Positions 1-64,000 of a stretch of 64,000 nucleotides of DNA are shown in pieces. The DNA lies in the NCBI GenBank assembly GCA_032128415.1, contig JAQBGW010000165.1, positions 1,481-65,480 of the forward strand, written 5' to 3'. Source of the DNA: Betaproteobacteria bacterium. GTDB taxonomy: Bacteria > Pseudomonadota > Gammaproteobacteria > Burkholderiales > SG8-41. How positions within the stretch are numbered: position 1 is the stretch's first letter; each line of letters starts with the position of its first letter. The notes beneath the pieces were generated by a model. It saw only the letters and a program-made list of their open reading frames with translations, was not told the origin of the DNA and ran no database searches. The translations under genes were made by a program, and so were the position numbers.

Positions 1-634
1 CTTCACCTTTGTCGAACACCAGACCACCATGCAGGATTTTTTCGATCCCGAGGCATTGACATCGGTGTACTACGCCGAGGTCGCCGCACTGATCAAAGCG
101 CAATCGGGCGGCGCCCGTGTAGTCGTGTTCGACCACACGCTGCGTTCCGGCGACGAGAATGAACGTGAGGCCAAACTGATACGCGAACCGGTGCTGTGGG
201 CACACAACGATTACACCGAATGGTCGGGGCCGCAGCGCGTGCGCGATCTGCTGCCGGACGAAGCTGAAGCCTTGCTGCAACACCGCTTTGCCATCATCCA
301 GGTATGGCGCGCGATCAACCAGCCTATTCAGTCCAACCCGCTGGCCATCGCCGATGCATCAAGCGTGCCCACAGAAGACCTGATGATTGCCGAGCGGCGC
401 TACCCGACACGCGTCGGGCAGACCTACCGCCTGCGCTACGGCGCAGGACATCAGTGGTTTTATTTTCCGCAAATGCGCCGCGATGAGGCACTGGTATTCA
501 AGGTATTCGACTCGGCCACCGATGGCCGGGCGCGCTTCACCGCGCACACTTCATTCGAAGATCCGACCACGCCTCCGGGTGCGCCGCCCCGACAGAGCAT
601 CGAAGCGCGGGCGCTGGTGTTTTTCGACCAGTAA
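1..634 (+). CDS. CmcJ/NvfI-family Fe(II)/2-oxoglutarate oxidoreductase (5' truncated by window)
   Basis: Frame is open from the window start (FTFVEHQTT-MQDFFD); motifs VFDHTLR, HNDYT, PLA, HTSF..RQSIEAR match this family. Confidence 0.8.
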   Translation, partial: FTFVEHQTTMQDFFDPEALTSVYYAEVAALIKAQSGGARVVVFDHTLRSGDENEREAKLIREPVLWAHNDYTEWSGPQRVRDLLPDEAEALLQHRFAIIQVWRAINQPIQSNPLAIADASSVPTEDLMIAERRYPTRVGQTYRLRYGAGHQWFYFPQMRRDEALVFKVFDSATDGRARFTAHTSFEDPTTPPGAPPRQSIEARALVFFDQ

Positions 635-641
635 CCGCGGC

Positions 642-1538
642 TCAGGCCGGCAAGGGCACGCCTTCCTGTTCGCAGGAGTTCGACACGTCGCTGACGGTGA
701 CGCGGCGCATGTCGCGCACCCAGCGCAGATCATCGAAATCAGTGCCGCGATGCATGGTGCAGCGGTTGTCCCACATGATGAGCTCGTGCGGACGCCAGCG
801 GTGGGTGTGCATAAACTGGCGCTGCGTGGTGTGGGCGATCAATTCGTCGATCAGCGCCCGACCCTCGGCATCGGGCATGCCCCAGATGCGGCCGGCGTGT
901 GAGGCCACATACAGCGACTTGCGGCCATTTTGCGGGATGGTGCGCACCAGCACCTGCGGCACCGGCGGCAGTCGATTTTTTTCTTCTTCGGTGAAATCCA
1001 TGAAGCCGTTACGCCGCCGCGAGTGCGCGATCCAGTGTTCGACCACCAAACCCTGCAATTTCTTTTTTGTCGCATCCAGCAATGCGTCGTACGCCGCGCG
1101 CTGATCGACGAACTGGGTGTGGCCGCCGATGGGCGCTACAGTTTCGGCATACAGCAACGAGCAGATGCTCGGCAGCCGCTTGAATGAACTGTCGGTATGC
1201 CACAGCTTGTTGCCGGCCTTGTACATGCGTTGCCGGCTGGTCTCGCCCCAGATTTTGCCGTCGGCCGCGAGATTGGAAATGTCGGCAAAGGCACCGGTAT
1301 AACGCGTCGGCGTGGCTTTGGGATCCAGCGTGCGTTCCCCCTCAATGGGCCCGAAATGCTCCGCAAAGGCGAGTTGCTGATCCTGGGTCAGCGTCTGTTG
1401 CGGAAAGATCAGCACCGCGTATTTCCAGAACGCCTGTTTGATCGCAGCCACATCATCGGCAGCCAGTGGTTTGGCCAGATCGACATCACCGATCTCGGCC
1501 ACGAAATCCGGCGTGACCGGATATATGGTAATACCCAT
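642..1538 (-). CDS. TauD/TfdA-family Fe(II)/2-oxoglutarate dioxygenase (TfdA/SdpA-like)
   Basis: WHTDSSF HxD motif and WDNRCTMHR; start at MGITIYP has a GAGGAGGAG RBS upstream. Confidence 0.9.
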   Translation of the reverse strand: MGITIYPVTPDFVAEIGDVDLAKPLAADDVAAIKQAFWKYAVLIFPQQTLTQDQQLAFAEHFGPIEGERTLDPKATPTRYTGAFADISNLAADGKIWGETSRQRMYKAGNKLWHTDSSFKRLPSICSLLYAETVAPIGGHTQFVDQRAAYDALLDATKKKLQGLVVEHWIAHSRRRNGFMDFTEEEKNRLPPVPQVLVRTIPQNGRKSLYVASHAGRIWGMPDAEGRALIDELIAHTTQRQFMHTHRWRPHELIMWDNRCTMHRGTDFDDLRWVRDMRRVTVSDVSNSCEQEGVPLPA

Positions 1539-1672
1539 ACACTCCTCCTCTACTTCATCGGACGGCTGCACTGCCGCAGTATTATCGCGCGAATGCCGCG
1601 AGCCGGCGAATCTGCTGCGCAGCAATGTATCATTCCGAATAGTAGAAGATTTCAACCATCACGGAGGACAGC

Positions 1673-1969
1673 ATGGCCAAAGGTTATTGGGTAGTCACTT
1701 ACCGCGCGATCAAGGATGCCGATGCGTTTGCCCGTTACGCCAAGGTCGCGCCAGCCGCAGTGCAGGCCGGCGGCGGACGTTTCCTGGTGCGCGGAATGGC
1801 GGCGAAGGTTTACGAGGCCGGCATCCAGCAGCGCGTAGTAATCATCGAATTCGACAGCCTCGCGCAGGCGCTCGCTGCACACGACACGCCCGCATACCAG
1901 GCGGCGTTGAAGGAACTTGCCGGCAACGCCGTCGAGCGCGACATGCGCATCGTTGAGGGACTCGCTTAA
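1673..1969 (+). CDS. DUF1330-family protein
   Basis: 98 aa with GGRFLVRG, RVVIIEFDSLAQA, YQA motifs; GGAGGA RBS. Confidence 0.88.
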   Translation: MAKGYWVVTYRAIKDADAFARYAKVAPAAVQAGGGRFLVRGMAAKVYEAGIQQRVVIIEFDSLAQALAAHDTPAYQAALKELAGNAVERDMRIVEGLA

Positions 1970-1990
1970 AAGCGAGCGTCGCCCCGGACT

Positions 1991-3799
1991 TCAGCGCCGC
2001 ACCAGATCCAGCAGCGCGGCGCCGTAGCGCTCCAGTTTTTTGGCACCAATGCCGCTGATTGCGCCCAGGGCATCCATGTCCGCAGGCCGCGCTGCGGCAA
2101 TTTCCTGCAGCGTGCGGTCATGAAATATCACGAAAGCCGGGACTGACTGCACTCGCGCCTGCTCCATGCGCCAGACCTTAAGTTGCTCCAGCAATCCCGC
2201 AGCGGCTGCGGGCAAGGCGCTGCCGATCGTGCCGCGGCGCGTCTTCCTGGATTTGACTTTGCGCGGCAGTGCGTTGCGCATGGCGACACGCTGCTCGCCT
2301 TTCAGCACCGGCCGGCTGGAGTCGGTCAGGCGTAGTGCGCCGTAAGACTCGTGGTCCGGGCGGATAAACCCCAGCGCCGCCAACTGCCGGAATACGTTGC
2401 GCCATGCTGCTTCATCAAGCTCGGCGCCGATGCCGAACACATTGAGTTTGTCATGCCCCCATTGCGCGGTGCGTTCCGTAGCACGGCCACGCAGCACGTC
2501 GATCAGATGCATCGCGCCGAAGCGCTGGCCGGTGCGGTAGACGCACGACAGCGCCTGGCGGGAGGCCTCGGTCGCATCCCATGTCTGCGGCGGTTCGATG
2601 CAGGTATCGCAATTGCCGCAGGGTCCACTGGTTTCATCGAAGTATTCGAGCAGGCGTACGCGGCGGCAGCCGGCCGTCTCACACAGACCGAGTAAGGCAT
2701 CGAGTTTCGCCACCGATACACGGCGGTAATCCTCGCCGCCCTCGGACTGGTCGATCATGCGCCGTTGCTGCACGACATCACTCAGGCCGTACGACATCCA
2801 CGCATCGGCCGGTGCGCCGTCGCGCCCGGCACGCCCGGTTTCCTGGTAATAACCCTCGATACTTTTCGGCAGGTCGAGGTGAGCGACAAATCGCACATCG
2901 GGTTTGTCGATGCCCATGCCGAAGGCAATGGTGGCAACGACCACGATGCCGTCTTCGCGTTGAAAGCGCGCCTGGTTAGCCGCGCGCGATGCGGCATCCA
3001 TGCCGGCATGATACGGAATCGCACGCACGCCCTGCCCGGCCAGCCACGCTGCGGTCTCATCGACTTTTTTGCGCGACAGGCAATACACGATACCCGCCTC
3101 GCCGTCATGGTCGTCGCGGATAAAACGCAGCAGTTGAACCCGCGCCTCCTGCTTGTCGACGATGGTGTAGCGGATATTGGGCCGGTCAAAGCTGGAGACG
3201 AATACCCGCGCGTCATCAAGCGCGAGGCGGTGAATGATTTCGACACGGGTCTGCGGATCGGCAGTCGCCGTCAGCGCGATGCGCGGCACTGCCGGAAATT
3301 TTTCGTGCAATACCGAGAGCTGGAGATATTCCGGGCGGAAATCGTGGCCCCATTGCGACACACAATGCGCCTCGTCGATGGCGAACAGCGCGAGTTTCGA
3401 TGCGGCGAGGCATTCCAGCATGCGCGGCATCACCAGCCGCTCGGGCGCGATGTAGAGCAGATCGAGATCACCAGCACGCAGCGCCTTTTCGCAAGCGTTG
3501 ACCTCGCGACCGTCGAGTGTCGAATTGAGAAAGGCTGCACGCACGCCCAATTGCTTCAACGCTGCGACCTGATCCTGCATCAATGCAATCAGCGGCGACA
3601 CCACCAGCGCGGTACCTGCACGCAGCAGCGCCGGCAACTGGAAGCACAATGACTTGCCGCCGCCGGTGGGCATCAGCACCAGCGCATCACCACCGCCGGC
3701 AACATGTTCAATGATGTCCTGCTGCACGCCGCGGAATGCGGGATGGCCGAATACGGTGTTGAGCAGTTGCAGTGGGCGGGGATCGGCGGCGTGATTCAT
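1991..3799 (-). CDS. recQ: ATP-dependent DNA helicase RecQ
   Basis: [35 protein letters not shown], Zn motif CGNCDTC, C-terminal HRDC; start set at MNHAADP. Confidence 0.97.
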
Positions 3800-3947
3800 T
3801 GCGGAGTAGCGTGGTGACGGAGCAGTGTGGCGGCCCGGGTGGATGGAATGATCGGCAGCGCAAACAGGGCTCAACCATCGCCAGCGATACACAATTTAAT
3901 GTTTAAAAACAAATACTTACAACAACACAGCAGCACCTATTCTGCCA

Positions 3948-4961
3948 TCAGCCGTTACGTGAACGCCCGGCCAGTTTGCGCAGTTCCTGATGCAGCACGT
4001 CAGAAATGACCAGGCCCTCGGCCTGCGCCTTCGCGGTCGCCTGTTGCCGCCGCACACCTGGCAAGCGCACCCCTTCATCGGCGAGCATATGGCGAATCAT
4101 GTCTTCGAGTCGTGCGTAATACACATCGGCGCCGGCCAGCGCGGAGGGATCAATCACGAGCACGGCATGGCCGATGCGCGGTTTGTTGCCGGGCTCGAAG
4201 TACGAATCATTCTCGCGGCTCAGCGCCGCACCGGTCAGCGCCACGCACAATGCTTCAACCATCAGTGCCAGTGCCGTGCCTTTGACGCCACCGATCGCGG
4301 TGAGGCTACCGGTCAGTGCGGCCTGCGCATCGGTCGTCGGATTGCCGTCGCGATCGACCGCCCAACCCAATGGAATTGATTTGCCTTCCTTGGCCATCAG
4401 CATGATCTTGCCGCGGGTCACTTCGGTCAGCGACAGATCGATGACCACAGGCGCGGCGTTTTTCCTCGGGAAAATCGCCGCCACCGGATTGGTCCCGAAA
4501 AAAGCTTTTTTGCCGCCCCAGGCATTGATCGCTGCCGGAGAGTTGGTGAACGCAAGCCCGACCATCCCTGCTTCGGCAACCGGTGCGAGATGATAGGCTG
4601 CTGCGCCGAAATGATGGCTGTTGGTGACACCAGAAAATGCAACGCCGTAGCGTTTGGCACGCTTGATCGCTTCATTGACCGCCAGCGCCGCCGCCGGAAA
4701 TGCCAGTCCGCCACCGGCGTCGATCAGGCAGGTCGCGCCGGCCTTTCTGATGATTTTCGGTTTGGCCTTGCCGTCGGCGCGGCCCTCGCGCAGATGTTGC
4801 GCGTACAGCGCCACGCGCGACAGACCGTGGCCAGCCAAGCCTTCGGCTTCGGCCACAACCAGCGCTTTCGCGGTGGCTGTCGCCATCGCTTTGGAGGCAC
4901 CCGCGCGCTTCAAGGCGCGTGTGGCGAGATCGGTCAGCGTCGCGGCAGCGAGGGTTGGCAT
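3948..4961 (-). CDS. Ldh_2 family (malate/L-lactate/(R)-sulfolactate dehydrogenase, ComC-like) oxidoreductase
   Basis: GHGLSR, NSHHFG, GTNP, GWAVDRDGNPTTD, GGVKG, RLPG motifs. Substrate is inferred from context only. Confidence 0.88.
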   Translation of the reverse strand: MPTLAAATLTDLATRALKRAGASKAMATATAKALVVAEAEGLAGHGLSRVALYAQHLREGRADGKAKPKIIRKAGATCLIDAGGGLAFPAAALAVNEAIKRAKRYGVAFSGVTNSHHFGAAAYHLAPVAEAGMVGLAFTNSPAAINAWGGKKAFFGTNPVAAIFPRKNAAPVVIDLSLTEVTRGKIMLMAKEGKSIPLGWAVDRDGNPTTDAQAALTGSLTAIGGVKGTALALMVEALCVALTGAALSRENDSYFEPGNKPRIGHAVLVIDPSALAGADVYYARLEDMIRHMLADEGVRLPGVRRQQATAKAQAEGLVISDVLHQELRKLAGRSRNG

Positions 4962-4972
4962 CGGTTAAAACC

Positions 4973-5965
4973 TCAGTCCAGACGCGTGTTCGACGCCTTG
5001 GCTACCTCGGCCCATTTGGCTGTTTCTACTTTGACGAATGCTGCAAATTCGGCGGTTGTATTTCCGCCCGGTTCGGCACCAGAGTCAATAATGCGCTTCG
5101 AAACCTCCGGAGACTTCACGGCAGCAACCCATGACTTATAAAGTGTTTCAATGACCGGGGCCGGTGTCTTGCTGGGTGCGAAAAGACCATTCCACTGTAC
5201 AGCCATATGCCCGGGAACACCGGCCTCAATCATGGTCGGGATATCCGGTGCCAAAGCCGAACGCTTGGGACCCGCCACACCAAGGCCACGCAGTTTGCCT
5301 GTCTTGAAATGACGTGCCGCAACCGGCAAAACAATAAATCCGGCCTGTGCCTCACCGGTCAGCACCGCGACAGTCTGTGGAGCCGCGCCTTTGTACGGCA
5401 AGTGGGTCATGCGTATGCCAGTCTTGAGCCGCAAAAGCTCCATGGCCAGTTGCCCCATTGTCCCCGCTCCGGATGATGCGTAATCCAGCGCATTCGGCTT
5501 CGACTTCGCAAGCGCAACGAATTGCTTGACCGTTTTAACCGGCAATGACGGATGAACGACCAGGGAAAATGGATACTGCGATGCCATCGAAATCGCAACC
5601 AGATCCTGACTGGGACTGTAGGTCAATTTACTGTAGACCGCCGGGCTGATCGCCAGGGATGAGTTGCCGAACAATACCGTGTAACCATCTGCGGGAGCCT
5701 TGGCAACGATATCTGCAGCGATGTTGCCACTGGCACCAGCGCGGTTATCGACGACAGCCCGCTGCCCCAGATCGGCGATAAATCTCTGCGCGATAATTCT
5801 GGCGATGGTGTCGCTGCCGCCGCCAGGCGGAAACGCCACGATCATGCGCACCGCACGAGTCGGAAAACTCTGCGCTGCGACATCACCCAGCGGGGCAAGT
5901 ACCGCGCCGCCCGCCAGCACCAAGATAATCAAAAGGCGAATGTCGCAGATGTCGAATCTCGTCAT
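4973..5965 (-). CDS. Tripartite tricarboxylate transporter substrate-binding protein (TctC/Bug)
   Basis: Signal peptide, FPPGGGSD, DNRAGASG, PADGYT, PYKG motifs; GGGGAGGA RBS before MTRFD. Confidence 0.93.
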   Translation of the reverse strand: MTRFDICDIRLLIILVLAGGAVLAPLGDVAAQSFPTRAVRMIVAFPPGGGSDTIARIIAQRFIADLGQRAVVDNRAGASGNIAADIVAKAPADGYTVLFGNSSLAISPAVYSKLTYSPSQDLVAISMASQYPFSLVVHPSLPVKTVKQFVALAKSKPNALDYASSGAGTMGQLAMELLRLKTGIRMTHLPYKGAAPQTVAVLTGEAQAGFIVLPVAARHFKTGKLRGLGVAGPKRSALAPDIPTMIEAGVPGHMAVQWNGLFAPSKTPAPVIETLYKSWVAAVKSPEVSKRIIDSGAEPGGNTTAEFAAFVKVETAKWAEVAKASNTRLD

Positions 5966-6059
5966 GATTCTCCTCCCCAGTTGTTTTCTAATTTGAAGAC
6001 CAGTGTCTCGCGCATGCCGGAAAAAATCAATCGCCATCCGACCGATACCGGCGCCGCAA

Positions 6060-7775
6060 TCAGGCAGGCGTCAACAGCGACTGGCCGGGCTTGACGCGGG
6101 TGAAATGCACCGGGCGATTTTCAATACCGAAGCGCCCGTCCCGCCAACTCACACAGGTGTAATGCGAGTTTTCCAGATCATGGACATCTGGAAAATCGGC
6201 ACGAAAATGCGCGCCGCGCGAATCTTCCCGTGCCATCGCTGCGAATCGAATCGATTGCGAAACCAGCACCAGATTCTTCAAATTCATCCAGTCATGCCAG
6301 GTCAGATTGTAGGCCAGCGTCGAACCATCCACGCCGGTTGCATCAAGCCGTGCGTCGAGTTCGTCGAGCAGTCCCGACGCACGATTAAGCGATGCCGCAT
6401 CGCGCACGATTCCGACATCGTCCCACATGACCGCGTAGAGTTGCTCGCGGATTGAATTGATGTCACCACCTTCGCGAGAGAGTGGTGCCCGGCAGCGCGC
6501 CACTGCGGCATCAATCGCCTCCTGATCGGGGGCACGGAACTCGCCGTTGGCCTTGACCCAGCCGGGCATCACGTCACCGGCAATGCCGCCAAACACCGTG
6601 GAATTGGCGACACCATTACCGCCCAACCGGTTCGCACCATGCACACCACCGGAATCCTCTCCCGCGACAAACAGACCGGGCAGATCAGTCGAGCAATCGG
6701 TTTTGAAAGCAACGCCACCCATCATGTAGTGCGCGGTCGGCACCACATCGACCAGCCCGCCGACCAGGTCAAAACCGCAGTCGGCGCAACGCTCGACCAT
6801 ACCCTTGAACTCGCGGCGCACCATGACCGGATCGAGATGACGCATGGTGATGTAGAGGCCGCCGTGTTTATTGACGCGACCGGCGCGCATTTCCTCGTAC
6901 ATGCCGCGGCTGACGATGTCACGTGTCGCGCGTTCGTTACGCGGGTCGTAGTGGTGCATGAAACGCTCGCCCGCGCCGTTGAGCAACTGTCCGCCGACGC
7001 CACGCAGACCTTCCTCGATGATGGTGCCGGTGATACGCGTGTCAGATCCTGCGATCAATCCGGTGGGATGAAACTGCACCATTTCCATGTCGCGCAGCAT
7101 GAGCCCACCGCGCAGCGCCATCGCCATGCCGTCGCAGCTCTTGTCGCCGGAGGGCGTGTGGTACTTGTACATGGTCGGCCCGCCACCGGTCGCGAGCAAC
7201 ACGGCCTGCGCCTGTACGAACACGAATTCGCCGTTGCGCATATCGATCATCACCACGCCGGAAATCGCATCGCCGGATTTACTTTTGATGAATTCAACGG
7301 CGCGGTGCTCTTCGAGCCGGTGGATGCCACGCGCCCAAACCTGTTCGGCAAGGCGGTTGATGATCTCGATGCCGGTCAGGTCACCCTTGTGCACGGTGCG
7401 ATCGAAAGTCTGTCCGGCGAAAGCTTTCTGATGAATGGTGCCGTCTGGATTGCGATCGAAAAAACAGCCCAGCTCGTTCTCGAGTTCGTGGATGCGCTCG
7501 ACCGCGGTTTCGACCAGCATCCAGGCGAGATCCTGATCGGGCAGCCACTTGCCACCCTCGATGGTGTCCATGAAATGGCGTTCTACAGAATCGCCCGCAG
7601 CCAACGCCACGTTATAACCGCCCTGCACCATGCGCGTGCAGCCGGTTTTTCCGAACAGTCCCTTAACCGCCACGGTGATCGACAATTCGGGATTGTGCTG
7701 ATGCGCGTGTAACGCGGCGAACAGCCCGGCGCCGCCGGATCCGAGGATCAGGATGTCGGTCTTGATGGTGTTCAT
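6060..7775 (-). CDS. Succinate dehydrogenase/fumarate reductase family flavoprotein subunit (non-canonical, lacks the covalent-FAD His)
   Basis: GSGGAG, QFHPT, RD, HYMMGG, HGANRLGGN, REDSRGAHFR; has KTGCTRMVQGG where SdhA has RSHTxxAQGG. Confidence 0.9.
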   Translation of the reverse strand: MNTIKTDILILGSGGAGLFAALHAHQHNPELSITVAVKGLFGKTGCTRMVQGGYNVALAAGDSVERHFMDTIEGGKWLPDQDLAWMLVETAVERIHELENELGCFFDRNPDGTIHQKAFAGQTFDRTVHKGDLTGIEIINRLAEQVWARGIHRLEEHRAVEFIKSKSGDAISGVVMIDMRNGEFVFVQAQAVLLATGGGPTMYKYHTPSGDKSCDGMAMALRGGLMLRDMEMVQFHPTGLIAGSDTRITGTIIEEGLRGVGGQLLNGAGERFMHHYDPRNERATRDIVSRGMYEEMRAGRVNKHGGLYITMRHLDPVMVRREFKGMVERCADCGFDLVGGLVDVVPTAHYMMGGVAFKTDCSTDLPGLFVAGEDSGGVHGANRLGGNGVANSTVFGGIAGDVMPGWVKANGEFRAPDQEAIDAAVARCRAPLSREGGDINSIREQLYAVMWDDVGIVRDAASLNRASGLLDELDARLDATGVDGSTLAYNLTWHDWMNLKNLVLVSQSIRFAAMAREDSRGAHFRADFPDVHDLENSHYTCVSWRDGRFGIENRPVHFTRVKPGQSLLTPA

Positions 7776-7781
7776 GAACGC

Positions 7782-8393
7782 TTAATTTTTGACGCCTAGA
7801 GCCGCCAGTACGCCCGCCCGCTTGTCCTTCGCCGCCGCATTGACCACCGTATAAAGACTGCCGCCGTGCGCATCCATCGCCACCAGCAACGGGCCGAAGC
7901 CCTTGATGCGGAACTTCCACAACGACTCGGGATTGAGGTCGTCGAGATCAACTTCTTCGATCTGCTCAATCCAGGTGGTCTCCAGCGCCGCGGTCCCGCC
8001 GATGATCGCGAGATAAACCCCGCCCAGTTCACTGAAGGCTTTCGCCGAGGCAGCGAACAATCCGCCCTTGCCGATGACTATGCGTACGCCGTACTGCTCC
8101 ATCAACGGCCGCGTGAAACGCTCCATGCGCGAGCTGGTCGTGGTGCCGACGCAAATCGGCGCGTAGCCCGACGGATGCTGCTGTGTCTCTCCCACCCATT
8201 TGACGTTGGGTGCGGTGTGTATGACAGCGTGGCCTTTCATATCGAAACGCGTCTTGCGGCCATGATCAAACATATGGATTTGCGTGGCATCGCGGATCCC
8301 GTAAAGCGTGTTGTGCAGCGTGACAGTGTCATTGATGCGCAGCTTGCGCACCTGCTCTTCGGTCACCGGCATCTGCAATTCATAATGGGCCAT
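7782..8393 (-). CDS. Class I fumarate hydratase/tartrate dehydratase family, beta subunit
   Basis: RDATQ, TTTSSRM, IGKGG, FGPLLVAMDAHGGSLY motifs. Confidence 0.9.
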   Translation of the reverse strand: MAHYELQMPVTEEQVRKLRINDTVTLHNTLYGIRDATQIHMFDHGRKTRFDMKGHAVIHTAPNVKWVGETQQHPSGYAPICVGTTTSSRMERFTRPLMEQYGVRIVIGKGGLFAASAKAFSELGGVYLAIIGGTAALETTWIEQIEEVDLDDLNPESLWKFRIKGFGPLLVAMDAHGGSLYTVVNAAAKDKRAGVLAALGVKN

Positions 8394-8408
8394 CTCTGTA
8401 TCCGCCGC

Positions 8409-9284
8409 TCAGTAGCCGTAGCTCAGGCCGGCGGGCGTGAACGTAGCCCGCGAGCGCCGCGCCGAGTGGCACTGCATGTTGACGGCGACTGGATTCATGG
8501 TGATGTGGGTCGCCGCGGTTTCGACGTGCACCGCAAATGCGGTCGAGTCGCCACCCAGTCCCTGCGCGCCGACGCCGAGTTGATTGACGACCTTGCTCAG
8601 TTCCGCTTCGAGTTTCGCGCCTTCGGGGTCCTCGCAGACACTGCCGAGCGGCCGCGTCGCCGCTACTTTCGACAAATGCACGCACAAATCTGCAGTGCCG
8701 CCGACACCGACGCCGACGATCACCGGGGGGCAGCTCTTGCCGCCGGCCTCCAGCACGCAATCGATGACAAAGGTCTTGATGGCAGCAATGCCCTCTGCAG
8801 GAATCGCCATTTTCAGCCAGGAGTTGTTCTCCGAGCCGGAACCTTTCGGAATCATTTCAATGGCCAGCGTGTCGGCCTCGGGCACGAAGTCGATGTTGAT
8901 CACGGGGACCTGCCGGCCGCAGGAAGTGTGTTCGTTCTTGCGGGTGGTCGGATGCACCACCGACGAGCGCAGCGGGTACTCTTTGGTTGCCCGCTCGCAA
9001 CCCTTGATGATGGCCTGCTTCAGTGCATAACCATCCATGACGACGTTATTGCCGATAGTGACGTTGTATATCGGGATGCCGGTATCCTGACACAGCAGGT
9101 TGCTGGTGTCTTCGGCCACGGTAATGTTGCGGATCATGGTGCCGAGAATGGCTTTGCCCGTAGCGTTGGTTTCGCCTTTATCCAGCCGCTGGAAGCCCTG
9201 CTTGATGTCGGGCGGCAGCATTTTCAGCGCACGGATGTAGAGTTCCTTGCACGCCTCTTCAATCTGTAGTGGATCGACCTTCAC
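8409..9284 (-). CDS. Class I fumarate hydratase/tartrate dehydratase family, alpha subunit (Fe-S)
   Basis: CQDTG, KGSGSEN, CPP, MQCHSAR motifs; GTG start. Confidence 0.92.
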   Translation of the reverse strand: MKVDPLQIEEACKELYIRALKMLPPDIKQGFQRLDKGETNATGKAILGTMIRNITVAEDTSNLLCQDTGIPIYNVTIGNNVVMDGYALKQAIIKGCERATKEYPLRSSVVHPTTRKNEHTSCGRQVPVINIDFVPEADTLAIEMIPKGSGSENNSWLKMAIPAEGIAAIKTFVIDCVLEAGGKSCPPVIVGVGVGGTADLCVHLSKVAATRPLGSVCEDPEGAKLEAELSKVVNQLGVGAQGLGGDSTAFAVHVETAATHITMNPVAVNMQCHSARRSRATFTPAGLSYGY

Positions 9285-9306
9285 TGCATTACCTTTTTTT
9301 TGCGTG

Positions 9307-9359
9307 AAAAATCCGGGATATCGCAGAGACGTTGCGCCTCTGCGACGGCACCGGGATTT
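9307..9359 (-). terminator. Hairpin with T-tract downstream of the tctC gene (terminator or mRNA stabiliser)
   Basis: Minus strand TCGCAGAGGCG-CAA-CGTCTCTGCGA stem, outer AAATCCCGG/CCGGATTT pairing, then TTTTT. Confidence 0.6.
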
Positions 9360-9363
9360 ATCG

Positions 9364-10326
9364 TTACCTCACCTGCAGCTTGCGTGCCACGATAATCTTC
9401 GCCCAGCGCCCGCTTTCTTCCTTGATCGCCTTGGCGAATTCCGCTGAATCGTTGCCGACCGGGACCATGCCCAGGTCGTTAAAACGCTTGATGATTGCCG
9501 AATCGCCCAACGCGGCAACCGTGTCTTTGTGGATTTTGGCGATCACTGCCTTCGGCGTTCCAGCAGGCACCATGAAACCAAACCAACCGAGATTCTCGAA
9601 ACCGGGCAGCGTTTCCGCAACCGCCGGCACATCGGGCAACTGCTTCGAGCGGTCCTTGCTCGTCACCGCCAATGCGCGCAATCTTCCGGATCTGACGAAA
9701 TTGATCGCCGCTGCAAGATTGGGTGTCACGAACTGGATTTGTCCGCCCAGAAGATCGCCGATAGCCGGCGCCTCACCCTTGTAGGGGATGTGCACCACGT
9801 CGATGCCCGCGGTGTATATGAAATTCTCACCAGCGAGATGGGTTTGTGTGCCGATGCCAGCCGAGCCGAAGGTCACGCCTTTTGACTTTGACTTGGCCAT
9901 GTCAATCAGATCTTTGACGGTCTTTGCCGAAAAACTCGGATTCACGACGATCGCCTGTGGTCCGCTGGCGACGTTGGTCACCGCAACAAGATCCTTCTCA
10001 GCGTTGTATGGCAGCTTCCGGTATATGTGCTGGTTGGCGGTGACGATGGAACCCGAAGTCATGAACAGGGTGTAACCGTCGGCCGGAGCTTTGGCCGAGA
10101 GATCAGCGCCGATGTTGCCGCCGGCACCTGCACGGTTATCAACCACTATGGTCTGCCCCCAGATCTGCGTCAGCTTCTGCGACACGACGCGCGTGACAAT
10201 GTCGGTCGCTCCGCCTGCCGAAAACGGCACGATGACGCGAACCGGCTTGGCTGGATAGCTCTGGGCCGCTGCTGAAATAGATACACATAACGCTCCCGCC
10301 ATCAAAATCAGTGCCGCTTGACGCAT
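9364..10326 (-). CDS. TctC/Bug substrate-binding protein
   Basis: Signal peptide, YPAKPVRVIVPFSAGGATD, DNRAGAGG, PYKG; CAGGAG RBS. Confidence 0.94.
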   Translation of the reverse strand: MRQAALILMAGALCVSISAAAQSYPAKPVRVIVPFSAGGATDIVTRVVSQKLTQIWGQTIVVDNRAGAGGNIGADLSAKAPADGYTLFMTSGSIVTANQHIYRKLPYNAEKDLVAVTNVASGPQAIVVNPSFSAKTVKDLIDMAKSKSKGVTFGSAGIGTQTHLAGENFIYTAGIDVVHIPYKGEAPAIGDLLGGQIQFVTPNLAAAINFVRSGRLRALAVTSKDRSKQLPDVPAVAETLPGFENLGWFGFMVPAGTPKAVIAKIHKDTVAALGDSAIIKRFNDLGMVPVGNDSAEFAKAIKEESGRWAKIIVARKLQVR

Positions 10327-10415
10327 GTTTTTTCTCCTGGGTTTAGTCATTGCATGCAAATTGTTAACTGATTCAAGATACTCCTTGCCTGTGGCGCTAG
10401 CAAGATTCCGGTGCA

Positions 10416-11837
10416 CTACAGCCCGAGTGCATCGGCTGTAAGTTTGCGCAGTTCTTTATTCATTTTTTCCCGCAGGGTCCGGTATGCCGGGCGCCGCGCG
10501 ACATTGACGAGTTCATAGGGATCCTTGTCGAGGTCATACAGCTCATCCAGTTCGCCGTTGCGCGCACGATTGACCCAGTGGATGTACTTGTAGCGGTCGG
10601 TGCGCACCGCCTTGTAAGTCATGTTGACCAGCCAGGGATAAGCGTTCTCGGCCCAGTATTCGATGAATATGGATTTACGCCATCCGGCGCGTTTACCCTT
10701 GATCAACGGCAGCACCGATCGGCCTTGAATATGCACGCCGGGCTTGCCGCCGGCGATTTCGATCAGCGTCGGCGCGAGATCCTGCAGAATCACCAGATCA
10801 CGGATACGCGATCCCGGCTTGATGGATTTCGGCCAACGGATGGTCAATGGCGAACGAATGCCTTCTTCGTAGGCAAAGCGCCGCTCCGGCCCGATGCCGT
10901 GTTCGCCGAAAAAATAACCATTGTCGCCGAGGAACAGAATCACCGTATTGTCGAGTTCACCCGTCTCCTCCAGCGTCTTGAGAATCATGCCGACACCTTC
11001 ATCCACCGCAGCCATCATCGCCGCGCGCAGACGGATTTCTTCCTGCTTGCCGGAATGGATGGCGTCGTGCATGACTCTGGATGCCTCGTTCTTGCGCAAC
11101 TCGACAGCTTCGGCCCACACCGGCTTGTGCTTGAGAAACTCTTTCGGTTGCTGCATGTTGGGTTTTTTCGGGAACACACAGCCCCGGTAGAGATTTTCAT
11201 GGCGTTTCGCCGGGCGATAACCATCCATTTTGAACGAGCCGTCAGCTGCCTGCTCGGCATCGGGATGCACCGCCTTGTGCGCAAACCACAGCGACCACGG
11301 CTTGTCGTGTTTGCGTCGGTCTTTGCTACTGAGCCAGTCCACCGCCATGGTGTTCATGATGTCGGTAACGTAGCCCTGATGCTGCACGTACCGGCCGTTT
11401 TCATTGAGCTTCGGGTTATAAAGATTGCCGTGACCGTCGTAAGCCACCCAGAAATCGTATCCGGGCCGTGGCTTGCCGTCGTTGCCCATGTGCCATTTGC
11501 CGATGTGTGCAGTCTCGTAACCGAGCTTCTGCAATTCGAGGTGGTAATTCGGCAGCCGATGACTCGCCAGATCACGGGCGACGTTGTCGATGATGCCGTG
11601 GCGACTGGCGTACTGGCCAGAAAGTATCGAAGCGCGATTGGGCGAGCAGATCGGCGTGGTATGAAACGCGCGCTCAAACAGCACGCCTTCGTGCGCGATA
11701 CGGTCGATATGCGGCGTCTTCATGTACGGATGGCCACCGGCACCGAACTCGTCGAAGCGCAGATCATCCACCAGGATCAGCAGCAGGTTCGGTTGCTTGC
11801 GTTTACTTGTTTTCACGAGCGCCCTCTTTATCGTCAT
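10416..11837 (-). CDS. Formylglycine-dependent (Cys-type) sulfatase
   Basis: PNLLLILVDD, CSPNR (CxPxR), GKWH, DNG, ELYDL..DPYE motifs; no hydrophobic signal peptide. Confidence 0.92.
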   Translation of the reverse strand: MTIKRALVKTSKRKQPNLLLILVDDLRFDEFGAGGHPYMKTPHIDRIAHEGVLFERAFHTTPICSPNRASILSGQYASRHGIIDNVARDLASHRLPNYHLELQKLGYETAHIGKWHMGNDGKPRPGYDFWVAYDGHGNLYNPKLNENGRYVQHQGYVTDIMNTMAVDWLSSKDRRKHDKPWSLWFAHKAVHPDAEQAADGSFKMDGYRPAKRHENLYRGCVFPKKPNMQQPKEFLKHKPVWAEAVELRKNEASRVMHDAIHSGKQEEIRLRAAMMAAVDEGVGMILKTLEETGELDNTVILFLGDNGYFFGEHGIGPERRFAYEEGIRSPLTIRWPKSIKPGSRIRDLVILQDLAPTLIEIAGGKPGVHIQGRSVLPLIKGKRAGWRKSIFIEYWAENAYPWLVNMTYKAVRTDRYKYIHWVNRARNGELDELYDLDKDPYELVNVARRPAYRTLREKMNKELRKLTADALGL

Positions 11838-11846
11838 GGTTACGCA

Positions 11847-12194
11847 TCACACCAGGTTGAGCAAAAACGACAACCCGGCAACCAGCGACACGCCTGCGGC
11901 TGCCGCGAGCAGTGTTTTCTGCCACTCACGCCATTCCAGAAATTCCAGCGCCAGCACACGCAAGCCACCCGCCATGTGCGCGGCGAGCAGCAGCACCAAT
12001 CCTGTTTCCGCGAATTTCACCAACGGCTGTTCGGTCCAGCGCAGGAAACCATCGAGCTTTGCTGCGCCGTGCAGGGCCTGGCCCAGCGCCCAGAAATGCA
12101 GCGGCAGGAACAGGGCGAGCAGCAGTCCGGACGCGCGATACACAATGAATGCCCAATACGCCGGGTGGTTGCGTGCGCGAATATCGTTTTTCAT
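11847..12194 (-). CDS. Succinate dehydrogenase-like cytochrome b membrane anchor (SdhC-like)
   Basis: Three TM helices, YRASG, LPLHF, AAHMAGGLR; ATGA overlap with the upstream anchor gene. Confidence 0.82.
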   Translation of the reverse strand: MKNDIRARNHPAYWAFIVYRASGLLLALFLPLHFWALGQALHGAAKLDGFLRWTEQPLVKFAETGLVLLLAAHMAGGLRVLALEFLEWREWQKTLLAAAAGVSLVAGLSFLLNLV

Positions 12195-12541
12195 GCGGCG
12201 CCTCCGCCGAACACTGCAATCACTGCGCGCATGCCCCACAGCAGCAGCAACAGTGCCACTGCGCCGGCCAACAAATCAAGTCCGCGACTGCGCCAGTTGC
12301 AGGTCTCGGCGAGTATGGTGCGCAGGCCGATCGGCGCGTGTACGGCGACGGCGACGACAAACAGCGTATAAAAAATCAGCCAGCCGTTATTGCCCTGCGT
12401 GCGGCCGAGTATCTCGGCGGCGCTGAGCCCGCTACGCACCGCATAGATCATGGTCACGAGGTGTACGGCCACACACAGCGCGAGTACTGCCGCACTCGCG
12501 CGTTGTGCGCCCCACAGCAGAACCTCGCTGCGGCGATTCAT
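12191..12541 (-). CDS. Succinate dehydrogenase-like membrane anchor (SdhD-like)
   Basis: Three TM helices, QRASA, AVH, AVHAPIGLRTI. Confidence 0.8.
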   Translation of the reverse strand: MNRRSEVLLWGAQRASAAVLALCVAVHLVTMIYAVRSGLSAAEILGRTQGNNGWLIFYTLFVVAVAVHAPIGLRTILAETCNWRSRGLDLLAGAVALLLLLWGMRAVIAVFGGGAA

Positions 12542-12587
12542 GGCACACCTGCCGAACTTAGATATAACCTGTTGATTTTATTCATTT

Positions 12588-13301
12588 TTATATTTCTCCT
12601 GCCAGCGTTGCAGCCAGCACTGCACGCTTCAGCCCGGCGATACCGGCGGTCGGCGACAATCCTTTGGGGCAACGTTCGGTGCAACTGATATGGGTATGAC
12701 AGGCATGACAACCGGCGTCGCCCGCTACCGCCGCCAGTCGTTCGGTGCGCGCGGTATCGCGCACGTCATTGATCAGCGTCCACGCACGGTTGAGCGCTGC
12801 GGGACCGAGATAATCCTTGTTCCAGGTAACCACGTCGCAGGCGCTGTAACAAACACCGCAACCGATGCACTCGATGCCGGCATCGACGCGCTTGCGCTGC
12901 TTCGACTCGGGCGAGACTTTGGCAAAAGCGTCTTTACGTGTAGTGCTGCCTTTAAAACTGCCGCGGGCACGCGCCCATTTGTCGAAAAATTCGCGCATGT
13001 CAGTGACCAGATCCTTGATCACCGGCAGATTGCGCAGCGGCGCGATTTCCACTTTGCCGTCTTTGGCGACTTTCGACACATGCGTGCGGCAGGTCCAGCG
13101 CGATACGCCGTTAACCGTCATTGCACACGACCCGCAAACACCCACGCGGCAGGCAAAACGGTAGGCGAGTGTTGAATCGCACTTGCGCTGCACGTAGGTC
13201 ACCACGTCGAGCACAGTCTGGCTTTCCTGCCGCGGCACCTCAAAATCCTGGAAGCCACCCTCCTCAGTGCCGCGCCAGATTCTGACTTGCAGGGTATCCA
13301 T
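12588..13301 (-). CDS. SDH/FRD iron-sulfur subunit
   Basis: CRVGVCGSC..C (2Fe-2S), CIGCGVCYSAC and CHTHISCTERCP cluster motifs. Confidence 0.93.
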   Translation of the reverse strand: MDTLQVRIWRGTEEGGFQDFEVPRQESQTVLDVVTYVQRKCDSTLAYRFACRVGVCGSCAMTVNGVSRWTCRTHVSKVAKDGKVEIAPLRNLPVIKDLVTDMREFFDKWARARGSFKGSTTRKDAFAKVSPESKQRKRVDAGIECIGCGVCYSACDVVTWNKDYLGPAALNRAWTLINDVRDTARTERLAAVAGDAGCHACHTHISCTERCPKGLSPTAGIAGLKRAVLAATLAGEI

Positions 13302-13311
13302 GGGCTGCCTT

Positions 13312-14964
13312 CTAATGTGTCGCAGCCGGCCCGCCGGCAGTGACCGTCGGCGCGGCCAGTCGCTGAATCATGACATTGACGCAGGCCGGTTTGCCGCTGG
13401 CCATCGCGCGCTGGATGGCCGGGCGTAATTCTCCGGCACAGGTCACCAGTTCGCCGTGACCGCCGAGTGCCGCCACCGCCAGGTCGTAACGCGTAGCCAG
13501 CAATTCGCAACCAAGTGCGCGCGCCTTGCCATAAGTCCGCAACTGAATCTGATGTTCGGCGTTCCAGCAGGCATCATTGCCGACAACAATGACAAAAGGC
13601 AGCTTCTCCCGCACCGCCGTATCGAACTCCATCAGGTGATATCCAAAACCGCCGTCACCCATCATGACAATCACCGGCGCCTGCGTACGCGCCATGCGCG
13701 CGGCCAATGCAAACGGCACGCCGCTACCGATGGAACCACCGGGGCCGTTGATGATACGCGTGGGTGCCGACACACAGGCCTGCCCCCACTGGGCAAACTC
13801 GCCGCCGTCGACAATGAATACCGCATCGGGCGACGCATTCAGCACTTCCTGTACCGCGCGACTCACTTCGACCGGGTGTGGTGGACCGGCATCGCCGGTA
13901 TTGATATCGCGCCAGTCCGCGGGCCGGAATGTCATTGCATCGACAACTTCCTTGAACCAGGCATCGCCGGACTTGCGCTGACCCGCCTTGATCAATGCAC
14001 TCACCGCAGCGACCGTATCCGCCTGCACCGACATCACCACGCGTGCTGCGCCCAGATTGGCGGTCGCCCGTTGCAGCACTTCGACGTCGGGATCGATAAC
14101 CGCAAAACGGCAATCCGCGGCAATCGCCGTTATCTGCCCGAAATGCAGTGAAAAATCAGGGCGCTTGCCGATCAGCACCACCAGATCCGCACGCGCCAGC
14201 ACGCCGGCAAAAGCACCGATGCTGGCATCCTTGGTGCCGCGCGGACTCTCCATGCATACAGCCGGCACACCAGTGGCGGCAGCGAGTTGCCTGACCTTTG
14301 CCGACACCGGCGCGTGCGACATCACCGGACCGAGCACAATCAGCGGTCGCACTGCGGATTTCAATAATGTCTGCAGCGCGGTAACGGATTTTGGATCCAG
14401 CGGATTTTCCACGGCGGCGAAATCAGCGGGCCGCGCCAGCCGATCAGCACCGTCGGTGACTTTCGCTTCCAGCACATCGAAGGGCAGGCTCAGATGTACG
14501 GGTCCGGGACGTCCGGAGCACGCAATGCGGCAGGCTTTGGCAATATCTGCGCCGAGTGACTCGGCGCTCGCCGCCGTCCACGAGGCCTTGACCACCGGCG
14601 CCGCAAGGTCAGCCTGGCGCATTTCCTGGAACGATCCGCGCCCCAACTCATTGAGTGGTGCATGTCCGGACAGCAGCACCATGGGGGAATCCGAGGCGAG
14701 CGCCGTGTATAGCGCACCAACGCCGTTGGCATGTCCGGGGCCGCCGGTGAGCAGTGCGATGCCGGGTTCGCCGGTCAGCCGCCCCCAGGCATCGGCCATA
14801 TGCACCGCCGCACCTTCATAGCGCACGTGGGTAATGGCAAGTTTGGCTTCGATGGCGGCGTCATAGACCGGCATGATGTGATTGCCGGACAGCGAAAAAA
14901 TTCGACGCAGCCCGGCTTGCGCCAGTGAGCGCGCAAGGATATCGGCGCCGCGGAGTGTGCTCAT
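13312..14964 (-). CDS. Thiamine diphosphate-dependent enzyme (acetolactate synthase-like superfamily)
   Basis: HVRYEGAAVHMADA catalytic Glu region, GRPGPV, GDG..(x24)..GND ThDP-binding motif. Confidence 0.9.
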   Translation of the reverse strand: MSTLRGADILARSLAQAGLRRIFSLSGNHIMPVYDAAIEAKLAITHVRYEGAAVHMADAWGRLTGEPGIALLTGGPGHANGVGALYTALASDSPMVLLSGHAPLNELGRGSFQEMRQADLAAPVVKASWTAASAESLGADIAKACRIACSGRPGPVHLSLPFDVLEAKVTDGADRLARPADFAAVENPLDPKSVTALQTLLKSAVRPLIVLGPVMSHAPVSAKVRQLAAATGVPAVCMESPRGTKDASIGAFAGVLARADLVVLIGKRPDFSLHFGQITAIAADCRFAVIDPDVEVLQRATANLGAARVVMSVQADTVAAVSALIKAGQRKSGDAWFKEVVDAMTFRPADWRDINTGDAGPPHPVEVSRAVQEVLNASPDAVFIVDGGEFAQWGQACVSAPTRIINGPGGSIGSGVPFALAARMARTQAPVIVMMGDGGFGYHLMEFDTAVREKLPFVIVVGNDACWNAEHQIQLRTYGKARALGCELLATRYDLAVAALGGHGELVTCAGELRPAIQRAMASGKPACVNVMIQRLAAPTVTAGGPAATH

Positions 14965-15080
14965 CGGTGGGCGTTGCTATTTCACAAAATACTTCAAAAA
15001 ATCAGAAATCACGGAATCCTGCGGACGGCCGCTGCGCAAAATATGGCGCCACGGCCGCGGGCAGACTGTCTGCGATCGGC

Positions 15081-16250
15081 TTACGCGCTTTCGTACAGGC
15101 GCGTCATCACAAATTCATTGTGGCCCAGCGCCTCGGCAGCGGTCAGACGGCCGTTGCAGGTGCGCAGCATCACTTCGACCAATTCATCGCCGGTCTGGTC
15201 GAGATTCTTCTCCCGCTGCAGCAAGCCGGAGCAATCGTAATCGACATGCTCCGACATCGTGCGCACGGTGCGCGGATTGGCCGTGAGCTTGATCACCGGA
15301 ATAATCGGATTGCCGATGACGTTGCCCTGGCCGGTCGGAAACAGATGCACCACATAACCGGAGGCCGCACACAGCGTGACCATTTCCGCCGCAGCCGAGG
15401 ATGAATCCATAAACCACAGTCCCGGCTTGGTTGGCTCTTCGGCCTTGTCGAGCACACCGATAACTTTGCACTTTTTGCCGATTTTCGCGATGTTGCCCAG
15501 CGCTTTTTCCTCGATCGTGGTCAGGCCGCCGGCGATATTGCCCTTGGTCGGCTGCGAATCGGACAGGTCGCTGGTCTTGTGGCGTTCGATGATTGCCTGG
15601 TAGCGGTCGAACATTTTCATGAACTGCTCCCGCACTTCAGGCGTCGCGCAGCGGTCGGCCACGATATTCTCGCCGCCGGTAATCTCAGTGGTCTCGCCGA
15701 AGCACATGGTGACCCCAAGCGGCTCGAGTTTGTCGAATGCGCTGCCGACGGTGGGATTGGAGCCGCAGCCGGAAGTGGTGTCAGATTCGCCGCACTTGGT
15801 CGAAACCCACAGGTCGCTGATCGGACATTGCTCGCGCTGCAGCTCGGAGGCCCACTGCACGTATTCCTTGGCGACTTTGGAGGCGCGCAGGATGGTGTCA
15901 TGGTCACCGTGCATCTCGATACCGAAGCCGGTGACCGGCTTGCCGGTCTTGGCAATACCATCGACAACTTTCTTGGCCCATCCTTCTTCGATGCAGATCA
16001 CCACCACGGCGGCGACATTCGGATTGGCACCCGCGCCGATCAGCGTACGGAAATGCAGATCCAGGTCGGCGCCAAACTGCAGCCGGCCATAGGGATGCGG
16101 AATCGCGATTGCGCCTTTGACGTTGTTGGCAACCGCTTCGGCAGCGGCGTTCGACAGATCGTCGACCGGCAAAATGACGACATGGTTGCGGACGCCGACG
16201 CGGCCATTCTCGCGGCGATAGCCGGAGAAAGTGGTTTTACTGTTGATCAT
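15081..16250 (-). CDS. suyB: UxaA-family hydro-lyase, likely (R)-sulfolactate sulfo-lyase beta subunit
   Basis: [53 protein letters not shown] match the SuyB subtype; follows a separate SAF gene. Confidence 0.8.
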
Positions 16251-16319
16251 TTTTAACCTCGTTAATTGTGTACGGGGAAGCGGATGAACGGGAGGATGCA
16301 GTTCGGAAACAACTGTGAC

Positions 16320-16601
16320 CTACCAGCGCTTGGTCTTGATATTGTGGACATGAGCGTGCTCGCCCACTTTGATGTCGGCTACCGCCTTGCCGATATCGAA
16401 ACCGTATTTGATGATGGTGTCGCCCTTCTTGATTTCACGGAGCGCCGCCTTGTGGCCGATGGGAATGTCGTTGAGGGCCTTGACCTTGATCGTGGAGTCG
16501 TCTTCCATCACCCAGCCGACCATTTCCTGTCCGGATTTGATGCCTTCGATGACAGCTACGCCGACCGTGTCTTTTTTGTCGTGTACCAACAGGTGAATCA
16601 T
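16320..16601 (-). CDS. suyA: SAF-domain protein, likely sulfolactate sulfo-lyase alpha subunit
   Basis: 93 aa, DTVGVA, DIPIGHKAAL, IKYG, GEHAHVHNIKTKRW; AGGAGG RBS. Confidence 0.8.
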   Translation of the reverse strand: MIHLLVHDKKDTVGVAVIEGIKSGQEMVGWVMEDDSTIKVKALNDIPIGHKAALREIKKGDTIIKYGFDIGKAVADIKVGEHAHVHNIKTKRW

Positions 16602-16670
16602 TTTGCCTCCTGGATGAATACCGCAACTGTGAATATAAGAGATGCAAAAACCAGCACTGCAGAGCCGGTG

Positions 16671-16717
16671 ATGCTAACCCCGGCACTTCCGACAAGTCAA
16701 CTATATGACCTATATGA
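16671..16717 (-). promoter_or_regulatory. Candidate sigma70 promoter of the suyA operon with adjacent CTATATGA direct repeat (putative GntR operator)
   Basis: Minus strand TTGACT (16700-16695), 18-nt spacer, TAGCAT (16676-16671); CTATATGA at 16701-16708 and 16710-16717. Confidence 0.5.
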
Positions 16718-16749
16718 ATCAGCCCCGGCGTGCTAGACTGCCGCACACC

Positions 16750-17526
16750 ATGATAGCCGCTCCCCATCCCGTTGCTGACAACCTGGCCGGAAACAATCTG
16801 ACCTCTGCTCCGCTCTACCGCGAGGTGCATTGGCGCATCACGCGGGCACTCGCTGAGGGCAAATGGAAACCGGGCGAAGCCATCCCCAGTGAATCGCGGT
16901 TAGCGGCGGATTTCAGCGTATCGATCGGCACCATCCGCCGCGCCATCGACGAGCTGGTCGCCGGACGCATCCTCGTACGCCAGCAGGGCCGCGGCACCTT
17001 CGTTGCCACACATACCGAAGACCGCACGCTGTTCTACTTTTTTCATATTGTCGGCAAGGATGGCGGTCGCGTGTTTCCGGTTTCTGAACTGCTGTCGTTC
17101 CGCAGAGAACGCGCCGATGCCGGCGACGAAGCCCAATTGAGCGTGGCGCGCGGCAGTCGGGTGGCGCGGGTACGCAATCTGCTCAAACTCGCCGACAAGC
17201 CGGTGGTGCTCGACGACATCACCGTTTCGACCGAGCGCTTCAAGCGCATCGACGAAGACACTTTCCGCAACCGTGAAGGTACGATTTACGGGCTTTATCA
17301 GGCGCGCTACGGCGTCAACGTGGTGCGTATCAACGAACGATTGTCGGCAGCACATCCGCCTGCGGATATCGCCGCAATACTCGGCATGCGTGCCAATCAG
17401 CCGGCACTGCATATTCGCCGCATCGCCTACACCTATAACGATTCACCGGTGGAACACCGGTTGAGCTGGATCAACTCAGCCGATCACGAGTATCTCAGTG
17501 ATCTGTGGAAAACCGCAGCGCAATAA
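16750..17526 (+). CDS. GntR/HutC-family transcriptional regulator with UTRA domain
   Basis: PLY..WKPGEAIPSE..VSIGTIRRAIDEL..GRGTFV wHTH plus UTRA C-terminus; divergent from suyA. Start could be 16705, 16714 or 16750. Confidence 0.92.
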   Translation: MIAAPHPVADNLAGNNLTSAPLYREVHWRITRALAEGKWKPGEAIPSESRLAADFSVSIGTIRRAIDELVAGRILVRQQGRGTFVATHTEDRTLFYFFHIVGKDGGRVFPVSELLSFRRERADAGDEAQLSVARGSRVARVRNLLKLADKPVVLDDITVSTERFKRIDEDTFRNREGTIYGLYQARYGVNVVRINERLSAAHPPADIAAILGMRANQPALHIRRIAYTYNDSPVEHRLSWINSADHEYLSDLWKTAAQ

Positions 17527-17565
17527 ACGCCGCCCGACTGCGCTGCCAGGGTCTGCTGACGAAAT

Positions 17566-19338
17566 CTAACGACCGAGTTCGCGGCGCGCAATGGCAATCT
17601 GCGCCGGATCCTTTGCATACTGCAGCAACCACTCGAACTGCACCCGCGCATCGGCACGCAGCCCGGCGCGCGCGAGTGCCAGCCCGGCGCGCAGCCGCGC
17701 ATCGGCTGCAGCGGCATCAGGCGTCGCGGCGCGCAGTGCCGAGCGCAGATGAAAATCCGCCGCGAGCAGCGACTCGTTGCGCGCCTCGTGCAAGCGGCCC
17801 ATGCCGGACAGCACTGCCCGTGCCAGCAATGGTTCGGCGTGCGGCAATACGCGTTCCAGCAACAGGCGTGCGCTGTCATGCTGGCCGTAATCGGCGTACT
17901 GCTGTGCGAGTACAGTCCAGGCCTGCGCCTGAATGCTGGTCATCGGTAATTTGTCAGCGCTCAGCCGACGGGCAATATCGTTGGCCATGTCAGCGCGGTC
18001 GGCGCGCAATGCCAGTGCCGCAAGGCGCATGCTCCATTCATCCACGGTGACGCCCGCGGGTACGGGTAGACCGCGCCAGTAATCCAGCGCCCGCGCCAGC
18101 TCCCCGGCCGCTACAGCGAGTTCACCCAGCGCATACCGTGCAGTCTCCCCGGGCGGCGCCAATCCAGCGGGCGCCGCGACTACCAGTCGCAGCCCTGCGC
18201 GCGGCAGTCGTGCGGCGGAAAATCCTGCAACGAGTTGCGCCAGCGCGCCTTCGCGTATCGGAGCTGCTCGCGCGCTGCGCGCGAGGTAGGCAAAATAGGC
18301 GCGCGCAAGCACCGGTTCCGCTACTCGCCGGCGCTGCGCAAATTCAAACCAGTCGGAGTCATCGCCGGCAAGCAGATGATGCGTATTGGCGGATTCGCGC
18401 GCGAGGGTGTCGTAAGCGTCCCACACTTGCGTAGCCGTTACTGTTAGTGCCTGCGGTGCTGACGCGTCGAGCAAATGTTCCAGCGCTTCGATGCCGAGCA
18501 CCGCAGACGGTTGACGCTGAGCCGCATCGAAAATTACGCGCCACCAACCTGTATCCGCAGCGCGGGATAGCGCAGCACGGGCCTGCACCACGGCTTCTTG
18601 CGGTTTGATCAGACCCGTAAGCAGGCGCAGGCGGAGCTTCACCGGGTGGCCGTCTTCCAGCAGTCCCAGCCAATCCACAGCTTCCTTGACGCGATCCAGA
18701 TCCAGCAAGGTATCGACAAATTCCTCCACAATCGCGGCAGTCAGCGGCTGGTAGTCCTGCTGGAAACGCAGCATGCTGCCGTAGGCCTCAAGTGAGCGGG
18801 ATTCGCGGGCATAGCTGCGGATGACCAGCAGCCGCAGATCGCGGATCTGGGCGCCCCGAAGGAAGTCCCCTTGGGGGACGCCCCGAAGGAAGTCCTCTTG
18901 TGGGGCGGAACTGACGCCCGGCGCCCACAGCGCCCGGGCAGCATATTCCCGCGCTGCGGCACCTTGCCCCATGGCCAGAGCCGACTGCGCGGCGAGCGCG
19001 TGCAGGTCAGTGCGCGCATCCGCCGGCAAATTCACCGGAAACACGGCAGCGCGTCTCAGCACTTCATCGTGGCGGTTGCTGCGGGCGAGCAGCTGCAGGC
19101 GCAGCCGCTCCCACTCCACCCAGGGCGCCCCGGAGGAAGTCCCCTTGGGGGGCGCCCCGGCAGTATCGCCGGGCTGCAGCTCATCCATGCGGTGCAGTGC
19201 AAGTTGCGTAGCACCCGCATGCATCAGCGCGCGGATTGCATCCAGACCATCGGGTGCGTCCGCTGCCATAGTTGCAGACGTTGCGTGCATGCTCAGGCAT
19301 GCCAGCATCCCGATGCGGATGTATTGCAAGCTGGTCAT
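17566..19338 (-). CDS. Exported alpha-helical (TPR-like) hypothetical protein
   Basis: Long ORF with signal-peptide-like N-terminus and Ala/Leu/Arg helical repeats; TACAAT lies 6 nt before the ATG at 19338. Confidence 0.65.
   Translation of the reverse strand: MTSLQYIRIGMLACLSMHATSATMAADAPDGLDAIRALMHAGATQLALHRMDELQPGDTAGAPPKGTSSGAPWVEWERLRLQLLARSNRHDEVLRRAAVFPVNLPADARTDLHALAAQSALAMGQGAAAREYAARALWAPGVSSAPQEDFLRGVPQGDFLRGAQIRDLRLLVIRSYARESRSLEAYGSMLRFQQDYQPLTAAIVEEFVDTLLDLDRVKEAVDWLGLLEDGHPVKLRLRLLTGLIKPQEAVVQARAALSRAADTGWWRVIFDAAQRQPSAVLGIEALEHLLDASAPQALTVTATQVWDAYDTLARESANTHHLLAGDDSDWFEFAQRRRVAEPVLARAYFAYLARSARAAPIREGALAQLVAGFSAARLPRAGLRLVVAAPAGLAPPGETARYALGELAVAAGELARALDYWRGLPVPAGVTVDEWSMRLAALALRADRADMANDIARRLSADKLPMTSIQAQAWTVLAQQYADYGQHDSARLLLERVLPHAEPLLARAVLSGMGRLHEARNESLLAADFHLRSALRAATPDAAAADARLRAGLALARAGLRADARVQFEWLLQYAKDPAQIAIARRELGR
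18852..18905. repeat. Two tandem copies of a 27-bp palindromic element inside the CDS
   Basis: CGCCCCGAAGGAAGTCCCCTTGGGGGA then CGCCCCGAAGGAAGTCCTCTTGTGGGG; encode PQEDFLRGV-PQGDFLRGA. Confidence 0.9.
19124..19158. repeat. Third copy of the 27-bp element, bounded by GGCGCCCC direct repeats
   Basis: GGCGCCCC-GGAGGAAGTCCCCTTGGGG-GGCGCCCC; read in another frame (GAPPKGTSSGAP). Confidence 0.88.
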
Positions 19339-19417
19339 GTGGTTATTGTAGCGGTGCCGCGTGTGCCGCGTGTGCTGCGGTGGTTGTGGGCACCCGGTCG
19401 AAAAAAGAGATCGCAAT

Positions 19418-19444
19418 AAAAAAGGCGGCCGTAGCCGCCTTTTT
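19418..19444. terminator. Bidirectional rho-independent terminator after rplS
   Basis: AAAAAAGGCGGC-CGTA-GCCGCCTTTTT. Confidence 0.88.
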
Positions 19445-19472
19445 GATATTCACGGAGTGAATTTCTGCAGAA

Positions 19473-19880
19473 CTATTCCGCCGCCGGCGCCGGCGCCTCT
19501 TCCAGTATGGCTTCAACAGGAACTCTGCTCGTCAGTTTCTCCTTAATGCGCGCCGCTTTGCCCGACAGCCCGCGCAGGTAATAGAGCTTCGCGCGACCGA
19601 CGTCACCGCGACGCTTGATCTCGATGGTGGCAATCCCCGGGGAATAGGTCTGGAACGTCCGCTCGACGCCCTCGCCGGAAGATATCTTACGCACGATGAA
19701 CGATGAATTGATGCCGCGATTGCGCTTGGCGATCACCACCCCTTCATACGCCTGCACACGCTTGCGCTCGCCCTCGACCACGTTGACGCTGACGATAACT
19801 GTGTCGCCCGTGGTGAATGCCGGAATCTTGCGGCCCAGACGCTTGATTTCTTCCTGCTCCAGCTTCTGAATCATGTTCAT
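19473..19880 (-). CDS. rplS: 50S ribosomal protein L19
   Basis: [39 protein letters not shown] spacing favours the second ATG. Confidence 0.98.
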
Positions 19881-19929
19881 GCTCATACTCCTTCAAAACT
19901 TGGTGCGTACGCCGTCATGGCGTCCGCGG

Positions 19930-20712
19930 TTAATCTGTCTTCTCGACCTGCTTCATATTTCCGGTCAGTTCCTGCCGGTATTCCTCCAACAACCCACGTT
20001 CCTCCGTACTGAGCGCCCGCCGTTCCAGCAGATCCGGCCGGCGCTGCCACGTACGTCCCAACGCCTGCTTCAATCGCCAGCGTCCAATCTCGGCATGATT
20101 GCCCGACAACAACACCGCCGGCACCGCCACATCCGCATACACCTCCGGGCGTGTGTAATGCGGGCAATCGAGCAATCCATCCACAAATGAATCCTGGTTC
20201 GCCGACTCGGCATCGCCGAGTGCTCCCGGCAACTGCCGCACCACGCAATCCATCAACACCATCGCCGCCAGTTCGCCACCGCTCAACACATAGTCGCCGA
20301 TGGAAATTTCCTCGATCGGCAGCTGCCCGACGACCCGTTCATCCACCCCTTCGTAACGCCCGGCGAGCAGCACTATGCCCGGCACCCGCGCCAGTTCCAC
20401 CACTGCGGTGTGATCCAGCATCCGTCCCTGCGGCGTCAAATGCACCAGCCGCGGTTGCGATACACCCGCACTGATCTGCCGTTGGCGCGCCGCCTGCAAC
20501 GCTTTACCCAGCGGCTCCGCCATCATCACCATCCCGGGACCGCCGCCGTACGGCCGGTCATCCACGGTGCGGTGCGCATTCGTCGCAAAATCGCGCGGAT
20601 TCCACGCCACAAACTGATACAGCCCGCGCTCCCGCGCCCGGCCGGTGATTCCCAATTCCGTCACCCCATCGAACATCGCGGGAAACAGCGTGACAACATC
20701 AAACTGCAGCAT
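19930..20712 (-). CDS. trmD: tRNA (guanine-N1)-methyltransferase
   Basis: [38 protein letters not shown]. Confidence 0.98.
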
Positions 20713-21272
20713 CAGTAGTCCGCTTCCCAATCCACCACAATGACACCGCCGGCAAGATCAACCTTGCGGATTACCGGGCCGATGAACGGCAACAGTCGTT
20801 CGTGCTCACCTGCCACCTTATCTGCCACTTTGTCTGCCACCTTGTCTGCCGCCTTATCCTCCACCACCAACACATCATTGGCGCCGGTCTCGAAAACCCG
20901 GGATACCTTGCCCAACGTCACGCCCGCCGTATTGATCACTGCGAGACCGACCAGATCAGACCAGTAATACTCGTTTTCGCCGACTTCCGGAAAAACATCA
21001 CGGGACACTGCAACCCGCTGTCCCTGCAGCGCTGCCGCCTGCTCCCGGTCGGCAATGCCTTCCAGCTTTGCCACCACCGTAGCGCCATGCTGCTTTGCAG
21101 ACTCGACGACTCGTGGTTGCCAGTCGCCGTCCTTTCCCATTTGCCAGACCGCGTACTGCAGTAGTCCTAGCGGTGTTTCGGTAAAGGGCTGTAGTTTGAT
21201 CCAGCCCTTGACCCCGTAGGGGGCGACGACGCGCCCCATGACCACCAGCCGCTCAGGCGGCCTTTGGCTCAC
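20712..21272 (-). CDS. rimM: Ribosome maturation factor RimM
   Basis: [35 protein letters not shown]; operon position. Confidence 0.97.
20811..20858. repeat. 12-bp tandem repeat x4 inside rimM
   Basis: TGCCACCTTATC / TGCCACTTTGTC / TGCCACCTTGTC / TGCCGCCTTATC, encoding [16 protein letters not shown]. Confidence 0.9.
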
Positions 21273-21507
21273 CAGCCTGCTTGACGAGCCGGGTCACCGT
21301 GTCGGAGAGCAACGCGCCCTTGCTCTGCCAAAACGCGATGCGTTCGCGGTTGATGCGCAAACGCTCGGTGCCCTCGGGCGCCTTGGGATTGTAGAATCCC
21401 AGACGTTCGAGGAAGCGGCCGTCACGCGCAAAACGCGAGTCAGCAGCAACCAGATTGAAGAACGGGCGCTTTTTGGCACCCCCACGTGCTAAACGGATAA
21501 CGACCAT
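21253..21507 (-). CDS. rpsP: 30S ribosomal protein S16
   Basis: [30 protein letters not shown]. Confidence 0.99.
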
Positions 21508-21662
21508 GATAAAAATTCCTGTCGACAGGAAATGTCGAAAGGGGCGGATTTTACGCTAGTTTTTCACTTACACGCAACAAAAGCGGGCGTCTGCAGCGTT
21601 TCCGGGATGACTGGGGGCTGCGCGCGAAAATATTATTTAACTTATTGATTTTTAACATATTT

Positions 21663-22514
21663 ATGACAAATTCCGAGATCGCCCCCAGCGCCCGTATCAA
21701 CACCGCACTGCATACCCGCTTCGGTGAGGATTACAACCCCGGCGCAGCACAACCAGGTCTCGCTGATCTGGCGCGAATTGCCGAACATCGGTCGATCCGG
21801 CGTTATGCCACCACCCCCATTGCGCCGGAGTTATTGCGGTTGTTATTCGCCTGCGCCCTCTCGGCGCCGACTAAAAGCGACCTGCAGCAGGCCGACATCA
21901 TCCATGTCGTCGACGCCGCCAAGCGTCAGCGCATCGTCGCCACGATCCCCGACATGCAATGGATACTCGATGCGCCGGTGTTCCTGGTGTTCTGCGGCAA
22001 CAACCGCCGCATCCGCCATATCGGCGCCTGGCGCGACAAGCCGTTCGCGAACGAGCATCTCGATCACTTCATGAATGCTGCGGTAGATGCCGGCATTGTC
22101 ATGATGAATTTCATCCGCGCTGCCGAAGCTGCCGGTTTGGGTACTTGCCCGATCAGCGCCGTCCGCAATGCCGTCGCTGCCGTGAGCAGCGAGCTGGCCC
22201 TGCCCGAGGGCGTATTTCCACTGGCGGGACTCTGCGTAGGGTATCCGGCGACGCCGGGTCACATCAGCCCGCGACTGCCGCTGGCGGCCACGGTACATAC
22301 CGACCGCTACGACGAAACCCGGTTACGCGAGCAGGTCGATGCCTACGACCAGCGGCGACACGCCAATCATCCATACGCAAAACAACGGCGTACCGCGCAG
22401 TTCGGCAAAGCTGAGTTTTATGGCTGGTCAGAGGACAAGGCCCGGCAATATGCTGAGCCGGAACGGGCGGACTTCGGCGCTTATATCCGGCGTCAGGGAT
22501 TCAGCCTCAAGTAA
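21663..22514 (+). CDS. Nitroreductase family FMN-dependent oxidoreductase (NfsA/NfrA-like)
   Basis: HRSIRRY, SAPTKSDLQ, AEAAGLGTCPI, GLCVGYP, PRLP. Confidence 0.88.
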   Translation: MTNSEIAPSARINTALHTRFGEDYNPGAAQPGLADLARIAEHRSIRRYATTPIAPELLRLLFACALSAPTKSDLQQADIIHVVDAAKRQRIVATIPDMQWILDAPVFLVFCGNNRRIRHIGAWRDKPFANEHLDHFMNAAVDAGIVMMNFIRAAEAAGLGTCPISAVRNAVAAVSSELALPEGVFPLAGLCVGYPATPGHISPRLPLAATVHTDRYDETRLREQVDAYDQRRHANHPYAKQRRTAQFGKAEFYGWSEDKARQYAEPERADFGAYIRRQGFSLK

Positions 22515-22535
22515 CTGACCCGCCCGGCGCGCTAC

Positions 22536-23888
22536 TCAGCGCGCGCCCGGAAACATGCCCTTCATCGAACGCATCATTTTCGCCATGCCACCCTTGGCGA
22601 CCATCTTCATCATCTTCTGTGTCTGCTCAAACTGACTGAGCAGACGGTTCACTTCCTGCACGCTGACACCCGCTCCCGCGGCGATGCGACGCTTGCGTGT
22701 TGCCTTGAGCAGTTCAGGTTTGGCGCGCTCCAGCGGCGTCATTGAGTTGATGATGCCCTCCAGCCGGCGGATCGTTTTGTCGTCCATCTGCGGCGCGCTT
22801 TGTGCCGCCTGTGCCAGTTGCGCAGGCAATTTGTCCATCAGCGCGCTCATGCCACCCATCTTGCGCATCTGCATGACCTGTTGCTTGAAATCATCAAGAT
22901 CAAAACCCTTGCCGCTCTTGACCTTGCGCGCAAATTTCTCGGCTTCCGCGTGATCCACCGACTTTTGGACATCTTCGATCAGCGACAACACGTCGCCCAT
23001 GCCGAGTATGCGCGACGCCATGCGATCGGGATGGAAGGCCTCCAGCCCGGTCAGTTTTTCGCCGACACCGGCAAACTTGACTGGTTTCCCGGTGACATGG
23101 CGCACCGATAGCGCCGCGCCGCCACGCGCATCGCCGTCGAGTTTGGTCAGAATCACGCCGGTCAGCGGCAATGCATCACCAAACGCTTTGGCAACATTGA
23201 CTGCGTCCTGACCCTGCATCGCATCAACCACGAACAGTGTTTCAATTGGGTTGAGCGCCGCGTGCAATTCGCGGATTTCCCGCATCATCGCCTCATCGAT
23301 CGCCAGTCGCCCTGCGGTATCAACGATCAACACGTCGTGAAAATGCGTGCGCGCGTATTGCAGCGCGCCCTGCGCAATCGCTACGGGTAATGCATCAACC
23401 GGCGCCGCATGAAAATCTGCATCGACCTGCCCGGCAACAATCTTCAATTGCTCAATCGCCGCAGGGCGGTACACGTCGCAACTTGTCAACAACACTTTTT
23501 TCCGCTGCTCGGTGCGCAACCAGTGCGCCAGTTTGCCCGCGGTAGTGGTCTTGCCCGCGCCCTGCAGACCGGCTAGCAGGATGACTGCGGGCGGTTGAGC
23601 GGCCAGATTGAGCGACTCGTTATGCTCGCCCATCAGGCTGACGAGCTCGCGATGCACGACGCCGACCAGCGCCTGCCCCGGTGTCAGACTGCCGATGACT
23701 TCCTGACCGACCGCCTTTTCACGTACTCGGTCGATGAACGTGCGGACCACCGGCAGCGCAACGTCGGCCTCCAGCAACGCGACGCGGACTTCACGCAAGG
23801 CGTCCTGGATATTGCTGTCCGTCAGGCGCGCTTCGCCACGCAGCGTCTTGACGACGCGTGACAGCCGCCCGGTGAGGTTGTCGAACAT
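22536..23888 (-). CDS. ffh: Signal recognition particle protein
   Basis: MFDNL, GLQGAGKTT, DTAGR, TKLDGDARGG, Met-rich M domain. Confidence 0.99.
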   Translation of the reverse strand: MFDNLTGRLSRVVKTLRGEARLTDSNIQDALREVRVALLEADVALPVVRTFIDRVREKAVGQEVIGSLTPGQALVGVVHRELVSLMGEHNESLNLAAQPPAVILLAGLQGAGKTTTAGKLAHWLRTEQRKKVLLTSCDVYRPAAIEQLKIVAGQVDADFHAAPVDALPVAIAQGALQYARTHFHDVLIVDTAGRLAIDEAMMREIRELHAALNPIETLFVVDAMQGQDAVNVAKAFGDALPLTGVILTKLDGDARGGAALSVRHVTGKPVKFAGVGEKLTGLEAFHPDRMASRILGMGDVLSLIEDVQKSVDHAEAEKFARKVKSGKGFDLDDFKQQVMQMRKMGGMSALMDKLPAQLAQAAQSAPQMDDKTIRRLEGIINSMTPLERAKPELLKATRKRRIAAGAGVSVQEVNRLLSQFEQTQKMMKMVAKGGMAKMMRSMKGMFPGAR

Positions 23889-23916
23889 GGGGTGTGCGTT
23901 CGGGTAAACTTGAAAG

Positions 23917-24744
23917 ATGAAAGACATTTTACCGTATCTGATCAGCGCGCTTCTTTACGCAGCGATGGCGGTCTACTTCTGGCGGCTGCACTGGTCGATG
24001 GCGGACGCAGCTCCGGTATCGCAGGCGCCATCCACCGCAGAGCGCATCGGCGTGCTGATTGCGCTCGGCGTGCATGCCGGCGCGTTGTTCGGGGTGATGT
24101 TTTCGGGAAATACGCTGCGCATCGGCGTTGGTGATGCGGTTTCCACCATCCTCTGGCTGACGGTACTGATCTACTGGCTGGGCGGCCTGTTCTACCGCCT
24201 TGAGGGATTGCAGGCACTGATCATGCCGATCGCGGCGGTCGCGGCTTTGCTGCCTGTTCTGTGGCCGGCCGCGCGGCCGCTGCCCAACACCGAACTGCTT
24301 GCTTTCAAGCTGCATCTGGTCATTTCGATGCTCGCTTACAGCCTGTTTACAATCGCCTCGCTGCACGTACTGCTGATGACTATGCTGGAACGCAAGCTGC
24401 ACCAGGGCGCGCTGCCAGCAGGCCTGCGCCGGCTGCCGGCTCTGCTGACCATGGAAACGTTGTTGTTCCGCATCATCTGGGCAGGGTTTGTCATGCTGTC
24501 ACTGACACTGGCCAGCGGCATGGTGTTCTCAGAGGAAGTCTTCGGCAAAGCCGCGCAATTCAATCACAAAACAATTTTCGGCATCGTGTCCTGGTTGGTG
24601 TTCGGTGCGCTGTTGTTTGGTCGCCATTTTTACGGATGGCGCGGCCGCACTGCCGTGCGCTGGACACTATCCGGTTTCCTGCTGCTCGTACTGGCTTATC
24701 TGGGCAGCAAATTCGTCGTCGAAGTCCTGCTCGGGCGAAGCTGA
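23917..24744 (+). CDS. ypjD: Inner membrane protein YpjD (cytochrome c assembly/CcsA-like family)
   Basis: Multi-TM protein with NHKT, GWRG, LAYLGSKFV; conserved divergent position to ffh. Confidence 0.88.
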   Translation: MKDILPYLISALLYAAMAVYFWRLHWSMADAAPVSQAPSTAERIGVLIALGVHAGALFGVMFSGNTLRIGVGDAVSTILWLTVLIYWLGGLFYRLEGLQALIMPIAAVAALLPVLWPAARPLPNTELLAFKLHLVISMLAYSLFTIASLHVLLMTMLERKLHQGALPAGLRRLPALLTMETLLFRIIWAGFVMLSLTLASGMVFSEEVFGKAAQFNHKTIFGIVSWLVFGALLFGRHFYGWRGRTAVRWTLSGFLLLVLAYLGSKFVVEVLLGRS

Positions 24745-24806
24745 CGGGCGGCGTCGTTCCGACACCGGCTTCAGTTCTGCCGTTCTGGTTACCGTGAGGT
24801 GTACAC

Positions 24807-26102
24807 ATGGAAGTATTGCTACTCACTTTTCTGATCCTGCTTAACGGCGCTTTCGCAATGTCTGAAGTCGCGTTGCTGACAGCCCGCCGCTCGCGGCTGA
24901 CCATGCTCGCGCATCGAGGAGACAAACTCGCAGCGGCCGCAGTAAAACTCAGCGCCGAGCCAACACGATTTCTCTCGACGGTGCAGATCGGCATCACGTC
25001 GATCGGCCTGCTCAACGGCATCGTCGGCGAAGCGATCTTCGCTCCACCGTTTGCAGAATGGTTGCAGGCACAGGGGCTGGAGACGAAATTCAGCGGGGTG
25101 CTGGCCACTCTGGTGGTTGTCGCTTGCATCACCTACATCTCCATCGTTCTCGGTGAAATCGTGCCTAAACGCCTCGGCCAGCACAGCGCCGAGAATATCG
25201 CCCGCCTGGTGGCGTGGCCGATGCGTGTACTTGCCTGGATTACCGCCCCCTTCGTGCACCTGCTGACGATATCCACAGACGCCGTGCTCAAGCTTGCACT
25301 GAGGATATTTCGCCTGCAGCCACAGGATTCCGGGCCGCAGCCGCTGTCGATCGACGAGATTCGTACCATCGTGCTCGAATCATCCAACGTGATGCCGAAA
25401 AAACACGCCTCGGTGCTGCTCAATCTGCTGGAAATCGGCTCCATCACCGTGGACGATGTGATGATCCCGCGCAACCAGCTCGAAGCCGTTGACCTGGATC
25501 TGCCGATTGAAGAACTGGAACAGCAATTGTCTACCGCTCATCACCGGCGCGTTGTCGTTTATCAGGATCAGCTCGACAATGTGATCGGCACCATGCGCGT
25601 GCGCCATGCGCTGACGCTGATCCAGCGCGATGAGCTGACCCGCGAAAGTCTCCGGGAAATGATCCGCGAACCCTATTTTGTACCCTCGTCAACACCTTTG
25701 CTGTCACAGATTCAGAATTTCCAGGAACAACAGGATCGCGTCAGTCTAGTGGTTGATGAATACGGGGAAATCATGGGCCTGGTGACGCTGGAGGACATAC
25801 TCGAGGAGATCATCGGCGAATTCACCACCCAGTCACCGCTGATGACACGGGGGCTGACGCGGCAATCGGACGGCAGCTATCTGGTCGAAGGCAGCACCCT
25901 GCTGCGGGAACTCAACCGCAAGCTGAACCTGGAATTTCCGCTGGACGGGCCAAAAACACTTAACGGCTTGATTCTGGAGCATTTACAGGATATTCCGGAG
26001 CCGAATACCAGTGTCCGCATCGCCGGATATCCACTGGAAATTGTGCAAACCCAGGATCGCGTCATCAAAAGTGTGCGAATTACCCCGCCGCCCCGCCCCT
26101 GA
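24807..26102 (+). CDS. CNNM/HlyC-CorC family transporter (DUF21-CBS-CBS-CorC)
   Basis: FAMSE, GEIVPK, VMIPR, VVDEYG, LEDILEEIIGE, PKTLNGLILE. Confidence 0.93.
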   Translation: MEVLLLTFLILLNGAFAMSEVALLTARRSRLTMLAHRGDKLAAAAVKLSAEPTRFLSTVQIGITSIGLLNGIVGEAIFAPPFAEWLQAQGLETKFSGVLATLVVVACITYISIVLGEIVPKRLGQHSAENIARLVAWPMRVLAWITAPFVHLLTISTDAVLKLALRIFRLQPQDSGPQPLSIDEIRTIVLESSNVMPKKHASVLLNLLEIGSITVDDVMIPRNQLEAVDLDLPIEELEQQLSTAHHRRVVVYQDQLDNVIGTMRVRHALTLIQRDELTRESLREMIREPYFVPSSTPLLSQIQNFQEQQDRVSLVVDEYGEIMGLVTLEDILEEIIGEFTTQSPLMTRGLTRQSDGSYLVEGSTLLRELNRKLNLEFPLDGPKTLNGLILEHLQDIPEPNTSVRIAGYPLEIVQTQDRVIKSVRITPPPRP

Positions 26103-26216
26103 GTCTGCTGCCGCAGGGTGTGTCGCACAGCCTTTACAAAGCGCCGCTGGAAAGGCATGATTCCCTGAATAACAACTCGTAACCTATTGGTTATTGAGAG
26201 ATTTTGGAGGTCTGCC

Positions 26217-27446
26217 ATGGCAACCGCAACTGCTGCCGCACGCAAAACACAAATCAAAGAGTTCACCTTCCGCTGGGTTGGCCAGGATCGTGCCGGGAAA
26301 ACCGTACGCGGCGAAATTCAAGCCAGCGGCGAAGCTCAGGTCAATGCCACTCTGCGCCGTCAGGGCATCAAAATCGTCGAAGTCAAAAAACAGCGCATAG
26401 GTACTGGCGGATCGGTATCCGATAAGGACATCACATTGTTTACCCGCCAACTGGCAACGATGATGAAAGCCGGCGTGCCGCTGTTGCAGTCTTTTGACAT
26501 CGTTGGCAAGGGCCACAGCAATCCGGCCGTTGCCCGTCTGCTGATGGCCATCAAGACCGACGTCGAAACCGGCACGTCCCTGAAACAGGCTTTCGAGAAA
26601 CATCCGCTGCATTTCGATGCGCTGTTCTGCAACCTGGTGGGCGCCGGCGAAGCTGCCGGTATTCTGGAAAGCCTGCTCGACCGGCTGGCCACCTACAAGG
26701 AAAAAATTCAAGGCATCAAGGCCAAGATCAAGTCCGCGCTTTTTTATCCGATCGCCATTATCGTGGTCGCCGTGGTCATTACTGCAATCATCATGATTTT
26801 CGTGATTCCGGCGTTTAAGGAAGTGTTCAAGAGTTTCGGCGCCGATCTGCCAACGCCGACGCTGATCGTGATGGCGATGTCGGATTTTGTCGTCGCCAAC
26901 TGGTTTGTCCTCTTCGGCGGAGCTGGCGCTGCAATCTACGCTTTTTTCTGGACCTGGAAACGTTCGGAAAAAATGCAGATGATCATGGATCGTTTAACCC
27001 TGAAAATTCCGATTTTCGGTGACCTGATCCGCAAATCATCTATCGCCCGCTGGACACGCACGCTGTCAACGATGTTTGCCGCCGGCGTGCCCCTGGTCGA
27101 AGCACTCGGCTCCGTAGCCGGCGCATCAGGGAATTACGTCTACTTTGTAGCCACCAAGAAAATCCAGGCCGAGGTGTCCACCGGCTCCAGCCTTACGTCG
27201 TCCATGCAGGGCACCGAAGTGTTCCCGAGCATGGTGATCCAGATGGTCATGATCGGCGAGGAAGCCGGCTCACTGGACGCGATGCTGGGCAAAGTGGCTG
27301 ACTTCTTCGAACAGGAAGTCGATGACACCGTGGAAGCACTGGCCAGCCTGATGGAACCGATGATCATGGTGGTGCTGGGCACGCTGATCGGCGGCATGGT
27401 CATTGCCATGTATCTGCCGATTTTCAAACTGGGTGCCGCGGTATAA
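26217..27446 (+). CDS. pilC: Type IV pilus inner membrane platform protein (T2SSF family)
   Basis: FTRQLATMMKAGVPL, GEAAG, MYLPIFKLG; GGAGG RBS. Confidence 0.96.
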   Translation: MATATAAARKTQIKEFTFRWVGQDRAGKTVRGEIQASGEAQVNATLRRQGIKIVEVKKQRIGTGGSVSDKDITLFTRQLATMMKAGVPLLQSFDIVGKGHSNPAVARLLMAIKTDVETGTSLKQAFEKHPLHFDALFCNLVGAGEAAGILESLLDRLATYKEKIQGIKAKIKSALFYPIAIIVVAVVITAIIMIFVIPAFKEVFKSFGADLPTPTLIVMAMSDFVVANWFVLFGGAGAAIYAFFWTWKRSEKMQMIMDRLTLKIPIFGDLIRKSSIARWTRTLSTMFAAGVPLVEALGSVAGASGNYVYFVATKKIQAEVSTGSSLTSSMQGTEVFPSMVIQMVMIGEEAGSLDAMLGKVADFFEQEVDDTVEALASLMEPMIMVVLGTLIGGMVIAMYLPIFKLGAAV

Positions 27447-27464
27447 CTCTGCGCGCGTGCGCAT

Positions 27465-27489
27465 ATCGGCGCCGCGAGGCGCCGGTTTT
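27465..27489 (+). terminator. Terminator-like hairpin after pilC
   Basis: ATCGGCGCC-GCGA-GGCGCCGGT followed by a short T run. Confidence 0.55.
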
Positions 27490-27563
27490 GGCTGCAACGC
27501 TGCTCACGCGGTATTTCATTTGTCAGCAGGCTTGATGCCCTCCGCATTTGAACGGTAATCGCC

Positions 27564-28409
27564 TTGGCCCTGTCCACTCCCCTCATCTTCGTAATGGTCA
27601 TGATCCTGCTCGGCCTGTGCGTCGGCAGCTTTCTCAATGTCGTTATCCACCGTCTGCCGAAAATAATGGAGCGGCAGTGGCGCGCCGAGTGCGCGGAGCT
27701 TGCCGGACAGGAATCCCCGTCGCCTGAACGTTACAACCTGGTTGTGCCGCGCTCAGCGTGTCCCGCCTGCGGTCACCGGATTACTGCACTGGAAAACATA
27801 CCGGTGTTGAGTTATCTGCTGCTGCGCGGCAAATGCTCCGGGTGCAGTGCCATCATTTCACCGCGTTATCCCGCCGTAGAAATGATCACCGCTGTGTTGT
27901 CCGGCTACGTCGCCTGGCATTTCGGCTACGGCATGGCCGCCGCAGGCGCCCTGATGTTCACCTGGTCGATGATTGCGCTGACTTTCATCGACCTCGACAC
28001 CTATTACCTGCCTGACAGCATCACTCTGCCGCTGTTGTGGCTGGGGCTGCTAATTAACCTCGGCGGCACCTATGCATCGCTGTCCTCTGCCGTCATCGGC
28101 GCTGCTGCCGGTTACCTGTCTCTGTGGGCGGTGTACTGGATATTCAAATGGGCCACCGGCAAAGAAGGCATGGGTTACGGTGACTTCAAACTGCTGGCGG
28201 CTATCGGCGCATGGCTAGGCTGGCAGATGCTGCCGCTGACGATACTGCTCTCGTCTCTGGTCGGTGCGGTGATCGGTATCAGCATGATCGTACTCGCGCG
28301 ACAGGGCCGCAACGTGCCTATCCCGTTTGGCCCCTACCTTGCCATCGCGGGCATGATTGCCATGCTCTATGGCGACGCGCTGACTCGCGCTTATTTGGGC
28401 CCGATCTGA
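27564..28409 (+). CDS. pilD: Prepilin peptidase/N-methyltransferase
   Basis: GSFLNVVIHRLP, two CxxC motifs, GMGYGDFKL, IPFGPYL; start uncertain. Confidence 0.96.
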   Translation: MALSTPLIFVMVMILLGLCVGSFLNVVIHRLPKIMERQWRAECAELAGQESPSPERYNLVVPRSACPACGHRITALENIPVLSYLLLRGKCSGCSAIISPRYPAVEMITAVLSGYVAWHFGYGMAAAGALMFTWSMIALTFIDLDTYYLPDSITLPLLWLGLLINLGGTYASLSSAVIGAAAGYLSLWAVYWIFKWATGKEGMGYGDFKLLAAIGAWLGWQMLPLTILLSSLVGAVIGISMIVLARQGRNVPIPFGPYLAIAGMIAMLYGDALTRAYLGPI

Positions 28410-28412
28410 CCC

Positions 28413-29030
28413 ATGTCGTACTGCGTCGGACTCACCGGCGGGATCGGCTCAGGCAAATCACGCGCTGCGGCACTGTTTGCCGAAGGCGGTGCCTCGGTAG
28501 TCGATACCGATGCAATTTCACATGAGCTCACCGGCACGAATGGCGCCGCGATGCCGGACATCCGCGCGACTTTCGGCGCCGCTGTGCTTGCTGCTGACGG
28601 CAGCTTGAATCGCGCCGCGATGCGCGAGCGAGTCTTCAGCAATTCCGAAGATCGGCAACGCCTGGAAAATGTGCTGCATCCGCTGATCCAGGAACGCGCG
28701 CGCGAACGGATGCGCCGGTCCGTAGCACCCTATACACTGCTGGTGGTGCCGTTGCTACTGGAAACCGGCGCCTACCGCGATCTCATCGACCGTGTGCTGG
28801 TCGTGGACTGCTCCGAATCCCAGCAAATCGCCCGTACCATGGCACGCAGCGGAATTACTGAAGATGCGGTTCGGGCAATCATGGCGGCACAACTGCCGCG
28901 TGCGCAACGATTAGCCCGCGCCGATGACGTGATCCGCAACGATGGCGACATTGCTCAACTGCAAACTCAGGTCTTGAATTTGCACCGGCAATATCTACAG
29001 TACGGATCGACAGAGCCGGACAACCACTAA
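28413..29030 (+). CDS. coaE: Dephospho-CoA kinase
   Basis: GLTGGIGSGKS, HPLI, VPLLLE. Confidence 0.97.
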   Translation: MSYCVGLTGGIGSGKSRAAALFAEGGASVVDTDAISHELTGTNGAAMPDIRATFGAAVLAADGSLNRAAMRERVFSNSEDRQRLENVLHPLIQERARERMRRSVAPYTLLVVPLLLETGAYRDLIDRVLVVDCSESQQIARTMARSGITEDAVRAIMAAQLPRAQRLARADDVIRNDGDIAQLQTQVLNLHRQYLQYGSTEPDNH

Positions 29031-29082
29031 TGCACTGTAAGCCTTTATTTTTTCTGGATTTTGTCCGATACTCAGACAACTG

Positions 29083-29871
29083 ATGCCCAACACCATCCCA
29101 GCGGGCGACACGGACGTGATTGTTTACGAACATCCCCTGAGCGAACGGGTACGCACTCTGTTGCGACTGGAGGATTTGTTTGAGCGCATCGATTACTTCA
29201 TGGGCAAGATCGATGCCCCGGAACATCATGTCGCGCTGCTGCTGATTTTCGAGATTCTCGAGGTAGCCGGTCGCGCCGATCTCAAATCCGACTTGCTGCA
29301 GGAACTCGAGCGCCAGAAACAAACGCTGGAGTCACTGCGCGACAATCCGGACATTTCCGAAGAGGCACTCGACAACGTGCTGTGGCAGATCGACCAGGCT
29401 TCATCGCGCATTTACCAGACATCGGGCAAGGTCGGGCAGGAGCTTCGCGAAAACGAATGGCTGATGAGCATCAAGCAGCGCACCGGCATCCCCGGCGGGG
29501 TCTGCGAGTTTGATCTGCCGTCCTACCATTACTGGCTGCAGCAGAACGCCGAGTTGCGACGCCACGATCTGCAGCAGTGGCTGGCGCCATTCCTGCCGAC
29601 ACGCGATGCCATCAGCATCGTATTGAGGTTACTGCGCGAGAGCGGCAAGACCACGACGCAAACGGCGCATCAAGGCGTCTATCAGCAGATGATGGCGGGA
29701 CGCCTGGCGCAGATGCTGCGCATCCGGCTGTCGAGCGACTACAGCTGTCTGCCTGAGATCAGCGCGAACAAATATGCGCTGAATATCCGCTTCACGACGC
29801 AGGAGGGCATGCGCCGCCCGAAGGCGTCAGACACGGATGTGGAATTCGAATTGACTTTCTGTACGCTCTGA
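29083..29871 (+). CDS. zapD: Cell division protein ZapD
   Basis: [35 protein letters not shown]. Confidence 0.96.
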
Positions 29872-29873
29872 CG

Positions 29874-30086
29874 ATGGTGGCGCGTCTGGTGGGATGCCCG
29901 CAGTGCGGCACGATGATCGAGTGGAATCTGCAGAACCGCTTCCGCCCTTTCTGTTCGGAGCGTTGCAAAATGATCGATCTCGGCGCCTGGGCATCGGAGA
30001 GTTATCGTGTACCGGTCGTGGAGATTGACGAATCCGACGATGTGCTGCCGGATGATGCGGGCGACTCCGGAATCAGGCAGAACTAG
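29874..30086 (+). CDS. yacG: DNA gyrase inhibitor YacG
   Basis: [25 protein letters not shown]. Confidence 0.96.
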
Positions 30087-31074
30087 GATTAGTTGACGGG
30101 TCAGGGCCTGTTAATTGGCCCTTAATCCAAGCCCCGCGCACCATCGCCAATCCCTGCGCGCCGCAAATCAGCGCCTGGGGCAAATCGCCCGGTTGTAGCC
30201 CGCCCAGCGCATAAACCGGCAGTCGTGCATCCGCAGCCATCGTGCGGAAACCATCCCATCCCAGTAATGCCGCGTCCGGATGTGTAGGCGTCGCGCACAC
30301 CGGCCCCAGTACTGCGAAATCCAGCCCCAGTGCTGCCGCCCTGGCAATATCCGCAGTGTCATGGCACGACGCCGCGACCAGCCCCATTTTCGGTCGGATG
30401 TCGATGGCCTGTAACTGGCTGGCCGTCAGATGTAAGCCGTCGGCACCGACGCGTCCGGCCAGCGCAACATCACTGTTGATCATAACTTTTGCGTGGTACT
30501 GGTGTGCGAGCGTCACGACTGCTGCGGCAAAAGTTTCCCGCAACCCGACCGGCCAGTCCTGCGCGCGGACCTGAATCAAACGCAGACCGTGATCAAGCGC
30601 AACCGCAATGCGGTCGAGTGCGTGCTTATGATCTGCTGCTGAAAACCCGGTGATCGCGTAAATCTCCGGCAGCGCCAGAGCAGCGAAAATCGGACCATTA
30701 GCCGGCAATACCGGCGCGACATCAATCGCCCCCAGCCGCTGCCATGCGAATGCCTGCGCTTCGCGACCCTGCAATTCACCGTGCCAGGCGCGCACCCGGA
30801 AAAAATGCAAGCGCACGGCAGCATGCGGGTAATCAAATTCTCGAATGAACCAGGGCCAGGCAGTATTAACCGTAATGCCGAGCTCTTCTTGTAATTCACG
30901 CTTAAGCGCAGCTTGCGGCAATTCGCCGTCTTCAACTTTGCCGCCGGGAAATTCCCAGTAGCCAGCATAGGCCTTGCCCGGCGGACGCTGTGCCAGCAGA
31001 AAACGGCCGTCCAGCTGCTGGATGACAGCGGCTACAACGTCAATGCGCCGGCGCCCGGCGGGCGGCGCAGACAT
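30073..31074 (-). CDS. MutT-like Nudix hydrolase fused to a thiamine-phosphate synthase-like domain
   Basis: [15 protein letters not shown] Nudix box, then a ThiE-like domain (IQVR, DGLHL, ASCH, ALGG). Confidence 0.92.
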
Positions 31075-31080
31075 GCAGAT

Positions 31081-31986
31081 TTACTTGCGGCGCGAGAGCC
31101 GCGTGCGGCCCGCCCAGTCACGGGCAAACTGCCACGCCACCCGGCCGCTGCGTGAGCCGCGCGACAGCGCCCATTGCAGCGCGGCGTGCTCCAAATCGGC
31201 GCTCTTGCCGGACACTTTGAAGTGATCCAGCCACACATGAACGATGCGCAGGTACTCGTCCTGATCGAACGGATAGAACGACACCCAAAGGCCGAAGCGT
31301 TCCGACAGCGAGACTTTTTCTTCGCTGGTTTCGCCAGGGTGGATTTCTTCGCCGACATGCTGATACTCTAGATTTTCGTGCATGAATTCCGGCATCAGGT
31401 GGCGCCGGTTCGAAGTGGCATAGATCAGGCAGTTTTCGGAAGCCGCAGCCACCGATCCATCGAGCACTACCTTCAACGCCTTGTACCCGGGCTCATCGGC
31501 TTCAAACGACAAATCATCGCAATACAGAACGTAGCGTTCCGGCCGCGCGTGGATCAATTCAACGATATCCGGAAGATCTGTCAGGTCGCGCTTCTCGACC
31601 TCGATCACGCGCAGACCCCGCGGCGCATACTTGTTGAGCAACGCTTTGATCAGCGAGGATTTACCAGTGCCGCGCGCGCCGGTCAGCAATACGTTGTTCG
31701 CGGGCAGACCGTCGACAAACTGTCGAGTATTGCGCTCGACGCGTTCTTTCTGTTCGTCAATGCCGCACAGATCGCGCAAATCGATGCGATGCACGTGATG
31801 TATTGGTTCGAGTACAGCCTGCGCCCCTTTCTTGCGCCAGCGGTACGCGATTGAGGCCTGCCAATCCACATCGGGTACCGGCGCCGGCAACAGTTGTTCA
31901 AGCCGCACCAGCAAACCTTCGGCGCGAGCAAGCAGCGCTTCAACAGTTACTGGCCGAGGCGCACGCTGTGGCTTTATCGTTTTCAT
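31081..31986 (-). CDS. DUF815-family AAA+ ATPase
   Basis: ANNVLLTGARGTGKSS, CDDLSF, YATSNRRHL, GSRSGRVAWQF. Confidence 0.92.
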   Translation of the reverse strand: MKTIKPQRAPRPVTVEALLARAEGLLVRLEQLLPAPVPDVDWQASIAYRWRKKGAQAVLEPIHHVHRIDLRDLCGIDEQKERVERNTRQFVDGLPANNVLLTGARGTGKSSLIKALLNKYAPRGLRVIEVEKRDLTDLPDIVELIHARPERYVLYCDDLSFEADEPGYKALKVVLDGSVAAASENCLIYATSNRRHLMPEFMHENLEYQHVGEEIHPGETSEEKVSLSERFGLWVSFYPFDQDEYLRIVHVWLDHFKVSGKSADLEHAALQWALSRGSRSGRVAWQFARDWAGRTRLSRRK

Positions 31987-32010
31987 AACACATTGATTAT
32001 AAAGAACTAA

Positions 32011-33249
32011 TTAGCTTCTGTAATCGGCATTGATACTGACGTAATCGTGCGACAGATCGCAGGTCCACACCACCGCCGACGCGCGCCCGCGATTGAGCAC
32101 GACACGCACGGTGATTTCCGCCTGCTGCATCACGCGCTGGCCGTCTGCTTCCCGATACCCGGGATGACGCCCGCCATGCTGCGCCACCAGCACATCGTCG
32201 AGGTAGAGTTCAACACCATCCACGTCGAGGTCCGCAATGCCGGCATAACCGATGGCCGCAAGGATGCGGCCGAGATTGGGATCGGAAGCAAAGAATGCGG
32301 TCTTGATCAAAGGCGAATGCGCGATCGCATAGGCGACCTTGCGGCATTCATCTGCGTTGCGCCCCGCTTCAACACGCACCGTAATGAATTTTGTTGCGCC
32401 TTCGCCGTCACGCACTATGGCTTGTGCCAGCGTGATTGCGACCGCCGTCACGGCATCGCGAAAAGCCAGATAGTCAGCGCTTTTGGCATCGGTAATTTCA
32501 GGCATTGTCGCCTTGCCCGTTGCCATCAGTACGAAGCTGTCGTTGGTCGAGGTATCGCCATCGACGGTAATGCAATTGAACGAATGCTGCGCGGCGTGGG
32601 ACACTGCTGCCCTGACCAGCGGATGACTGACCCGTGCGTCAGTGGCAACGAACCCGAGCATGGTCGCCATGCCTGGATGAATCATGCCCGCGCCCTTGGC
32701 AATGCCGGTCACCGTGATGGTGGTCCCGCTCACCGGAAACTGCTGCGACACTGCCTTCGGCACCGTGTCAGTAGTCATGATCGCCTCGGCCGCTTCCGCC
32801 CACGCTGCCGCTTTCAGTGCGGCCAGGCATTGCGGCAGGCCGGCAGAGATCCGCTCCACCGGCAGCGGCTCCATGATGACGCCGGTCGAAAATGGCAATA
32901 TCTGCGTCGCGGTACAGCCGAGCAGTTGCGCTGCATCCGCGCAGGTTTGCCGCGCATGGGCAAGGCCCGCCTGGCCGGTCCCGGCGTTGGCCACGCCGGT
33001 GTTGATCACCAGCGCACGCACACCATTGTCCGGATCGACCATCGACAAATGCTGCCTCGCCACCACCACCGGCGCAGCACAGAACCGGTTTTGCGTAAAT
33101 ACGCCGGCAACCCGGGCGCCGGCCTCCAGCCGGATCAGCAGCAGATCCTTACGTCCCGTCTTGCGCATGCCTGCCTGCGCCACGCCCAGCTCAACACCCG
33201 CAACGGGCAACAGCGCGTGTGGATCGGGTGGCGCAAGATTGACTGGCAT
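32011..33249 (-). CDS. argJ: Bifunctional ornithine acetyltransferase/N-acetylglutamate synthase
   Basis: [36 protein letters not shown]; start at MPVNL. Confidence 0.97.
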
Positions 33250-33253
33250 GGGA

Positions 33254-36070
33254 TCAGGACAGCTTGCCGTGGCAGTGTTTGTATTTTTTCCCGGAACCGC
33301 AGGGACAAATGTCGTTGCGGCCCACTTTCTGGCCACCACGCACAAAAGGGCGTGCCGGTTCCTCTGCGGTTCCAGCGCCGTCGTCGATCGCGGCCGCCTC
33401 GGGAATGTGATCCCTTGCAGCATCAGTCGTGGCATCGGCATGCTGGTATTGCACGTTGGCGAGTTGCTCACGCTCCTCGGCCGCGCGCAATTCTTCTGCA
33501 CTGCGTATCTGCACCGTCATCAGGATGCGCGTGACATCGGTCTTGATCATGTCGAGCAGGAGAGAAAACAGCTCGAACGCCTCGCGTTTGTATTCCTGTG
33601 TCGGATTTTTCTGCGCGTAACCCCGCAGATGAATGCCCTGGCGCAACTGATCCAGCGCCGCAAGATTCTCCCGCCAGTGCGAGTCAACGCTCTGCAGCAT
33701 GATGGCGCGCTCGTACTGGCGCATGGCTACCGACTCGACCACAGCCGTTTTCGTAGCGTATTGCGTGTGCGCCGTCTCAATGATGCGCTGCCGCAGCAGC
33801 TCTTCCTCCAGCTGCGGATTTTCCTTCATCCACTGCGTTACCGGCACCTCCAGCGTGAACTCGCTGCGCAATGTCTTTTCCAGACCCTCCGCATCCCATT
33901 GTTCCTCGAGACTGCCCGGCGGGATGTGCTGGCCGAAAAAATTGCCGATCACATCACCACGCATGGCTGTGATGGTTTCCGTGATATCAGAACTGTTCAG
34001 CAGTTCATTGCGCTGCTGATAAATGACCTTGCGCTGGTCATTGGCAACGTCGTCATATTCAAGCAGGTGCTTGCGCATGTCGAAGTTGCGCGCCTCGACC
34101 TTGCGTTGCGCATTCTCAATGGAGCGTGTCACCCACGGATGCTCAATGGCTTCGCCGTCAGGCATCTTCAGCTTGTCCATGATCGCCGCGACGCGGTCGG
34201 ACGCAAATATGCGCAGCAGCGCATCGTCCAGCGCAAGATAAAAACGGCTGGAGCCCGGGTCACCCTGCCGTCCGGAGCGCCCGCGCAACTGGTTGTCGAT
34301 CCGCCTCGACTCATGGCGCTCGGTGCCGATGATATGCAAGCCGCCTGATTTGACTACCAGGTCATGGCGCTGCTTCCACTCCTCGCGCAGCACTGCTGCG
34401 CGCTGCCGGCGGGCAGCTTCACTCACACTGTCGTCGGCCATCAAGCGCTCGATCTCCGGCTCCGGATTGCCGCCGAGTACGATGTCCGTGCCCCGACCCG
34501 CCATGTTGGTGGCGATGGTAATGATTTCGGGACGCCCCGCCTGAATCACGATCTCCGCCTCGCTGGCATGCTGTTTGGCGTTGAGCACATTGTGCGGCAA
34601 CTTCTCCTGCTTGAGCATTCCCGAGATGTACTCTGAGTTCTCGATGGACGTAGTGCCGACAAGAACCGGCTGGCCGCGTTCATGGCATTCGCGAATATCG
34701 TTGATGATGGCCTGGTATTTTTCCCGCGCAGTGCGGAACACCTGGTCCATGCGGTCATCGCGAATCATTGTGTGGTGCGTCGGAATTATCACGGTCTCCA
34801 GTCCGTAAATCTGCTGGAACTCGTAGGCTTCGGTATCAGCCGTTCCCGTCATGCCGGAGAGCTTCTTGTACATGCGGAAGTAGTTCTGGAACGTAATCGT
34901 GGCGAGCGTCTGGTTTTCCTTCTGGATCTCCACGCCTTCCTTGGCCTCGATTGCCTGATGCAGACCGTCGGACCAGCGGCGCCCTGGCATCAACCGACCG
35001 GTGAACTCGTCAACGATGATGATCTCATTGCCCTGAACTACGTATTGCTGGTCACGATGGAACAGGTTCTGCGCGCGCAGCGCCGCATTGAGGTGATGCA
35101 TCAGGCCGATATTGGCAGCGTCATACAAGCTGCCGCCTTCCGGCAACAATCCCGCCTGCGCCAGCAACGCTTCGGCGTGTTCATGCCCCTCCTCCGAGAG
35201 GGTTACCTGGTGTCCCTTCTCATCAACCCAAAAATCTCCCTCGGTCTTCTCCTCCTTCTGCCGCACAAGCTTTGGCGCAATGGTGTTCATGCGCAGATAC
35301 AGGTCGGTGGTGTCTTCAGCCTGGCCAGAGATGATCAAGGGTGTGCGGGCTTCATCGATCAGTATCGAGTCCACTTCGTCAACGATTGCGAAGACCAGGC
35401 CGCGCTGCACCTTCTCCGACAACTCATACACCATGTTGTCGCGAAGATAGTCAAAGCCGAACTCGTTATTGGTGCCGTAGGTAATATCGGAGAGATAGGC
35501 CTGCTGTTTGGGTTCATGCTCCATCTGCGACAGATTGACGCCGACGGTGAGCCCGAGGAAACGGTAGATGCGTCCCATCCAGTCGGCGTCGCGCTGCGCA
35601 AGGTAATCGTTGACCGTCACAATATGCACGCCGGTACCGGCCAATGCATTGAGATACGCTGGCAGTGTCGCAACCAGCGTCTTGCCTTCGCCCGTGCGCA
35701 TTTCGGCAATCTTGCCGTTGTGCAGGGTAATGCCGCCGATCAACTGCACGTCGAAGTGCCGCATGCCGAGCACGCGTTTTCCGGTTTCGCGCACTACCGC
35801 AAACGCCTCCGGCAGCAGCACCTCCAGCGCGGCGCGGCGGCGTTCGAGTAGCCTATCCTGCGCTGCTGGCTCAACCTCGGTCGCGCCATCTGCAGCTACC
35901 GATTTTGCGAATCGATCGCGAAATTCTGCGGTTTTGGCCCGTAACTGATCGTCCGACAGTGCCGCCATTTGCGGCTCCAGCGCATTGATGGCACGAACCG
36001 TACGGCTATATTGTTTGAGCAGGCGATCGTTGCGGCTGCCGAATACTTTCTTCAATAAACCGGTAATCAT
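33254..36070 (-). CDS. secA: Preprotein translocase ATPase SecA
   Basis: [32 protein letters not shown]-terminal [14 protein letters not shown]. Confidence 0.99.
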
Positions 36071-36083
36071 CAAAATTCCGAAT

Positions 36084-36110
36084 AAAAAAGGGGTGGGATA
36101 ATCCCACCCC
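36084..36110 (-). terminator. Terminator-like hairpin between the M23 peptidase gene and secA
   Basis: Minus strand GGGGTGGGATTATCCCACCCC followed by TTTTTT. Confidence 0.75.
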
Positions 36111-36136
36111 GCAATTCCTGAACTCAGTGCCTTCGA

Positions 36137-37054
36137 TCAGCCGGGCAATTGCAAAAACTGCGAAGGGTTGCGTGCCGCACCACGCTGGCGCACCTCAAAA
36201 TGCAGATGTGCGCCCGTTGCGCGACCGGTTCTGCCTACTGCGGCGATTCGCGAACCGCGCAACACCACGTCGCCAATTTTAACAAACCGCTTGGATGCAT
36301 GTGCGTAACGCGAGATCAAATCATTGCCGTGATCAATCTCTATCATATTACCATATTGAGGGTGAAAATCTGCGTAGACAACTACTCCGGCAGCCGCCGC
36401 GTGGATCGGTGTACCCACTTCGGCCAGGAAGTCGATACCCTCATGAAAAGCACGCTGCCCGGTGAACGGATCGATGCGCCATCCGTAGTTGGACGAATAC
36501 CATCCGCCTGCGACCGGAAGCTTGGTGGGGGTCAGTTTTTTACGCGCGCTTTCCTGCGTATACATGGATTCCAGCAAACCCAACTTATCGCCGCGATCCT
36601 CCAACTGGTGCGTCAGCAATTCGATCTGCGCGGTGAAATCTCCGAGCGAAATATTCTGGCTGGGCACCGAGGAAATTGCGCCCCCTCGTCCCGGAACCTC
36701 ACTGAACATCAGTTCCTGCTGCTTGAAACCCGCCAGCTTGGCGAGGCGTTCGCCCAGCGAATCCAGCCGCAGCAACTGTGCCTGCATCTGGCCCAGACGG
36801 ATCGCCATTGCGTTCAGATTGTCCTGCAGATAGGACTGGGTACGCCGTTGCTGCTGCTCCTGGATCACCACCAGCATATCCCTGACGTACGGAATATTCA
36901 GCTCGGCAGCGTAGCGCAACAGTCCATAATTCATCGCGCCGGCCAACGCCAATATCGTCGCCAGCATCAGCGCAACGGATGCAATCAGGTGCGGCCAGCC
37001 CAAAGTAATAGTGCGGGCCTTTGGCAGCTTCTCGGAAACCAGAATAATATTCAC
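36137..37054 (-). CDS. M23-family metallopeptidase
   Basis: N-terminal TM and coiled coil; HEGID, YAH, HLHFEV motifs. Confidence 0.94.
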   Translation of the reverse strand: MNIILVSEKLPKARTITLGWPHLIASVALMLATILALAGAMNYGLLRYAAELNIPYVRDMLVVIQEQQQRRTQSYLQDNLNAMAIRLGQMQAQLLRLDSLGERLAKLAGFKQQELMFSEVPGRGGAISSVPSQNISLGDFTAQIELLTHQLEDRGDKLGLLESMYTQESARKKLTPTKLPVAGGWYSSNYGWRIDPFTGQRAFHEGIDFLAEVGTPIHAAAAGVVVYADFHPQYGNMIEIDHGNDLISRYAHASKRFVKIGDVVLRGSRIAAVGRTGRATGAHLHFEVRQRGAARNPSQFLQLPG

Positions 37055-37076
37055 AGTTCAAAACTCCCTATTCGCC

Positions 37077-37517
37077 ATGCCCACCCGAAAACTCAGCGCC
37101 CTGCTTGTAGATACTGAGGGCTTATCGGTACTAACCCAGGCAACGCAGCGCATCGCAGCGCTGCAACGGCTCTATGTAATCTGCGCGCCCCCTGATCTGA
37201 CACAGGCAAGTCGTGTGGTCAGCGACCGCAACGGCATACTGGTCATAGCAACAGATAACGGCGCAATCGCGGCGAAACTGCAGCAACTGACGCCCCGACT
37301 GCTTAAGAACCTGCAAAATCAAGCAGTTGAGGTTACTGGAATCCGGGTGGAAGTTCAAGTTAGCCGGGGTCGGCAGGATTCGGTATCTCGGCCCGAAAAA
37401 CCACTATTACCCGTTGATTTAATTGATAATTTTGAGGATTTGTCGCGGCGCGTCAAGGATCCAGGACTGAGCGCAGCATTGGGCCGATTCGCCAGCCGGC
37501 GTCGTAGTCGGCCCTGA
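37077..37517 (+). CDS. DciA/DUF721-family protein
   Basis: NGAIAAKLQQLTPRLL motif; conserved position between lpxC and the M23/secA genes. Confidence 0.8.
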   Translation: MPTRKLSALLVDTEGLSVLTQATQRIAALQRLYVICAPPDLTQASRVVSDRNGILVIATDNGAIAAKLQQLTPRLLKNLQNQAVEVTGIRVEVQVSRGRQDSVSRPEKPLLPVDLIDNFEDLSRRVKDPGLSAALGRFASRRRSRP

Positions 37518-37537
37518 TGCCGGCCCGCCCAGCGCGG

Positions 37538-37723
37538 CTACACCACCATCAACAGCCGCTCGGCGACGTAAAAAACCATCACCAGCAGCACCAGAATCAA
37601 TGCAAAGAGGAACGTCCGCCAGGCAAAACGCAAATAGCGACGCTGCCGGGTTATCGCATACAGGGCAAGGGAAGCCACCACTGTAATCAGCAGCAGGATT
37701 CCACATACGCGAAGTATCAGCAT
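37538..37723 (-). CDS. Small two-TM membrane protein
   Basis: 61 aa, two hydrophobic helices separated by TRQRRYLRFA; GGAGG RBS; downstream of lpxC. Confidence 0.65.
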   Translation of the reverse strand: MLILRVCGILLLITVVASLALYAITRQRRYLRFAWRTFLFALILVLLVMVFYVAERLLMVV

Positions 37724-37762
37724 CCGGGACCACCTCCGACCGCAGACCAGCCGGCGGCAAAA

Positions 37763-38674
37763 TCAGGCGGTTTGGGGCTGCCAGGCCAGAAACGGTGGCG
37801 CATCTTCCACGCGGTCAAAACTGACGTATTCCCATGCCGCTATTTCTTCCAGCAGGCAACGCAGCAGGCGGTTATTCATGGCATGACCCGACTTGTGCCC
37901 GCTGAATGCGCCGATCACCGGGTGACCAAGCAGGTAGAGGTCGCCGATGGCATCGAGCACCTTGTGCTTGACGAATTCATTGTCGTAACGCAATCCGTCG
38001 GTATTCAGAACCCGGTATTCATCCATGACGATGGCGTTGTCTAGGCTGCCGCCCAGCGCCAGCCCCTGGGAACGCATGCTCTCGACGTCCTGCATGAAGC
38101 CGAAGGTCCGGGCGCGCGCCACTTCCTTGACGTACGACGTGCTGGCGAAATCAACAATGACCGTCTGCGCCGCAGCATCAAACACGGGGTGCGCGTAATC
38201 GATGGCGAGTTCCAGCCGAAATCCGTTATAGGGCTCGAAACGCACCCATTTGTCACCGTCGCGGACCTCGACCGATTTCAGGATGCGGATGAATTTCTTC
38301 GGCGCCAGCTGCTCCTCAATGCCCGCCGACTGCAGCAGAAATACAAAGGGGCCGGCGCTGCCATCCATAATCGGCACTTCCGGTGCGGTGACATCCACAT
38401 AGGCATTGTCCACGCCCAGCCCAGCCAGCGCGGACATCAGGTGTTCAACCGTCTGCACGCGCACACCATCACGCTCCAGACACGACGACAGGCGCGTATC
38501 GCCAACAGCATAGGGATCCGCCTTGATCTCAACCGGATGATCAAGATCCGTGCGCCGGAACACGATGCCGGTGTGCGGCTGTGCCGGGCGCAGGGTCAGG
38601 TGAACCTTTTCGCCGGTATGCAGACCTACGCCCGTGGCGTGAACCGTGTTTTTTAATGTGCGCTGTTTAATCAT
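37763..38674 (-). CDS. lpxC: UDP-3-O-acyl-N-acetylglucosamine deacetylase
   Basis: [35 protein letters not shown]. Confidence 0.98.
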
Positions 38675-38769
38675 GATCAGAATTACCGCAGCCTCTGCAA
38701 TCGATGCCATGCGACTTGGCGGGTCGGGCCGGCGATTTTACCATGCTGCAACCTTGCGGGCGGAGCATC

Positions 38770-38813
38770 CCGGCGGGCGGACAGTGGGGAAGTCCGCACG
38801 CCCGCCGGTTTTT
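38770..38813. terminator. GC-rich hairpin just downstream of ftsZ
   Basis: CCGGCGGGCG...CGCCCGCCGG stem; the T run is on the plus strand, so polarity is unclear. Confidence 0.45.
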
Positions 38814-38828
38814 GCCGTCATTCCGCTG

Positions 38829-39989
38829 TCAGTCGGCCTGCTTGCGCAGAAATGCCGGGATATCGAGCATTTCGACACCGGACTGCCGCATCGCCTCAAC
38901 GGTAGCATCGCGGTTACGCCTGCGGATCACCGCGGGCTGTTCCAGCGCCCCGTAATCGACCTCCATCACCATATTGTCGGTTCCGGTTTTCTGCGCCACC
39001 ATGACCAGCGGCTTCACTGCCTGACGCACCATCGGTTTGCCCAAACCTGTCGCGACAATCGTCACCCGCAGTCCGTCTTCCAGGCTTTCATCGTAAACCG
39101 TCCCGACGATGACCGTGGCCGACTCGGACGCAAAGGCCTTGATGGTTTCCATGACGTCGTACATTTCCTGCAACTGGAAAGTAGCCTTGCTTGCCGAGAT
39201 GTTGACCAGCACACCGCGCGCATCGGAAATGTTGATGTCCTCGAGCAGCGGGCAGGCTACAGCCTGTTCCGCAGCCTCGCGGGCGCGCCCGGCACCCGAT
39301 GCCTTCGCCGAGCCCATCATCGCCATTCCCATCTCCGCCATGACGGTACGCACGTCGGCAAAATCGACGTTGATCATGCCGGGGCAGCTGATGATTTCAG
39401 CAATCCCGGCGACTGCTCCGTGCAACACGTCGTTGGCGGCCCGAAACGCTTCGTCGAGAGTGATCGCGTTGCCAAGCACCTGCATCAGTTTGTCGTTCGG
39501 AATGACAATCAGCGAATCGACATGCTGCGCCAGCGCTTCGAGTCCTTCTTGTGCGATTCGCTGGCGTTTACCCTCGAAAGCAAACGGCTTGGTCACCACT
39601 GCCACCGTCAAAATACCGAGTTCCTGGGCAATTTCGGCCACGACCGGAGCAGCGCCGGTCCCGGTGCCGCCACCCATGCCTGCGGTCAGGAACAGCATGT
39701 CGGCACCGCCGATCATCTCCGCAATGCGATCGCGATCCTCCAGCGCGGCCTTGCGGCCGATCTCAGGATTGGCACCAGCACCAAGTCCCTTGGTAATCTC
39801 GCCGCCCAACTGCAACTGGGATTTGGCCTGATTGCGCTTGAGCGCCTGGGCGTCCGTATTGGCGCAGATGAACTCCACGCCCTGCACGCCTTGCACGATC
39901 ATATGGTCCACTGCATTACCACCGCAACCGCCGACCCCGATCACTTTAATTACCGCTTCCTGCGCCTGTGCATCAATCAGTTCAATCAT
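38829..39989 (-). CDS. ftsZ: Cell division protein FtsZ
   Basis: GGGTGTG, INVDFADV, C-terminal DIPAFLRKQAD. Confidence 0.99.
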   Translation of the reverse strand: MIELIDAQAQEAVIKVIGVGGCGGNAVDHMIVQGVQGVEFICANTDAQALKRNQAKSQLQLGGEITKGLGAGANPEIGRKAALEDRDRIAEMIGGADMLFLTAGMGGGTGTGAAPVVAEIAQELGILTVAVVTKPFAFEGKRQRIAQEGLEALAQHVDSLIVIPNDKLMQVLGNAITLDEAFRAANDVLHGAVAGIAEIISCPGMINVDFADVRTVMAEMGMAMMGSAKASGAGRAREAAEQAVACPLLEDINISDARGVLVNISASKATFQLQEMYDVMETIKAFASESATVIVGTVYDESLEDGLRVTIVATGLGKPMVRQAVKPLVMVAQKTGTDNMVMEVDYGALEQPAVIRRRNRDATVEAMRQSGVEMLDIPAFLRKQAD

Positions 39990-40082
39990 GTGAATCTCCT
40001 TTTCCCCAAACGAAGTGATGTTGAAAAAATCCTGCAACCACAAAATCCTTGAATCTCTCGACCCGTACGCGTGCCGTCTTCA

Positions 40083-41321
40083 TCAGAAATTCCCTGTAAA
40101 CCAGTTTTTCATCCGCTCCAGAACCTGCTGAATGCTGCCGACATGTGCGCGCGCCGCTTCGCGCTGATGATGCTCATTGGCTCCGGCAATCAGCAGCCCC
40201 ACACCGGTTGCATAGCGCGTGCTGCGCACGACCTCGGCAAGTCCGCCGGTGTAATGCGGCAGGCCGATGCGCACCGGCATGTGAAAAATTTCCTCGCCCA
40301 GCTCGACCATGCCCTGCATAGCGCTCGAACCGCCGGTTAGCACTACCCCCGACGAGAGCAATTCCTCGTAACCGCTGCGGCGCAGCTCGGATTGCACCAG
40401 CGAATAGAGTTCCTCGACGCGCGGCTCAATGACCTCGGCCAGCGTCTTGCGCGACAACTGTCGCGAGCTGCGGTCGCCCACTCCCGGCACATCAACCATT
40501 TCCTGCGGATCGGCGAGTTGCGACAGCGCGCTGCCGAAGCGTTGCTTGATGTCCTCAGCGTCCTTGGTCGGCGTGCGCAGCGCCATCGCAATGTCGTTGG
40601 TAATCTGGTCGCCGGCAATCGGGATCACCGCCGTGTGGCGGATCGCGCCATGAGTGAATACCGCAATGTCGGTAGTGCCCCCACCGATATCGACGAGACA
40701 CACACCCAGATCCTTTTCATCCTCGGACAGCACGGCCACCGAAGATGCCAGCGGCTGCAAAATCAGGTCATTGACCTCAAGGCCGCAGCGGCGCACGCAT
40801 TTGACAATGTTCTGTGCCGCCGACACTGCTCCGGTCACCATGTGCACCTTGACCTCGAGCCGCACCCCGGACATGCCCAAAGGCTCGCGCACGTCCTCTT
40901 GCCCGTCGATAATGAATTCCTGGTTAAGTACATGCAGAATCTGCTGGTCGTTGGGAATCTGCACCGCTTTGGCAGTCTCGATCACGCGATCGATATCCAT
41001 CTGCGTGACTTCCTTGTCCTTGATCGCGACCATGCCCTGCGAGTTGAAGCTCCTGATGTGATTGCCGGCGATTCCGGTGTATACCTCCCTGATCTTGCAG
41101 TCGGCCATCAGCTCAGCCTCTTCCAGCGCCCGCTGTATCGCATTCACCGTGGTCTCGATGTTGACCACTACGCCCTTCTTCAGACCGCGCGACGGATGGC
41201 TGCCCATGCCGATAATCTCGAAGCCGCCTTCCGGCTTGAGTTCAGCGACAATGGCGACGATCTTCGATGTGCCGATGTCGAGGCCCACCACCAGTTTTTT
41301 ATTTTCTCTCGTCTTGCTCAT
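40083..41321 (-). CDS. ftsA: Cell division protein FtsA
   Basis: GLDIGTSK, DIGGGTTD, VLTGG. Confidence 0.99.
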   Translation of the reverse strand: MSKTRENKKLVVGLDIGTSKIVAIVAELKPEGGFEIIGMGSHPSRGLKKGVVVNIETTVNAIQRALEEAELMADCKIREVYTGIAGNHIRSFNSQGMVAIKDKEVTQMDIDRVIETAKAVQIPNDQQILHVLNQEFIIDGQEDVREPLGMSGVRLEVKVHMVTGAVSAAQNIVKCVRRCGLEVNDLILQPLASSVAVLSEDEKDLGVCLVDIGGGTTDIAVFTHGAIRHTAVIPIAGDQITNDIAMALRTPTKDAEDIKQRFGSALSQLADPQEMVDVPGVGDRSSRQLSRKTLAEVIEPRVEELYSLVQSELRRSGYEELLSSGVVLTGGSSAMQGMVELGEEIFHMPVRIGLPHYTGGLAEVVRSTRYATGVGLLIAGANEHHQREAARAHVGSIQQVLERMKNWFTGNF

Positions 41322-41336
41322 GATCCCCGTCATTTC

Positions 41337-42074
41337 CTAAACGCCGCGCTTGCGGCGATTCTCGGTATCCGCGGGTTGCAACCCAGGTATCCGCGCGGCA
41401 AATCCGTTGGCGTAACGCAAATCGACGCGATCCACAGTGCGCGGTACGCGCGCAATGGTCTGTGCATAGGTCGCCACAAAGCGCCGCAAACGCTCTTCGA
41501 CATGCTCACGCCCAAGAACCAGCGTCATGCCGTCATCGAGTCGGATCTGCCAGGCGCGACGCGGCGATACATTGACCTCGCCCGGTGTCCTGCTGATCGT
41601 CACCAGATTCCGGTGAAAGTGGTGATACTGAATCGCCATTTCCTTGGCTGCCCCCGCAGGACCGTTGAACACGGGCAAGGCGCCTTCGTACGCCGCCTCG
41701 AAAACTTCGCCATGCTTGTTGACCAGAGCCGTCTTGCCCCAGCGCGCGAGCGGCACGTGCTCGATCAACGCAATCTCGATCCGGCTCGGCCAATGCCGGC
41801 GCACCTCGGCATGCCGTACCCACGGCAGGGTTTCGAATGCCGCGCGCGCAGCATCAAGTTTCAGCATGAAGAATGTGCCGCGGACTTCGCGCCGCACTAT
41901 GTCCTCCACTTGTTGCCGGGTGACATGCGTGAGCGGTGTCATCACGCGCACATTGCTCACCGGAAACGCCGGCAAACGCACCACCCAGGCCACGCCCGCG
42001 CCGAGTGCACCGACCAACGCCAGCACAAACAGCGCGTCGGCCATCAGGTTGAGTGCGCCGGGCCTATCCCACAT
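41337..42074 (-). CDS. ftsQ: Cell division protein FtsQ
   Basis: TM, POTRA ([14 protein letters not shown]), [10 protein letters not shown]. Confidence 0.95.
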
Positions 42075-42975
42075 GAGCCAGCTCCAAAATGCGCGTGGCC
42101 AGCGCAGCAAAGGACAGCCCGGCCTGCTTCGCCGCCATCGGCACCAGGCTGTGTCCGGTCATACCGGGTGAAGTATTCATTTCCAGGAACTGCACACTGC
42201 CGTCCGCGCGGCGGATCAAATCAGCGCGCCCCCACCCCGCGCAATCGAGCGCGCGAGCACTCTGCATGACCAGATCGCCGATGCGGCGTTCTTCAACTTC
42301 CGGCAGTCCGCAGGGGCAGTGGTATTGGGTGTCGTCGCTGAAATACTTGTTCTGATAATCGTAGTTGCCCTGCGGCGCCTCAATACGGATCATCGGCAGC
42401 ACCTGCTCGCCGAGGAAACCGACCGTGAGTTCGTCGCCGGCAGCAAACTCTTCCGCCATCACTTGTGCGTCATGGTGCGCCGCCAGCGCGTACGCCTGAG
42501 GCAAATCGGCGGCCCGCGCCACTTTGGTCAGGCCGATGGTCGAGCCCTCACGCACCGGCTTGACGATCATCGGCAGCCCGAGACGCGCCGCCACGCCCGA
42601 CCAGTCGCTCCGCGCGTCGATAACCTCAAATTTAGGTGTCGGAATGCCGACGGTCGCCCAGATCATTTTGGTGCGTACCTTGTCCATCGCCAGTGCCGAG
42701 CCCAGCACACCGCTACCGGTGTACGGGATGCCCATCAGCTCCAGCGCGCCCTGCACGGTGCCATCCTCGCCATAGCGTCCATGCAAAGCGATGAACACAC
42801 GCGCGTATCCCTCGCGCTTCAGATCGAAAATCTCGCGTTCCGCCGGGTCAAAGGCATGAGCATCGCAACCGACGGCACACAGCGCTTCCAGCACATTTTT
42901 CCCACTCATCAGCGAGATATCCCGCTCGGCGCTGCGGCCGCCCATGAGCACTGCGACTTTTCCAAACCCGCTCAT
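42064..42975 (-). CDS. ddl: D-alanine--D-alanine ligase
   Basis: [31 protein letters not shown]. Confidence 0.98.
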
Positions 42976-43922
42976 GCGCGCACTCCAATGATGCGCACTT
43001 CGCGTTCAAGCTGGACACCGTAGCGTTGCAACACGGTTTGCTGCGCCAGTTCGATCAACGCCTCGATATCCGCCGCCCGCGCAGCACCCCGGTTGACGAT
43101 GAAATTCGCGTGCTTGCCGGAAATGATTGCGTCACCGATGGCATGTCCTTTCAGACCGCAGGCCTCGATCAGACGCGCGGCATGATCGCCCGGCGGATTG
43201 CGGAACACCGAGCCGGCGTTGGGCTCACCCAGCGGCTGCGCAGCAATACGCCGCGCCAGCAGCGCCTTGATACTGTTCCGTGCCATGGCGCTGTTGCCGG
43301 CCGGCAGACGCAGCGTCGCTGCGACAAACCATTCATCGCTGCTTAGCACATCCGCCACCGCATGGCTGCAGCGCTCCACGCTGCGATAACCAATGGCGTA
43401 ATCCTGCGGCGTGCGTACATGTATGTTGCCGGCGCGATCGATGGTTTCAACCCGAGTCACAGCATTCCAGGTCTCGCCGCCGTAACAACCGGCATTCATG
43501 GCCAGGGCGCCACCGAGCGTGCCGGGAATGCCGGAGAAAAATTCCGCCTCACCCAGTGAGTGCAATGCGGCAAAGCGCGCAATCTTCGGACTGGCTACCC
43601 CGGCCTGCGCCCACAGTTCGCCGCCCATCGCGTCCTGACGCAGCAGCCGCAGCCCGCGCAACGCCCAATGGGTGAAAATCACCGTCGCATCAAGCCCGCC
43701 GTCGCGCACCAGCAGATTACTGCCCAGTCCGACCATCAGTACGGGTTCACGCTCCGGCAAACCGCGCAGGAACAGCGCCAGATCTCTCAGATCCGCCGGT
43801 GCATACGTGCATCGCGCACGGCCGCCGGCGCGCCAACTGACATGCCGCGCCATGGATTCGTCCCTGCGCATTTCGCCGCGCAGCCCGGAATGCAATATCT
43901 GCGTGTGTTCGCTCATGTTCAT
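42972..43922 (-). CDS. murB: UDP-N-acetylenolpyruvoylglucosamine reductase
   Basis: [40 protein letters not shown]. Confidence 0.97.
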
Positions 43923-43949
43923 GTCTGCGCTAGGCGCCGGCGTGGCATC

Positions 43950-45353
43950 TCAATGGGCATGCGCCTCCTTTGCCAATCGGCTTGCAACAGTCCCGATCGA
44001 CCCGGCGCCCATGGCCAGCACGACATCACCATCGCGCGCCGCAGCGTGGATCGCTGCCGGCAAATCGGCGACCTGCTCCACAAAAACCGGCTCGAACTTA
44101 CCCAATACGCGCACGGCGCGCGCCAGCGAGCGTCCATCTGCGGCGATGATCGGCGCCTCTCCTGCGGCGTACACCTCGGTCAGCAGTAACCCGTCCACGT
44201 CGGTCAATACCCGGACAAAATCCTCGAAACAATCGCGGGTGCGGGTATAACGGTGCGGCTGGAAAACAAGCAGCAAACGCCTCCCGGGAAACGCCCCGCG
44301 CGCCGCGGCGATCGTTGCCGCCATCTCGACCGGGTGGTGGCCGTAGTCGTCGATCAGTTCAATAATTCCGCCGCCGGCGAGTTTGATGGCGCCGTAGCGC
44401 TGGAAACGGCGGCCCACACCCTTGAAATCAGCCAGCGCCTTGACGATTTTCCCGTCGGGCACACCGACTTCCATGCCGACGGCAACCGCCGCCAGCGCGT
44501 TTTGCACGTTATGCACGCCGGGAAGGTTCAGCGTGATATCCAGATCAGGCAGCCGCTTGCCATTGCTGCGCACGACCCGGAAGTGCATCCTGCCGGCATC
44601 GGCGACGACGGCGTGCGCCCGTATTTGCGCGCCCTCCGCAACGCCATAAGTGACCACGGTTTTAGTCAGTCGCGGCATGATCGAGCGCACATTGACGTCA
44701 TCACTGCAGAGCACCGCCACACCGTAGAACGGCAATCGCTCCACAAAATCGACAAAAGCCTGCTTGAGCTTGTCGAGCGAGTGATCGTAGGTTTCCATAT
44801 GGTCCGCGTCGATATTGGTCACCACGGACAACACTGGCTGCAGATGCAGAAATGATGCGTCGGATTCATCAGCCTCAGCGACAATGAATTCACCGGCACC
44901 GAGCCGGGCGTGTGCGCCGGCGCTTTCCAGACGGCCGCCAATCACGAATGTCGGATCCAGCCCGCCTTCCGCAAGCACGCTGGCGGCAAGGCTGGTTGTC
45001 GTAGTCTTGCCGTGCGTACCCGCAACTGCGATGCCTTTTTTCAGGCGCATCAGTTCGGCAAGCATCAGCGCGCGGGGAACCACCGGCACATGACGGGCAC
45101 GTGCCGCGAACACCTCCGGGTTGTCGGCTTTGACGGCACTGGATATCACCACAACATCTGCACTGGCGACATGCTCCGCGGAATGACCGATGTGGACTTG
45201 CGCACCGAGACCGGTGAGACGGCGCGTCGCATTGCTTTCGCTCAGATCCGATCCGCTGACGACATAATCGAGATTCAGCAGCACTTCGGCGATACCGCTC
45301 ATGCCGGCGCCGCCGATGCCCACGAAATGCACATGTCGAACCTTGTGTCTCAT
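43950..45353 (-). CDS. murC: UDP-N-acetylmuramate--L-alanine ligase
   Basis: [30 protein letters not shown]. Confidence 0.98.
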
Positions 45354-46423
45354 GCCGGCGCAAGCTCCATGCACAGGTCCGCGACTTTCTGCGCGGCATC
45401 AGGTTTACCGACTGCGCGTGCTGCCCGCGCCATCTCCAGCAGCCGGGCTCGCGTCAATCCGCGCAGCGCCGCGGACAGTGACTGCGGCGTCAGTTCATGC
45501 TGCGGCATCAGCAATGCCGCACCGCGATCAGCGAGGTATCCGGCATTGCGCGTCTGATGATCATCGACCGCGTGCGGAAACGGCACGAGGATGCTGCCGA
45601 CGCCCGCAACGGCCAGCTCGGTGACGGTCGTCGCACCGGCGCGGCAAATGACCAGGTCGGTTTCACCATAACGCGACGCCATGTCGTCGATAAACGCCAG
45701 GATTTCCGCATCGACTCCTGCTGCGCGATACGCGGCACGCAACGCCTCCGCATGTGCAGCCCCCCCCTGATGCGTCACCCGCGGGCGCTCTGCCGCGGAC
45801 AACAACCCCAGCGCCTGTGGAACAAGTTCATTGAGCGCTTTTGCACCCAGACTGCCGCCGACCACCAGTACACGCAACGGGCCGCTGCGGTTGCCGAAAC
45901 GCGCTTCCGGCGGCGGAAGATTCACAATATCGGCGCGCACCGGATTACCGGACCACACCACGTCAACCCGCCCGCTGAAAGCGTCGGGAAATGCCGCCAG
46001 CACGCGATCCGCAACACCCGCCAGCACGCGGTTGGCCAAACCGGGAATTGCATTCTGCTCATGGATAACCAGCGGCTTTCCGAGCAAGGCCGCCATCATG
46101 CCGCCGGGGAATGCGGCATAACCGCCCATGCCCAGCACCACATCCGGTCGATGGCGGAAAATCGCCTGCGCGCTTTGCCAGAACGCGATCAACAGCGTCA
46201 CCGGCAGAAATATTTGGCGCAACAAACCCTTACCGCGGACACCGCTGAAACGGATCCACACAGTCTGATAACCGCGGGACGGCACCAGCCTCTCCTCCAT
46301 GCCGCCGCGGGCGCCGAGCCAAACCACTTTCCAGCCACGTTCGCGCACCACATCCGCAACCGCCAGTGCGGGAAAAATATGTCCCCCGGTCCCGCCCGCC
46401 ATGATCAGCAAGGTGCGGTTCAT
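45350..46423 (-). CDS. murG: Lipid II GlcNAc transferase MurG
   Basis: GGTGGH, HEQN, GNPVR, GGSLGA, RAGATT, DHQ. Confidence 0.98.
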
Positions 46424-47586
46424 ACCGTAAACCCCCGCGCCAACTGTCGATTCTCCCAGTCCACACGCAGCAACACAGCCAGCGCGCAGCAGGTGGCGAG
46501 AATTGCGCTGCCGCCGAAGGACAGCAGCGGCAGTGTCAGACCCTTGGTCGGCAACACGCCCATGTTGACGCCCATGTTGACGATCGCCTGCACACCGATC
46601 CACAGACCGATGCCTTGCGCTACGAGCGCAGCAAACGGTCGCTCCCTATCGGCGGCGCGGCGGCCAATGACGAAGGCGCGCCATACCATCCACCCAAACA
46701 ACAGTACCAGCGTCAGGACTCCGACAAAGCCGAGTTCTTCGGCAATCACCGCCAGCAGAAAATCGGTATGCGCCTCGGGCAGATAAAAGAGCTTCTCCAC
46801 GCTGGCGCCCAGACCCACGCCCAGCCATTCGCCGCGACCGAAGGCGATCAGCGCGTGGGAGAGCTGGTAACCCTTGCCGTACGGATCTGCCCACGGATCC
46901 ATAAAGCCGATCACGCGTTGCATGCGGTAAGGACTGGTCCAGATCAGCAGCAGAAAGCCGAACACCAACATGACGATCAAACCCGCAAACAGGCGCCAGT
47001 TCATGCCGCCGAGAAACAGGATGCCCATGGCAATCACTGTGATGACGGCGAGCGCGCCGAAATCCGGCTCGCGCAACAGCAAGCCTCCGGTCAGCAACAT
47101 CACGCCGAACATCGGCAAAAACCCTTTGCGCAGACTGTGCAGGAAGGCTGCCTTGCGCACCGTGTAATCGGCAGCGTAGATCACTACAAACAGCTTCATC
47201 AGTTCGGACGGCTGCACATTGATCACGAACAGCGACAACCAGCGCCGGCTGCCGTTGACCTCGCGCCCGATACCCGGCACCAGCACCAGCACCAGCAATA
47301 TCAGTCCGCTGATAAACAAGAACGGTGCGGTGCGCTGCCACAGACGCAGCGGAATCTGGAACACCATCGTGCCGGCCATGAGACTGATCAACACAAACGA
47401 TAGGTGTCGCGTCAGGTAATGGGTCGCGTTGTTGCCGGTGATGCGGCTCGCCTCGGCAATCGCGATGGATGACGAATACACCATGACCACGCCAATGGCG
47501 AGCAGCAGCAGCGTGACCCAGATCAGCGCGCGGTCGTACTCCGGCAACGCGGCTCGGGATCCGGCCGTAGCGAAATAGGCGCTCAT
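46420..47586 (-). CDS. ftsW: Peptidoglycan glycosyltransferase FtsW
   Basis: [30 protein letters not shown]. Confidence 0.98.
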
Positions 47587-48962
47587 GACTGCCGCTCCGC
47601 GATCACCGTCACCGCTGCGGCGAATACTTCTGCACGATGCACATAGTTGCGGTACATGTCGTAACTGGCACAGGCCGGCGACAACACCACAGCGTCGCCG
47701 GGCCGCGCCGCAGCCAGCGCCAAGGCCACGGCTTCCGTCATGTCTCCTGCACGCAATACGGGAGCAGCGGCGCCGATGGCGGCGGCGATGCGTGCAGCAT
47801 CGCGACCGATCAGCACCACGGCGCGCGCTTTACCACGCGCAGCCGCTGCCAGCGGCGCAAAATCCTGGCCTTTGCCGTCGCCACCCGCGATCAGCACCAC
47901 CGTCTGCGACATGCCGCGCAGCGCGGCGACCGTGGCCCCGACATTGGTGCCTTTGGAATCGTCGTAAAACTCTATCTTATTGATTTCATTAATCTTTTTA
48001 ACCCGATGTGGCAGTCCGCTGAACTGCGCCCAGCCGGCAACAATGGCGTCATCTGCAATACCCGCGGCCCGGCACAACGCGCCTGCCGCAAGCGCATTCG
48101 CCGCGTTGTGCATGCCGCTGACGCGCAACCGGTCTATGCCGGCCAGCACGGTCGCCCCGCGCGCCAGGTGCGACACTGTCTTAGATGCGATTACACCCCA
48201 ATCATCGGCTGCCCGCGGTTGATCAAGGCCGAAGCTCACCACCCGGCGCTGCTGCCGCGCCATGCCGGCGCTCCACACATCCTGGCGATTGATGACCTGT
48301 ACGCCGCTGCCGGCAAAGATGCGCGCCTTGGCCTGCGCGTACTCGCGCAGCCCGTCATAGCGATCGAGATGATCCTCTGAAATATTGAGCACCGTCGCTG
48401 CTGTGGCATCCAGCGTGTCTATGCTTTCCAGTTGAAAACTCGACAGCTCCAGTACGAATATGCCCGGCATCGCTGTGCCTGCTTCAATATCGGCCAGCGC
48501 GTCGAGTACCGGCAGTCCTATATTCCCGGCTACAACCGGCTGCAGTTTTGCCGCAGCGCAGATTTCACCGACCATGGCCGTCACGGTGCTCTTGCCGTTG
48601 GAGCCGGTAATGGCGAGGATCGGCGGTGCATCGCCGCGCGCACGCAACGCCTGCGCGAACAATTCAACATCGCCCACCACCGGTACACCGCGTCGCGCAG
48701 CTGCGGCAATGGTGCCGCCGCGACGATCAACGCCCGGGCTGACCGCGATCACATCCGCAGTTGCCACCTGCGCGTCCGGGGTTATTCCCAACGTCAGCGG
48801 CATGTCCGGAAAATCGCGCCGCAGGGTTTCACCGTGTGGTGGCGCGGCGCGGGTATCGGTGACGCGCACTACCGCGCCGCGCCGGTGCGCCCACCGCGCC
48901 ATCGACAGTCCGGAATCGCCGAGGCCAACAACCAGCACCTTTGCGCCTTTAAGGATCAGCAT
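47583..48962 (-). CDS. murD: UDP-N-acetylmuramoyl-L-alanine--D-glutamate ligase
   Basis: [36 protein letters not shown]; start set at MLILKG. Confidence 0.97.
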
Positions 48963-49065
48963 CAGCAGTGGCTCCCGTACACCACTACGACCGCAGTCAC
49001 GGACTCGGCGCAGATGGCCATGCCGGTGTGCAATGGGTTCGTGTCTGTAGAGGTCACTGCGCATC

Positions 49066-49239
49066 TCATCGCAGCTTCAGCGTGGACAAACCCACGAGCA
49101 CCAGCATCATCGTGATAATCCAGAAGCACACTGGGCGGTTTTGGCTCCGGCCGCCATGTCGCGCAGGCGCAACATGACTTAACCTGCCAAGCAGGTCAGC
49201 CTTCGCCGAAACCACCTCGTCGTTCGCTATTCTGGTCAT
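49066..49239 (-). CDS. Possible 57-aa ORF ending in the MraY C-terminal helix
   Basis: ATG directly after the mraY TAG, open in frame into the second copy; below the 60-aa cutoff of the track. Expression unknown. Confidence 0.3.
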   Translation of the reverse strand: MTRIANDEVVSAKADLLGRLSHVAPARHGGRSQNRPVCFWIITMMLVLVGLSTLKLR

Positions 49240-49301
49240 CTATCTCAGCTTCAATGTCGAAAGCCCCACGAGCACCAGCATCATCGTGATAATCCAGAAG
49301 C
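49066..49301 (-). repeat. Direct duplication of the last 62 bp of mraY (49066-49127 and 49240-49301) flanking a 112-bp insert
   Basis: 37 bp are identical (49091-49127 = 49265-49301); the remaining 25 bp differ only synonymously. Both copies encode [23 protein letters not shown]. Confidence 0.93.
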
Positions 49302-50325
49302 GAACGACGACCTGGTTTTCTTTCCAGCCTTTCAGTTCGTAGTGATGGTGCAGCGGCGCCATTCGGAATATCCGTTTCCCGGTCAACTTGAACGAGGCTA
49401 CCTGCAGCATCACCGAAAGCGTTTCCACTACGAATACGCCACCCATGATGAACAGCACGATCTCCTGCCGCACGATGACGGCGATGGTACCCAGCGCCGC
49501 GCCCAGGGCGAGCGCACCGACATCACCCATGAATACTTCCGCGGGATAGGCGTTGAACCACAGGAAAGCAAGACCGGCGCCCGCGATGGCGCCACAAATC
49601 ACCGTGAGCTCGCCGGCTCCGGGGATATATGGAAACACCAGATACCGGGCAAACACCGCATTGCCTGCCACATAGGCAAATACGCCCAACGCACTGCCCA
49701 CCATGACCGTCGGCATGATGGCGAGGCCATCCAGACCATCCGTCAGATTCACCGCATTGCTGGTGCCGACGATGACGAAATAGGTCATGACGATAAAACC
49801 GACAGCGCCCAGCGGATAAGTCACCTGCTTGAAAAACGGCACGATGAATGTGGTCTGCGCCGGCAGGTTCGTCGAATACGCAATAAAAATGGCCGCAGCC
49901 AGACCAACCACCGATTGCCAGAAAAATTTGGTTTTTGCCGACAACCCCTTCGGATTTCGGCGCACTACCTTGCGGTAATCGTCAACCCAGCCTATTGCAC
50001 CGAATCCGGCAGTCACGCACAGCACCACCCAGACAAAGCGGTTTTGAAGATCAGCCCACAGCAACGTCGTGACGAGGATCGATACCAGGATCAGTGCGCC
50101 GCCCATGGTCGGCGTGCCGGCCTTCACCAGATGGCTCTGCGGACCGTCATCACGCACGGACTGGCCAATTTTGTACACGGCCAGCTTGCGAATGAGCGCC
50201 GGTCCAACGACGAAAGAAATCAGCAACGCAGTCAGACACGCCAGCACGGCGCGCAGCGTCAGATAACTAAATACATTGAAAGCGCGTATGTCCTTCGCGA
50301 GCCACTGTGCCAATTCAAGGAGCAT
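49240..50325 (-). CDS. mraY: Phospho-N-acetylmuramoyl-pentapeptide transferase
   Basis: [34 protein letters not shown]. Confidence 0.99.
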
Positions 50326-50328
50326 CGT

Positions 50329-51687
50329 CTATGCCTTCTCCGCCTGCTTTTCCAGACTGCGTACTACCCGCTCCATCTGCATGAAGCGGGATCCTTTGAC
50401 TAATACCGTGGTCTGCGCGTCGAGCGCGTTTTTCACGTCAGCCAGCAGCTCTTCGATGCGCGGGTAATGCCGCGCGCCCTCGCCGAAAGCACGAGTGGAA
50501 TCTGCAGCCAGTTCACCCAGGGTATAGAGCCCGTCGATGCCGGCTGCCCGGGCATAGGCGCCCGCTTCCTGATGAAATGCCGGGCCCTGCGCTCCAACCT
50601 CACCCATGTCCCCGAGCACCAGCAGCTTGCGGCCGCACGCACGTGCCAGCACGTCGGTCGCCGCGCGCACCGAATCGGGATTGGCGTTGTAGGTGTCATC
50701 AATCAGCACGGCCCCACGCACACCCTGCTTCATTTGCAGCCGCCCCCGCACCGGCACGAAACGCTCCAGCGCGCGGGCACAGGCATCCAGTGTCGCCCCC
50801 GCAGCCGTGGCGGCAGCCACTGCGGCCAGCGCATTGCGCACGTTATGTTCTCCGGCCAACGGCAAAGCGATGCGGGCTGTTGCGCCGGGAATGCTGACGT
50901 CGAGTGTCGCCGTCGCGGCATCCATACTGCACTTTGCGGTTACGGTCGCGTGGCCCAACCCAAAATCGCGTACGGCACGAGCGCCGGCAGTGGTGCGCCA
51001 TACTGCGGCATGCGCATCGTCGGCGTTGATCACCGCCGTGCCATCACTCGGTAGTGCCGCAATGAGGCTGGCGTGCTCTTTGGCTACATCAGCGACGGAA
51101 CGCATGAACTCCTGATGTTCGCGTTGGGCGTTGTTGATGACGGCGATGGTCGGTTGCGCCAGCGCCGCGAGCTGCGCGGTTTCACCAGGATGATTCATAC
51201 CTACCTCAACCACAGCCACGCGGTGCGCAGCACGCAATGCCAGCAACGTCAGCGGCAGGCCGATGTGATTATTGAGATTGCCGCGCGTCGCGAGCACGGC
51301 GTCAGCGCCAAAATGCTCGCGCAGGCACACCGCGATCATTTCCTTGACGGTGGTCTTGCCGTTGGATCCCACCACGGCAATCAGCGGGATCCGGAACCTG
51401 CCGCGCCAATGCGCTGCCAACGCCCCTAGCGCAACCGTGGTATCTGCAACCACGGCCGTCGGTAGTGTCGGCACTTGTTCATATGCGCGATCTGCCAGCG
51501 CCGCGACCGCGCCTCCCGCCGCCGCCTGCGGCAAGAATGCGTGGCCGTCGTGCCGTTCGCCGCGCAGCGCAACAAACAGATCACCCGCAGCAATTGCGCG
51601 GCTATCGGTGCTCACCGCAGTGAAGGTCACATTGTCACCGCGCAGTGTGCCGCCCAATACGGTGGCCGCTTCGGCGAGTGTCATCAC
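50329..51687 (-). CDS. murF: UDP-MurNAc-tripeptide--D-Ala-D-Ala ligase
   Basis: GSNGKTTVKE, NNHIGLP, DDTYNANP, LVKGSR. Confidence 0.97.
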   Translation of the reverse strand: MMTLAEAATVLGGTLRGDNVTFTAVSTDSRAIAAGDLFVALRGERHDGHAFLPQAAAGGAVAALADRAYEQVPTLPTAVVADTTVALGALAAHWRGRFRIPLIAVVGSNGKTTVKEMIAVCLREHFGADAVLATRGNLNNHIGLPLTLLALRAAHRVAVVEVGMNHPGETAQLAALAQPTIAVINNAQREHQEFMRSVADVAKEHASLIAALPSDGTAVINADDAHAAVWRTTAGARAVRDFGLGHATVTAKCSMDAATATLDVSIPGATARIALPLAGEHNVRNALAAVAAATAAGATLDACARALERFVPVRGRLQMKQGVRGAVLIDDTYNANPDSVRAATDVLARACGRKLLVLGDMGEVGAQGPAFHQEAGAYARAAGIDGLYTLGELAADSTRAFGEGARHYPRIEELLADVKNALDAQTTVLVKGSRFMQMERVVRSLEKQAEKA

Positions 51688-53147
51688 CGCGTGCCCTCCA
51701 ACGCAGCGCGCACCACCGCGGCCTCGCTATAGCGGCGCCGCACGCCACCGGTCTCCTGGTAGCGTTCATGGCCCTTGCCGGCGACCAGCACCACATCGCC
51801 GCGACGAGCCTGCGCAATCGCTGATCGAATCGCCAGTCGTCGGTCAACGATCTGTTCGTGGGCGCTGCGAATGCCCTCCGCAATATCGGTGATGATCGCC
51901 GCCGGATTTTCAGTCCGTGGATTGTCGCTGGTAAGCACAATGTGGTCGGCAAGACGATCAGCCACAGCACCCATCATCGGCCGCTTGCCGCGATCACGAT
52001 CTCCGCCGCAACCAAAGACGCAGACGAGCCGTGCGCGCGCGCCTGCGATCTGGCGCAGGCTAAGCAACACTTTTTCGAGCGCATCAGGTGTGTGTGCATA
52101 ATCGACAATCACCAGCGGCTTGCGCCCGCCGCCATAACGCTCCATGCGCCCCGGCACCGGCGATAATTTTCCCAGCGCGGACACCGACTGTTCAAGTCCG
52201 ACGTCACTGGCCAGCAATGTGGCAAGCGATCCCAGCAGGTTGGCGGCATTGAAGCCGCCTATCATGGCGCTGTGTACTGTGGCGCGCCCCCAGGGCGAAG
52301 TCACCTCGAAGGAAAGTCCGTTGAGACCCAGACGCAGATTGCGTCCTTGCACCCGCGGCACCCGCAGATGCGCCGGCGGTGCGCGAAAACCATAACCCAG
52401 TGCTTCACCGCATCGATGTGTCAACGCCATTTCCCGGCCAAAAGCATCATCGAGGTTGAGCACAGTGTGGCTGAGCGCAGGCCAGCGAAACAGGCGCGCC
52501 TTGGCTGCGCGGTAACGCCGCATCGTACCGTGGTAATCAAGATGATCGCGCGTCACATTGGTCAGCAGGGCAACGTCGAACTCGACACCGGAGACCCGAT
52601 CCTGCTCCAGTCCGTGCGAAGACACCTCCATGCATACGGCCTTGGCGCCAGCGCGCACCAGCTTGCGCAAGCGGCCGTGGAGCGTCACCGCATCGGGCGT
52701 GGTATTGGCGTGGGCATCAAGGCGCCTCGGGAATCCGCTGCCCAGCGTGCCGATCACGCCACATTTGCGCCGCGCACGGGTTAGCGACTGGGCGATCCAG
52801 TGGCTGCATGAAGTCTTGCCGTTGGTTCCGGTAACACCCACAGTCCACAGTTTCCCGCTTGGTTTGCCGTACACCGCGCTCGCAATCACACCCGCCTCGC
52901 GACGCAAGTGCGGAATGCCCAGATTGTTCACCCGCCACCGCGAGTTCCAGGCATAACCCTCGGCATCCCACAGCACCGCCGTGGCGCCATTGGCTATAGC
53001 CTGTGCAATATAGTCGCGGCCGTCGCGCGCTTCGCCCGGGTAAGCCAGAAAGGTATCGCCCGGTCGCACGCTACGACTGTCGGTCGCCAGCCTGCGTACG
53101 CCAAGAGCAGTGATCGCGCGCATGTCGATTGCGGGAGCCGCCATCAC
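51684..53147 (-). CDS. murE: UDP-MurNAc-dipeptide--meso-DAP ligase
   Basis: GTNGKT, EVSSH, DYAHTPD, DNPR (DAP specificity), GKGHE. Confidence 0.98.
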   Translation of the reverse strand: MMAAPAIDMRAITALGVRRLATDSRSVRPGDTFLAYPGEARDGRDYIAQAIANGATAVLWDAEGYAWNSRWRVNNLGIPHLRREAGVIASAVYGKPSGKLWTVGVTGTNGKTSCSHWIAQSLTRARRKCGVIGTLGSGFPRRLDAHANTTPDAVTLHGRLRKLVRAGAKAVCMEVSSHGLEQDRVSGVEFDVALLTNVTRDHLDYHGTMRRYRAAKARLFRWPALSHTVLNLDDAFGREMALTHRCGEALGYGFRAPPAHLRVPRVQGRNLRLGLNGLSFEVTSPWGRATVHSAMIGGFNAANLLGSLATLLASDVGLEQSVSALGKLSPVPGRMERYGGGRKPLVIVDYAHTPDALEKVLLSLRQIAGARARLVCVFGCGGDRDRGKRPMMGAVADRLADHIVLTSDNPRTENPAAIITDIAEGIRSAHEQIVDRRLAIRSAIAQARRGDVVLVAGKGHERYQETGGVRRRYSEAAVVRAALEGTR

Positions 53148-54877
53148 ACCTCCTCCCGCACCAGCGGAATTTCTTCCGGCGCCAGCACGGTGGTCTTGCC
53201 CGGCGCATCCGGAGGCACCACGAGAAATCGCAAAGTGCCGGCGGCCACCTGGCTGAATACCGGGGCAGCCACCGCCCCGCCGGAATACTGACCGGTGGAA
53301 GGTTCGTCTATCATGACCGCAATAATCACGCGTGGACGCGATGCCGGCGCCATGCCGACAAACGAGGCCACGTAACGATCCGCGGCGTACCCTTTGCCTT
53401 CAAGCTTGTGCGCGGTGCCGGTCTTGCCGGCAACGGTATAACCCGAAACCTGCGCGCCGAGTGCCGTGCCACCGGGGAGTGCAGCCAGCTCCAACATCCT
53501 GCGCACCGCCATCGACGTCTTGGCGGACACTACACGGACACCCTGCGCCACGACCTCGCGCTTGATCAGCGTTACCGGACGCAATTCACCGTCAGTGGCG
53601 AACATCGTGTAAGCGCGGGCGAGTTGCAGTAACGAAACCGAAAGGCCGTATCCGTAGGACATCGTCGCCTTTTCAATCGGCCTCCACGTCGCGTAAGCAC
53701 GCAACCGTCCCGAGACCTCGCCGGGAAAACCCGAGTGCGGCGGCACGCCAAATCCGGCGCGACTGAACAGGCTCCACAAGACTTCGGACGGCAGCGCAAG
53801 CCCCATTTTTGCGGCACCCACGTTGGAGGATTTCTGGATCACCTGTGACACGGTCAACGCGCCTTGCGGATGAGCGTCGTGAATCGTGCGATTGCCGATA
53901 CTCAACTGGCCGGGTGCCGTCTGAATTATCGTGCTGGGCTCGAACAGACCCGCCTCCAACGCTGCCGCCGCAGTGAACGGCTTCAGTGTCGAGCCGGGCT
54001 CGAACAAATCTGTCACGGTGCGGTTGCGCGTGCGGCGCGCATCCAGTTTGCCGCGATTGTTCGGGTTGTAGCCTGGCAGATTCGCCATGGCCAGAATTTC
54101 GCCCGTCTCGGCATCGAGTACAACTATGCCTCCAGCCTTGGCGCGATGTGCCGCCACCGCTCGTTTGAGTTCGCGGTGCGCCAAATACTGGATGCGCGCG
54201 TCTATCGACAGCGTGAGCTTTTGGCCGTTCTGCGGCACGCGTATGCTTTCGACGTCCTCGACAATGCGACCAAGGCGATCCTTGATCACGCGCCGACTGC
54301 CGGATTTGCCGGCGAGCGTATTTTCAAACGCAAGCTCCAGCGCTTCCTGCCCTTTATCATCAACTCCGGTAAAACCAACGATATGCGCCATTACTTCGCC
54401 TGCCGGGTAATAACGCCGGTGTTCGCGTTGCAGGAACACCCCGGGAATACCGAGTTGCACGACGCGCTCGGCTTGCTCAGGCGGCAACTGACGCTTCAGA
54501 TAAACAAATTCCCGCTGCGTATCCGACAATCGCGCGCGTAGTTCATTTGCACTGATGCCAAGCAGTTGTGCGAGCTTGCGCAGATCTGCAGGGCTGGCCT
54601 CGACGTCGCCTGGACTGGCTGCCACCGACTCGACCGGCGTCGATATCGCCAGCGGTTCGTTGTTGCGATCAACGATCATGCCGCGACTCGCGCCAATCTC
54701 GACTACACGCGAATAGCGTGACTCACCTTTGCGTTGCAGAAAATCGTTATTGAGCGCCTGCAACCATAAAGCACGACCGGCCAGCCCGACAAACCAGGCG
54801 AGCAGTAACAGCAACACGAAATGGGTGCGCCACGCCGGCAGATTTGGCTTCTCAACACGAGTGGATGCTGGCTTCAC
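53144..54877 (-). CDS. ftsI: Penicillin-binding protein 3
   Basis: EPGSTLKP (SxxK), SSN, KTG motifs. Confidence 0.97.
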   Translation of the reverse strand: MKPASTRVEKPNLPAWRTHFVLLLLLAWFVGLAGRALWLQALNNDFLQRKGESRYSRVVEIGASRGMIVDRNNEPLAISTPVESVAASPGDVEASPADLRKLAQLLGISANELRARLSDTQREFVYLKRQLPPEQAERVVQLGIPGVFLQREHRRYYPAGEVMAHIVGFTGVDDKGQEALELAFENTLAGKSGSRRVIKDRLGRIVEDVESIRVPQNGQKLTLSIDARIQYLAHRELKRAVAAHRAKAGGIVVLDAETGEILAMANLPGYNPNNRGKLDARRTRNRTVTDLFEPGSTLKPFTAAAALEAGLFEPSTIIQTAPGQLSIGNRTIHDAHPQGALTVSQVIQKSSNVGAAKMGLALPSEVLWSLFSRAGFGVPPHSGFPGEVSGRLRAYATWRPIEKATMSYGYGLSVSLLQLARAYTMFATDGELRPVTLIKREVVAQGVRVVSAKTSMAVRRMLELAALPGGTALGAQVSGYTVAGKTGTAHKLEGKGYAADRYVASFVGMAPASRPRVIIAVMIDEPSTGQYSGGAVAAPVFSQVAAGTLRFLVVPPDAPGKTTVLAPEEIPLVREEV

Positions 54878-55158
54878 GGTTCAACCTCCGTGCGCCGCGC
54901 GGGAACCACTTCGACACGAGCTGCCGACGGCACGCGCATGTTGAGGTCACGGGTAGCAATGCGCTCAATCCGCGCATGGGTCGCCCACGTACCTTGTTCC
55001 AATTGCAGTTGCCCCCACTCCACATCCAGTTGTTTCGCCACCGTCTGCTCCTTCTCCAGCTCGCCATACAGCTTGCGTGCCTTGTGCTGCGAAGTAACCA
55101 CTCCCAGTGCGCACGCCATCAGGAGGGCCAGCAGAATGAAAGTCAGGCGGGCTGTCAT
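54874..55158 (-). CDS. ftsL: Cell division protein FtsL
   Basis: TM plus leucine zipper, LQLEQ, RIERIA; operon position. Confidence 0.95.
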
Positions 55159-56093
55159 TGCCGGGGGGACGTCGTCCGTTCGGCCACGCGCATCACGGCG
55201 CTGCGTGCACGCGGATTTGCTGCGACCTCTGTTGCGCCAGAGCGCTGCGCGCGGCCAACCAGGCGCATGCGCGGCTGGGGCAGATCGCGGGCGCGAACCG
55301 GCAGGCGCGCCGGCAACGCATCGGCCTGCGACTGTGCGCGAAGAAAGCGCTTGACGATGCGATCCTCAAGAGAGTGAAAGCTGATGACCACCAGCCGGCC
55401 CTCCGGTTTGAGCAGGTCTACACACTGCGGCAACACTACCGATAACTCCTCAAGCTCCTGATTGACGTGAATCCGTAGAGCTTGAAACGTGCGCGTCGCC
55501 GGATCCTGGCGTGGCTCGCGCGCGGGAACGGCTTCTGCCACGAGCGTGGAAAGTTGTCGTGTGGTGTCAACAGGTCCTCGCGTCCGAGCCGCAACAATCG
55601 CTGCTGCAATCTGTTTAGCAAACCGTTCTTCGCCATAATCCCTGATGACCTCCCTGATTTCTGCTTCGCCCGCCGTGGCAATCCACTCCGCAGCGCTAAT
55701 GCCGTGTTCCGGATCCATACGCATATCGAGCGGCGCATCGTGCCGAAAACTGAAACCGCGCCTGCCGTCGTCCAGCTGTGGCGACGACACACCAATATCC
55801 AGCAGCACACCATCAACTTCAGCTACACCCTGTGCGAATACGGCATCGGCCATCAGGCTGAACGGGCTGCGCAGAATCGTGAACCGCGGATCAGTCACCG
55901 CCTGTCCCGCCTGCACCGCATCCGGATCACGATCGAGCGCAATCAGTCGTCCTCCTCTACCCAGCCGCTCCAGAATCAGGCGGCTGTGCCCGCCTCTGCC
56001 ATAGGTGCCATCGACGTAAACGCCGTCGCTGCGAACATTCAAAGCTTCAATCGCCTCCTGCGCGAGGACTGCGGCATGGCCGCTGTCCGTCAC
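55155..56093 (-). CDS. rsmH: 16S rRNA m4C1402 methyltransferase
   Basis: [34 protein letters not shown]. Confidence 0.98.
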
Positions 56094-56536
56094 AAGGAGA
56101 AATCCTCCAGCTCGGCCGGCAGACCGCCAGCGCCGAAACCACCGGCGTTGTCGATCAGCTGTGCCCAGCGCTCGTCATTCCACAACTCGAATTTCCGGCC
56201 CTGTCCAACCAGCACCACGTTTTTTTCCAGATGCGCATATCGGCGCAACTCCGGTGAAATCAACACGCGTCCGGCGCCGTCGATATCAACGTCGACGGCA
56301 AAGCCGATCAAGCGGCGCTGCAACTCGCGCACGCGCGGGTCGAGATTCGACAGACCTTCGAGTTTTTGCTGAATGAGTTCCCAGTCGGGCAGCGGATACA
56401 TCAGCAGGCAGCGGTCCGCATCAGCCGTGATGACCAGATGGCCGCCGCAACGCTCGAGCAAGGTGTCGCGGTGGCGCGCCGGCACGGCGAGTCTGCCTTT
56501 GCTGTCGAGATGTAGTTGTGCAACTCCGCGAAACAC
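56090..56536 (-). CDS. mraZ: Transcriptional regulator MraZ
   Basis: Two DxxGR motifs (DSKGR, DGAGR); GTG start at VFRG after AAGGGGG. Confidence 0.97.
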
Positions 56537-56592
56537 GAGCCCCCCTTGTATCAGCGGGGGCACAGGCTGCCGGGGCACCCGGACAACCATTT

Positions 56593-56620
56593 CCCCCACT
56601 TTCTACCACTTCGTCCCACT
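56593..56620 (-). promoter_or_regulatory. MraZ-binding direct repeats in the dcw promoter
   Basis: Minus strand AGTGGGACGA-AGTGGTAGAA-AGTGGGGG: three GTGG units with 10-bp period. Confidence 0.85.
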
Positions 56621-56886
56621 ATAAATAACCAAGGGGGAATGGTCAAGGGGCGAATTGCCAAATTTCTTTTTTACGACAATGACTTACGGCCACTTATTGA
56701 TGCTGGATTTGAGCATTTTTTCTCTCAGAAATAGCGTAATAAAAACAATGGGATATAGCGCGTACTGAAAGTAGCGCATTAACTAAATGTGCTTAAAAAT
56801 CAGGCGATTACGTCGAGCTGATGCTGACGCCACCCGGCGACACCCTGCTAAATCGTCCTGAAACGGGATTTACCCTTCCGCAGAAA

Positions 56887-57292
56887 GGTGAAGCTGGCCG
56901 GTAAGCCGGGTTCTGTCGTGGACAGCCATTCCTCTGGGCCGCACATTACTGTGCGGCTCAAGCCACCTACCCGCAAGCTCGGCGGGACGCGTCATCGCTT
57001 GCCTATTCGGTGTTGCTCCGGGTGGAGGTTACCGCGTTTCACCCCGCTGAACGAACCGGATAAATGAGTACGTCGCCGCACTCACTACCCCATTCTGGGA
57101 CTTTGCCGTCTTGCGGCGGCGCAGCCCGGTTCGTCCAGCGGACTCGTCTCTGTGGCCCTATTCCTCGCCTCGCGGCGGACGGGCGTTACCCGTCACCCTA
57201 CCCTATGGAGCCCGGACTTTCCTCTGCATGCGGTACGGTTGACTTACGTCACCCGCTTATTTCCGCACACAGCGGCTGCCTAGCCAGCTTCA
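56887..57292 (-). ncRNA. rnpB: RNase P RNA (class A)
   Basis: Minus strand GAAGCTGGCTAGGCAGCCGCTG..., GAGGAAAGTCCGGGCTCC, ...ACAGAACCCGGCTTACCGGCCAGCTTC; terminal P1 pairing; extended -10 TGATAAAAT just upstream. Confidence 0.97.
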
Positions 57293-57337
57293 CTGCGGAT
57301 TTTATCATGTGCACACCGCTACTCCGGCAAACAGAAT

Positions 57338-57985
57338 TCAGCACGCCTGCCGCGCTCGCACTGCCGCCAGCAGGCGATGCAGATGATGATCGTGTACGCC
57401 CAACGCATCGAGATGGCACAGCGTATTCGCCAGATAATCGATATTGGGTCCGCGATCTCCGCTACATGCGGCAATAATATTCGCCGTTGCGTCGAGCGCC
57501 AAATGCCCCGCGTAGCCGACATGCTGGCGATTGGCGAGAAAAGTCAGCGCCATCCGGCGGCGAGCGGCCCGCTTTGCCCCCACATTCACCGGCAACAACC
57601 GCGGCACATAAACCCGCCGGCGCATTTCGCGCTGCCATAGCGCCGCCAATGCTGCAGAAAGTTCCGTTGCAGCGACGCGATAGGCCGTGCCCCTGCAGGC
57701 GCCGCCCCGGTCCAGGCCAAGCACCAGGCCTGGCGCGGCTGTCGTGCCACGGTAGCGATTCGAATAAATACAGAATGTGCGGTGATATCCGCGCAACAAT
57801 GCGGGCGCCGCAGCAATGAAACGAAATCCGGGATCCCACATCAGCGAGCCGTACGTAAATATCCACAGATCGCCGCGCGGTAAATCCAGTTGGCTGTAAT
57901 GAAAAGGGTCATCCTGCGGCAACACATCGAGCGCGATGTTGCCGGGGCGCTTCGGCTGAGGACTCAAGAGTCGGCAATCTTCCAT
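57338..57985 (-). CDS. chaC: ChaC-family gamma-glutamylcyclotransferase
   Basis: [31 protein letters not shown]; true start may be further downstream. Confidence 0.88.
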
Positions 57986-59001
57986 TCGACCGCGGTGCCG
58001 GCACGCATCGGCACCAGCGTATCAGCGCCGAACGGCACACTCGACGGCACCTGCCACGACTCGCGCAGCAGAGTAATTTTCCCGGTATTACGCGGCAACC
58101 CGTAAAAATCGGCTCCGTAAAAACTGGCGAATCCCTCAAGTCGATCCAGCGCTCCCGCCGCAGCAAAAACTTCGACGTAGAGCTCAATGCCGGCATGGGC
58201 AGTGTACATACCGGCGCAGCCGCAATCGTTTTCCTTGGTGTGCCGCGCATGTGGCGCACTGTCGGTGCCGAGAAAGAATTTCGGGTTGCCGCTGATCGCC
58301 GCAGCCACCAGCGCTTCGCGATGCATCTCCCGTTTGAGGATCGGCAAACAGTAAAGATGTGGCCGCATGCCGCCGATAAGCATCGCGTTACGATTGAGCA
58401 GCAGATGCTGCGGCGTCAAGGTTGCGGCAATGCGTGGCGGTGCGGCGGTCACGAACGCCACGGCTTCGCGGGTGGTGATGTGCTCCATGACTATTTTCAG
58501 GCTGCTGAAGCGCTCAACGAGCGGGGCCAGTGTGCGTTCGATGAACACACGCTCGCGGTCAAACACATCAACGGCGGCATCGGTGACCTCACCGTGCACC
58601 AGCAGCGGCATGCCGGCCTTTTCCATCGCCTCCAGTACCACGAAACATTTCTCGATTGCGGTTACGCCTGCAGCAGAATTGGTTGTCGCACCTGCTGGAT
58701 AATATTTTACCGCCTTGACCGCGCCGTCCTGCTTCGCCTTGATGATTTCGTCCGGACTCGTGTTGTCGGTCAGATACAGCGTCATTAACGGTTCGAAACC
58801 GCTGCCCGGAGGCAATGCAGCACGAATACGATCGCGATAGGCGAGCGCCAGAGCCGTCGTCGTCACCGGCGGCTTAAGGTTAGGCATGACAATCGCGCGC
58901 GCAAAGCGCGCTGCAGTATGCGGTAGCACGTCGCGCATGGCCGCACCGTCACGCAAGTGCAGATGCCAGTCGTCGGGCCGGGTGATGGTAATTATATTCA
59001 T
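57964..59001 (-). CDS. pyrC: Dihydroorotase
   Basis: [32 protein letters not shown]. Confidence 0.98.
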
Positions 59002-59080
59002 GGGGTAATCGATCTCATGGCGCGACGAATGGTAAACGTTGCACGGCAAACAGTAAATTCGCGCATGTTTGCAGTGCTGC

Positions 59081-59956
59081 TCAATCGCCACCCTTGAGAT
59101 CAAGGGCGCGCTGATACAGTGCGCTGCGATTGCCGCCGGTCAGCTTTACGGCCAAGGCCACTGCCTGTTTCAGCGTCAGTTCCTCAAGCAGGATCTTCAG
59201 TACATGCGTCACGTCCGCCTCATCGTCCTGCGGCTCTTCCCGCGCGCCGGCTACGATCAGCACAAACTCGCCGCGCTGGCGGTTTTCGTCGGCCTGCAGC
59301 CAATCCACAGCGGTATCCAGTCTGCAGCGATGCACGGTCTCGTGGATTTTTGTCAGTTCGCGTGCAATGACGATGTCGCGGTCGCCGCCAAATGCAGCGC
59401 AAATGTCAGCGACGCTATCGACAACGCGATGGGGCGCCTCGTAGAACACCAGCATCGCGGTTTGCGTCGTGAGCTCGGCAAGAGTTCGCCGCCGTTCCGC
59501 AGCGCGCGCCGGCAGAAAACCGCAGAACAGGAACCGGTCTGCAGAAAAACCACTGGCCGAGATGGCCGCAACCGCCGCATTCGGCCCGGGCAGAGGCACT
59601 ACCTTGTAGCCTGCCTCGCTGACCGCAGCGACCACCTGCGCACCCGGATCGGCCACCCCCGGCGTGCCGGCATCGGTCACCAGAGCTACCGTCTTACCCT
59701 CGGCCAGCAGTCCGATCAGACGCTTGGCAGCGCGGCGTTCATTGTGTTCATGCACAGCAAGGAGTTTGCCGGAAATGCCATGGCGATCAAGCAACCTGAC
59801 CGTGATGCGCGTATCTTCGGCTGCGATGACATCGACGGATTTCAGCGTTTCCAGTGCGCGCAACGTAATGTCGGACAGATTCCCGATGGGGGTAGAGACT
59901 ACATATAATGTAGCCTGGTCTGTCACGCTTCCTGTATTCACACCTTGTCTCGCCAT
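59081..59956 (-). CDS. rsmI: 16S rRNA C1402 2'-O-methyltransferase
   Basis: [30 protein letters not shown]. Confidence 0.97.
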
Positions 59957-59968
59957 CGGATTTTTTGA

Positions 59969-61162
59969 ATGACCATTTGCTCGTCGCGTTGTGCCGTCGT
60001 CGCAGCGCTGGCACACCTACTATACGGAGCGCCCGTTGCATTGGCCAGCGATGCAGCGCTGCGCCCTGCCGTATCCATTGCCCAAACCCCGCACATTGCA
60101 TTGCTGCTGCCCACGAGTTCGAAGCTTTTCGGCAGACACGCCGCTGCGCTTCGCGACGGATTTCAGGCAGCCGCCAAGGCACAGGGGCAGCAACTGTTGG
60201 CGATTCGCGAGTATGCCGTGTCGGAGGATGTCGGCAATGTGCTGGAGGGATACCGTACTGCTGTGAACGGCGGCGCACAGGTGGTGGTAGGGCCGCTCAC
60301 TCGCGATGCCGTTACCGCGCTGGCATTCGGTGAGCCAGTTCCAGTGCCCACACTGGCACTCAATGTCGCCGATAACGTCGGTCGCATACCGGGCAATCTC
60401 TACATGCTGAGCCTGCAAGTTGAAACCGAGGCGCGGCAGGTTGCCCGATTAGCCTGGCGCGAAGGCCGACGCAACGCTGTCATCATCAGCGGCAGCGGCT
60501 CGGTGCAATTCCGCACACAGGCTGCATTTACCGCCGAATTCTCGATGTTGGGTGGCAAGGTAACTGAGGTGGCATATTCGGCAGAATCTGAAAAACTGAA
60601 CCTGATCGGGCGCAGCAGCATTACCTTGACGGAATTCGAAAAACCGAACCCCTCCCCGCGCAGCAGCAGCAATAGCAAAAGCAGCGACAAGCCAGAACCA
60701 GGACTGTTGACCATCGCAAGCAGCAGCGAAGACATGTATTTCCTGGCGCTGAACTACACCGAAGCACGCACGGCGCGCGCCTATCTCGGCGCAGCACCCA
60801 TCTACGCGACTTCCAGCGTGCATGTTGGCGACCCGGATCCGCTCGCAGGATTCGATCTCGCGGGGGTCACATTCGTCGATATGCCCTGGCTGCTGGAACC
60901 CAACCATGCCGCAGTGATGATCTACCCGCGTCCGCAACTCCAGGGTGCCATTGACCTTGAGCGCCTCTACGCCCTGGGCATTGACGCCTGGCGTATCACC
61001 CAGTTGCTGCTTGCGGGCGCACGCAACATCCGTCTTGACGGTGTTACCGGAACACTGACGCTGGGCCCGGACGGCCAATTCGAGCGCAGACTGGTTGCGG
61101 CGCGCTACATCGACGGCCGTCCCCAGGTTACAGGCCGGGGCGAACGTGAATCCGCGCGGTGA
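59969..61162 (+). CDS. lpoA: Penicillin-binding protein activator LpoA/LppC-like (C-terminal domain only)
   Basis: IALLLP, VVGPL, PTLALN, DMPWLL, RLYALGIDA, GVTG; position between rsmI and yraN. Confidence 0.85.
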   Translation: MTICSSRCAVVAALAHLLYGAPVALASDAALRPAVSIAQTPHIALLLPTSSKLFGRHAAALRDGFQAAAKAQGQQLLAIREYAVSEDVGNVLEGYRTAVNGGAQVVVGPLTRDAVTALAFGEPVPVPTLALNVADNVGRIPGNLYMLSLQVETEARQVARLAWREGRRNAVIISGSGSVQFRTQAAFTAEFSMLGGKVTEVAYSAESEKLNLIGRSSITLTEFEKPNPSPRSSSNSKSSDKPEPGLLTIASSSEDMYFLALNYTEARTARAYLGAAPIYATSSVHVGDPDPLAGFDLAGVTFVDMPWLLEPNHAAVMIYPRPQLQGAIDLERLYALGIDAWRITQLLLAGARNIRLDGVTGTLTLGPDGQFERRLVAARYIDGRPQVTGRGERESAR

Positions 61163-61487
61163 ACGTGCCGAAGCGCTCGCCGCAGCATGGCTGGTCGAAC
61201 GCGGTCTGCGCATCAGCGAATGCAATTACCGCTGCCGGTTCGGTGAAATTGACCTGATTGCCCGCGACGGCATCACCGTAGTTTTTGTGGAAGTGCGCAG
61301 TCGTGTCAACAATGCTTACGGGGGCGCTGCCGCAAGCATCACCCCGGCCAAGCGCGAGCGCCTGCTCAAGACCGCCCGCCACTATCTTGCCGGCATCGAA
61401 CCGGCGCCGCCCTGCCGGTTTGATGCCTTGCTGCTCACAGGTGAACCGCCGCACATCGAGTGGCTGCAGAACGCGATCGAGGAATAA
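61146..61487 (+). CDS. yraN: YraN/UPF0102-family predicted endonuclease
   Basis: GERAE, NYRCRFGEIDLI, VFVEVR, CRFD. Confidence 0.93.
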   Translation: MNPRGERAEALAAAWLVERGLRISECNYRCRFGEIDLIARDGITVVFVEVRSRVNNAYGGAAASITPAKRERLLKTARHYLAGIEPAPPCRFDALLLTGEPPHIEWLQNAIEE

Positions 61488-61503
61488 AGCTACCCGATAC
61501 TAG

Positions 61504-62136
<633 letters not shown>

Positions 62137-62700
62137 ATGCGTAACCTGATTGCACTTTCCTGCATTGCATTGCTGCCGGTCCTCTCCGGCTGCATGGCCA
62201 TGGCGGTCGGTGGCGCCGCAACCGGCATGATTGTGGCGGAAGACCGTCGCACGGTCGGCACCATGACCGAAGACCAAGGCATCGAATTCAAGGCGGCAAG
62301 CCGGATCGATGAAAAAGTGAAAGACGGCCACATCAATGTCACCAGCTACAACCGTGCTGTGCTGCTGACCGGCGAAGTGCCCAGTGCGGCGGCGAGAACA
62401 GATGCCGAGCAAACCACACGTGCCGTGGACAATGTGCGCAGCGTATTCAATGAATTGCAGGTTGCGGGTAACAGTTCGCTGCAGGCACGCACCAACGACA
62501 CCGTACTGACTTCCAAGGTCAAGGTGCGCTTCATCGACGCCGGAAAGTTCGGCCCGCTGCATGTCAAAGTGGTAACGGAGAACGGTGTCGTCTATCTGCT
62601 GGGCATGGTCAAACGCCAGGAGGCCGCGGATGCCACCGAGGTTGCACGCACCACTGGTGGCGTGCGCAAGGTAGTCCGAGTGTTCGAGTACCTCGACTGA
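62137..62700 (+). CDS. Dual-BON-domain lipoprotein (YraP/DolP-like)
   Basis: Lipobox LSGC, DRRTVG, two BON domains. Confidence 0.92.
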   Translation: MRNLIALSCIALLPVLSGCMAMAVGGAATGMIVAEDRRTVGTMTEDQGIEFKAASRIDEKVKDGHINVTSYNRAVLLTGEVPSAAARTDAEQTTRAVDNVRSVFNELQVAGNSSLQARTNDTVLTSKVKVRFIDAGKFGPLHVKVVTENGVVYLLGMVKRQEAADATEVARTTGGVRKVVRVFEYLD

Positions 62701-62746
62701 ACGCCGACCGGGATCATTTGTTGTACCAGCACAGGCTGCGTCCTTG

Positions 62747-63235
62747 ATGCAGCCCCTCCCGGATTTTGAGCGGCGTATCTGCACCCCTGCCGACGCGGCA
62801 CAACGCGCAGCGCAGCTGGCACGACCATTGGTGTTTACCAACGGTGTTTTCGATATCCTGCACCGCGGTCATGTCACCTACCTTGCACAGGCCCGCGCCT
62901 TGGGCGCCAGCCTCGTTGTGGCATTGAACAGTGACGCATCTGCAAAACGTCTGGGCAAAGGCGACGATCGCCCGCTCAACACGCTGGCCGACCGCGCTGC
63001 CGTAGTGGCAGCGCTGGGCTGCGTGGATCTGGTGACCTGGTTCGACGCCGACACCCCGCTGGAACTGATCCTCGCGCTGCAGCCCACCATGCTGGTGAAA
63101 GGCGGCGACTGGAAACCGGAGGCCATCGTTGGCGGCCGCGAAGTTCTCGGATGGGGCGGCACAGTACACTCGATCGCTTTTATGCACGAATGCTCGACCA
63201 CCGCGCTGCTCGCGCGCGTGCGCCGCGGCCACTGA
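62747..63235 (+). CDS. rfaE2: D-glycero-beta-D-manno-heptose 1-phosphate adenylyltransferase (RfaE domain II)
   Basis: FTNGVFDILHRGH, LNSDAS, RP, VKGGDW, STT. Confidence 0.92.
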   Translation: MQPLPDFERRICTPADAAQRAAQLARPLVFTNGVFDILHRGHVTYLAQARALGASLVVALNSDASAKRLGKGDDRPLNTLADRAAVVAALGCVDLVTWFDADTPLELILALQPTMLVKGGDWKPEAIVGGREVLGWGGTVHSIAFMHECSTTALLARVRRGH

Positions 63236-63322
63236 CCCAATTACTTGCGGAAGCGGGGGATTAACAAGGGGCGTCGCCCGCTTGTTCAGTAATTCCTTAC
63301 CATATTTTCGGACTCGGTATTT

Positions 63323-64000
63323 TCACAGTACGGCCGGCGGGCAAGCGCTGGTCTTCACTTCGGACGCCGGAAAGTCGCGCCGCAGTTCTGATACCCGCGT
63401 CACCGTGTCGCCGCCGGATTCCCGCACGATAAACACCACCTGCTTCAGGAATTTTGCCCGCCGCGTGACTGTGGCTGAGCGCACGCCGCGTTCGCGCAGC
63501 ACGGCTAGCTGTATATTGGCCGCCTCCTCACTTTTGAACAAGCCCAGCGACACGGCGTTCCGCCATTGCCCGGCATCCTGCACCACGTAAAAATCGTAAA
63601 TACCCAGCGCTTTCAGCTCACCTACCTTGCGATCAATCTCGGCCTTGTTCTTCAGCGGCGGCATGTGTACCCAGTAGCCGTCTTCATCGCTGACACGACG
63701 TTGCACCGCTGCTTCAGGCAACCCCAACGCAGCAATTGCAGCATCGGCGCGCGGCGCCTCAGCTCCGGCGAAACTGCCCCACTCCACGCAAACTGCTGAT
63801 GCCGGAGCCATGTCTGGTGCAAGTGCAGTTGCCGGCCCTGGAACTGGCGTGGGTTTCTGCGCGAGTGCGCCCGCCGCAACGGCCCTGGAATTCGTCGATT
63901 TGATGCGCTCCGGACTGATCTGCAACAGCGCAATCTGGATCGCAGCCTCATCGGTTTCGCTGAGCAAATAGTGATAGGCAAAAAAACCGCAGTTGGCGAT
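63323..64000 (-). CDS. SPOR-domain protein (5' truncated by window)
   Basis: Frame stays open to the window end (IANCGFFAYHYLL..); Pro/Ala linker, CVEWG, YWVHMPP, SLGLFK. Confidence 0.75.
   Translation of the reverse strand: MANCGFFAYHYLLSETDEAAIQIALLQISPERIKSTNSRAVAAGALAQKPTPVPGPATALAPDMAPASAVCVEWGSFAGAEAPRADAAIAALGLPEAAVQRRVSDEDGYWVHMPPLKNKAEIDRKVGELKALGIYDFYVVQDAGQWRNAVSLGLFKSEEAANIQLAVLRERGVRSATVTRRAKFLKQVVFIVRESGGDTVTRVSELRRDFPASEVKTSACPPAVL

Follow-up and report, generated by a model that had tools for sequence, protein, structure and literature searches.

An operon predicted to channel 3-sulfopropanoate through sulfoacrylate and (R)-sulfolactate to pyruvate and sulfite

Our analysis of a 64,000-nucleotide stretch of DNA (the window) indicates that one of its operons probably encodes a route from 3-sulfopropanoate via sulfoacrylate and (R)-sulfolactate to pyruvate and sulfite, which would likely allow aquatic bacteria to mineralize 3-sulfopropanoate, a sulfur-containing analogue of succinate. 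As judged from sequence comparison, 3-sulfopropanoate would be oxidized to sulfoacrylate by a membrane-bound complex II paralogue; a fumarase paralogue of the Fe-S type would then add water to give (R)-sulfolactate, which SuyAB would split into pyruvate and sulfite. This reading of the cluster as a sulfonate counterpart of a TCA arm had been put forward in the original prediction and is supported by the SuyAB-like character of the UxaA pair, by linkage to suyAB in 39 of 39 genomes of the order and by canonical Sdh and fumarase genes elsewhere in the genome. The route had also been thought uncharacterized, which holds for the genes, as our literature search found no assignment, but not for the chemistry, already proposed for homotaurine degradation by Roseovarius nubinhibens ISM: PMC11489063 cites the thesis of J. 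Mayer (Konstanz) for the conversion of 3-sulfopropanoate via sulfoacrylate to sulfolactate, and that citing paper names no genes, while the thesis itself may propose some.

The operon comprises 13 ORFs, all on the minus strand between 16601 and 3948, with gaps of −49 to 116 bp between the listed ORFs; a GntR/UTRA gene diverges on the plus strand (16705-17526), and recQ begins 55 bp past the last operon gene. The co-oriented arrangement and the gene families named at the outset were confirmed by the ORF list and by domain searches, which returned the GD_AH pair, the ThDP enzyme, SdhB, two Sdh_cyt, sulfatase, two TctC, Fumerase, Fumerase_C, FAD_binding_2 with Succ_DH_flav_C, and Ldh_2. Ribosome-binding sites and overlaps point to likelier starts at 12194 for the SdhC-like gene (an ATGA overlap with the SdhD-like stop) and at 10326 and 5965 for the TctC genes. 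The features are:

16705..17526, plus strand: GntR/HutC-type (UTRA) regulator, divergent (domain and profile searches)
16696..16718, no strand assigned: conserved operator-like tandem repeat overlapping the −35-like box of the operon (pattern match)
16320..16601, minus strand: SuyA, predicted sulfolactate sulfo-lyase small subunit (62% to C. pinatubonensis hps-cluster protein)
15081..16250, minus strand: SuyB, predicted sulfolactate sulfo-lyase large subunit (81% to C. pinatubonensis hps-cluster large subunit)
13312..14964, minus strand: single-chain ThDP enzyme, HACL/benzaldehyde-lyase neighbourhood (below Xsc and HACL cut-offs)
12588..13301, minus strand: SdhB-like iron-sulfur subunit, 12 invariant Cys (profile, alignment)
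12191..12541, minus strand: SdhD-like anchor, two invariant His (27, 68) (profile, domain, alignment)
11847..12194, minus strand: SdhC-like anchor, two invariant His (48, 88 in the numbering of the longest ORF, which starts at 12239)
10416..11837, minus strand: sulfatase-family hydrolase, CxPxR motif, accessory (domain search, alignment)
9364..10326, minus strand: TctC/Bug receptor, likely substrate binding for uptake (domain search)
8409..9284, minus strand: class I Fe-S hydratase alpha subunit (type I), predicted sulfoacrylate hydratase (profiles, alignment)
7782..8393, minus strand: class I Fe-S hydratase beta subunit (type I) (profiles, alignment)
6060..7775, minus strand: SdhA/FrdA-like flavoprotein, predicted 3-sulfopropanoate dehydrogenase (profiles, alignment)
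4973..5965, minus strand: second TctC/Bug receptor (domain search)
3948..4961, minus strand: Ldh_2-family dehydrogenase, ComC-like by context (profiles, neighbourhood)

The UxaA pair is split into separate small and large subunits of 93 and 389 amino acids, and SuyAB is the sole heteromeric enzyme among the four characterized members of the superfamily (PMC6336799). With 62% (SuyA) and 81% (SuyB) identity to the pair of C. pinatubonensis HN-2, in which the genes are ordered as in hpsRNOUP-suyAB, and with 155.8 bits against a cut-off of 730.85 in the GarD model, the pair is SuyAB-like, as had been supposed, and not an altronate/galactarate dehydratase; it would be predicted to release sulfite from (R)-sulfolactate in an Fe(II)-dependent reaction. 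The end point, pyruvate plus sulfite, is that of the hpsRNOUP-suyAB system of Cupriavidus pinatubonensis (PMC11382572) and the SlcC/ComC racemase, whereas the funnel differs: HpsNOP starting from DHPS there, a complex II paralogue and an Fe-S hydratase here. The genome has no close SlcC, the best match being 39%; elsewhere, it encodes TauE and a SoeABC-like set for the oxidation of sulfite.

In an order sample of 251 Burkholderiales genomes, the flavoprotein was found in 39, SuyB in 45 and both in 39, counts of co-occurrence that are overstated because related genomes are not independent. Neither occurs in 206 of the genomes, and both are confined to the same 12 of 58 families. The hydratase accompanies the flavoprotein in 39/39 carriers, and SuyB is single-copy and 76-96% identical to that of the window. 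Flavoprotein and SuyB lie at most 20 kb apart in 27 of the 39 genomes, distant on one contig in 2 and on separate contigs in 10. The claimed co-occurrence of this SdhA/fumarase clade with suyAB thus stands in Burkholderiales, but the link breaks outside the order: among 281 alphaproteobacterial genomes, only 12 of the 24 flavoprotein carriers have a close SuyB. Those without it have a different hydratase wherever one was read, and 5 carriers gave no match to the SuyB, Xsc or CuyA family in the searches run. Linkage of the flavoprotein to SuyAB was also seen in Rhodococcus and two haloarchaea, with an ArgH/XcbC-like lyase replacing the hydratase. Gene frequencies were taken over the 37 of 80 related loci that span at least 19 kb: SdhB and the hydratase alpha subunit were each present in 36 (with 34 of the alpha subunits belonging to the window's type), Ldh_2 in 30 (28 at 45% identity or more), SuyB in 24, the ThDP enzyme in 16 (15 of them with at least 49% identity) and the sulfatase in 10. 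The grouping of the operon genes exceeds chance. Neighbours at the fetched loci are sulfonate genes, namely TauE, SsuA/TauC-type ABC, SlcC-like, ComDE-like, HpsNOP, SoxC, YeiH and pyruvate carboxylase genes.

3-Sulfopropanoate is excreted by sulfoquinovose fermenters, DHPS fermenters and homotaurine users. Its breakdown in Bilophila was still considered unclear in a January 2026 review (PMC12890257), and the cluster supplies named enzymes for direct assay. Bilophila was absent among 120 listed ESM Atlas matches and 20 cluster look-ups, which is not proof of absence; the names returned were generic only, with Thermodesulfobacteriota commonest in two clusters. Carriers are common, as the alphaproteobacterial and order samples show (39 of the 45 SuyB-bearing Burkholderiales). 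If the proposed route is true, 3-sulfopropanoate would be a larger currency of the sulfur cycle than assumed, many genes labelled L-aspartate oxidase, fumarate reductase or fumarate hydratase would be misnamed, and a natural complex II would function without the histidyl-FAD link.

The dehydrogenase step rests on the flavoprotein and its partner subunits. Five residues of the dicarboxylate site, H232, T244, R287, H355 and R390, are named substrate contacts (PMC5773532); the motifs of H232, R287, H355 and R390 are kept in 110/110 aligned flavoproteins, and T244 is replaced by Glu in all 110. At E. coli FrdA positions 44, 46, 49 and 244, the window's protein has Cys, Arg, Gln and Glu. The FAD-histidine position is occupied by Cys in 102/110 sequences, which make up the four commonest motif variants, and by Ser in two distant members; 6 sequences are truncated there. 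Since covalent linkage raises the flavin potential (PMC5773532), oxidation of 3-sulfopropanoate by an enzyme that lacks the FAD histidine may be uphill. The SdhB-like subunit passes TIGR00384 (200.8 vs 88), its 12 invariant Cys fit a three-cluster Fe-S subunit, and the two anchors carry the four invariant His expected of heme-binding anchors. We infer 3-sulfopropanoate as the substrate and the oxidative direction, with quinone as the acceptor via the four-histidine (diheme-type) anchor. Flavoprotein, Fe-S subunit, two anchors and the four conserved contacts are features shared with respiratory complex II of E. coli (SdhCDAB, FrdABCD), from which the present complex is set apart by an identity of ~33%, by His44 to Cys, Val46 to Arg and Thr244 to Glu, by its four anchor histidines and dispersed gene order, and by missed SdhA/FrdA cut-offs (TIGR01812, 436.8 bits, cut-off 567.3; TIGR01816, 339.8 bits, cut-off 727.35). 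The best NCBIfam model was TfrA of the methanogen thiol:fumarate reductase TfrAB, yet at 498.5 bits it stays below the cut-off of 718. The TfrA motif, too, is not known to contain the FAD histidine; Tfr is a soluble enzyme using CoM/CoB, whereas membrane anchors are encoded in this operon. A PDB sequence search found no close solved relative for the operon proteins searched. In the flavoprotein tree, loci with the two hydratase types described below (I and II) were not separated and support was low, so that we take the flavoproteins only as one clade.

Some of these features would also suit a module running in reverse: sulfolactate would be dehydrated by the hydratase, and quinol would supply the electrons with which the flavoprotein reduces sulfoacrylate (or fumarate), the whole acting as an electron sink next to SuyAB. 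The absence of the FAD histidine speaks for the reductive direction, and the FrdA H44C mutant is reported to have lost succinate oxidation; the TfrA match and the four-His anchors count in favour of this direction as well. However, position 49 is Gln as in the genome's own SdhA motif, its FrdA having Glu, the same clade occurs with type II hydratases mostly without sulfolactate genes nearby, and there are aerobes among the carriers, for example Polynucleobacter and Methylobacterium, making the reverse direction unlikely in our opinion.

For the hydration step of the oxidative route, the operon provides a two-subunit class I hydratase, and no other enzyme of this kind was found in the genome. 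Its alpha subunit passes the fumarate hydratase model NF004885 (301 vs 276), its beta subunit misses all eight models, and the cut-offs for TtdA (180.6 vs 365) and TtdB (133.7 vs 264) are missed. The three Fe-S cysteines and the catalytic Asp/Thr motifs of two-subunit class I fumarate hydratases are present, with residue roles that we take to be those of the Leishmania enzyme. The three Cys and the CQDTG, KGxGSEN, RD, TTSxRM and GKGG motifs are common to the M. jannaschii two-subunit class I fumarate hydratase (7XKY) and TtdAB; the operon enzyme differs by GTTT for GPTT, HTAP for HAGP and its tie to SuyAB. Among type I hydratases, CQDTG is kept in 69/70 and TTTSxRM is the common beta motif. 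As the fumarase geometry is kept, the product would be (R)-sulfolactate, to which L-malate geometry corresponds under CIP rules. That fumarase-superfamily enzymes can handle sulfoacrylate as a fumarate analogue is known from the bacterial coenzyme M pathway, where XcbC and XcbD make and use it (PMC9457059), although these are biosynthetic, of the aspartase/fumarase fold, add cysteine and involve no dehydrogenase.

Flavoproteins of the window's clade are also found with another hydratase, type II, which is remodelled and has lost Gln134 and Thr468. The 119 loci divide into 64 of type I and 55 of type II (54 and 38 after de-duplication at 90%). Methylobacterium radiotolerans JCM 2831, Paraburkholderia diazotrophica JPY565 and Polynucleobacter campilacus are cultured carriers of type I, and type II occurs in Pseudomonas sp. 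MPC6 and Paracoccus versutus. MmsA, malonate-semialdehyde dehydrogenase, lies beside 0/64 type I versus 7/55 type II loci (de-duplicated, 0/54 versus 3/38), and in Pseudomonas MPC6 it overlaps the type II hydratase stop codon; with near-duplicates removed, SuyAB lies beside 1/38 type II loci and a sulfite-handling neighbour beside only 8/38. Proximity to MmsA and rarely to SuyAB hints at direct desulfonation in type II loci. Tentatively, and with a better chance of being wrong than right, one His-less complex II clade might oxidize 3-sulfopropanoate in bacteria and haloarchaea, with two Fe-S hydratases splitting sulfoacrylate two ways: type I would put water on C2, leading to SuyAB, and type II would bind sulfoacrylate reversed and hydrate the sulfonate-bearing carbon, so that sulfite is lost and malonate semialdehyde is left. 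If true, type II would represent C-S cleavage by hydration, outside the known sulfo-lyases. Of five type II genomes without known sulfo-lyases, one has no MmsA match and four have UxaA-family genes, mostly fused-length frames and one a 405-aa frame. Both exits fit a C3 substrate: pyruvate through SuyAB, with 2 type I loci carrying pyruvate carboxylase, and malonate semialdehyde, for which MmsA is at hand.

Alternatively, the substrate might be a different succinate analogue that contains sulfur, for instance 3-sulfinopropanoate or a substituted propanesulfonate, considering that one type II locus has a gene for 3-sulfinopropanoyl-CoA desulfinase in its vicinity, that aconitase X genes adjoin 5/119 loci and that upstream feeders of 3-sulfopropanoate are rare nearby (omega-aminotransferase, aldehyde or 4-hydroxybutyrate dehydrogenase genes at 1-2 of 64 type I loci each). 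In a sulfinate route, sulfite would be lost after keto-acid formation and SuyAB would not be required, yet SuyB is found in 39/39 flavoprotein carriers of the order, and we deem such a substrate improbable. With sulfosuccinate, a C4 substrate, oxidation to sulfofumarate and hydration would come first, and sulfite would then be released by SuyAB or following a ComC-linked decarboxylation. A third anionic group could be accommodated by the invariant extra Arg and the altered Thr244, and a ComC-like gene is present in 37/39 genomes, but the C4 route would yield oxaloacetate, leaving pyruvate carboxylase (3 loci) and MmsA (7 loci) unexplained, the module occurs without a ComC-like match in two genomes, and SuyB is uniformly single-copy and similar to the window's across the order sample; this substrate thus appears improbable.

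In the preferred route from 3-sulfopropanoate, the ComC-like enzyme likely forms a side branch between sulfolactate and sulfopyruvate. Its gene tracks SuyAB, with matches in 42/45 SuyB genomes (37/39 flavoprotein carriers, 5/6 SuyB-only); it is not needed for the core route and was not found in 2/39 carriers. The best model for the Ldh_2 gene was NF040650 (211 vs cut-off 500), the best PDB match was 1WTJ, and the gene shares 42-44% identity with Ldh genes that adjoin SlcC-like genes in Paracoccus and Methylobacterium. ThDP enzyme and sulfatase fall outside the core route. The former misses the Xsc model (160.8, cut-off 620), a true Xsc being encoded elsewhere (contig C5), and the 2-hydroxyacyl-CoA lyase model (270, cut-off 600); its conserved Glu470 aligns with the Glu mutated in 7PT2, and a CoA ligase is absent from the operon. 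It is most likely a 2-oxo-sulfonate decarboxylase, with sulfopyruvate and an upstream feeder about equally probable as substrate, the case for each being weak: as a plain ComDE stand-in it fits poorly with 9/25 carriers without an Xsc match and with its occurrence in type II loci without ComC, as a feeder decarboxylase with 2/25 carriers without the flavoprotein. The sulfatase is accessory; it is present in 9/64 type I loci, and the genome has two FGE-family genes.

That spare TCA or tartrate genes adjoin a sulfolactate operon by chance would agree with the fumarate hydratase match of the alpha subunit and with the hydratase being the genome's only two-subunit class I enzyme found, but is very unlikely given canonical SdhCDAB, a Frd-like set and class II FumC elsewhere in the genome, the missed TtdA and TtdB cut-offs, the 206/251 genomes without either flavoprotein or SuyB, and the interleaving with suyAB under one operator-like site. 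For this 23-bp site (16696-16718), pattern matches were obtained in 17 fetched loci and 0 base-shuffled loci (3.19 Mb), a control that shows only non-triviality as the pattern was built from these very sites. A promoter scan gave 4 sites versus 5.3 expected, so that the −35-like box counts only via its conservation. The genome scan found no second regulon member; the top site, scoring 41 versus 20 for the next one, is unique genome-wide. The first ATG of the GntR gene falls within the operator-like site, and its true start is therefore possibly downstream.

The operon-like gene set is real and conserved, almost certainly encodes a sulfonate pathway, and probably serves the oxidation of 3-sulfopropanoate to (R)-sulfolactate. 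In an ORF listing of the window, all 13 genes of the minus strand, and gntR diverging from them, lay where the original prediction had placed them, and Pfam and NCBIfam profile searches returned the same families:

3948–4961, minus strand, ComC-like (Ldh_2) dehydrogenase
4973–5965 and 9364–10326, minus strand, two TctC receptors
6060–7775, minus strand, SdhA/FrdA-like flavoprotein
7782–8393 and 8409–9284, minus strand, beta and alpha subunits of a class I Fe-S hydratase (type I)
10416–11837, minus strand, sulfatase
11847–12194 and 12191–12541, minus strand, SdhC- and SdhD-like anchors
12588–13301, minus strand, SdhB-like Fe-S subunit
13312–14964, minus strand, ThDP enzyme
15081–16250 and 16320–16601, minus strand, UxaA-family pair
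16696–16718, 23-bp tandem-repeat site overlapping a -35-like box
16705–17526, divergent, GntR regulator

The 23-bp site is present again in 17 of the fetched loci (loci are cited below by L-number) and is the top-scoring site genome-wide. The genome (contigs, C-numbers), listed as 100% complete and with Burkholderiales MAGs as its nearest named relatives, proved to encode canonical enzymes elsewhere (SdhCDAB on C43, a Frd-like set on C17 and C177, FumC on C37), the Sdh and Frd-like proteins sharing ~33% identity with those of the window, as well as a true Xsc, a SoeABC-like set, TauE and a ComDE-like pair below cut-off. On C125 (35080–37787) such a pair lies upstream of an aldehyde dehydrogenase gene. 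Convergent with gntR is a 616-aa ORF (17566–19416) that found no match in the Pfam/NCBIfam searches. Genes for CmcJ/NvfI-family and TauD-family oxygenases and an LldD-like FMN dehydrogenase, which might be SlcD-like, occupy 29–1655 and, just beyond the window, C165:663–1295, with synteny kept in close kin.

Linkage to suyAB turned out to be conserved within the order. In an even sample of 251 Burkholderiales genomes, whose counts are inflated by kinship, all 39 flavoprotein carriers were among the 45 with SuyB, 206 had neither gene, and both were confined to the same 12 of 58 families; the hydratase accompanied the flavoprotein in 39/39 carriers and a ComC-like gene in 37/39. Among the matches listed for GTDB (80 loci kept from 600 scored, of ~4800 estimated), the 37 loci of at least 19 kb contained SdhB in 36, a hydratase in 36 and SuyB in 24, and sulfonate genes were recurrent neighbours of the module in fetched loci. 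In 281 alphaproteobacterial genomes, 24 encoded the flavoprotein, 27 a close SuyB and 12 both. Module and SuyAB occur together on plasmids of Methylobacterium, Paracoccus, Rhodococcus and two haloarchaea, and the clade has named members in Bacillota, Nitrospirota and Acidobacteriota. On the haloarchaeal plasmids (L085:12275–16413, L161:7203–11456), the flavoprotein and Fe-S genes lie alongside SuyAB-like genes, TauE and an ArgH/XcbC-like lyase; class I hydratase and annotated anchors are absent, and the lyase is likely a non-orthologous hydratase. In Halomonas (L067:11813–13963), TauE and an XcbD/PcaB-like lyase follow the module.

The score of the UxaA pair lies far under the GarD cut-off. 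Its reading as SuyAB-like held: Cupriavidus pinatubonensis HN-2 has, within its DHPS cluster, a UxaA-family pair that shares 62% and 81% identity with it, and the gene order of that cluster agrees with the hpsRNOUP-suyAB order given for that species in PMC11382572. The window's hydratase retains fumarase motifs, with GTTT replacing GPTT. Fumarase geometry leads to L-malate, and the sulfonate analogue would be (R)-sulfolactate, the SuyAB substrate; its direct formation would account for ComC being dispensable. A chalcone-isomerase-like gene (PF16036) lies between the alpha and beta genes in L026, L027, L029, L048, L054, L057, L069, L090 and L092. Aconitase X genes repeatedly adjoin the module, often with DUF3604 (L007, L009, L136, L141, L165, L198, L228), possibly for a cis/trans or second hydration step. 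Possible feeder genes in L043, L047, L061 and L163 are aldehyde dehydrogenases, a 4-hydroxybutyrate dehydrogenase and an omega-aminotransferase that stands amid hps genes; 3-hydroxypropanesulfonate is an isostere of 4-hydroxybutyrate.

The route had been put forward as not known to be characterised, which, in the literature searched, stands for its genes and not for its chemistry: according to PMC11489063, bacterial 3-sulfopropanoate degradation is unreported save for R. nubinhibens, where a thesis has it pass through sulfoacrylate and sulfolactate, and PMC12890257 calls the mechanism in Bilophila unclear. Our literature search, covering few subscription journals and not the thesis, found no paper assigning genes to the route. 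A recent paper on homotaurine catabolism may name such genes, in which case the window's pathway would already be known.

In E. coli FrdA, substrate contacts are H232, T244, R287, H355 and R390, with H44 as FAD ligand (PMC5773532). Across 110 aligned clade flavoproteins, H232, R287, H355 and R390 are kept and T244 is Glu in 110/110, so that one substrate pocket appears remodelled and the other intact, which fits an asymmetric analogue of succinate. The FAD loop carries Cys, Arg and Gln at positions 44, 46 and 49; in two distant members position 44 is Ser, with Arg and Glu still kept. Absence of the FAD histidine is the chief weakness of the proposed oxidative role, and the added Arg and Gln might raise the flavin potential. 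The anchors contain four invariant His and are, going by complex II types, presumably diheme. The SdhB-like protein has an extra invariant Cys198 in its last Fe-S motif (CxxCHxxxxCxxxC).

The ThDP enzyme did not reach model cut-offs for Xsc or HACL. It occurred in 25 genomes of the order sample (n=251), 23 of them flavoprotein carriers, with both hydratase types, and one locus has it next to SuyAB, SlcC and ComC where the dehydrogenase is missing. Only close kin share the sulfatase. In L005, L008, L048, L049, L057, L069 and L092 the flavoprotein gene is followed by a ComDE-like pair that scores below cut-off, the ComC-like match missing once, and a ComA-like gene under the archaeal cut-off lies within the catabolic operon in L012, L013, L022 and L032.

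Elsewhere the flavoprotein clade is partnered by a second hydratase (type II; 31–37% identity to type I) in which CQD is replaced by CAD or CGD, an Arg is added and the beta-subunit has TATASFRF. With these changes the substrate could sit in the opposite orientation, the products being malonate semialdehyde and sulfite, a prediction made before the Pseudomonas sp. MPC6 locus was examined. There a gene for CoA-acylating methylmalonate-semialdehyde dehydrogenase (MmsA) comes after the type II block, its start overlapping the preceding stop codon, with TauE, YeiH and sulfite oxidase in the vicinity. After addition of 80 further type II loci, and among loci of at least 10 kb only, SuyB was found in 41/64 type I versus 1/55 type II loci (de-duplicated, 33/54 versus 1/38) and MmsA in 0/64 versus 7/55 (0/54 versus 3/38). 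Five alphaproteobacterial flavoprotein carriers, in genomes of unstated completeness, gave no match to SuyB, Xsc or the CuyA family, and in 4/5 a type II hydratase adjoins the flavoprotein. A sulfite-handling neighbour was present at only 8/38 de-duplicated type II loci, and type II desulfonation, as read from these genes, is therefore a lead only. If it holds, both exits would be C3 compounds, favouring 3-sulfopropanoate over sulfosuccinate, the alternative substrate. The type II block and a methylmalonate-semialdehyde dehydrogenase gene occur in three arrangements (L162:8560–14899, L166, L168, L169, L172, L174, L175), 10/55 type II loci have an Amidohydro_2 gene after the block, and in L052 both hydratase types stand in tandem behind one flavoprotein.

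Follow-up and report, generated by a model that had tools for sequence, protein, structure and literature searches.

An apparently undescribed family of branched-hairpin elements in Betaproteobacteria, with insertion at gene ends possibly set by DNA pairing

The 3′ end of the cell-wall gene mraY is doubled in the genome of a Betaproteobacteria bacterium (G000; NCBI GenBank assembly GCA_032128415.1), and we find that the two tails enclose one copy of a widespread, apparently undescribed family of small elements in Betaproteobacteria. That these elements form a mobile family is near certain. Comparison of loci indicates that a variable antisense tract ahead of a conserved scaffold marks the left junction. 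We consider it rather likely that this gene-less branched hairpin moves as folded single-stranded DNA (ssDNA), with junctions set by pairing and joined by a putative enzyme acting in trans. The window, which supplies all coordinates below unless another contig is named, is the whole stretch of 64,000 nucleotides that was analyzed (contig JAQBGW010000165.1, positions 1,481 to 65,480, forward strand).

RESULTS

Structure of the doubled mraY tail

The ORF upstream of the insert encodes MraY and the ORF downstream MurD, as assigned by Pfam. The parts of the locus are listed below, with a caret marking each junction.

49240..50325, minus strand: mraY, the intact host gene, 361 aa (PF00953, PF10555)
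49315..49320, minus strand: left junction GA^AAAC (Glu-Asn), boundary 49319/49318, ambiguous by one shared A
49240..49318, minus strand: 79-bp upstream copy of the mraY tail, the one that is translated; the antisense tract matches its first ~30 nt
49209..49239, minus strand: antisense tract ("guide"), seen as inverted pair I2, by blastn and in folds
49142..49208, minus strand: conserved branched-hairpin scaffold, ending in CCA (covariance model R1)
49138..49144, minus strand: right junction CCA^AAAC, boundary 49142/49141
49066..49141, minus strand: downstream tail copy, 76 bp (14 degenerate bp, 37 identical bp and 25 bp with 9 synonymous differences)
49066..49239, minus strand: predicted relay frame of 57 codons, from the first base after the mraY stop to a second stop
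47583..49064, minus strand: murD, whose true start may be the ATG at 48962

An earlier note on this DNA had described the last 62 bp of mraY as occurring twice, 174 bp apart, with 112 bp between the copies. Repeat comparison bore this out, placing the direct repeats at 49240-49301 and 49066-49127, and likewise the description of 37 identical bp (49127-49091 in the downstream copy) followed by 25 bp with nine differences, all synonymous, including the TAG/TGA stop. The true 5′ start of the duplication lies 17 bp beyond the 62-bp repeat, at the Glu-Asn codon pair of GA^AAAC. The distal tail begins with 14 degenerate bp, its guide-matched part lacking 3 nt, and this copy is one codon shorter. Counted from GA^ to CCA^, the element unit measures 177 bp (49318-49142, minus strand).

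The 112-bp insert opens with an inverted copy of the GA^AAAC site (inverted pair I2 and folds; RNA fold z = -4.98). The tract pairs with 49318-49294 through 6 bp, 2 mismatches, 11 bp, a 2-nt bulge, and 6 bp, and its proximal 8 nt have an alternative pairing, in the fold, with the element's own right flank. The scaffold comprises a basal stem with a C.A mismatch, a GNA/GNA internal loop, a TAAC/GTTA stem, and two variable hairpins; model R1 matches it at 49138-49212 with 63.5 bits, the window copy being itself one of the 56 seed rows. Together, the insert and the distal tail stay open as the 57-codon frame, which ends 1 nt before the first murD ATG and, as read from the sequence, likely preserves translational coupling to murD. 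We also note that murD has an in-frame 34-codon 5′ extension (48962-49064) ahead of a second ATG with a ribosome-binding-like motif, and that the first ATG is conserved in most congeners.

The duplication is real and alternates with empty alleles

The same two-copy layout was found in G001, G011, and G013 and at the mraY of further genomes of the family. Contigs over the insert, reaching into both repeats, were recovered from runs X1, X2, and X3, all of study P1, and a contig from run X5, of the independent study P2, crosses the insert with 7 differences. This support consists of contigs rather than raw reads, and X1 and X2 are possibly the source data of the assembly. Depth of the insert contigs relative to their flanks was 0.66 (X1), 1.2 (X3), 1.3 (X2), and ~1 (X5). 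The insert was not covered in runs X8, X9, X10, and X13, and neither an excised joint nor a circle was seen in contigs of the runs examined. An assembly chimera of two strains might be suspected, as the genome lies in 186 contigs with 3.9% contamination and no single contig in the runs examined spans the whole kilobase. However, the layout recurs in other species and an independent-study contig crosses the insert, so the doubled tail is not an assembly artifact; a chimera is already contradicted and, in our view, next to impossible.

Alignment of the mraY-murD junctions of relatives recovered empty sites, for which the earlier note had suggested looking: 20 of 23 scored matching congeners are empty. 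The mraY tail duplication is real, with filled and empty alleles in congeners. In an mraY tree of 35 rows (L050 was too short and was left out), filled alleles are scattered, with five changes, at least four of them forced. The empty alleles are mosaics: of the nine differences, the first six carry the upstream state and the last three the downstream state. Scattered filled alleles and mosaic empty ones are as expected from loss by recombination. Since a codon is missing from the downstream tail in the window, MraY would be damaged by precise excision; the element is probably locked in here, to be lost only by recombination between the tails.

The earlier note had observed that the copy used by mraY has less host-like codons, which holds (the rarer codon at 5 of 6 positions), and had inferred that this upstream tail may be donated by an element. 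The rarer codons fit this polarity without proving it, but the empty alleles are mosaics of the two copies. As a separate observation, 8 of the 20 empty congener alleles (L005-L024) read GAG AAY instead of the GAA AAY of all filled alleles, which is compatible with chance or with target escape.

The element could instead be a domesticated cis-regulator, in which the tract would pair with the coding tail in mRNA and the relay frame would tune termination and re-initiation, mobility being secondary. Several genera retain the element at mraY, and of 34 single-unit sense loci, 31 have the relay frame open, whereas the other frames are open in 19 and 1. We nonetheless regard this as very unlikely, since gain and loss are patchy among close kin, copies occur inside other mobile elements and on non-coding strands, and the open frame is partly inherent in the conserved scaffold.

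Distribution and targets of the family

With the insert core as query, 43 of 159 genomes of the family gave a match at E <= 0.01, in many cases a weak one (the tally includes the unpublished G050). Exact-pattern scans, which demanded AAAAC at the right end and not GA at the left, found at least 120 loci in genome contigs and at least 120 in metagenome contigs. The titled genome records among the matches listed were mostly Betaproteobacteria, with some labeled Proteobacteria only, two Gammaproteobacteria, and one Streptomycetaceae. Covariance model R1, built from 56 copies, had matches in 67 of 149 genomes of the order (including the unpublished G332), in none of 148 genomes sampled from other families of the class, and in 2 of 148 sampled across the phylum, one of the same order and one weak (E 6e-4). 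Three near-complete genomes carry 50 (G331), 61, and 55 copies. One pattern search that gave 18 copies, against 166 by the model, was not used for counts. There were no matches in the viral contigs searched, none in the phage search, only a chance-level 22-bp match in the plasmid search, and no relevant match in Rfam, TwoAYGGAY included.

The element stands at dozens of housekeeping genes and tRNAs. A Pfam scan of 140 of the 176 picked flanking ORFs supported metK, ftsW, hisG, acs, glmS, folE2, gap, hypD, recA, dnaB, accB, proB, and nuoC as neighbors; argF, serS, trpE, galU, and tRNA-Ser/Leu, named by reading the sequence, also appear to be targets. With ftsW, murG, and many other housekeeping genes hit in the same way, mraY is not the unusual target it had been taken for, although the broader idea of a mobile element that spares its essential target by means of a replacement tail is upheld. 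Whole units also occur in tandem arrays.

In tRNA-type copies, it is the 5′ half of the tRNA that is duplicated, and the stem finds its partner in the 5′ end of the element itself rather than in the target. The tract may therefore be structural, and recurrence at a site may come from homologous recombination. The source genome holds two copies, the one at mraY and one at a tRNA-Ser-like gene on contig C138. The latter (C138:4832-4996; L188) is a worn copy between a duplicated 5′ half and the whole tRNA-Ser-like gene, with a relic further upstream. At L061 and L104, two different elements are nested at two GA sites in the duplicated 5′ half of one tRNA gene.

Some copies travel in other repeats. 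In G331 (L232-L254) and G362 (L265-L281), a short-capped element rides as passenger in a larger repeat, itself multi-copy and with conserved ends of its own, and one copy of this repeat adjoins a DUF772 and DDE_Tnp_1 transposase (L245). A repeat of several hundred bases with long inverted ends and the scaffold inside was seen at L095, L134, L140, and L152, three of the four loci coming from one MAG. Finally, insertions at L087, L117, L157, L168, L173, L272, and L467 lie in frame within coding regions and are read through as a short peptide; the hosts, by their apparent similarity, include RND transporters and RecG-, CysN-, and LysS-like proteins.

An antisense tract marks the left junction

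At the 111 loci with enough flank, we compared the bases ahead of the scaffold with sites 37-136 nt upstream. At least 12 of 15 positions formed Watson-Crick pairs at 58 loci, against 5 of 600 swapped controls, and GA directly precedes 57 of the 58 paired sites. Among 280 scorable arrays (of 314), 142 score at least 8 to a distant upstream site, 132 of these sites following GA and 112 of the 142 arrays having a downstream duplicate; scores of at least 10 were reached in 114 of the 280 arrays and 25 of 1,500 controls. A further 63 arrays were classed as self-capped hairpins. The rule is also visible in a guide-blind set of 112 loci chosen by duplication alone, where GA stands exactly in register with the CCA end in 81 and a mean of 7.2 of 9 positions pair beyond the first four bases (~2.3 expected by chance). 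As loci share ancestry and targets, p-values overstate these effects and the statistics describe rather than prove them.

The pairing follows the upstream copy: where the tail copies of the guide-blind set differ, it is better upstream in 44 of 50 cases and better downstream in 4. The four bases after GA covary with the last four of the guide (AAAC, AAAT, AAGA, AAGT, CAAG, and GAAT). First-base synonymous switches in Arg, Leu, and Ser codons are enriched inside the guide-paired part, at 31 of 84 compared with 19 of 109 outside it. Duplications range from 25 to 112 bp across loci, linkers from tail to tract are mostly 10-40 nt, and the tail copies are identical over bases 5-13 at 24 of 93 loci.

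Short-capped copies insert precisely and without duplication, with varied bases after CCA (e.g., L242, L272, and L467), so that only a single shared A leaves the boundary ambiguous. Fifteen such junctions comprise 8 after GA, 3 after CA, 2 after TA, and 2 others. The frame that hosts the L242 insertion is presumably an IS256-like transposase, and L191 adjoins an IS3-type integrase core.

These sequence comparisons show that the left junction is marked by the tract. Homologous recombination through the tail would, however, bring the element in with the same outcome, and marking the junction therefore falls short of demonstrating that the tract finds new targets.

An origin without any enzyme was weighed against these junctions. 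A hairpin repeat behind a stop codon would stall replication, template switching would copy the tail, fold-back would make the tract, and RecA would spread or remove the unit. The lack of an enzyme in our surveys (below), the empty alleles as recombinant mosaics of both copies, and a few loci where the tract starts 0-5 nt from the end of the duplication would suit such an origin. We judge it unlikely, as the GA^ and CCA^ junctions are fixed across many families and targets and precise insertions occur without duplication. The prevailing linkers of 10-40 nt do not generally support a fold-back origin of the guide. The ssDNA reading that we prefer has its own misfit, in that 75 of the 280 arrays belong to neither the distant-paired nor the self-capped class.

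The conserved fold favors ssDNA

The scaffold stems covary, with 92% of cells paired and 76 cells with double changes, a level reached by 0 of 500 shuffles, the invariant columns being partly set by the search pattern. A G-C to A-T swap of the basal stem occurs in 46 of 410 elements. C-GNA-G-type triloops are a stable ssDNA motif. On the folded strand, they close 41 of 117 and 27 of 77 hairpins, compared with 0 and 3 for the reverse form, and they were found in 0 of 136 terminator-like hairpins of G000, which were detected by a different method. Of 86 guided loci that could be classified by strand (47 more were too short or unclear), 8 lie on the non-coding strand with the gene start duplicated: galU four times, murG twice, and two others. 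The triloops and the non-coding-strand insertions favor ssDNA. We found no lagging-strand bias (31:23 in G362 and 12:20 in G331, with the terminus assumed opposite dnaA and passengers included), in contrast to IS608; this counts against the model and against an IS608-like link to replication.

An RNA element would account for some of the same data. The scaffold would be a ribozyme or a reverse transcriptase (RT) template that reverse-splices at GA^NAA, the tract acting like the internal guide of an intron. In keeping with this, the strand that folds corresponds to the mRNA at 78 of the 86 classifiable loci, G.T wobbles favor that strand, 11 of 117 hairpins have GNRA-type loops, and RT genes occur in 9 of 20 copy-rich against 3 of 16 copy-free genomes. 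Yet the eight non-coding-strand loci and the DNA-typical triloops do not fit, G331 and G389 have no RT, no Rfam family matches, and splicing would delete an mraY codon and drop host residues at the RND loci. We consider an RNA element distinctly unlikely.

Surveys for a mobilizing enzyme

Among the 140 scanned flanking ORFs, no recombinase recurs; one integrase ORF lies beside the tRNA copy L312. We then compared enzyme genes between 20 copy-rich and 16 copy-free genomes of the order set. Y1 genes were present in 15 of 20 versus 10 of 16, IS91-type genes in 1 versus 3, and IS110 genes in 7 versus 6. The integron integrase IntI was present in 14 versus 6 (Fisher p 0.09, among kin that are not independent) and, counting remnants, in 17 versus 7 (p 0.014). 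In the near-complete G331, with its 50 copies, none of the surveyed enzymes was intact over the cut-off, and IS110 genes are missing from both G331 and G362. Genomes rich in copies can do without RAYT, RT, IS91, or IS110 genes, and IntI, weakly associated with copy-rich genomes, is the only lead among the enzymes. G331 also holds a frameshifted integron integrase remnant (C1:1442478-1442823).

No scaffold was found beside the Y1 genes fetched. The weak Y1 matches seen in copy-rich genomes turned out to be ordinary RAYTs, accompanied by GTAG REPs of their own but not by the scaffold. Short RAYT genes with their own GTAG-footed REP pairs on the flanks were also seen in Betaproteobacteria at L468, L470, L472, and L475. 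An inverted element pair in G362 flanks no enzyme, half-motif searches turned up no autonomous element, and the four integron regions fetched contained ordinary attC sites and no scaffold, bar one passenger copy.

These surveys bear on the earlier note's proposal of an attL/attR scar of a lost integrase element. A tyrosine integrase would have left the scar at the mraY 3′ end and its cargo would have been lost, or the unit would be a substrate of a resident integron integrase. The replacement tail and the empty sites are present as such an origin would have it, IntI shows the association given above, G000 carries intI, and the TAAC/GTTA stem is reminiscent of the attC R box. However, the GA^AAAC junction falls outside the 37-bp identical block, no larger form, cargo, or linked integrase was seen at any locus read, and the 112 bp are the element itself. 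In addition, the attC sites of G362 look different, the junction lies outside AAC, and the target is not GWT, in comparison with the crossover described in bioRxiv 2022.09.11.507474. We find either form of integrase origin highly improbable.

DISCUSSION

Comparison with known systems

Membership in the IS200/IS605, REP/RAYT, attC, MITE, IS110, and Rfam families fails on the tested features. The closest likeness is to IS200/IS605 and its ORF-less derivatives, which share strand-specific hairpin ends and an apparent choice of cut by DNA-DNA pairing (passages of PMC5934647 and PMC8266576); the precise insertion of short-capped copies without target duplication is a further likeness. IS608 selects its site by DNA pairing, and an engineered form accepts 8-13 extra guide bases (PMC5934647; see also PMC8266576 and PMC6006769). 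The present guide differs in being naturally long and variable and in pairing 3′ of the cut, whereas that of IS608 pairs 5′, a mirror-image geometry that counts against our model. There is also one scaffold in place of two ends, a host gene tail is captured, and neither a TnpA link nor a replichore bias is seen: no cognate Y1 TnpA between the same hairpins was found near the Y1 genes fetched, and none over the cut-off in G331.

REP, BIME, and REPIN sequences with their RAYTs are similar in being small palindromic repeats with GNAG at the stem feet, tandem arrays, and tens of copies per genome. They differ in their fixed GTAG/GTGG and cleavage at CT or CA, as set out in sections of PMC8266576, whereas here the N of GNAG is free and the bases preceding the junctions are GA and CCA. 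The RAYTs of these genomes are flanked by their own GTAG REPs, not by the scaffold.

YPAL/RU-2 of Yersinia, as excerpts of PMC2229807 present it, resembles the element in size (~170 bp), internal inverted repeats, lack of TA ends, and variable-length duplications. Its target duplications are 3-26 bp, whereas those here are 25-112 bp, start from a fixed GA, and are antisense-matched; the same excerpts mention no guide. As in MIRU (PMC12548453, in part), an open frame through the element would keep translational coupling; here, 57 codons stay open from the upstream stop to the downstream start and may be translated. Rickettsia palindromic elements are read into proteins (PMC2229807). Neither is described, in the parts consulted, with a tail duplication set by a complementary tract.

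With attC/IntI and with integrase elements that restore tRNA or gene ends, the family shares a folded single strand as putative recombination substrate, the TAAC/GTTA stem, and a replaced gene end. It differs in its junction outside AAC, a target other than GWT, and the lack of an L box and of an integrase; in the relevant passage of bioRxiv 2022.09.11.507474, integron crossover falls inside AAC with GWT as genomic target.

Other classes were rejected on simpler grounds. A classical MITE would have terminal inverted repeats and a short fixed TA duplication, and the duplications here are absent or 25-112 bp. An integrase attL/attR element has no linked integrase or larger cargo between the repeats to point to, and group I/II introns, retroelements, and Rfam RNAs are set aside for want of a relevant Rfam match and of an RT in G331 and G389. 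IS110 bridge-RNA elements combine a fixed scaffold with a variable target-matching segment, and the present family does likewise. Its guide differs in standing in cis, contiguous with the junction, and in matching one strand only, and IS110 genes are missing from G331 and G362, as noted above.

In the main texts searched, mostly outside subscription journals, no description of the family or its guide was found. The text of PMC3733652 gave no Betaproteobacteria passage for the terms tried. The preprint bioRxiv 10.64898/2026.09.22.753630 describes TwoAYGGAY, a different structure, and the present family could be among the unannotated multi-hairpin loci that it lists.

A model for insertion

By analogy with IS608, we infer that the element is non-autonomous and that DNA pairing, here through a long natural guide, selects its junction. 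Next to the C.A mismatch, the last four bases of the tract could hold the upstream NAAY or, alternatively, the one in the element's own right flank. Exchange of the 5′ neighbors, GA and CCA, would free a closed circle with the gene tail aboard, which could re-enter an empty allele at the same GA through guide pairing or tail recombination. Re-entry at the same GA would keep the gene whole and yield the layout seen, the copies being identical at first. Later changes in the downstream copy, often first-base synonymous switches, would weaken its pairing with the guide.

More tentatively, a scaffold of ~65 nt of ssDNA with a guide of 10-25 nt might constitute a natural reprogrammable insertion system served by an undescribed host or trans-acting enzyme, a possibility that we think doubtful at present. 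Read as programmable, it could address any guide-matching GA^NAA on either strand, and up to ~100 nt of cargo would rebuild the target gene.

Significance

It has long been asked how small palindromic repeats spread through bacterial genomes. Here, the junction follows a rule precise to the base and is predicted by a variable tract, which makes the mechanism directly testable. Should the tract truly act as a guide, long-guide ssDNA targeting, which had to be engineered into IS608, would already be in use in nature, and the enzyme might serve as a compact programmable tool. The family explains the doubled, recoded gene ends in essential operons (dcw, arg, trp, and tRNAs) in about half of sampled Betaproteobacteria, and how odd codons can persist in gene tails after the element has been lost.
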